Shown here: positions 1 to 25,856 of the stretch, piece after piece
How the letters are laid out: each line of letters opens with the position of its first letter
Position numbering within the stretch: the stretch's first letter is position 1
Source: Rhodothermales bacterium
GTDB lineage: Bacteria > Bacteroidota > Rhodothermia > Rhodothermales > VXPQ01
Direction: 5' to 3'
NCBI GenBank assembly: GCA_040904565.1
Contig: JBBDTI010000023.1
Location: forward strand, 1-25,856
Length of the DNA stretch: 25,856 nt
The notes under the pieces: generated by a model
Database searches by the model: none
The model's input: the letters and a program-made list of their open reading frames with translations, nothing else
What the model was told of the DNA's origin: nothing
Made by a program: the position numbers and the translations under genes

Positions 1-61
1 AATCTTGCGCTAAAGCGCTTCGATTTACTTGCGTGAATCTTGCGCTAAAGCGCTTCGATTT
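1..61. repeat. 26-bp exact direct repeat (35-bp period) duplicating the 3' end and stop codon of the ABC transporter gene
   Basis: AATCTTGCGCTAAAGCGCTTCGATTT at 1-26 and 36-61; the second copy overlaps the final codons and TAG of the minus-strand CDS. Confidence 0.9.
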
Positions 62-1844
62 CCTGTTCGAGAAGCTGTTTGCGGTGGAGGTCGGCGTAGC
101 GTCCATCGAGCCGCAGCAGCTCGTCGTGCGTGCCCCGTTCGACGAGCTCGCCTTCGTGGAGGACGAGGATCTGGTCGGCGTCCATGACCGACGAGATGCG
201 GTGGCTGACGATGACCACGGTACGGGTACCGTAGTAACCGCGGAGGTAGCCGAGGATTTCGCTTTCCGTGCTCGTATCGACGGCCGACAGGGCATCGTCC
301 AGAATAAGTATGCTGGGATTCCCGATTAGCGCGCGGGCAATAGACGACCGCTGTTTTTGTCCGCCCGACAGCGTAATGCCTCGTTCGCCCACGAACGTCT
401 CGAACCCGTCGGGAAAATCCTGCACGTTTTCCAGCAGGGCGGCCTCGCGTGCCGCCTGCTCGACGGCCTCCCGCCCGGCATCCAGCTCGCCGAAGGCAAT
501 GTTGTCGGCCACCGTATCGCTGAACAGGAAAACTTCCTGCGGAACGTATCCGATCGACGATCGAAGCAGATCGAGCGGAATTTCCTGGATGCGCCGTCCG
601 TCGATGCGCACCGTACCCCGGGTTGCTTCCAGCAGGCGCGGAATCATTTCCACGAGCGTCGTCTTGCCCGCGCCGGTCCGCCCAACGATAGCGAGCGTCG
701 TCCCGGCCTCCGCGTCGAAGGATACGTCGTGGAGCACCCAGGGACCTTCGTCCTTATACCTGTAAGACACGTCTTCGAACGTGATGCGCCCGCGGATCTC
801 ACGGAGGGATCCGTCGACCTCCTCCGTATCCGCAATGTCCGGCACGGCGTCGAAGATGCGGTTGAGTCGTATCATCGATGCCGACGCCCGCTGGATCATC
901 GTGATCACGAAGCCCATCGAGGCCACCGGCCACGTCATGTACGCGACGTAAATCATGTATTCGGCGATGTTGCCGATCGTGATCGTTCCCTCGGCGACGA
1001 GCCGGCCGCCAAGCCAGACGACGATGATCTCCGCCATCCCGATCAGCAGCAGAAAGACGGGCCGGAATGCGGAATCGACGAGGGCCAGATCCAGATTCCG
1101 CTGGCGGTACTTCGCACTCTCCTCGTCGAAGGCCTCAGCCTCGGAGATCTCACGCGTGTACGCCTTCAAGACTCGGATACCGTTCAGTGCTTCCTGAACG
1201 CGGCTGGTCAGCGTCGAATACTGGGCCTGGATCGCGTCGCTGCGGCTGTGCTGCATCCGCGCCATGAAGAATACGGCCACCGCCAGAAACGGCATCGGGA
1301 TGAGCGCATACAGCGTCAGGCGGGGCGAGATGACGAACATCACCGTGATAGCCGTTACGATGATGACGACGGCGCGGGTGATGTACATGATCGCCGGACC
1401 GATATAACGCCGCACGGCTTCGATGTCGCTCGTCGCACGCGCCATGACGTCGCCTGTCGAGTACTGGCGGTAAAACGACTGCGACAGCCGCTGCAGCTGA
1501 TCGTAGAGCGCGTTTCGCAGGTCGAACTCGATGTGACGCGAGGCGACGACCACCGTCTGCCGCATGAGAAAGGAGAAGAGTCCGCTCAGCAAACTGAGGC
1601 CGATGATAATCAGCCCGAAGAGAAGCATACCGACGAAGAATGTGGCGTAAAAATACCCCTGCAGCTCGGTGCCCGCATACAGATTATAGATGCTCACGAG
1701 CCGCGGGATGCTATCCACCGCCATCCGCACCACGACGGGCACGGTGATCGAGAAGCCCGCCGACACCATCGCAGCCAGGAGGCCGGGCACGAACAGGTGC
1801 TTATACTTCCAGTAGTATGTATTGAGGCTCGAAAGCGGACTCAT
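45..1844 (-). CDS. ABC exporter, fused permease + ATP-binding domain (MdlA/YheI-like half transporter)
   Basis: 599 aa; N-terminal transmembrane helices, Walker A GRTGAGKT, Q-loop GYVPQE, signature LSGGQ, Walker B ILILDD (Asp at the catalytic Glu position), H-loop SHR. Confidence 0.93.
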   Translation of the reverse strand: MSPLSSLNTYYWKYKHLFVPGLLAAMVSAGFSITVPVVVRMAVDSIPRLVSIYNLYAGTELQGYFYATFFVGMLLFGLIIIGLSLLSGLFSFLMRQTVVVASRHIEFDLRNALYDQLQRLSQSFYRQYSTGDVMARATSDIEAVRRYIGPAIMYITRAVVIIVTAITVMFVISPRLTLYALIPMPFLAVAVFFMARMQHSRSDAIQAQYSTLTSRVQEALNGIRVLKAYTREISEAEAFDEESAKYRQRNLDLALVDSAFRPVFLLLIGMAEIIVVWLGGRLVAEGTITIGNIAEYMIYVAYMTWPVASMGFVITMIQRASASMIRLNRIFDAVPDIADTEEVDGSLREIRGRITFEDVSYRYKDEGPWVLHDVSFDAEAGTTLAIVGRTGAGKTTLVEMIPRLLEATRGTVRIDGRRIQEIPLDLLRSSIGYVPQEVFLFSDTVADNIAFGELDAGREAVEQAAREAALLENVQDFPDGFETFVGERGITLSGGQKQRSSIARALIGNPSILILDDALSAVDTSTESEILGYLRGYYGTRTVVIVSHRISSVMDADQILVLHEGELVERGTHDELLRLDGRYADLHRKQLLEQEIEAL

Positions 1845-1990
1845 CTACAATCCAGTGCAACACAAATTATCGATCGGAGGCGCGCGCCGCGCGTCATCGG
1901 GTTCGTTCTACACGAAAACCGGTTCTTCGATCCGCACGGCTACCGTGTCTGCCCCGTCATTCTCACGTATTTCAGCAGTGCGCCCGTCCC

Positions 1991-2851
1991 ATGACCTATC
2001 GCACGCTCATTTCCATACCCGACCTGGCCGCTAATCTGAACGACGAGAACGTGGTCGTGGTCGACTGCCGCTTCTCGCTCGACGATCCCGACTACGGCAG
2101 CAGGGCGTATGAGAAGGCGCACGTACCGGGCGCCGTCTACGCACACCTCGACCACGATCTATCCGCCCCGATCGTTCCCGGAGAAACGGGTCGCCACCCC
2201 CTGCCGTCCCCCGATCGTGCCGCCGCAACCTTCGCCGGCTGGGGTATCGGTGACGGCATTCAGGTCGTGGCATACGACGACGCGGGAGGTGCGATCGCAG
2301 GCCGGTTGTGGTGGACGCTCAGGTACCTGGGCCACTATCCGGCCGCCGTGCTCGATGGGGGATGGACGGGCTGGATGGAAGACGGCCGGCCCACGGCGTC
2401 GGGTACCGAAAACCGGTCGCCTCGCTCGTTCGAACCCCGCGTCCACACAGGCTGGACCGTAGACGCTCCCACGGTCGACGATCGCCGCACGAATCCCTCA
2501 TGGGTGCTGCTGGACGCGCGCGATGGCGTACGTTACCGCGGTGAGGAGGAACCCATCGATCCGATCCCCGGCCACATTCCCGGGGCCCTGTCCGCGCCGT
2601 TCAAAGCCAATCTCGACGCGACGGGACGGTTCAAATCGCCGGAAGCACTGCGAGAGCGATTCGTCGGACTCATTGGGACGACGCCCCCGGGCCACGTCAT
2701 CTCTCAATGCGGGTCAGGGGTAACGGCGTGCCATAACATCCTCGCGATGGAGCACGCGGGACTCTCCGGCGGGCTCCTGTATCCCGGCTCGTGGAGCGAA
2801 TGGATAACGGACCCAAACCGCCCCGTGGCCACGGTCGAAGACATGCCGTAG
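1991..2851 (+). CDS. sseA: Tandem-domain rhodanese / 3-mercaptopyruvate sulfurtransferase (SseA family)
   Basis: 286 aa; HVPGA, GRHPLP, RLWW, LDGG, GHIPGA, active-site loop CGSGVTAC, C-terminal YPGSWSEW. Confidence 0.9.
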   Translation: MTYRTLISIPDLAANLNDENVVVVDCRFSLDDPDYGSRAYEKAHVPGAVYAHLDHDLSAPIVPGETGRHPLPSPDRAAATFAGWGIGDGIQVVAYDDAGGAIAGRLWWTLRYLGHYPAAVLDGGWTGWMEDGRPTASGTENRSPRSFEPRVHTGWTVDAPTVDDRRTNPSWVLLDARDGVRYRGEEEPIDPIPGHIPGALSAPFKANLDATGRFKSPEALRERFVGLIGTTPPGHVISQCGSGVTACHNILAMEHAGLSGGLLYPGSWSEWITDPNRPVATVEDMP

Positions 2852-2861
2852 CGACGTACAC

Positions 2862-2880
2862 CTCTAGCGTGACGCTAGAG
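2862..2880. terminator. Inverted repeat between convergent sseA and nagB (possible terminator or RNA-stabilising hairpin)
   Basis: CTCTAGCG-TGA-CGCTAGAG, perfect 8-bp stem; no U-tract on either side. Confidence 0.45.
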
Positions 2881-2911
2881 CGCGGGCAGCTCCCGCCGCC
2901 GTGCACCCTTC

Positions 2912-3676
2912 CTACGACTTCGGCTCCGCGATCCCGCCATGATGGCGGTATTCGAGCCTGGATGCCGCTTGCTCGTCCAGCAAGATGTGCGCGAATCGGT
3001 GCATCTGCACGACGGTAGCGGGGCACATTCCGGTCACCGGACCTTCGAGTGCCGATCGGATGGCCTCCGCTTTGTGCTCACCACTGGCGACGAGCAGCAC
3101 GGTCTCCGCGTCCATGATCGTTCCGATACCCATCGTGATGGCCTGGTGCGGAACCGTCTCTCCCTCATCAAAGAAACGGGCGTTGTCCCGCACCGTCTTT
3201 TCGGTCAGCGTTTTGATGCGCGTCCGCGACCCCAGCGACGACCCCGGTTCGTTAAATGCCAGGTGACCGTTCGCTCCGATACCGAGAATCTGGAGATCGA
3301 TGCCGCCCGCCTCCGCGATCTGCCGCTCGTACCACGCGCAGAACGACTCCACGTCGTCGGCCATGCCGTGCGGGACGTACACCTGACTCGGATTGACGTT
3401 GATGTGGTCGAAGAGATGCTCCCACATGAAGTGATGATAACTTTGCGGATGCGTCGGCGGAAGCCCGATGTACTCGTCCAGATTGAACGTCGTGATCTTG
3501 GAAAAATCCAGACCGCGCTCGTGGTGATTTTTGATCAGCCGCTCGTACATGCCGAGCGGCGTTCCTCCGGTAGCGAATCCGATGACGCTGTCCGGCTTCC
3601 TTCGTATCTGTTCGGTGACGAGCTCCGCGGCTCGCTCACTCATGGCATCATAGTCATCGAAGACTTCGACAAGCAT
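2912..3676 (-). CDS. nagB: Glucosamine-6-phosphate deaminase
   Basis: 254 aa; GFATGGTP, TFNLDEY, GIGANGHLAFNEPG, ITMGIGTI motifs. Confidence 0.95.
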   Translation of the reverse strand: MLVEVFDDYDAMSERAAELVTEQIRRKPDSVIGFATGGTPLGMYERLIKNHHERGLDFSKITTFNLDEYIGLPPTHPQSYHHFMWEHLFDHINVNPSQVYVPHGMADDVESFCAWYERQIAEAGGIDLQILGIGANGHLAFNEPGSSLGSRTRIKTLTEKTVRDNARFFDEGETVPHQAITMGIGTIMDAETVLLVASGEHKAEAIRSALEGPVTGMCPATVVQMHRFAHILLDEQAASRLEYRHHGGIAEPKS

Positions 3677-3865
3677 GGGTCGACGTGTAGAAAGTGAGTG
3701 ACGGGTACGAGAGGCGGCAAGTTACGAAACGAGCCGGCGCCGATGCATGCGATCTGCCGTCACGCACCGCCCCTCTCCTGGAGATACCGGCGTCCGACCT
3801 GGAATGGAGGTACCGAAGGGCAGCGACGAGGTGCGCAATGTATCACGCACTCTATCACCGGCCCC

Positions 3866-4570
3866 TCAGGCATTGAACTTGTAGCCGATCCCATACACCG
3901 TTTCGATGTAGGAGGGATCGTCGGAATCGGGTTCGACCTTCTTGCGCAACGACGCCACGTGGCGGTCGATCGTCCGCGTCGTGATCTCTCCGGAAATCTC
4001 CCATACGTCGCGTAATAGCTGCTTCCGGCTCACGGTGCGTCCCCGGTGCCGGATAAAATATTCCAGGATGTCGAACTCCAGCGCTGTGAACGGAACCTCG
4101 TCGTCTCCCCGAAACACCGTATTTTCGCTAAAATTGACCACGACGTCGCCGAACGTATATTGCTCCATCGATCGTTCCGAAGGGGATTTCGATCGGCGTA
4201 GGACCGCATTTACGCGCGCGGTGAGCTCTTCCGCATTAAACGGCTTGGTGACGTAATCGTCGGCACCGAGATCGAACGCACGGAGCTTGTCATCGTCGCG
4301 CGCCTTGACGGTCAGCATAATGACGGGGCAGTCTACGCCGGCTCGACGTGCCTCTCGCAGCACGTCGAAGCCGTTCTTCTCCGGCAACATCACATCGAGC
4401 AGGACGACGTCATACTTGGGCAGCATGGTGAGACGCTGAAGACCCGTCTCTCCGTCCGCCACTCTCGCAACGTCGAAACCCTTTAGCTCGAAATACTCCT
4501 CTAGCCCCGCCCCTACGTCCGCATCATCCTCCACGATGAGCATACGGGGCGCGGCATGGCTTAACTCCAT
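3866..4570 (-). CDS. OmpR/PhoB-family response regulator
   Basis: 234 aa; receiver domain (VEDD, LLDVMLP, GADDYVTKPF) plus winged helix (TRTIDRHVASLRKK, IETVYGIGYKF). Confidence 0.93.
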   Translation of the reverse strand: MELSHAAPRMLIVEDDADVGAGLEEYFELKGFDVARVADGETGLQRLTMLPKYDVVLLDVMLPEKNGFDVLREARRAGVDCPVIMLTVKARDDDKLRAFDLGADDYVTKPFNAEELTARVNAVLRRSKSPSERSMEQYTFGDVVVNFSENTVFRGDDEVPFTALEFDILEYFIRHRGRTVSRKQLLRDVWEISGEITTRTIDRHVASLRKKVEPDSDDPSYIETVYGIGYKFNA

Positions 4571-4602
4571 GGCAGTAGTCTCAGGATCGAGTGCGAGGTC
4601 AC

Positions 4603-4641
4603 CGTGACGGTATCACGTTCGTACGACGGAATCGTTATAAT
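4603..4641 (+). promoter_or_regulatory. Candidate promoter: perfect -10 TATAAT, with a palindrome over the -35 position
   Basis: TATAAT at 4636-4641; CGTGA-N5-TCACG at 4603-4617; AT-rich divergent intergenic region. Confidence 0.4.
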
Positions 4642-4716
4642 ACGACATTGGCAGGTTCGCTTTAGTTTAGATTGGCACGCTGGAAGATTAGTAAGGAAAA
4701 TCAGTAACGGCACCTC

Positions 4717-4998
4717 GTGAGCGATTACACGCTGGTCATCATCATCACCTTTATCGCCTTCACGGCACTGGCGGCGCTTCTGCTCGTGCCCGTGTACCGT
4801 TTCCTGCAGCGCGAGGAAGAGGCGAGCAAACGCATGACCGACCAGTTCGTCCCGGAAGATTTCGACGTGTCACCCACCAACGGGCCCGCGAAGCCGCCGT
4901 CCGACGGGCCCGCTGACCCGTCGTCCGACGGACCGTCCGAACAGCCGTCGGACGAGTCCAAGGACGGATCGGACCGCACGTCCGACAACGATTCGTGA
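4717..4998 (+). CDS. Small single-pass membrane protein with an acidic, Pro/Ser-rich disordered tail
   Basis: 93 aa, GTG start; hydrophobic stretch LVIIITFIAFTALAALLLVPVY, then 8-aa repeats; fills the intergenic gap with host-like codon usage. Confidence 0.7.
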   Translation: MSDYTLVIIITFIAFTALAALLLVPVYRFLQREEEASKRMTDQFVPEDFDVSPTNGPAKPPSDGPADPSSDGPSEQPSDESKDGSDRTSDNDS

Positions 4999-5057
4999 CC
5001 GTCCAGCGGCGCAGCATACCGGGGTCGGCATCTATCCGCTGCGCGGGGTATCCTGTA

Positions 5058-5582
5058 TTATCCTGGCAGGGAATCGGAAGCGACAACGACGAGCGGCCGG
5101 AGCAGCTCGACCGTTTTCTCGCCGATACCCCTGACCTGCCGCAGGTCGTCCACATCGAGAAACGGACCGAACTTGGCCCGAAAATCGAGTATGCGCGCGG
5201 CGGTCGTCGGACCTATTCGTGGAAGCGTCTCGAGCTCGGCTGCACCGGCCGCATTTATATCCACGCGGCCGTCGTGGTCGATCGTGGTACGGGAAGCGGG
5301 CGCCGCGCCGCTCACGGGGGCCGCACCGCCCACGGGGCCCGTACCCGGAACGCGGTCCACCCCGCGAACCGGAACCTCGCCAGGCAGTGAATCGAGTCGG
5401 GCGGATCGCTCGGAGAACAAACGGTCCAGCTCATCATAGGCACCGACAGGTACCGTCACGGACCGCTGCTGTAGATAGCGCACGCCCTGTCCGACGCTCA
5501 ACAGCACGGAGAGGACCAGCAAGGCAAGGGCTTCGTGCCTGGTGAGGCACAGCCGCTGCCGAAGGCGGTTTAACCACAGCAT
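5058..5582 (-). CDS. comEA: ComEA-family helix-hairpin-helix DNA-binding protein
   Basis: C-terminal part of ORF 5058..6482, whose upstream extension is the antisense shadow of recO. Likely ATG at 5582; N-terminal TM segment, then VDINAAGAAELETLPRIGP and GPF..VDDLRQVRGIG HhH motifs. Confidence 0.85.
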   Translation of the reverse strand: MLWLNRLRQRLCLTRHEALALLVLSVLLSVGQGVRYLQQRSVTVPVGAYDELDRLFSERSARLDSLPGEVPVRGVDRVPGTGPVGGAAPVSGAAPASRTTIDHDGRVDINAAGAAELETLPRIGPTTAARILDFRAKFGPFLDVDDLRQVRGIGEKTVELLRPLVVVASDSLPG

Positions 5583-5639
5583 TTTCTTCCATAGACACGG
5601 ACCAGCGCGCGTCATAACCTCGCCGCGCCCGAAAAGACC

Positions 5640-6395
5640 ATGATCGTTCGCACGGAGGCCATCGTGCTCAGGAGCATCGACTACGGGGAGACGAGCGAGA
5701 TCGTCACGGTCTTCACGCGGGATATGGGAAAACTCACCGTAATGGCTAAAGGAGCGCGACGGCCCAAGAGCCGCTTCGGCTCCACCCTTCAGCCGATGTC
5801 CTATACGGAGGTCGTGTTCTATTACAAGGAGACGCGAGGCATCCAGACGTTGACCGAGAGCAGCCACGTGCGCGCCTTTCACGGCATCTCGAGAAGTCTG
5901 GAAGGGCTCTCCTACGGACTGCGCATCGTCGAGCTCGTTTATGCGCTCATGCAGGAGGAAGAGCGAAATCCGATCGTGTTCGACCTCGTGCTGGAAATCC
6001 TCGAGGAGCTCAATCGAACGGCGACGCGCCTCGAGAGCCTTTTCCATTTCTTCCAGCTGCGGCTCGCGACCGTGCTCGGCTTCGCGCCGCATATCGAGCG
6101 GGAAGATGTCGAGCGGATTCCGGAGAGCGGAGGCGTCATCGCACTCGAAGATGGATCGATCCTGCCGACTGAGCCGGGGGGCGCCATTACCGTCCGTCGC
6201 GGCTCTCGCAAAGCGCTGCGCGCCTTCGCGATCTTCGCCCGTGCCGACCTGGAAACCGTCATGCGTATGCGCGTCGACAAACGGACGCACATCGAATTGA
6301 GCCGCCTCATCGAGGATTTCATCCGCTACCACGTCGAAGACGCCTACCCGTCCCGATCCGCACGCATCATCGGCCAGATGCTCGACGACACCTGA
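5640..6395 (+). CDS. recO: DNA repair protein RecO
   Basis: 251 aa; MIVRTEAIVLRSIDYGETSEIVTVFTRDMGKLTVMAKGARRPKSRF OB-fold N-terminus; FQLRLATVLGFAP; no Cys4 zinc finger. Confidence 0.93.
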   Translation: MIVRTEAIVLRSIDYGETSEIVTVFTRDMGKLTVMAKGARRPKSRFGSTLQPMSYTEVVFYYKETRGIQTLTESSHVRAFHGISRSLEGLSYGLRIVELVYALMQEEERNPIVFDLVLEILEELNRTATRLESLFHFFQLRLATVLGFAPHIEREDVERIPESGGVIALEDGSILPTEPGGAITVRRGSRKALRAFAIFARADLETVMRMRVDKRTHIELSRLIEDFIRYHVEDAYPSRSARIIGQMLDDT

Positions 6396-6424
6396 CCACC
6401 GATCGCCGGCGGGCCGTACGACGA

Positions 6425-6451
6425 GCCGGGCGCCGCACCGCATCGCCCGGC
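6425..6451. terminator. GC-rich hairpin downstream of recO
   Basis: GCCGGGCG-N11-CGCCCGGC followed by a weak pyrimidine tract. Confidence 0.3.
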
Positions 6452-6493
6452 CCAGCTCTCTTCGATTTCCTACCGGATTCACCGCAAAGGCGC

Positions 6494-6522
6494 TTGATGT
6501 TATCTACCCGTGCGGGTATACT
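6494..6522 (+). promoter_or_regulatory. Sigma70-type promoter upstream of lexA, overlapped by an inverted repeat
   Basis: TTGATG (6494-6499)-17 bp-TATACT (6517-6522); TACCCG-TG-CGGGTA at 6505-6518. Confidence 0.7.
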
Positions 6523-6684
6523 GTGCATTCCATGTGTAGCGCGGATACCCGGCGCTGCAGCTTTTTGACCGATTGAGAAGCCCGGCATGCCCGGCCCCGT
6601 CCACGCGTCCCGTTCGCGTGTTGACCCGTACCGAACCCGCAGCGTGAACCGGATATACGCTCTGTGGACCGCCTGACCGTCGCC

Positions 6685-6710
6685 AGTTCAACGGAACTAA
6701 CCTTCGGTTA
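6685..6710. promoter_or_regulatory. Two adjoining palindromes just upstream of the lexA ATG (candidate operator)
   Basis: AGTTC-AACG-GAACT (6685-6698) and TAACC-TTC-GGTTA (6698-6710); ATG at 6714. Confidence 0.45.
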
Positions 6711-6713
6711 TTA

Positions 6714-7352
6714 ATGAGCCGAAAGAAACTCACGTCCAAGCAACATGCCTTCTTCAAGTACCTCTCGGAATTCGTCCGAGAGAACGGCGTCTGGCCCACC
6801 TATCGGGAGATCGTCGATCATTTCGGATATCGATCGCCCAACAGCGTCACGCAGAATCTGCAGGCCCTCCACAAGAAGAGTTATCTGACGAGGGACGACG
6901 ACGGCTACCACCTCGTCGACGAAGGCGACTCGCATGACGAGCAGGGCATTCCGGTCAAGGGGATCATCTCTGCCGGACAGCTCCAGGAGGCCGTTGAGGC
7001 CGACCTGGGGACCATTACGCTCGAGACGCTCTTTCCTAATCTCGACCGCATCTACGCCATCCGCGTGGCGGGCCAGTCCATGGTCGGCGCCGATATCGAG
7101 GACGGCGACTACGTCCTCTTGATCGACGATGACATTCCAAACGGCGGCATCGGCGCCATCCTGTTCAACGGCGAGACGTCGTTGAAGCGTATCTTCTACG
7201 ATCAGGAGGGGCTCCGACTCGAACCGGCAAATGACGAGTATTCCGACATCTATATCAAGCCCGATATTTTCGAGGAGGTACGCATCCTCGGGCGCTACGT
7301 GGGCCACGTAAACCACGACGGCATCTACAAGCGGGTTAACGGCCGGCGGTGA
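6714..7352 (+). CDS. lexA: LexA SOS repressor
   Basis: 212 aa; LTSKQ...PTYREIVDHFGYRSPNSV winged HTH; Ala-Gly cleavage site (ISAG); catalytic Ser (GQSM) and Lys (TSLKR). Confidence 0.92.
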   Translation: MSRKKLTSKQHAFFKYLSEFVRENGVWPTYREIVDHFGYRSPNSVTQNLQALHKKSYLTRDDDGYHLVDEGDSHDEQGIPVKGIISAGQLQEAVEADLGTITLETLFPNLDRIYAIRVAGQSMVGADIEDGDYVLLIDDDIPNGGIGAILFNGETSLKRIFYDQEGLRLEPANDEYSDIYIKPDIFEEVRILGRYVGHVNHDGIYKRVNGRR

Positions 7353-9355
7353 CGGATCGAGAGCGACTCGGCATCGACGTAGGCGGTACGTTTACGGATT
7401 TCGTCCACCTGAAAAACGGCGTCCTTTTCGCGCACAAGGTACCCACGACGCCGGACGATCAGAGTGCCGCCATCGGTTCCGGTATCCGACAGCTTCGGGC
7501 CGCCGAGCAGGCCGCGATCGCACACGGCACGACGACGGCGACGAACGCGCTGCTGGAACGACGGGGAGCACGCTGCGCGCTCGTCACCACGAAAGGATTT
7601 CGCGACGTGCTCGCCATCGGCCGCCAGAACCGGCCGCACCTCTACGACCTGTCGCAGCACCGGCCGGCACCTCTCGTTCCGGACGCCCTCCGCTTCGAAG
7701 TCGACGAGCGAATAGCTGCCGACGGCTCTATCGTCCGGCCCCTCGACGAGGACGAGGTCGCCTCCGTCGCCGCGGCGCTCCGTGGCCTCGAGGTGGAAAG
7801 TGTAGCGGTGGTGTTCCTTTTTTCGTTCCGCCACCCGGAGCACGAACGGCGCGCGGCCGAAATACTTGCCGCCCATCTGCCGCACGTCGACGTGTGCGTG
7901 AGCTCGGAGGTGCTGCCGGAATACCGGGAGTTTGAGCGTACGGCCACGACGGTCGTCAACGCCTACGTCCAGCCCGTAATCGGTCGGTACGTGGAACGAC
8001 TGACCGACGTCGTCGCGCCCCGAAGCATCCGCATCATGCAGTCCAACGGCGGGACGATCGGCCCCGTGCAGGCAGCCGTCCAGCCGGCCCGGCTGATGTT
8101 GAGCGGTCCGGCAGGCGGCGTCGTGGGTGCCTTCAACCTGTGCCGAACGACGCTCGGCGATCCCGCACCGCGGCTCCTCACGCTCGATATGGGTGGAACG
8201 AGTACCGACGTCGCCCTCTGTCCGGGGCGCATACCCCGAACGTCCGAAAGCGAGATAGCCGGCCTTCCGCTGCGCCTTCCGTCGATCGACATCCACACCG
8301 TCGGCGCGGGCGGTGGAAGCATCGCCCGGGTCGACGACGCGGGCGCGCTGCACGTCGGCCCGACCAGCGCGGGCGCCGTCCCGGGTCCGGCCTGTTACGG
8401 ACGCGGTGGTACCGAGCCGACGGTGACGGATGCCAACCTGGTCGTCGGACGCCTCCTTTTCGATCGTTTCCTCGGCGGCGACGTCGAACTCGACGTCGAT
8501 GCGGCGCGCGCGGCCGTCGATTCGCGAGCGCGCGGCCTGGGCCTGTCGTGCACCGAGACGGCGCTAGGCATCATCCGCATCGCCAACGCGGCCATGGAAC
8601 GGGCACTGCGACGCGTCTCGATCGAACGGGGGCACGATCCGAAACAGTACACCCTGGTACCCTTCGGCGGGGCCGGACCGCTGCACGCATGCGAGCTGGC
8701 CGACGCCCTGGGCATCGGCCGCATCGTCCTGCCCACGCATCCGGGCGTGCTGAGCGCGCTCGGTCTCCTCATGGCCGACGTGGTCTACGATGCCTCCATT
8801 TCCATCCTGAATCGTGGAGATGAGACGGCGGCGCTCTACCGCCGTCAGAGAGAGCACGTCCTCGAGGTGATGGCGAGGGAGGGTTTCGAGGCTCCCGCCG
8901 TCGAGACGTTCGTCGACATGCGCTACCGGGGACAGAGCTACGAACTTACGGTACCCGTCGATCTTCCGAACGAATCGCCGGACGCGGCGGCGGCGCGTTT
9001 CCACGAGGCGCATCGGAGGCGGTATGGCCACGCCCGACCTGACGCCGCCGTGGAACCGGTCACCGTCCGGGTCCGCGCTACCGCAGCCGGCGCGGAGGTC
9101 GCCCTGCCGCGAGAAGAGGAGGCGGCCGCATCCGACGCGGCACCGTTCGACCGGCGAACGCTCGTCCAGTCGGACGGCCACGAGGTTGCTGCACCCATCT
9201 ACGAGCGGGATGCGCTGCGTTACGGCCACACCGTAGACGGTCCGGCCGTCATCGCGCAGTACGACGCGACGATCTACGTCGCCGGCGGCTGGCGCGCATC
9301 CGTCGACCCCTGGCGTACCCTCCATCTCACCACCGCCCATCTCAACACCGCATAG
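7349..9355 (+). CDS. Hydantoinase/oxoprolinase A subunit (HyuA/OplA-like, ATP-binding)
   Basis: 668 aa; GIDVGGTFTD, HGTTTATNALLER, EYREFERTATT, DMGGTSTDV, GAGGGSIA, PGPACYG; GTGA overlap with the lexA stop. Confidence 0.93.
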   Translation: MTDRERLGIDVGGTFTDFVHLKNGVLFAHKVPTTPDDQSAAIGSGIRQLRAAEQAAIAHGTTTATNALLERRGARCALVTTKGFRDVLAIGRQNRPHLYDLSQHRPAPLVPDALRFEVDERIAADGSIVRPLDEDEVASVAAALRGLEVESVAVVFLFSFRHPEHERRAAEILAAHLPHVDVCVSSEVLPEYREFERTATTVVNAYVQPVIGRYVERLTDVVAPRSIRIMQSNGGTIGPVQAAVQPARLMLSGPAGGVVGAFNLCRTTLGDPAPRLLTLDMGGTSTDVALCPGRIPRTSESEIAGLPLRLPSIDIHTVGAGGGSIARVDDAGALHVGPTSAGAVPGPACYGRGGTEPTVTDANLVVGRLLFDRFLGGDVELDVDAARAAVDSRARGLGLSCTETALGIIRIANAAMERALRRVSIERGHDPKQYTLVPFGGAGPLHACELADALGIGRIVLPTHPGVLSALGLLMADVVYDASISILNRGDETAALYRRQREHVLEVMAREGFEAPAVETFVDMRYRGQSYELTVPVDLPNESPDAAAARFHEAHRRRYGHARPDAAVEPVTVRVRATAAGAEVALPREEEAAASDAAPFDRRTLVQSDGHEVAAPIYERDALRYGHTVDGPAVIAQYDATIYVAGGWRASVDPWRTLHLTTAHLNTA

Positions 9356-9361
9356 CCCGCC

Positions 9362-10942
9362 ATGGATCCGATCCTCCTCGAACTCTACCGGCACCGCTTC
9401 GCCGGCATCGCCGAAGAAATGGGCGTAACGCTGCAGCGGACCGCCTACTCGCCCAACATCAAGGAACGGCTCGATTTCTCCTGCGCCGTGTTCGACGCGG
9501 ACGGCCGGATGATCGCCCAGGCCGCCCACATTCCCGTCCACCTCGGCGCCATGCCTCGCAGCGTGGAGGCGGCCCTTTCGGCCGTCGACGCGTGGGAACC
9601 CGGCGACGTCGCCGTGCTGAACGATCCGTACGCCGGCGGCACGCACCTTCCCGACATCACGATGATCTCGCCCGTCTTCGTGGGGGACGAGCTCCACTTC
9701 TTCGCCGCGAGCCGCGCGCACCACGCCGACGTGGGTGGCATGACGCCCGGCTCACTGCCGCTATCCGATGAAATCTATCAGGAAGGCCTGATCCTCCCAC
9801 CGGTCAAGCTCTGCCGGGGGGGCCGCGTCAACGACGACCTGCTGCAGGTCATTCTTCGCAACGTGCGGACGCCCGAAGAGCGCCGCGGCGACCTCGCCGC
9901 CCAACAATCCGCCCACGCCGTCGCCGCCGACCGGCTCACCGAGCTCGTCGATCGGCACGGCCGGGAGGAAGTCTCGGACTATGCAGGACATCTCCTGTCC
10001 TACAGCGAACGACTGCTGCGCGAGCGCATTCGGACGTGGCCCGACGGCGTCTACACATTCAGCGACACGCTGGAGCTGGATGACGAGGCGGCACGCATCA
10101 CCGTGCAGGCCCGCGTGTCGGGCGACGGCGTCGCGTTCGATTTCGACGGCACCTCGCCCGCGGTCTCCGGCTCGCTCAACGCCGTGATGGCCATTACCGA
10201 GAGCGCCTGTTATTATACGGTACGGTGTTTGGCGGCGGCGGACGTCCCGGTGAACGACGGGTGCTTCCGCCCCATTGACGTCGCCGCGCCGGCCGGCTGC
10301 CTGGTGAATGCACGCGCTCCGAGCGCCGTCGCGGGCGGCAATGTCGAAACGTCCCAGCGGATCGTCGATGCGGTCCTCGGTGCGCTGGCGCAGGCCCTCC
10401 CCGGCAGCGTGCCCGCCGCGTCCCAGGGCACCATGAACAACCTTACCATCGGAGGCGCACGCCGTGACGGCCGTCCCTACGCCTATTACGAGACCATCGG
10501 CGGCGGGATGGGAGGTTCGCCCGACGCAGCCGGACTCAGCGGCGTGCACGTCCACATGACCAACACGCTGAACACCCCCGTGGAAGCGCTGGAGCTCGCA
10601 TTCCCTTTTCGGGTGGATGCCTACGCGCTGCGGCGAGGAAGCGGCGGAGACGGCATCCATCCCGGCGGCGACGGGCTCGTCCGCCGCTACCGGCTGCTCG
10701 AACCCGCGACCGTGACGCTGCTCAGCGAACGCCGCGAGCACGGGCCGTGGGGACTCGCCGGAGGTTCACCGGGCCGCCCCGGCCGTAACGTGCTCCTGCG
10801 TGACGGCGTCGAGGAACGGCTGCCTTCCAAATTCAGCCGCCGGCTGGATGCCGGCGACGTACTGATCGTCGAAACGCCGGGCGGCGGAGGCTGGGGCGCC
10901 CCCGGCGGGCCGGAACGCCCTGACGATCCACAAGAATCTTGA
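9362..10942 (+). CDS. Hydantoinase B/oxoprolinase B subunit (HyuB/OplB-like, metal-binding)
   Basis: 526 aa; SPNIKERLDFSCA, HIPVHLG, NDPYAGGTHLPD, HHADVGG, NTPVE, TPGGGGWG. Confidence 0.93.
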   Translation: MDPILLELYRHRFAGIAEEMGVTLQRTAYSPNIKERLDFSCAVFDADGRMIAQAAHIPVHLGAMPRSVEAALSAVDAWEPGDVAVLNDPYAGGTHLPDITMISPVFVGDELHFFAASRAHHADVGGMTPGSLPLSDEIYQEGLILPPVKLCRGGRVNDDLLQVILRNVRTPEERRGDLAAQQSAHAVAADRLTELVDRHGREEVSDYAGHLLSYSERLLRERIRTWPDGVYTFSDTLELDDEAARITVQARVSGDGVAFDFDGTSPAVSGSLNAVMAITESACYYTVRCLAAADVPVNDGCFRPIDVAAPAGCLVNARAPSAVAGGNVETSQRIVDAVLGALAQALPGSVPAASQGTMNNLTIGGARRDGRPYAYYETIGGGMGGSPDAAGLSGVHVHMTNTLNTPVEALELAFPFRVDAYALRRGSGGDGIHPGGDGLVRRYRLLEPATVTLLSERREHGPWGLAGGSPGRPGRNVLLRDGVEERLPSKFSRRLDAGDVLIVETPGGGGWGAPGGPERPDDPQES

Positions 10943-10954
10943 TGGAGACATATC

Positions 10955-11293
10955 ATGGCCTACAGTGAACGGCTTGCGGAGCGCATGCGCCGCATCCTGG
11001 CCGAGCGGTCGGAGACGATGAAGACGACGGAGAAGAAGATGTTCGGCGGACTCGCTTTCATGGTAGACGGAAACATGTGCTGCGGTGTGCTCGGCGACGA
11101 GCTGATGGCCCGCGTCGGACCGGAAACCTACGAGGACGCCCTCCGGCTGCCGCATGCCCGGGAGATGGATTTCACCGGCCGACCGCTCACCGGATACGTC
11201 TACGTATCGGCCGAGGGCGTCGCCTCCGCATCGGGTCTCGCCGACTGGGTGAGCCGGGCGCTGGCCTTCGTCGACACGCTGCCGGCAAAATAG
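10955..11293 (+). CDS. TfoX/Sxy N-terminal-domain protein
   Basis: 112 aa; EKKMFGGLAFMVDGNM, MDFTGRP; GGAG Shine-Dalgarno sequence; starts 12 nt after the B-subunit stop. Confidence 0.85.
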   Translation: MAYSERLAERMRRILAERSETMKTTEKKMFGGLAFMVDGNMCCGVLGDELMARVGPETYEDALRLPHAREMDFTGRPLTGYVYVSAEGVASASGLADWVSRALAFVDTLPAK

Positions 11294-11412
11294 GGCTGCG
11301 GGCGATGGTACCCGTCCACTCGCACCCGTCCGCTTGGCGCAGCCGTATTAACTTAGGACGACTACCAGATTAGAAGGGTATCCCCGGCACTTAGCATGCT
11401 ACTACAGATCCC

Positions 11413-12279
11413 ATGACCGTCCGAAAAACCTCCTATATCCTCCTGACGGCCTGCCTGTCGATTGCGTTCCGCGCCGTTTTCGCGCAGCCGTCCCACGCCC
11501 AGGACGTCCTCCACCGCGCCCACGCACACAACGATTACGAACACGACCGGCCGCTGCTCGACGCGCTCGACCGCGGATTCGGCAGCATCGAGGTAGACGT
11601 ATTTCTGGTGGATGGAGCGCTCCTCGTGGCTCACGACCTCGAAGACGTGCGGGCTGACCGAACACTCCGGTCGCTGTATCTCGATCCGCTGCGGGAACGC
11701 GTCCAGGCCCACGATGGATCGGTGTACGGTGAAGGCACGCCGGTCCTGCTGCTCGTCGACGTGAAATCCGAGGCGGAGCCGACGTATGAAGCGCTCCGCT
11801 CGGTTCTGCGCGAGTATGCCGGTATGCTGACCCGGTTCGAACGCAGCAGCGCGGCCGGGAGCGGCGAGACGGCTGACGGCGGTAGAGCGACGGAAGAGAC
11901 GATCGAAGGAGCCGTCACCGTCGTCATATCAGGCAACCGGGCGCGCTCGATGATGCGGGCCGAGGACGTGCGCCTCGCCGCCTACGACGGCCGGATGGAG
12001 GACCTCGAACAGCACGCCGACGTGCCGCCCTCTTTCATACCGCTCGTCAGCATCCCCTGGTACGGCATCTCCAGCTGGCGCGGCGAGGGCGCCATCCCCG
12101 ACGCCGATCTGGATCAGCTGCGTAGGCTCGTCGCGGCGGCTCACGAGCAGGGCCGGATGATTCGCTTCTGGGCTACGGCCGATACGTCCACCGTTTGGGA
12201 CGTGCTGACGGAGGAGAACGTAGACCTGATCGGCGCGGACGACCTCGAGGCGCTCGGCACCTACCTCCGATCGCGCTGA
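11413..12279 (+). CDS. Secreted PI-PLC/glycerophosphodiester phosphodiesterase-like protein
   Basis: 288 aa; signal peptide (..SHAQ), AHAHNDY, GFGSIEVDV, LLVDVK, RFWAT, VDLIGADDL. Confidence 0.8.
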   Translation: MTVRKTSYILLTACLSIAFRAVFAQPSHAQDVLHRAHAHNDYEHDRPLLDALDRGFGSIEVDVFLVDGALLVAHDLEDVRADRTLRSLYLDPLRERVQAHDGSVYGEGTPVLLLVDVKSEAEPTYEALRSVLREYAGMLTRFERSSAAGSGETADGGRATEETIEGAVTVVISGNRARSMMRAEDVRLAAYDGRMEDLEQHADVPPSFIPLVSIPWYGISSWRGEGAIPDADLDQLRRLVAAAHEQGRMIRFWATADTSTVWDVLTEENVDLIGADDLEALGTYLRSR

Positions 12280-12288
12280 GGCGCTCCC

Positions 12289-13950
12289 TCAGAGCCCGTC
12301 CGCCAGCAGCCAGTTGTTTGGATCGATGACCGGATCCACGCCGGCTGGAACGTCGACGACGGCCTCCCCACCTTCCATATCCACCCGAAACACCTCCCCT
12401 CCGAGATCGACCTCGACCGGCAGGGTAAAAGGAACGTCGAGGGGCGAGTCCCAACGAAGCGTCAGGCGCGATCCCTGTCGGATGGCGGCGAGCCGGGGCA
12501 GCTCCGCCTGCCGCAGGTACACGTCGAAGAACCAGCCGAGATCGCGGCCGGTGATCTGTTCCGCGAGGTGGACGAACTCCTGCGTCGTCGCGTGGCGGAC
12601 GTGCCTTCCGTCGGTTACCTCTTCCAGCGCCGGGTCGGGGTAGGCCATGCGGCGCAGCAGCCGGTCGAACGTCGGGTCGTCGTCGATCACGAACCGGAGC
12701 ATGTGGAGCACCCAGGCACCCTTGCTGTAGATGTCTCCGCCGTAGATTTCCGTCGAGCTCCGGTAACCGTGCGGGGCGACGGCCATGCGGTTCTGGATGC
12801 CGAAGGCCATGTTATCCATGTACGCGTGGTAGCCCGCCATCCCTCCGAGCTCTTCCATGTAGAGGGCCTGCGTGTAGGTGCCGAAGCCTTCGTGGAGCCA
12901 CATGTCGCTCCAGTCGACGTTCGTGACGAGGTTGCCCCACCATTCGTGCGCCAGCTCGTGATGGTGGAGGGCGTCGAAGCCCCAGTCCCGCCCGCCGGTC
13001 ATCGCGCCGTTGTCGAAGTTCGCCCCGTAGGCGATGATCGTCTGATGCTCCATGCCCAGATGCGGCGTCTGCGCGACGCCGTACTTGTCGGCGCGGAAGG
13101 GATACGGACCGAAGCGCTCCTCGAAAAAGGTCAGCTGGTCGTGGATTTCCGGCATGAAGGCGCGGGCGCGATCCACGTCCTCCGGCAGCGCGTAGAACGC
13201 GACCGGATAGGTTTCGCCATTCAGCCCCGTGTGCGTCTCCTCGATCGCCTCGTAAGGGGCCGCGTTCAGCGCGACGTTGTACACGTTGATGGGCGTCGAG
13301 ACGAACCAGTCGTACGTCCGCCAGCCGTCACCGGCGTCCTCCACGCCGCGCAGGCGTCCGTTGGAGGCGGCCACGAGCGGTTCGGGAACGGTGAAGCGAA
13401 TGGCCATTGAATCGGGTTCGTCGGACGGATGGTCCTTGACCGGCCACCACACGTCCGCCCCCGTAACCTGGCAGCTGGTGGCGATCCACGGCGAGCCGTC
13501 CTCCGTGCGCGCCCACGTGAGCCCGCCGTCCCAGGGAGGATTCGGTGCTACGCGTGGACGCCCGCCGTAATCGACGCGAACGACCACCTTTTCGCCCGGC
13601 TGGTACGTGCGCGTCAGGTCGATCCGGAGCCGGCCGCCGCGCCGTTCGTACGACCGGGCCGCGCCGTCGACCTGCACGGCGTCGACAACGAGGCGGTCAT
13701 CCAGATCGAGTACGAACCTGGAGGTGGGATGCACGACGGCAGCCGTCGCCGTCACCGATCCCGCGATAGAGCTGTCGGCCGGGTCGATGCGGAGGTCGAG
13801 CTCGTAGAACGTAACGTCGTAGGAGGCCTGCTCCTGCGACAGCTCGCCTCCGGAGGCGTATTCCGTCTGCGCCCTGGATGAGGTGGCCCCGCAGCCGGCC
13901 AGCAGGACGGCAGTGAGGGTCCAGGTGAGGAGATCCGGAGCGCGTCTCAC
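12289..13950 (-). CDS. M1-family zinc aminopeptidase, lipoprotein
   Basis: 553 aa; lipobox LLAGC; GMEH exopeptidase motif; HELAHEWWGN...WLHEGF (HExxH-x18-E); YSKGA. Confidence 0.92.
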   Translation of the reverse strand: MRRAPDLLTWTLTAVLLAGCGATSSRAQTEYASGGELSQEQASYDVTFYELDLRIDPADSSIAGSVTATAAVVHPTSRFVLDLDDRLVVDAVQVDGAARSYERRGGRLRIDLTRTYQPGEKVVVRVDYGGRPRVAPNPPWDGGLTWARTEDGSPWIATSCQVTGADVWWPVKDHPSDEPDSMAIRFTVPEPLVAASNGRLRGVEDAGDGWRTYDWFVSTPINVYNVALNAAPYEAIEETHTGLNGETYPVAFYALPEDVDRARAFMPEIHDQLTFFEERFGPYPFRADKYGVAQTPHLGMEHQTIIAYGANFDNGAMTGGRDWGFDALHHHELAHEWWGNLVTNVDWSDMWLHEGFGTYTQALYMEELGGMAGYHAYMDNMAFGIQNRMAVAPHGYRSSTEIYGGDIYSKGAWVLHMLRFVIDDDPTFDRLLRRMAYPDPALEEVTDGRHVRHATTQEFVHLAEQITGRDLGWFFDVYLRQAELPRLAAIRQGSRLTLRWDSPLDVPFTLPVEVDLGGEVFRVDMEGGEAVVDVPAGVDPVIDPNNWLLADGL

Positions 13951-14843
13951 TCCTTCGTACCGATGGTCAGGACGGGAGATTTCGCGGTGCGGACGACGTG
14001 CTCGGTCACCGTGCCGAGGAGAATCCCCTCGTGCGGAGAATGGCCGCGGCGTCCGACGATGATGAGATCGGCGGCGCGGTCCGCGGCGGCGGACACGATT
14101 TCGCGGGCGGGGTTGCCGCTTTCGACGAGATAATCGACCTCCACGTCCGACGAGCCGGTTTCTTCATCCATCTGACGGAGCGCGGCCCCGGCGTTCTCAG
14201 CGATCTCGTCGTCCACCTTCAGGGTCGTGACGGACATCATGCCCGTATCACTGAAGACGGGCACGAGGTGCTCCTCGGACACGAACAGCAGTGAGACGGA
14301 TGCGTCGTAGAGGGATGCGAGATGCTTGGCCGCGCGCACGAGCGCCGGGCTGTTCTCCCCGAAGTCCACCGCGACGAGAATGCGGTCGAACCCTTCGAAC
14401 GTCTTCGGCTCTTCACGGCGCGACCGAACGGTCATGACCGGGCTCCGGGCACCCCGGACGACGTCGCCCGCGGCCCCTCCGAGTGCCGGATGGTCGAGGC
14501 TCCGGTGGCCGTGCGTGCCCATCACGATCAGATCGATGTCGCAATCGCGCGCGTAGTCCAGAATCGTGTCCGCCACGCCGGCGCCCTCGCGCTCGACGAT
14601 TTTCAACTTGTCGTAGCCGGCATAGTGCTCCGACAGCTCCGCCTTCGCGCCCGCATCGCCCGTCTCCGGCATCGGCGTCGCGAACCATCGCGCGAACGCC
14701 GCGAACTGCGACTCCGTCGGCTTGACGTGCAGCACGTGCAGCGACGCGTCGAATCGGCGCGCCACGTCCCGAGCCACCGTAAAGGCATTGCGCGCGGCCA
14801 CCGACAGATCCGTCGGCACGAGGATACTCTTGATATTCAGCAT
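13947..14843 (-). CDS. Universal stress protein (two USP domains)
   Basis: 298 aa; ILVPTDLS, DLIVMGTHG, ILVAVDFG, LIIVGRRG...LGTVTEHVVRTAKSPVL. Confidence 0.92.
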   Translation of the reverse strand: MLNIKSILVPTDLSVAARNAFTVARDVARRFDASLHVLHVKPTESQFAAFARWFATPMPETGDAGAKAELSEHYAGYDKLKIVEREGAGVADTILDYARDCDIDLIVMGTHGHRSLDHPALGGAAGDVVRGARSPVMTVRSRREEPKTFEGFDRILVAVDFGENSPALVRAAKHLASLYDASVSLLFVSEEHLVPVFSDTGMMSVTTLKVDDEIAENAGAALRQMDEETGSSDVEVDYLVESGNPAREIVSAAADRAADLIIVGRRGHSPHEGILLGTVTEHVVRTAKSPVLTIGTKE

Positions 14844-14878
14844 AAGCTCAGCAGACTCCGTGAAAACGCTTGTTTCAA

Positions 14879-17596
<2,718 letters not shown>

Positions 17597-17609
17597 ATGA
17601 TCGGGTGCT

Positions 17610-17630
17610 GGTTACAGGTTACAGGTTACT
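17610..17630. repeat. 7-bp tandem repeat x3 just upstream of acnA
   Basis: GGTTACA GGTTACA GGTTACT. Confidence 0.8.
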
Positions 17631-17993
17631 CGTCATTCCAGGGCGCGGCGCCGGGGCCGGCGTCGGTCGTGCCGCTTCCGAGGCATAACCGGGAGCCATG
17701 TCCACGCGCACGGCCGCTCCGAGGGCATTGCGCGCTCGGAGATAAAAGATACTTGGCCGCCGCGTCAATTGTTCGTGCGCCGGGACGCGCGAATCCGCTC
17801 GAGCACGCCTGCGGCACGCGAGCGTGGTGAAAAAGGTGACAAAACCAGTGAGCGGCCGGAGCGGCCGCGGCACGCACTGCACCGCGCGATGCGTATCTTA
17901 CATGGCGCGCCTATCGCGACGGCGCCATCAACAGGATGTATCAACACCATAACGACGATAGTGTCGTCACCATACCCATTGCTCGCTGCCGCC

Positions 17994-18884
17994 ATGTCCA
18001 CGCGCCTTCCGGCTCTCCTGTCCGTCCTCCTTCTCGCAGGCCTTCTAGCCCAGCTCGCTGCCCCCGACGCCGCGGCGCAGCAGACCATCCCGCTCTGGCC
18101 CGAGGGCGCGCCCGGGGCCGTCGGCAGCGAGGAGGTCGATCGGCCCACGCTCACCATCCATCTGCCCGAAAACGGGAACGGCACGGCGGTGGTCGTCTGC
18201 CCGGGAGGTGGATACCGCAATCTCGCCATGGATCATGAAGGGCGGCAGGTTGCCGAGTGGCTGAACGAGCGGGGCATTGCGGCCTTCGTGCTCAAGTACC
18301 GCCTGGGCCACCGTTATCGCCATCCGGCGCCGCTGTCGGACGTCCGGCGCGCCCTGCGCATGGTCCGGTCCGGTTCCGACACGCTCGGCATCGACCCCGA
18401 GCGTATCGGCGTGTGGGGTTTCTCAGCCGGCGGACACCTCGCCGCTACGGCGTCGACGCAGTATGTACGGGGGGATGCGCAGGCCGAGGGCCCGATCGAT
18501 CGGGTGAGCTCGCGTCCCGACTTCTCCATTCTCGCGTATCCGGTCATTTCGCTGGCCGAATCCTACACGCACCAGGGCTCACGCCAGGCCCTGCTGGGCG
18601 AGGATCCCGATCCGGCCCTCGTCTCGCAGCTCTCCAACGAACGGCACGTCACCTCGTCCACCCCGCCCGCCTTCCTCTTCCACACGGATGAAGACGAAGC
18701 CGTACCGGCCGAAAACAGCGTGGCGTATTACCTCGCGCTGCGCCGGAACGGCGTTCCCGCCGAGCTGCACGTCTACCGCGACGGGCGCCACGGCGTGGGG
18801 CTGGCGCCCGGCGACCCGGTGCTCGGCACGTGGCCCGACCGGCTGGAAGACTGGCTGCGCGCGCAAGGGCTGCTGGGCGGTTAA
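17994..18884 (+). CDS. Secreted alpha/beta hydrolase (carbohydrate esterase-like, BD-FAE type)
   Basis: Likely ATG at 17994 giving signal peptide MSTRLPALLSVLLLAG..AAAQ; PGGGY oxyanion motif, GFSAGG nucleophile elbow, DxxV Asp, HGVG His. Confidence 0.88.
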   Translation: MSTRLPALLSVLLLAGLLAQLAAPDAAAQQTIPLWPEGAPGAVGSEEVDRPTLTIHLPENGNGTAVVVCPGGGYRNLAMDHEGRQVAEWLNERGIAAFVLKYRLGHRYRHPAPLSDVRRALRMVRSGSDTLGIDPERIGVWGFSAGGHLAATASTQYVRGDAQAEGPIDRVSSRPDFSILAYPVISLAESYTHQGSRQALLGEDPDPALVSQLSNERHVTSSTPPAFLFHTDEDEAVPAENSVAYYLALRRNGVPAELHVYRDGRHGVGLAPGDPVLGTWPDRLEDWLRAQGLLGG

Positions 18885-19084
18885 GCCCGCCGGGAAGTTA
18901 TCCGGGTCGGATTGAGGCAGGTTATGCGGGACGGGACCGCGTGTCTAATAGGTAGAGACCGCCTTCATCGGTGAACCGGCCCGCGACGTCGAGCGTATCA
19001 GAAAAACCTGTTATTCCGACGAATGATGACGTCGTACTGCGCCGACGAATCGTGAAAACCGTACGCACATCACCGGAGAACGCG

Positions 19085-19645
19085 ATGGCAGAGCCGCTCA
19101 CCATCCATCGTCTGACGGTCGACGACTACCACGCCATGGCCGAGGCCGGCATCCTGAGCCCGGACTCCCGCGTGGAGTTGATCGACGGACAGATCGTCGA
19201 AAAGATGACCATCGGAGCCCGTCACATGCGCGCCGTGAACACGCTCAACGAGCTGGCCGTCCGACGTGCCGGGGACGTGGTGGAAGTCAGCATTCAGAAT
19301 CCCGTTCGGTTGAGCCGGTATTCGGAACCCGAGCCCGACGTCGCCCTGCTCAAGCGGTCTCGCGATCCGGCGGAGATCCCGCGTGCGGCGGACGTGCTCC
19401 TGCTGGTCGAGGTGGCCGACGCGACGCTCCGCGTCGACCGGTCCGTCAAGCTCCCGCTTTACGCGGAGGCCCGTATCCCGGAGGTGTGGATCGTCAACCT
19501 GCCCGAGAGCCGGGTCGAATGCTACCGCGACCCCTCGGCCTCAGGCTACGAGACGGCGTTCGACGTCGGGGCGGATGGGCAGCTGGAAGCCCATCTCGTG
19601 CCGGAGATGGGGGCGATCTCCGCCGCCTCGGTGCTCGGCGCGTGA
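19085..19645 (+). CDS. Uma2-family (DUF820) PD-(D/E)xK endonuclease-like protein
   Basis: Likely ATG at 19085 with GGAG SD; LTVDDYHAM, RVELIDG, EPEPDV, LLVEVAD, KLPLYA..IPEVWIVN. Confidence 0.9.
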   Translation: MAEPLTIHRLTVDDYHAMAEAGILSPDSRVELIDGQIVEKMTIGARHMRAVNTLNELAVRRAGDVVEVSIQNPVRLSRYSEPEPDVALLKRSRDPAEIPRAADVLLLVEVADATLRVDRSVKLPLYAEARIPEVWIVNLPESRVECYRDPSASGYETAFDVGADGQLEAHLVPEMGAISAASVLGA

Positions 19646-19747
19646 GTCGCCGGCATCGGGCGATCTCCGCAGGCCCACATCCCGCACCCACACCCCACAC
19701 CCTCCAATTAAGAACTTTTCGTACAGGGCGGCCGGCTATTTGCCGGA

Positions 19748-20095
19748 ATGAAAATCGGCCGTAAGATATTGAGCCATCTCGCGATGGCTCCCGTGTGCGT
19801 TGTGCTCGTTCTCCTGACGTACACGCTGAACCTGCTCTCTTCGGCGAGTGACCTGCAGGCGCAAGAGTATGGGCAAACCTGCACGGAGTGCTTGGCTGGA
19901 GTGGGCGTGTCATTCGCACCGGCCGCGCCATCCGGCCGCTCTTTCAGGTACGGGGCGCCTCTAGAGCATCATAGCGCCGTTCGGCGGCTCGGGAAATTCA
20001 GAATGAATTTCGATTGGATGAGGAGCGTACGAGGCCGCGTCAACCATCTGCCGAGTACCGAACGGCGGATCGGTCTCCCCTGGATCCGGCCGTGA
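19748..20095 (+). pseudogene. Possible truncated secreted-protein gene or spurious ORF
   Basis: Signal-peptide-like N-terminus ending LQA-Q, then CTEC; the remainder looks like translated non-coding DNA. Confidence 0.3.
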
Positions 20096-20277
20096 AGGAG
20101 CGGAGAGACATGTCGAGCAGCGATACGCCCGCGATGTGAAAACCAGTTCGGAGGACATCAGGCGCTGCATGGCAGCAGCCGTCGAATGCCCCCGAATGAG
20201 CGCCCGTGGTCGGCCATCCCGCGAAATGAGCGCCCGGAACCACCCCTTCCGGCGCATCGTTTGAGGCCGCCACGACC

Positions 20278-20350
20278 GGGGCTATAGCTCAGTTGGTAGA
20301 GCGCTGCAATCGCACTGCAGAGGTCAGGAGTTCGAATCTCCTTAGCTCCA
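20278..20350 (+). tRNA. tRNA-Ala(CGC)
   Basis: 73 nt; acceptor GGGGCTA/TAGCTCC with G3:U70; D-arm GCTC/GAGC; anticodon stem CTGCA/TGCAG with loop ATCGCAC; T-arm AGGAG-TTCGAAT-CTCCT; discriminator A; CCA not encoded. Confidence 0.97.
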
Positions 20351-20358
20351 CATGGAAA

Positions 20359-20373
20359 TCCTTAGGTCCACAT
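20359..20373 (+). repeat. Short extra copy of the tRNA 3' end
   Basis: TCCTTAGGTCCACAT vs TCCTTAGCTCCACAT at 20339-20353 (14/15 identical). Confidence 0.8.
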
Positions 20374-20375
20374 TG

Positions 20376-20423
20376 AAAAGCGGCCCAGATGACGAGTCAA
20401 CACCGAATCTGGGCCGCTTTTTT
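20376..20423 (+). terminator. Intrinsic terminator after tRNA-Ala
   Basis: AAAAGCGGCCCAGAT-N16-ATCTGGGCCGCTTTT followed by TT. Confidence 0.88.
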
Positions 20424-20598
20424 ATTGTCGCCCGTCCTCGGGAACGTAACATCTACACGCGTTTCAACGGGGCCACCGCGACGTATCGTCCTTCTCACAC
20501 TGCCGAGGATGGAGTAAACCTTCGAAGGGTCGCGGAGCGATGATCCGGCACCCGCAGATCCGTGCAGGGGGCTCCGACCATTCAAAGATGCTGTGTAC

Positions 20599-20662
20599 AG
20601 ATAGGACAGTGGCTAGATAGGATGGTGGCTAGATAGGATGGTGGCTAAATAGAATGGCTGGG
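20599..20662. repeat. 16-bp tandem repeat (3 good copies + 1 degenerate)
   Basis: AGATAGGACAGTGGCT / AGATAGGATGGTGGCT / AGATAGGATGGTGGCT / AAATAGAATGGCTGGG. Confidence 0.9.
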
Positions 20663-20663
20663 C

Positions 20664-21380
20664 GTGGATAGAGGTCTCGCATTCGATATCGGGTACCGCG
20701 ATGTCCGTCGGCTGATAGCCATGTTGATCGGAGTTGAGATACTGTTTCTAGCTATCTTTCTCCTTATGCATGTCATCTTCCCTGAGGTGGAATGGGGGGC
20801 ACTGTCACGGCTCTTCGATTTTGATCACGAAATGTCGATTCCGACGTGGTTCTCTTCCACTCAGCTCTTCGCAGCCGGCGCGGTACTCTATGCCGTATCA
20901 CGCTCGAGTGAGAAGCACAAGTGGTTTCTCCGACTGGGGGCGTTGGTATTGGTCTTCGCTTCGGTGGACGAAGGCGCGGCGATACATGAGTCAATTTCAT
21001 CGCGCGTCAGAAACGCCGAGAGCGGAATCTCGCAGTCACTAATGATCAACGATCACGGTGCGTGGATCGTGCCGTATGCTATCGCAGGAGTAACTCTGCT
21101 CGTAATATGCGCCAGGCCGGCTCTCGATATTTTGCGTAATCACCGCAGACCGTCGTTGTTCGTAATTGGCGGAATGTCTGTCTTTGTCCTGGGAGCCGTC
21201 GGTCTGGAAATATCTAGTTATTTGTTTCTCCGCGAAGGCGCGACGCTGGCCTACTTACTAGAGGTCGCCGCCGAAGAATTTTTCGAGATGGTCGGCGTCA
21301 CCATTGTCCTCTTGGGAATCGTTCGCTACGGAGTCGAGGTGCGCGGACACACGCAGGTAGGACGGGGCAAGAAGGCCTGA
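20664..21380 (+). CDS. Polytopic (about 6 TM) membrane protein of unknown function, island cargo
   Basis: 238 aa; six hydrophobic segments; motifs DHEMSIPTWFSS, SVDEGAAIHE, EEFFEMVG; more A/T-ending codons than the flanking genes; start codon uncertain. Confidence 0.85.
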   Translation: MDRGLAFDIGYRDVRRLIAMLIGVEILFLAIFLLMHVIFPEVEWGALSRLFDFDHEMSIPTWFSSTQLFAAGAVLYAVSRSSEKHKWFLRLGALVLVFASVDEGAAIHESISSRVRNAESGISQSLMINDHGAWIVPYAIAGVTLLVICARPALDILRNHRRPSLFVIGGMSVFVLGAVGLEISSYLFLREGATLAYLLEVAAEEFFEMVGVTIVLLGIVRYGVEVRGHTQVGRGKKA

Positions 21381-21396
21381 AAAGACGTCCCCTAGT

Positions 21397-21443
21397 CAAT
21401 CGCACTGCAGAGGTCAGGAGTTCGAATCTCATTAGGTCCACAT
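21397..21443 (+). repeat. tRNA-Ala 3'-half fragment (attR-like)
   Basis: CAATCGCACTGCAGAGGTCAGGAGTTCGAATCTCATTAGGTCCACAT; begins at the anticodon loop and has no 5' half. Confidence 0.93.
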
Positions 21444-21449
21444 TTGTAG

Positions 21450-21486
21450 AAAGGCCCGTTTTACGCAAGTAGAGCGGGCTTTTTTT
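21450..21486 (+). terminator. Intrinsic terminator with GCAA tetraloop after the tRNA fragment
   Basis: AAAGGCCCGTTTTAC-GCAA-GTAGAGCGGGCTTTT followed by TTT; stem includes G-U pairs. Confidence 0.88.
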
Positions 21487-21611
21487 GTCCGCAACAGCGA
21501 GATCCTCAGTGCTTCTGATCTCATCGATGTTGGCGCTCCATTCAACGGTCGTTCTCATGCACGGATCGCATCTTCTATAGCGCCACGTCACGCAAAAACA
21601 GTATGGTACTG

Positions 21612-21831
21612 ATGAGAACCCCACCGATTGTCCTGCTACTGTTCTTCACGGGGTGCAAGCAACCTACTTGGTGTAGAGAACACGCCCCCCGACCCCTTCC
21701 AGCTAAGCCGCTGGCAGTTGGTAGCCGTCGATAAACTAACCCTGATCTTCACTACACCGACGCGATCAATGAAACCAAATGTCGAAACCATCTGCGAGGA
21801 GCTTCACTACCAAGCAATGCGCGCACGATGA
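21612..21831 (+). pseudogene. Probable frameshifted, truncated relic of a META-lipoprotein paralogue
   Basis: ATG 21612 gives MRTPPIVLLLFFTGC (lipobox); the +1 frame continues SNLLGVENTPPDPFQLSRWQLVAVD, resembling CGLLGDKGAPAPEPSSYLEGTEWRLAS of the next gene. The unshifted frame stops at 21734. Confidence 0.55.
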
Positions 21832-22271
21832 CCTGTCGTTTACTATTCGCATCAGCCCTCCTTACGATCACCGGTTGCGGTCTCCTCGGCGACAAGGGCG
21901 CGCCCGCACCGGAGCCCTCCTCGTATCTGGAAGGCACCGAATGGCGCCTGGCATCGACGGAGGGCGTGGGCGCGCCGCCGCCAACAGAAGCACGCTACGC
22001 GATTCATTTTATAGAGGCAGGCGCAGTGGCAGCGGGGCGTATTCAATGCAATGGATGGGGAGGCTCCTACAGCGAGTATGTCGGCGGCCGCATCTCCATA
22101 GACGTGCAAGCAATCGAGCTCGCCGGATGCCCCAATCCTGCCCCGTTTGATGACGAGTATCCGGATATACTCGAGGCCGCACAGCACTACGAACTCGAGG
22201 ACTCTACGCTCGTGCTACACACCGATGCCGAGCGGGGTCAGGTGCTTCATTTCGTACGTATCCGCCCCTAA
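21828..22271 (+). CDS. META-domain (HslJ-like) lipoprotein
   Basis: 147 aa; lipobox ITGC; LEGTEWRL, GRIQCNGWGGSY, LAGC, YELEDSTLVL. Confidence 0.85.
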   Translation: MTCRLLFASALLTITGCGLLGDKGAPAPEPSSYLEGTEWRLASTEGVGAPPPTEARYAIHFIEAGAVAAGRIQCNGWGGSYSEYVGGRISIDVQAIELAGCPNPAPFDDEYPDILEAAQHYELEDSTLVLHTDAERGQVLHFVRIRP

Positions 22272-22379
22272 GAGCTGCGCGTGTCGAGGCCATCAACGCC
22301 CGCACGGTAATTCCCTCCGAAACAAACATCCTCCATACCTTATTCTCTGGTCGCAGCTCTTACAACTGCTTCCAACGCT

Positions 22380-25649
<3,270 letters not shown>

Positions 25650-25721
25650 GGTACGGTTTTATGCAGATAGCCGTGCGGGCGCACATCGTGCATGGACCTC
25701 GTTTCGAAAACTGCGTTCGCG

Positions 25722-25747
25722 TAATTAGGTCCCATAATTAGGTCCCA
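25722..25747. repeat. 13-bp perfect tandem duplication
   Basis: TAATTAGGTCCCA x2. Confidence 0.85.
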
Positions 25748-25856
25748 ACTGCAGGTAAATACTTGTTTTAGTCCATCGGATTGACCATCATACTCTTTAC
25801 GTCACCCCGGCAGGCACATCATTTCTGGGGAAGAGCCTCATCACCCTCGCCAGGTG

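Follow-up and report, generated by a model that had tools for sequence, protein, structure and literature searches.

The lexA gene of this Rhodothermales bacterium is the first in a same-strand row of lexA, hyuA, hyuB and a TfoX_N-domain gene, placed behind a single sigma-70-like promoter (consensus scan and Pfam). The explanation that we favour, with slightly more belief than doubt when it is taken as a whole, is that one mRNA starts at the lexA promoter under putative autoregulation by LexA, that HyuAB is a hydrolase acting probably on 5-oxoproline, and that the arrangement descends from an old gene block.

The window, that is, the whole stretch of DNA analysed, comprises 25,856 nucleotides (contig JBBDTI010000023.1, positions 1 to 25,856). 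Its host is a salt-loving member of the Rhodothermales. The features of the locus are the following.

5640..6395, plus strand: recO, with Pfam RecO_N and RecO_C; NCBIfam TIGR00613 at 136.7 bits, cut-off 48.7
6494..6522, plus strand: sigma-70-like promoter, TTGATG-17 nt-TATACT, from a consensus scan
6520..6538, plus strand: operator-like box ACTGTGCATTCCATGTGTA, 19 bp, from a conserved pattern across orthologous lexA upstream regions
6539..6713, plus strand: long lexA 5' leader, from the box-to-ATG distance compared with relatives
6714..7352, plus strand: lexA (LexA1), 212 aa, with Pfam LexA_DNA_bind and Peptidase_S24
7349..9355, plus strand: hyuA, 668 aa, with Pfam Hydant_A_N, Hydantoinase_A and Hydant_A_C
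9362..10942, plus strand: hyuB, 526 aa, with Pfam Hydantoinase_B at 710 bits
10955..11293, plus strand: TfoX_N-only gene, 112 aa, with Pfam TfoX_N at 68.8 bits

The GTG start of hyuA overlaps the stop of lexA in the tetranucleotide GTGA (7349–7352), and the junction distances are −4 nt for lexA/hyuA, 6 nt for hyuA/hyuB and 12 nt for hyuB/tfoX_N. This GTG is backed by homology, as HyuA of Salinibacter opens with identical residues at an ATGA overlap. A scan of positions 6300–11600 found no terminator-like site at any junction of the row; the sole one in that range is a weak 5-bp stem within hyuB (10122–10134). Promoter-like matches weaker than that of lexA lie at 10188 and 10927, and the consensus scan found none in the interior of lexA. 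The four genes, their junctions, the one promoter (TTGATG-17-TATACT) and the terminator-free spacing are thus all as the first-pass annotation had described them. With such tight junctions the single transcription unit that it proposed, lexA included, is very probable, and co-transcription of lexA with hyuAB is very likely. Among sequencing runs, a search listed six from DNA metagenomes and none from RNA. The same-strand neighbour directly upstream of lexA is recO, which is apparently outside the lexA transcript because the promoter is located downstream of it. A minus-strand reading frame of 474 aa (5058–6482), seemingly divergent from lexA, was rejected as an over-extension, the true neighbour being recO on the plus strand; its ComEA-like part is confined to the C-terminal portion near 5058–5600.

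The box overlaps the −10 element and the expected transcript start, and has the structure of a direct repeat with a period of 11, TGTRY-N6-TGTRY. Of 36 non-duplicate upstream regions of lexA, 26 match its strict form, and 23 of these 26 orthologous regions carry a TTGA-type −35 element at 16–18 nt. Four further Salinibacter species have the box on the opposite strand, an inversion in keeping with a site for protein binding rather than with an element of the RNA or the promoter. The box is, most likely, the operator of LexA itself, as predicted for an autoregulated gene. Its distance from the ATG is 197 nt here versus 48–131 nt in relatives. The intervening leader has an unremarkable predicted fold (z = −1.31) and matches no Rfam family, and a riboswitch or attenuator was dropped on these grounds.

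LexA1 carries both Pfam domains above their cut-offs (PF01726, 50.8 bits; PF00717, 62.2 bits). In HMMER alignments its ISAGQ, GQSM and LKRI segments align with the matching segments of the 3k2z and E. coli LexA chains, which places the Ala-Gly cleavage site and the serine and lysine of GQSM and LKR at the positions found in the solved structures. We take the catalytic positions to be those of E. coli LexA (A84-G85, S119 and K156). The protein scores under the curated equivalog cut-off (TIGR00498, 102.3 vs 110.95), a small shortfall in a protein with complete domains. Its identity across the class is 57–93%, an unusually high conservation, and in each of 12 Salinibacter genomes it is the sole LexA found.

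The host genome encodes a second LexA (LexA2), on contig C67, that clears the TIGR00498 cut-off with 116.2 bits vs 110.95 and heads an imuB/dnaE2 cassette comprising LexA, an IMS-like Y-family protein and a DnaE2-like polymerase. The element GTGY-N4-YATGTGY is common to the promoters of both paralogues, and sits within the −35/−10 spacer in lexA2 promoters. A 19-position matrix, derived from the boxes of 22 distinct lexA orthologues, was scanned across the 4.02-Mb genome. The lexA1 promoter is the only site at 31.9, with the runner-up at 19.2, and matches overall do not exceed those in shuffled sequence (41, 12, 6 and 3 real vs 88, 26, 11 and 4 shuffled at scores 9, 12, 15 and 18). Genome-wide, GTGYA-N6-GTGYA is not enriched (17 matches vs 22–26 in shuffles), and neither is GTGY-N4-YATGTGY (8 vs 5–12), five of whose eight matches are intergenic. 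The other intergenic matrix matches neighbour genes for an M23 peptidase, a SIS protein, an MFS sugar transporter, a T9SS-tailed protein, a C25 peptidase, an epimerase, a UPF0047 protein, an EPS tyrosine-kinase-like protein and iPGM. By this model, which derives from orthologous promoters only and so over-fits and would miss diverged sites, no repair gene of the genome beyond the two lexA operons has a box. The recA gene has no convincing one, merely a loose likeness with other spacing; recA upstream regions in most other genera hold a different direct repeat, and those of Salinibacter an AT-rich palindrome with a related TGTAY/ACATAT element. A single consensus spanning the lexA and recA sites could not be derived. 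The absence of a boxed repair gene besides the two lexA operons, together with a recA lacking a convincing box, leaves a classical SOS regulon under LexA1 unsupported in this genome.

HyuA and HyuB form the only such pair in the genome, hyuB being its single Hydantoinase_B gene. The ASKHA-type ATP motifs of HyuA are intact (DVGGTFTD at 10, DMGGT at 280 and GAVPGP at 342) and correspond to the subunit A motifs DxGGTxTD, DxGGT and GxxPGP given for the family in PMC8453981. In HyuB, the putative metal tetrad D38/H95/D98/H120 is spaced in sequence, as distinct from a structural alignment, like the CapB site Asp41/His99/Asp102/His124 (PMC8453981). Among solved structures, both subunits match 7hk5 best (E 7.8e-138 for HyuA, 8e-82 for HyuB), a fused protein of 1288 aa, named N-methylhydantoinase by its depositor, that shares the A-then-B order. 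Next to it stand the caprolactamase chains of Pseudomonas jessenii CapAB in PDB 6YRA (6yra_A, E 1e-121; CapB, E 3.9e-56). Like HyuAB, CapAB consists of two subunits; HyuA shares its motifs for ATP phosphate-1, phosphate-2 and adenosine, and HyuB, by spacing, its Asp-His-Asp-His site (PMC8453981). HyuAB is not a caprolactamase orthologue, however, scoring 512.7 and 239.5 for NF050156 and NF050157 against cut-offs of 1000. It differs from 7hk5 and from the eukaryote-type 5-oxoprolinase in being split into two genes where those are fused. Taken together, the Pfam domains and the ATP and metal motifs bear out the enzyme class named in the first-pass annotation, and the assignment of HyuAB as an ATP-dependent hydrolase of cyclic amides (lactams or hydantoins) with intact catalytic motifs is confirmed at the level of sequence.

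The most probable substrate is 5-oxoproline, which is favoured by HyuAB being the only candidate 5-oxoprolinase of the genome. PxpABC is described as the common prokaryotic 5-oxoprolinase in PMC8453981; it would do the same job but belongs to an unrelated protein family. A profile search for PxpA (PF03746) found none in this genome, and among the 41 genomes searched PxpA is present in one, G030, which itself lacks hyuB. The other 10 of the 11 genomes without a hyuB match likewise lack PxpA, which makes the argument by exclusion weak, and complementarity of PxpA and hyuB was set aside as an uninformative clue to function. Where hyuAB is unlinked to lexA, its neighbours encode an ABC transporter, an Nramp protein, an M28 peptidase, an isoamylase, an aminotransferase and a kinase; no consistent functional theme was seen among the neighbours examined.

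The last gene of the row encodes a 112-aa protein with PF04993 alone, present in a single copy in the genome; Pfam detects no TfoX_C domain in it, and NCBIfam gives no match. It resembles TfoX/Sxy competence regulators in the N-terminal domain, and differs from them in lacking TfoX_C and in an operon position that is not conserved, so it is not read as a competence regulator. TfoX_N occurs in 10 of 41 genomes, this one included, and in no relative examined does it come after hyuB: the orthologues of G003, G006 and G023 are located elsewhere, and in the four relatives where TfoX_N occurs alongside a lexA-linked hyuA it lies on another contig than lexA. The membership of tfoX-N in the unit, as first annotated, thus holds here, 12 nt after hyuB, and in none of the relatives examined (separate contigs in four of the four co-carriers). 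From these gene positions, tfoX_N is a lineage-specific addition to the predicted operon, limited to this genome.

Linkage of lexA and hyuAB, scored as the same strand within 2.5 kb, was counted in the 27 relatives whose genomes encode orthologues of LexA1 as well as of hyuB. By this measure hyuA follows lexA in 22 of the 27, across six GTDB families, comprising 17 of 17 genomes of family f1 together with G024, G025, G028, G033 and G039; a class-level sample adds one more case (G120). In 8 of 12 Salinibacter species the stop of lexA leads straight into the conserved start of hyuA; a reading of the individual bases in one such species showed an ATGA overlap. A 4-nt overlap is kept in two genera, that of the host and Salinibacter, whose LexA proteins are 72–78% identical. 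In 34 of 38 loci of relatives RecO precedes LexA on the same strand, and the wider order runs from a response regulator through recO, lexA and hyuAB to an M1 peptidase or aconitase.

G026, G031, G032 and G040 lack the linkage, as do families f17, f25 and f26. All told, lexA and hyuA lie apart in at least five families besides the six that show it; in nine complete genomes they are separated by 0.28–2.75 Mb. Family f26 keeps recO-hyuAB-aconitase without lexA (recO adjoins in 7 of 10 loci, aconitase in all 10), which shows that the position of hyuAB is independent of lexA, and f25 retains recO-lexA-methyltransferase with hyuAB gone. In some relatives an alpha-amylase gene occupies the slot after lexA. 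No box at a matrix score of 8 or more precedes the unlinked hyuA in loci L047–L050, and relaxed-pattern matches near unlinked hyuA fall only within the hyuB coding sequence. A comparison of lexA boxes with hyuA upstream regions in f26 was abandoned, since the lexA promoters of that family (AT-rich, GAACATATA-like) are too diverged to define a box. The synteny on which the first-pass annotation had made its proposal depend therefore recurs in 22 of 27 relatives, with the Salinibacter overlap in 8 of 12 species, but breaks in at least five families; the linkage is no one-off. As judged from gene order, lexA and hyuAB owe their non-obligatory linkage to an old block, recO-lexA-(methyltransferase)-hyuAB.

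In the reading that we favour, the ancestral Rhodothermales block would have been recO-lexA-(SAM methyltransferase)-hyuA-hyuB...aconitase, an arrangement not assembled for damage control, and loss of the methyltransferase in the Salinibacteraceae lineage would have produced the 4-nt overlap of lexA and hyuA. Transcription from the lexA promoter would yield a single mRNA of lexA, hyuA and hyuB, joined by tfoX_N in this genome only. LexA would bind the conserved operator across the −10 element and start site and so regulate itself, with HyuAB made at LexA's own basal level and derepressed upon RecA-stimulated self-cleavage of LexA. In the enzyme, subunit A would phosphorylate the amide tautomer using ATP and subunit B would open the ring at the metal site. 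The overlap with lexA and the upstream box suggest that hyuAB is probably under LexA control and damage-induced.

An explanation that is possible, though we rather doubt it, is neutral inherited synteny, by which hyuAB, an ordinary housekeeping pair, would have been the neighbour of recO and lexA from an early Rhodothermales ancestor onward, with incidental read-through and no adaptive link to damage. The synteny of the entire neighbourhood, from the response regulator to the M1 peptidase or aconitase, speaks for it, as do the f26 and f25 blocks that outlive lexA and hyuAB, respectively, the unlinked hyuA genes without a box, and the presence of unrelated genes such as alpha-amylase in the same slot, which argues for neutrality. 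Broken linkage, unboxed hyuA and the alpha-amylase slot together imply that old-block inheritance accounts for the conservation no less well than function. Set against this are the 4-nt overlap, which enforces co-expression and is retained across two genera at 72–78% LexA identity, and the lack of a detectable promoter-like match inside lexA; even with a neutral origin, the enzyme would here share the regulation of lexA. That HyuAB is instead a selected SOS member of the Salinibacteraceae, kept beside recO and lexA for clearing a cyclic amide (5-oxoproline, a hydantoin base lesion or a genotoxic lactam), seems unlikely to us. The idea that HyuAB is a damage-induced destroyer of hydantoin-type oxidised bases freed by base excision repair is very unlikely. 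The enzyme class covers hydantoins, the nearest solved relative is labelled N-methylhydantoinase and two DNA-repair genes, recO and lexA, adjoin; yet no result speaks for a lesion substrate, the lexA linkage is dispensable in many families, and by our reasoning free lesion bases are so scarce that an enzyme consuming ATP stoichiometrically is hard to justify for them. The lesion-clearing role suggested in the first-pass annotation thus finds no support; a more parsimonious guess is 5-oxoproline.

A further explanation concerns the repressor itself. LexA1 might be a local self-cleaving repressor with its own operon as main target and hyuAB as principal cargo, while LexA2 governs the mutagenesis genes. 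The only high-scoring box being at lexA1 (31.9 vs 19.2), the recA gene without a box, the TIGR00498 cut-off passed by LexA2 and missed by LexA1, and the unusual 57–93% conservation would all agree with such a division. It is nonetheless quite unlikely: the over-fitted box model would let diverged sites escape, the lexA2 promoter of the same architecture implies cross-talk, and LexA1 is the sole LexA in Salinibacter, whose recA promoters bear the related AT-rich TGTAY/ACATAT element.

Autoregulated lexA operons with cargo include the lexA2-imuA-imuB-dnaE2 mutagenesis cassette and E. coli lexA-dinF. The present locus is like them, and like the lexA2 cassette of its own genome on C67, in having lexA first in a polycistronic unit whose promoter has an operator, here a putative one. 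It differs in its cargo, a small-molecule ATP-dependent hydrolase where the known operons carry a DNA-transaction or efflux protein. SOS regulons do gain lineage-specific members, but to our knowledge almost all of these serve DNA transactions or cell division or belong to mobile elements. A full-text literature search, with matches judged by title, found no paper connecting a hydantoinase or oxoprolinase with lexA or with SOS control, and it turned up nothing on Salinibacter or Rhodothermales.

By its overlap with lexA, HyuAB appears translationally coupled to the repressor and is kept so in cultured Salinibacter species, which makes it a testable candidate for a metabolic enzyme under damage control. 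Were it a selected SOS member, it would be the first case of 'metabolite repair' by a small-molecule enzyme within an SOS operon, and would add an undescribed direct-repeat LexA operator, TGTRY-N6-TGTRY, for the class Rhodothermia. If the coupling is incidental, the locus would cleanly illustrate how a new operon arises when genes are lost from an old syntenic block. The locus also opens up the SOS system of the Rhodothermia, with its predicted operator, two LexA paralogues and a conserved recO-lexA-methyltransferase unit.

The window belongs to a Rhodothermales genome whose assembly comprises 95 contigs (4.02 Mb); among public contigs its closest matches come from MAGs that carry the label Rhodothermales, Salinibacteraceae or Salinibacter. 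The features of interest are as follows.

5640–6395, + strand: recO, the real gene upstream of lexA
6714–7352, + strand: lexA, encoding LexA1 (Pfam)
7349–9355, + strand: hyuA, encoding HyuA (Pfam)
9362–10942, + strand: hyuB, encoding HyuB (Pfam)
10955–11293, + strand: tfoX_N, 112 aa, TfoX_N domain only (Pfam)
20278–20350, + strand: tRNA gene (Rfam, 69.7 bits)

The four genes from lexA to tfoX_N that the first-pass annotation had placed in one operon are borne out by Pfam, and their junctions by sequence reading: lexA and hyuA share a GTGA stop/start overlap, 6 nt separate hyuA from hyuB, and 12 nt separate hyuB from tfoX_N. The single promoter claimed for them is also present, as a promoter-like TTGATG-17-TATACT at 6494–6522 upstream of lexA, and the consensus scan found neither terminator-like sites at the gene junctions nor promoter-like matches within lexA. 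A G+C-rich hairpin, GCGCGG-ATAC-CCGGCGC, lies in the lexA leader (6538–6570), just 3' of an operator-like box, with TTTTT a few bases on; it is not kept in the leader of the closest relative, and the consensus scan made no terminator call there. The next gene, 120 nt beyond tfoX_N, is a 288-aa ORF (11413–12279, + strand) whose product has a hydrophobic N-terminus and matches nothing in Pfam or NCBIfam; relatives lack the gene at that position, where G004 and G006 carry a different one. The minus-strand ORF 5058–6482 (474 aa), seemingly divergent from lexA, was set aside as a high-G+C artefact; it overlaps recO in antisense. A ComEA-like HHH_3 domain is confined to its C-terminal part, and a tblastn search with the spurious N-terminal portion nevertheless hit relatives because conserved recO was read in antisense; long ORFs at such G+C mislead.

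LexA1 aligns over its length with solved LexA structures and retains the Ala-Gly site as well as the serine and lysine, with a score on NCBIfam TIGR00498 (102.3 bits) just below the cut-off of 110.95. HyuA carries three ATP-binding motifs, and HyuB an Asp-His-Asp-His set spaced like the caprolactamase metal site, the motifs being those described in PMC8453981. Among solved structures, the best relatives are 7hk5, a fused N-methylhydantoinase, and 6yra, a caprolactamase. HyuAB falls far short of the caprolactamase equivalog cut-offs of NCBIfam. Motifs and solved relatives uphold the enzyme class proposed earlier, and HyuAB is, on these features, an intact ATP-dependent cyclic-amide hydrolase. 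Because hyuB is the sole Hydantoinase_B gene in the genome and a search there for PxpA, part of the other bacterial 5-oxoprolinase, gave no match, 5-oxoproline is the most economical candidate substrate. This argument is weak, since 10 of the 11 genomes without a hyuB match in the 41-genome sample also lack PxpA (the exception is G030). Clearance of hydantoin-type base lesions, the other substrates suggested for the enzyme, is highly improbable; we found no support for it apart from the enzyme class.

Synteny was surveyed, as the first-pass annotation had proposed, in 18 relatives from the same family and 22 from elsewhere in the order. Of these 40, 38 have a LexA1 orthologue whose locus is usable and 28 an orthologous hyuB (at least 54% identity), with both genes in 27. 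Linkage, taken as a co-directional hyuA no more than 2.5 kb downstream of lexA, holds in 22 of the 27; the two are unlinked in G026, G031, G032 and G040, and in the fifth genome outside the linked count, G037, the end of the contig hides the state. Family f1 contributes 17 linked genomes out of 17, of which 14 have the genes directly together and three have a 0.7–1.3-kb insert. The link runs through a class I SAM methyltransferase of about 207 aa in G025, G028, G033 and G039, and in G024 other ORFs separate lexA from hyuA, which is 2.46 kb away. The sole hyuB match of G024 (loci L109, L048) is on another contig than lexA-hyuA, with no adjoining hyuA; either the pair is split or the MAG is mis-assembled. 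Eight of 12 Salinibacter species have no spacer between the lexA stop and the hyuA start, and at locus L056, read base by base, the junction is an ATGA overlap; the remaining four (L091, L092, L094, L096) carry a 64–268-nt insert exactly at this junction. These inserts contain a AATCAGAGTATCC-like motif, present also ahead of lexA at several Salinibacter loci, and look like a small dispersed repeat, REP/MITE-like.

In an even sample of the class, 120 additional genomes, almost every genome has LexA1 (113 of 121, the window's included) and HyuA orthologues occur in 44, with lexA and hyuA apart except in f1 and f22 (G039, G120). In nine complete genomes of families f25 and f26 the distance is 0.28–2.75 Mb. 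Aconitase stands beside hyuB in all ten f26 hyuAB loci, and recO beside hyuA in seven, four co-directional and immediately upstream and three divergent; the lexA locus in f2, f5, f22 and f25 reads recO-lexA-methyltransferase or recO-lexA-alpha-amylase. Unlinked hyuA genes have no box upstream, and the f26 operator itself could not be defined. The lexA-hyuAB linkage on which the first-pass annotation built holds for most of the 27 relatives with both genes, and is broken in at least five families.

Many families have the methyltransferase, assigned to Pfam Methyltransf_12 and to no equivalog in NCBIfam, after lexA in the same orientation (G019, G025, G028, G029, G031, G033, G037, G039, G040, G062, G064, G073, G082, G084, G086, G101, G120), and the most frequent arrangement of the locus may be recO-lexA-methyltransferase. 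Elsewhere the position after lexA is taken by a VOC/bleomycin-resistance-like protein (G030), by a member of the DinB family (G026) or by an alpha-amylase (G022, G023, G103, G106, G128). Open frames of about 1000–1105 aa surround HyuA or HyuB matches in G020, G045 and G051 (f3) and in G031; they may be hyuA-hyuB fusions or frames merely running on.

The simplest account of this distribution would be an ancestral block, recO-lexA-(methyltransferase)-hyuA-hyuB...aconitase, with losses and relocations that differ from lineage to lineage; in Salinibacteraceae, loss of the methyltransferase would have preceded the overlap of lexA and hyuA. Conservation of the lexA-hyuA linkage is real, yet of the same order as that of the whole neighbourhood, so that linkage alone is no proof of a functional tie. 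Neutral inheritance of the old block is a serious rival to an adaptive tie, and we consider it possible, if rather unlikely.

A TfoX_N match occurs in 10 of 41 genomes, the window's included. G003, G006, G028 and G033 have both TfoX_N and a lexA-linked hyuA, with TfoX_N on a different contig from lexA; the orthologues of G003, G006 and G023 (47–55% identity) lie near neither hyuB nor the gene that comes next in the window, and no tfoX_N follows hyuB at any relative's locus examined. Its place in the lexA unit, as previously claimed, stands for the adjacency in the window and is specific to this genome. A role as competence regulator was set aside, the protein having the N-terminal domain only.

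Comparison of the DNA upstream of lexA orthologues revealed a conserved -35/-10 promoter and a conserved element over the -10 and start site. In the window this box is ACTGTGCATTCCATGTGTA (6520–6538), a period-11 direct repeat TGTRY-N6-TGTRY. The strict pattern occurs in 26 of 36 non-duplicate lexA upstream regions, and 23 of these 26 also have a TTGA -35 at 16–18 nt. Upstream of lexA in four Salinibacter species (L026, L028, L030, L032) it lies on the opposite strand, the observed score being reached by at most 4 of 200 shuffles; its orientation relative to lexA is there the reverse of that in the window and the other Salinibacter species. Such a flip fits a protein-binding site. The second lexA of the genome (lexA2, contig C67, 14946–15668) adjoins dnaA and encodes a protein, 34% identical to LexA1, that passes the TIGR00498 cut-off; it is first in a cassette that also encodes a DnaE2-like polymerase and an IMS-like protein of the Y family (C67; locus L043, 2947–8000). 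The GTGY-N4-YATGTGY architecture of the lexA1 box recurs in the -35/-10 spacer of the lexA2 promoter and in the lexA2 promoters of orthologues in three relatives (G001, G004, G006). Genome-wide it has eight matches, not above shuffles; five are intergenic, two of these being the two lexA promoters. Because of its conservation, the strand flip and the architecture common to both lexA promoters, the box is read as a putative LexA operator. A matrix scan of this genome found no repair genes with the box beyond the two lexA operons, and recA has no convincing box upstream, results that count against a classical LexA regulon.

Upstream of recA (L059–L081), most non-Salinibacter Rhodothermales share a conserved TGACAC-N5-TGACAC direct repeat about 17 nt before a -10-like hexamer, and Salinibacter species have an AT-rich palindrome, ATATGT-N7-ACATAT, instead; the window's genome has neither at its recA. 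Family f4 (G021, G049, G060) has two tandem LexA1-like genes, 53–58% identical to the window's LexA and separated by about 57 nt in G021.

In the literature searched, we found no paper linking lexA or the SOS regulon to a hydantoinase/oxoprolinase in this sense, the nearest matches seeming unrelated from their titles, and none describing LexA in Salinibacter or Rhodothermales. Where one paper mentions Salinibacter, it does no more than list a genome; the consulted portions of a paper on Bacteroidetes LexA (PMC8565304) mention neither of these taxa, nor hydantoinase or oxoprolinase. Judged from gene arrangement, co-transcription of hyuAB with lexA, together with translational coupling, is almost certain both here and in Salinibacter. 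Our confidence in co-transcription by itself is much higher than in the whole chain from co-transcription through LexA co-regulation to damage induction, which we regard as slightly favoured. The two genes and lexA would share one promoter bearing a conserved putative operator, and from this arrangement we infer that HyuAB is in effect regulated together with LexA and that DNA damage probably induces it.

Follow-up and report, generated by a model that had tools for sequence, protein, structure and literature searches.

Fragments of tRNA genes derived from integrative elements such as prophages, ICEs, and genomic islands are pervasive in bacteria and archaea, and their annotation as attR has been proposed (PMC9897764). 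The original description of CIMEs (cis-mobilizable elements), and of the tandem accretion of ICE and IME remnants, concerned ICESt1-related elements in Streptococcus thermophilus; a new element that integrates into the att site of a decayed one gives rise to tandem arrays (PMC5704250). Tandem genomic islands have also been reported from Dehalococcoides, where they insert site-specifically at the tmRNA gene ssrA (PMC3146451).

The sequence analyzed here (the window) comprises positions 1-25,856 of the 48-kb contig JBBDTI010000023.1 (C23) of a Rhodothermales bacterium, GCA_040904565.1, a metagenome assembly of 95 contigs that is 94.9% complete. The comparison genomes were relatives from the same family and the same order, the genus itself being represented by this genome alone. 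ARAGORN identified an intact tRNA-Ala(CGC) gene as the sole tRNA in the window and as a single-copy gene in the whole assembly; a second "Ala cgc" call, on contig C92, folds poorly and lies inside an open reading frame, and was rejected as a false positive. We read the locus, with a probability of roughly 70%, as a tandem array of scars from repeated site-specific integration into the 3' part of this tRNA gene. The features are collected in Table 1. The array holds at least three segments, because a further tRNA-derived copy (M3) was found past the end of the window; the single cassette described in an earlier note on this DNA was partly an effect of the window edge.

This locus resembles the tRNA fragments annotated as attR in having a partial 3' copy downstream of an intact gene, with foreign DNA between them, but it differs in the lack of an integrase in its segments, in having one 1.0-kb single-gene segment, and in carrying at least three serial copies. 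It is like the Dehalococcoides islands in that the target is a small stable RNA gene, although the target gene itself differs. Integrase-less, decayed remnants are the known condition of CIMEs, and on the best reading this is a familiar type of scar and no new gene-capture system.

Table 1. Features of the tRNA-Ala(CGC) locus. Positions are those of the window unless preceded by C23 (contig position).
Feature	Position	Strand	Basis or remark
tRNA-Ala(CGC) gene, intact	20278..20351	+	ARAGORN
att core, tRNA-Ala anticodon loop to 4-5 nt past 3' end	20307..20356	+	block repeated downstream
M1, 16-nt remnant of tRNA 3' end	20359..20374	+	14/16 vs tRNA end
Terminator 1, 15-bp perfect stem and T-run	20376..20427	+	inverted repeat and fold
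Three tandem 16-nt repeats (AGATAGGAYRGTGGCT)	20599..20646	+	repeat scan
P0001 cargo gene, 238-aa helical membrane protein	20664..21380	+	unnamed conserved family
M2, 47-nt copy of tRNA 3' part	21397..21444	+	begins at anticodon loop
Terminator 2, A-tract, GC stem, and T-run	21448..21486	+	fold
Low-GC stretch without supported gene	21487..21827	.	GC 0.51-0.58
Next array segment, start (runs on to C23:33921)	21828..25649	+	Pfam
M3, far tRNA-derived copy	C23:33922-33971		49/50 vs 20307-20356

Repeat analysis bore out the earlier observation that the tRNA 3' end occurs three times in the window: in the gene, at 20359-20374, and at 21397-21443. The stretch 20307-20353 is repeated directly at 21397-21443 with 45 of 47 positions identical (96%) and a spacing of 1,090 nt, and a 16-nt repeat family has members at 20339-20354, 20359-20374, and 21429-21444. 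The block described as common to both extra copies, TTAGGTCCACATT, is indeed exact at 20362-20374 and 21432-21444 and has two mismatches to the tRNA end; it gave three matches against 0.12 expected, and three or more were reached in 0/100 shuffles. M1 starts 8 nt past the tRNA gene and carries a G at tRNA position 69.

As is expected of integrative elements, segments end on the side away from the tRNA gene in direct repeats of the gene's 3' part, M2 and M3. The first 34 nt of M2 are identical to the tRNA, both mismatches falling in the acceptor/T-stem part, so an attL/attR pair of the kind that CIMEs retain is present. M3, 8 kb past the window end, bears its one mismatch next to the crossover region. 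M2 and M3 both start at CAATCGCA in the anticodon loop and are preceded by unrelated sequences, and this common start counts in favor of an array of integration scars. A genome search for further copies of the 47-mer, suggested earlier, turned up M3; no copy of the core exists elsewhere in the assembly, beyond the tRNA-Ala array.

The closest parallel comes from another genome of the order, G184, in which a 9.85-kb island behind tRNA-Ala(CGC) is bounded by a perfect 49-nt repeat. This repeat aligns with our copies from the CAATCGCA position and extends one base further 5'. Besides AAA_25 genes, the island encodes a tyrosine integrase (PF00589, E 2.2e-17), with 137 nt between the integrase end and the distal copy. 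On the tRNA-proximal side, the island is flanked by a terminator-like hairpin. A third, degenerate copy (73% identical) lies 3.4 kb past the distal one, and the open reading frames scanned between these two distal copies gave no integrase family match; G184 thus shows fresh and decayed island stages side by side. The imperfect copies at our locus (45/47, 49/50, and 14/16, versus 49/49 in G184) fit old events, and the two loci, with the same anticodon-loop core, offer a well-matched pair in which to follow the aging of such arrays. A heavily eroded island, one of the two possibilities raised in the earlier note, gains from the sharp anticodon-loop boundary, from the G184 island, and from an integrase fragment, 139 aa of the C-terminal part (PF00589, E 5e-5, short of the curated cut-off), about 550 nt 3' of tRNA-Ala(CGC) in G005, a genome of the same family. 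In addition, four IMG/VR contigs include 26 nt of the tRNA-Ala(CGC) 3' end and no tRNA gene, and in both of the two that were annotated this copy adjoins a tyrosine integrase; to judge from these sequences, phages probably target this 3' end.

Aconitase adjoins tRNA-Ala(CGC) in 6/8 relative loci tested, and none of the eight downstream genes of our locus that we queried has an ortholog in these loci, which marks the position as a variable spot. One locus alone gave a match, a relative of the sensor kinase with 29% identity, and over 20001-47995, the stretch that runs from the tRNA to the end of the contig, there was no synteny with any of the eight. Extra copies of the tRNA 3' end were found near the same tRNA in 0/20 relative loci, within about 5 kb, and were likewise absent (0 copies) from five whole genomes of genus g8 that differ from six congeners in their downstream flank. 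From the tRNA onward, at least as far as contig position 33971, the DNA is best treated as variable and accreted and not as core genome, and the partial tRNA copies should be labeled as att remnants in annotation.

Between the tRNA and M2 there is one supported gene only, P0001, and a 236-nt noncoding stretch 5' of it contains the AGATAGGAYRGTGGCT repeats. GC content is 0.51-0.56 across 20300-21800 (0.52-0.55 in the cargo) versus 0.60-0.71 in the flanks. P0001 was found in 0/18 same-family genomes searched, and the cassette DNA had no match in 40 relatives; homologues occur in 46/284 other genomes of the order at up to 42% identity, and the best match anywhere is 62% identical, the nearest homologues (55-62%) lying on short contigs. 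The earlier description of one foreign-looking gene between the copies therefore holds, since its low GC and its absence from the 18 family genomes mark P0001 as foreign, and this counts for an array of scars. Beyond terminator 2, the stretch 21487..21827, whose open reading frames have no Pfam or PHROG match, is possibly the leftover interior of the next element. The segment between M2 and M3 (12.5 kb, four genes) has a genome-like GC of 0.60-0.68. It encodes, within the window, a META-domain protein and a 1,089-aa PD40 propeller/amidohydrolase and, past the window, a hybrid sensor kinase/AraC regulator followed by a DUF5916 protein, whose gene ends 70 nt before M3, the copy that closes the segment. 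Low-GC accessory genes, a PIN/DUF433 pair and Fic, lie beyond M3.

Such an arrangement could have been built as follows. A tyrosine integrase crossing over in the anticodon loop would duplicate everything between that loop and a point a few bases beyond the tRNA. With the incoming element would come a new tRNA 3' end and, as in the one intact example (G184), a terminator right behind it, while the displaced tRNA copy would remain at the far end of the element, and repeated insertion would stack segments in series. All recombinase genes would since have been lost, presumably by deletion. The order on the contig is the tRNA, the M1 stump with its terminator, the 1.0-kb P0001 remnant, M2 with its terminator, the 12.5-kb segment, M3, and the accessory genes; we infer both the integrase origin of the copies and the order of events. 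The recurring module of tRNA end plus terminator would then be a by-product of the rebuilding of the tRNA gene by successive elements, and no dedicated capture site.

The claim that the window holds no recombinase extends to the whole 48-kb contig, which has no tyrosine recombinase domain (nine PF00589 matches lie elsewhere in the genome) and among whose 38 scanned open reading frames Pfam recognized no recombinase or transposase family. Searches by tblastn with the nine own integrases, the G184 integrase, and the G005 fragment found no match in 20352-21444 even at E <=5, the best match on the contig (E 0.043) lying outside this interval. No recombinase thus lies inside the element, as one would in an intact integrative element, and the loss of integration and transfer genes typical of CIMEs is seen in a segment left with a membrane protein without a Pfam family and no integrase remnant. 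The stop codon of P0001 stands 16 nt, and that of the DUF5916 gene 70 nt, before a core copy, which leaves no room for an integrase and counts against an array of integration scars; had an integrase formerly occupied the position that it has in G184, both deletions would have had to stop almost exactly at the core. Our segments have the core in common with the islands of G184, G041, G264, and G005, and no other similarity was found, which again counts against the array reading. For descent from a related ICE or IME, as in CIMEs, the integrase island of G184 likewise offers a shared core boundary and nothing else. The locus differs from CIMEs in that the genome has no related intact element, the att copies are imperfect, and the lineage is unrelated to streptococci.

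The terminators bear on this question as well. Both are strong intrinsic terminators: terminator 1 (fold of 20372-20432, -29.6 kcal/mol, z -6.0) and terminator 2 (21442-21492, -24.0 kcal/mol, z -5.8) are each followed by a T-run, and in each case 0/200 shuffles folded as well. A simple terminator scan gave four sites versus 2.0 expected and none at either hairpin, because of its loop limit of 3-8 nt. The similar terminators that had been described behind the two extra copies are alike in design but not in sequence, since their local alignment (score 17) joins the T-run alone. Terminator 2 has no homology to terminator 1 or to the flanks of relatives, all scores lying within the null range. Terminator 1 is homologous to the terminator right behind the intact tRNA-Ala(CGC) in the relatives G002 (local score 43; null maximum 23, 0/500 shuffles) and G129 (local score 41), with blastn identities to the relatives' terminators of 76% over 55 nt and 79% over 42 nt. 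A native-looking terminator 20 nt past the tRNA argues against simple accretion, which would put the native flank at the far end.

It is possible, though in our view improbable, that the copies were not made by an integrase at all, M1 having arisen by 20-nt slippage and M2 and M3 being leftovers of foreign tRNA-Ala loci (the tRNA 3' half with its terminator and adjacent genes) that entered from related bacteria by homologous or homology-facilitated illegitimate recombination. M1 and the 20 nt before it can be read as a 20-nt tandem duplication, two 20-mers that differ at two positions, so that M1 needs no integrase, which weakens the array reading; two families have a terminator of type 1 as the native one behind this tRNA. 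Nor is the 12.5-kb segment clearly foreign, which also tells against the array, as its GC is host-like and two family relatives have genes with 76-80% identity to its PD40/amidohydrolase gene (aconitase, 83-84%); the orthologues of that gene in G004 and G001 stand in unrelated gene contexts. In other bacteria, whole tRNA-Ala genes of the GGGCCTA type normally end in TTAGGTCCACA, the variant end common to M1 and M2. In a metagenome scan, 17/18 matches to this end were ordinary whole tRNA-Ala genes beginning GGGCCTA, and the remaining one (L069) followed a tRNA-Ala(TGC) gene at a distance of about 180 nt; none of the matches has the anticodon arm of our tRNA, and they were rejected as a donor element. 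That M2 has an anticodon arm of our own type and not of the GGGCCTA type is difficult for this explanation. Homologous exchange, moreover, replaces sequence and does not duplicate it, and random breakpoints would not make M2, M3, and the G184 island repeat coincide at one anticodon-loop position.

Alternatively, the 1,090-bp segment may be a live, integrase-less mini-element, CIME-like or integron-like, that is moved in trans by a tRNA-Ala(CGC)-specific integrase and uses the tRNA as a gene-capture platform. This was the other possibility raised in the earlier note, and we consider it unlikely. Integrons have an intI gene, an attI site, and cassettes bounded by attC sites, imperfect inverted repeats whose folding makes them substrates for recombination. 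Our locus is like them in having short, promoter-poor gene units between repeated sequences resembling recombination sites at one chromosomal spot. However, there is no intI on the 48-kb contig, the units are bounded by the tRNA 3' part in direct repeat and not by attC, and the hairpins are ordinary T-run terminators unrelated to each other in sequence.

A cassette of this kind would draw on the 34 exact bases kept by the tRNA and M2 over the anticodon-loop crossover region, on the position of P0001 hard against the core, and on the cis-mobilization of such remnants through ICE accretion that is documented in streptococci (PMC5704250). Short integrase-free intervals behind tRNA-Ala occur in two other genomes of the order too, each running from the gene to a 3'-part copy: 2,020 nt with one ATPase gene in G041, and 2,088 nt at a contig end in G264. 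Were these and our 1,090-bp unit one phenomenon, tRNA-Ala(CGC) would be an accretion platform across the order on which tiny integrase-less units, each made of a tRNA 3' half, a terminator, and one gene, persist as cassettes to be moved by the next tRNA-Ala-specific integrase. We hold this wider proposal to be doubtful; if a small unit could be mobilized in trans, the CIME concept would extend to single-gene units in an uncultured lineage. The G041 copy differs in structure, being a degenerate whole tRNA with its terminator. The mismatches, two in M2 and one in M3 beside the crossover region, speak against a live system, as does the lack of further copies of the core in the assembly. A search of the genome for an integrase that targets tRNA-Ala yielded none that is cognate: 0/9 of its PF00589 matches are on contig C23, the closest relative of the G184 integrase (32% identical) adjoins a tRNA-Thr copy, and no partner bearing attP was found in the genome. 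A larger integrase-bearing island in relatives, which the earlier note had itself named as telling against a cassette, is what G184 carries. The genome also holds duplicated tRNA 3' ends for Met, Asn, Thr, and Leu, which adds to the case for an array of scars; the one for Thr adjoins an integrase.

Four public sequencing runs from one study (X1-X4) were consulted as k-mer contigs, which drop rare variants; three other runs, X5-X7, contain 5-7% of the sampled words and do not enter the result. With rare forms thus invisible, the cassette is as deeply covered as its flanks in X1-X4, there is neither an empty-site joint nor a 1,090-bp circle, and one locus state only is seen, which may count against a cassette that moves. 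In X1, separate contigs cover 20327-20638 (tRNA past M1), 20618-21426 (gene into M2), and 21401-22000 (M2 into the flank) with 0 differences, at depths of 43-47 against 47 upstream. X2 repeats the first two spans at a depth of 11-12, its downstream contig beginning at 21508 and the bin 21428-21501 having zero depth. Loose ends mark the M3 flanks, on the right-hand side in all four runs and on the left-hand side, among the rows listed, in X1 only. That the duplication is an artefact of contigs mis-joined at a repeated tRNA sequence, to which a 95-contig metagenome bin, k-mer contigs that end inside the repeats in all four runs, and relatives' contigs that stop at or just past this tRNA might point, is very improbable given the X1 spans without differences, the first two of them repeated in X2, the loose ends at M3, and repeats (34-50 nt) shorter than ordinary reads and easily spanned by them.

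As for the cargo itself, P0001 matched 0 Pfam families, gave one weak PHROGs match (E 0.031), and fell among hypothetical clusters only in an Atlas search. Its AlphaFold model is confident (pLDDT 89.7), and a Foldseek search of the PDB with it gave no solved structural relative (best E 0.27, TM 0.33). In 3/17 unrelated loci of public genomes, a gene of the family has a tRNA gene no more than about 700 nt away, which could suit a mobile cassette, but the four of the 17 loci with a nearby tRNA gene have no tRNA 3' repeat flanking the homologue; the idea that P0001 homologues are generally flanked by tRNA-derived repeats was rejected on this repeat scan. Two adjacent tRNA-Ser genes in locus L053 form the sole tRNA-derived family in those four loci. 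The family has invariant Asp, Glu, and His residues and, as a conserved, unnamed group of membrane proteins, may merit separate study.

The contig carrying this tRNA-Ala(CGC) gene (C23, 47,995 bases, of which the window is the initial 25,856) belongs to an assembly of 95 contigs that is 94.9% complete. A repeat finder returned a 47-nt direct repeat (20307-20353 versus 21397-21443; 96% identity, spacing 1,090 nt) and a 16-nt family with members at 20339-20354, 20359-20374, and 21429-21444. The tRNA 3' end therefore occurs in three places in the window, as the earlier note had described, with the 13-mer TTAGGTCCACATT exact in both extra copies (at 20362 and 21432) and present with two mismatches at the end of the tRNA itself. 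Three matches of this type were observed against an expectation of 0.12, and in 100 shuffles that number was never reached. The proposed check for other 47-mer copies, run by searching the whole genome with the DNA of the finding, added one more, M3, 8 kb past the window end; the two extra copies thus hold for the window but are not the whole set. A pattern search allowing three mismatches found no further long core copies in the 4.0-Mb assembly beyond the tRNA, M2, and M3.

Features of the tRNA-Ala(CGC) locus (coordinates are those of the window, or of the contig where marked C23)
Feature	Position	Length	Remarks
Alpha/beta hydrolase and Uma2-family nuclease genes	17769-19645		between aconitase and tRNA
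tRNA-Ala(CGC) gene	20278-20351		+ strand; ARAGORN; sole tRNA found in window
M1	20359-20374	16 nt	tRNA-end remnant
Terminator 1 (hairpin and T-run after M1)	20372-20432		-29.6 kcal/mol, z -6.0
Tandem repeats AGATAGGAYRGTGGCT	20599-20646	16 nt each	three, plus degenerate fourth; 18 nt upstream of P0001 start
P0001 (cargo gene)	20664-21380	238 aa	real gene
M2	21397-21443	47 nt	copy of tRNA 3' part
Terminator 2 (hairpin and T-run after M2)	21442-21492		-24.0 kcal/mol, z -5.8
META-domain protein	M2-M3 interval		
PD40 propeller/amidohydrolase	M2-M3 interval	1,089 aa	
Hybrid sensor kinase with AraC domain	M2-M3 interval	1,533 aa	
DUF5916 protein	M2-M3 interval	1,001 aa	
M3	C23:33922-33971	50 nt	49/50 versus 20307-20356; past window end
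PIN_10/DUF433 pair, Fic protein, Uma2 nuclease	right of M3		

M2 and M3 share one 5' boundary, at CAATCGCA in the anticodon loop, and the sequence to the left of each is unrelated. At the other end, CCACATGGA is common to the tRNA gene and M3, and TTAGGTCCACATT to M1 and M2. The G of TTAGGTCCACATT is unable to pair with G4 of this tRNA; in other bacteria TTAGGTCCACATT is the usual end of tRNA-Ala genes starting GGGCCTA. An alternative reading takes the tRNA end and M1 together as a tandem duplication of 20 nt.

Between M1 and M2 lies a single gene, P0001, which is foreign-looking as previously proposed: it sits in a low-GC region (0.51-0.56 within 20300-21800 versus 0.60-0.71 around it) and is absent from all 18 genomes searched in the taxonomic family of this bacterium. 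Elsewhere in the order it occurs in 46/284 genomes at no more than 42% identity, and its homologues are patchy across unrelated phyla; the gene has therefore been acquired horizontally. A large protein collection holds 35 relatives besides P0001 itself, the best 62% identical and all unnamed and without Pfam domains; together they form a conserved family of helical membrane proteins of about 235 aa. Ten residues are invariant in a 28-member alignment (W62, D102, E103, H108, E109, W134, E182, E204, E205, and E208). The AlphaFold model is a confident, all-helical membrane protein (pLDDT 89.7) that no PDB fold matches significantly (E 0.27 and TM 0.33 at best), and an Atlas search returned hypothetical clusters only. 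The AGATAGGAYRGTGGCT repeats ahead of the gene could be candidate operator or iteron-like sites. In three of 17 unrelated loci from public genomes (L040, L047, and L053), the distance from the P0001 homologue to a tRNA gene (for Met, for Pro, or two for Ser) is at most about 700 nt, which as a rough estimate rather than a computed value exceeds the expectation from tRNA density; a repeat scan found no tRNA-derived repeats flanking the homologue at these three.

The 12.5-kb segment between M2 and M3 resembles the host in GC, and family relatives have, in other contexts, genes with 76-80% identity to one of those in the segment. To the right of M3, GC falls to 0.52-0.57 across the first 1.6 kb. 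The window had been said to lack a recombinase, and this extends to the scanned contig: PF00589 has nine matches elsewhere in the genome and none on C23, and no recombinase or transposase family appeared among 38 C23 ORFs scanned against Pfam. With tblastn, the nine integrases of this genome, the G184 integrase, and the G005 fragment (both described below) found nothing within the cassette, the best match on the contig (E 0.043) lying elsewhere.

A scan of 285 genomes of the order with the final 33 nt of the tRNA gave three others that carry two tRNA-end copies on one contig and strand. One of these, G184, has a 9.85-kb island at tRNA-Ala(CGC) with genes for a tyrosine integrase (PF00589, E 2.2e-17) and AAA_25, bounded by a 49-nt repeat without mismatches (6075-6123 and 15922-15970 of G184:C1:953000-972999) that aligns with our copies from the CAATCGCA position and extends one base further 5'. 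The larger integrase-bearing island that the earlier note had set against its own proposal is thus found in this relative. Between the end of the integrase gene and the distal copy are 137 nt; 3.4 kb past the distal copy there is a third one with 73% identity, and no integrase family was found among the ORFs scanned between the two. The island is an intact-looking integrative element with a decayed older copy beyond it. A 20-nt motif, AGTACGGCACATGTACGGCA, is repeated near both its ends and may mark candidate arm-type sites. In G041 (L141 6181-8360), tRNA-Ala(GGC) has a degenerate copy of its whole length 2,020 nt downstream; the copy lacks 6 nt of the D-loop and is followed by a homologous terminator, and a single ATPase_2/DUF234 gene separates it from the tRNA gene. 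In G264, the copy measures 54 nt and lies at a contig end, at a distance of 2,088 nt. A 26-nt copy of this tRNA end is also present on four viral contigs, with a tyrosine integrase adjoining in both of the two annotated. Integrases of at least two kinds are thus proven to target this tRNA end.

In relatives, all from outside the genus, aconitase adjoins the tRNA at 6/8 loci (about 245-290 nt apart in the two measured). In this genome the hydrolase and Uma2 genes intervene, a second insertion that lies upstream of the tRNA. Uma2 genes occur again downstream (C23:36895-37398) and in tandem on a G003 contig ending in tRNA-Ala(CGC). Downstream gene content differs throughout in four annotated relative loci, each from another genus. 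G005, of the same family, has an integrase C-terminal fragment (139 aa) about 550 nt downstream of the tRNA, and G006 a HicB-like gene in that region. Eight downstream genes queried had no ortholog in the 8 relative loci, the only match being a 29%-identical sensor-kinase relative (L058); no DNA similar to the cassette was found in 40 relatives, nor an extra tRNA 3' copy within about 5 kb in 20 relative loci. Four MAG contigs (G002:C157, G003:C489, G028:C217, and G029:C361) end inside this tRNA or at most about 150 nt after it, which would fit repeat or strain variation just downstream.

Serial insertion by integrases is the reading favoured jointly by the common anticodon-loop boundary, the G184 counterpart, the G005 fragment, the variability downstream of the tRNA, and the foreign cargo: elements would have inserted one after another at tRNA-Ala(CGC), recombinase genes then being lost and att copies left. 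The gene ends fit this less well: P0001 ends 16 nt and the DUF5916 gene 70 nt before the next core, leaving no room for an integrase at its G184 position. Remnants that, like the segments here, keep att sites and have lost integration genes are CIMEs (cis-mobilizable elements), and according to PMC5704250 they are commonly met in tandem arrays with newer elements; PMC9897764 calls partial tRNA genes of the attR type pervasive. The structure is of an ordinary, already described type, here in a new lineage; with it come a neat pair for comparison and a family of cargo genes yet to be characterised.

One of the terminators complicates simple accretion. As claimed earlier, each extra copy in the window is followed by a strong hairpin with a T-run, the two alike in design, not in sequence; a simple terminator scan listed neither because of its loop limit, and a fold test found none behind M3. 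Such a 'tRNA end + terminator' module follows from an integrating element's need to restore the tRNA gene and stop transcription behind it; in G184, the sole intact example, a terminator-like hairpin lies directly behind the tRNA. Terminator 1 starts just 20 nt past the tRNA, yet its homologues are the terminators that immediately follow the intact tRNA in G002 and, from a different family, G129 (alignment scores 43 and 41; null maximum 21-23), and so it looks like the native flank. Simple accretion would put that flank at the array's far end. Terminator 1, the TTAGGTCCACATT/CCACATGGA pattern, the gene ends, M1, and the host-like segment might be reconciled if, for example, a related donor had passed on a composite that was already assembled.

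That the CIME-like unit is still movable by an incoming integrase appears improbable, even with 34 exact bases common to the tRNA and M2 across the crossover region. Part of the stretch is present in seven public runs, of which four come from one study, and in the contigs of four runs, which cannot show rare forms, no empty-site or circle joint was reported. Of the two origins first offered, the eroded island is supported by the boundary, G184, and G005; an integron-like capture site is not, since the locus differs from integrons in each defining trait open to a check: C23 has no intI, the sites are not of the attC type, and the four runs of one study show no variation.

Run contigs support the assembly from the tRNA through M2. 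In X1 they match without differences over 19800-20327, 20327-20638, 20618-21426, and 21401-22000 (depths 47.1, 43.3, 46.7, and 43.3). In X2 they cover 19800-20327, 20327-20738, and 20808-21426 (depths 12, 11.2, and 11.1), with a link contig at 20709-20837 (9.8) and a downstream contig beginning only at 21508 (9.1), so that the X2 contigs leave a gap at the M2-to-terminator-2 junction. The right flank of M3 is a loose end in all four runs, and its left flank is listed in X1 only.

Other tRNA sequences in this genome are worth pointing out. A 90-nt ARAGORN 'tRNA-Ala(cgc)' at C92:33667-33756 is very likely a false positive, with a poor fold and a position inside an open reading frame. The tRNAs Met, Asn, Thr, and Leu have exact 24-nt 3'-end copies elsewhere (C1/C14, C3/C72, C35/C20, and C50/C80, respectively); C14 has two of the tRNA-Met copies, separated by 24 kb, and a tyrosine integrase of 412 aa lies 0.8 kb from the tRNA-Thr copy at C20:43612.
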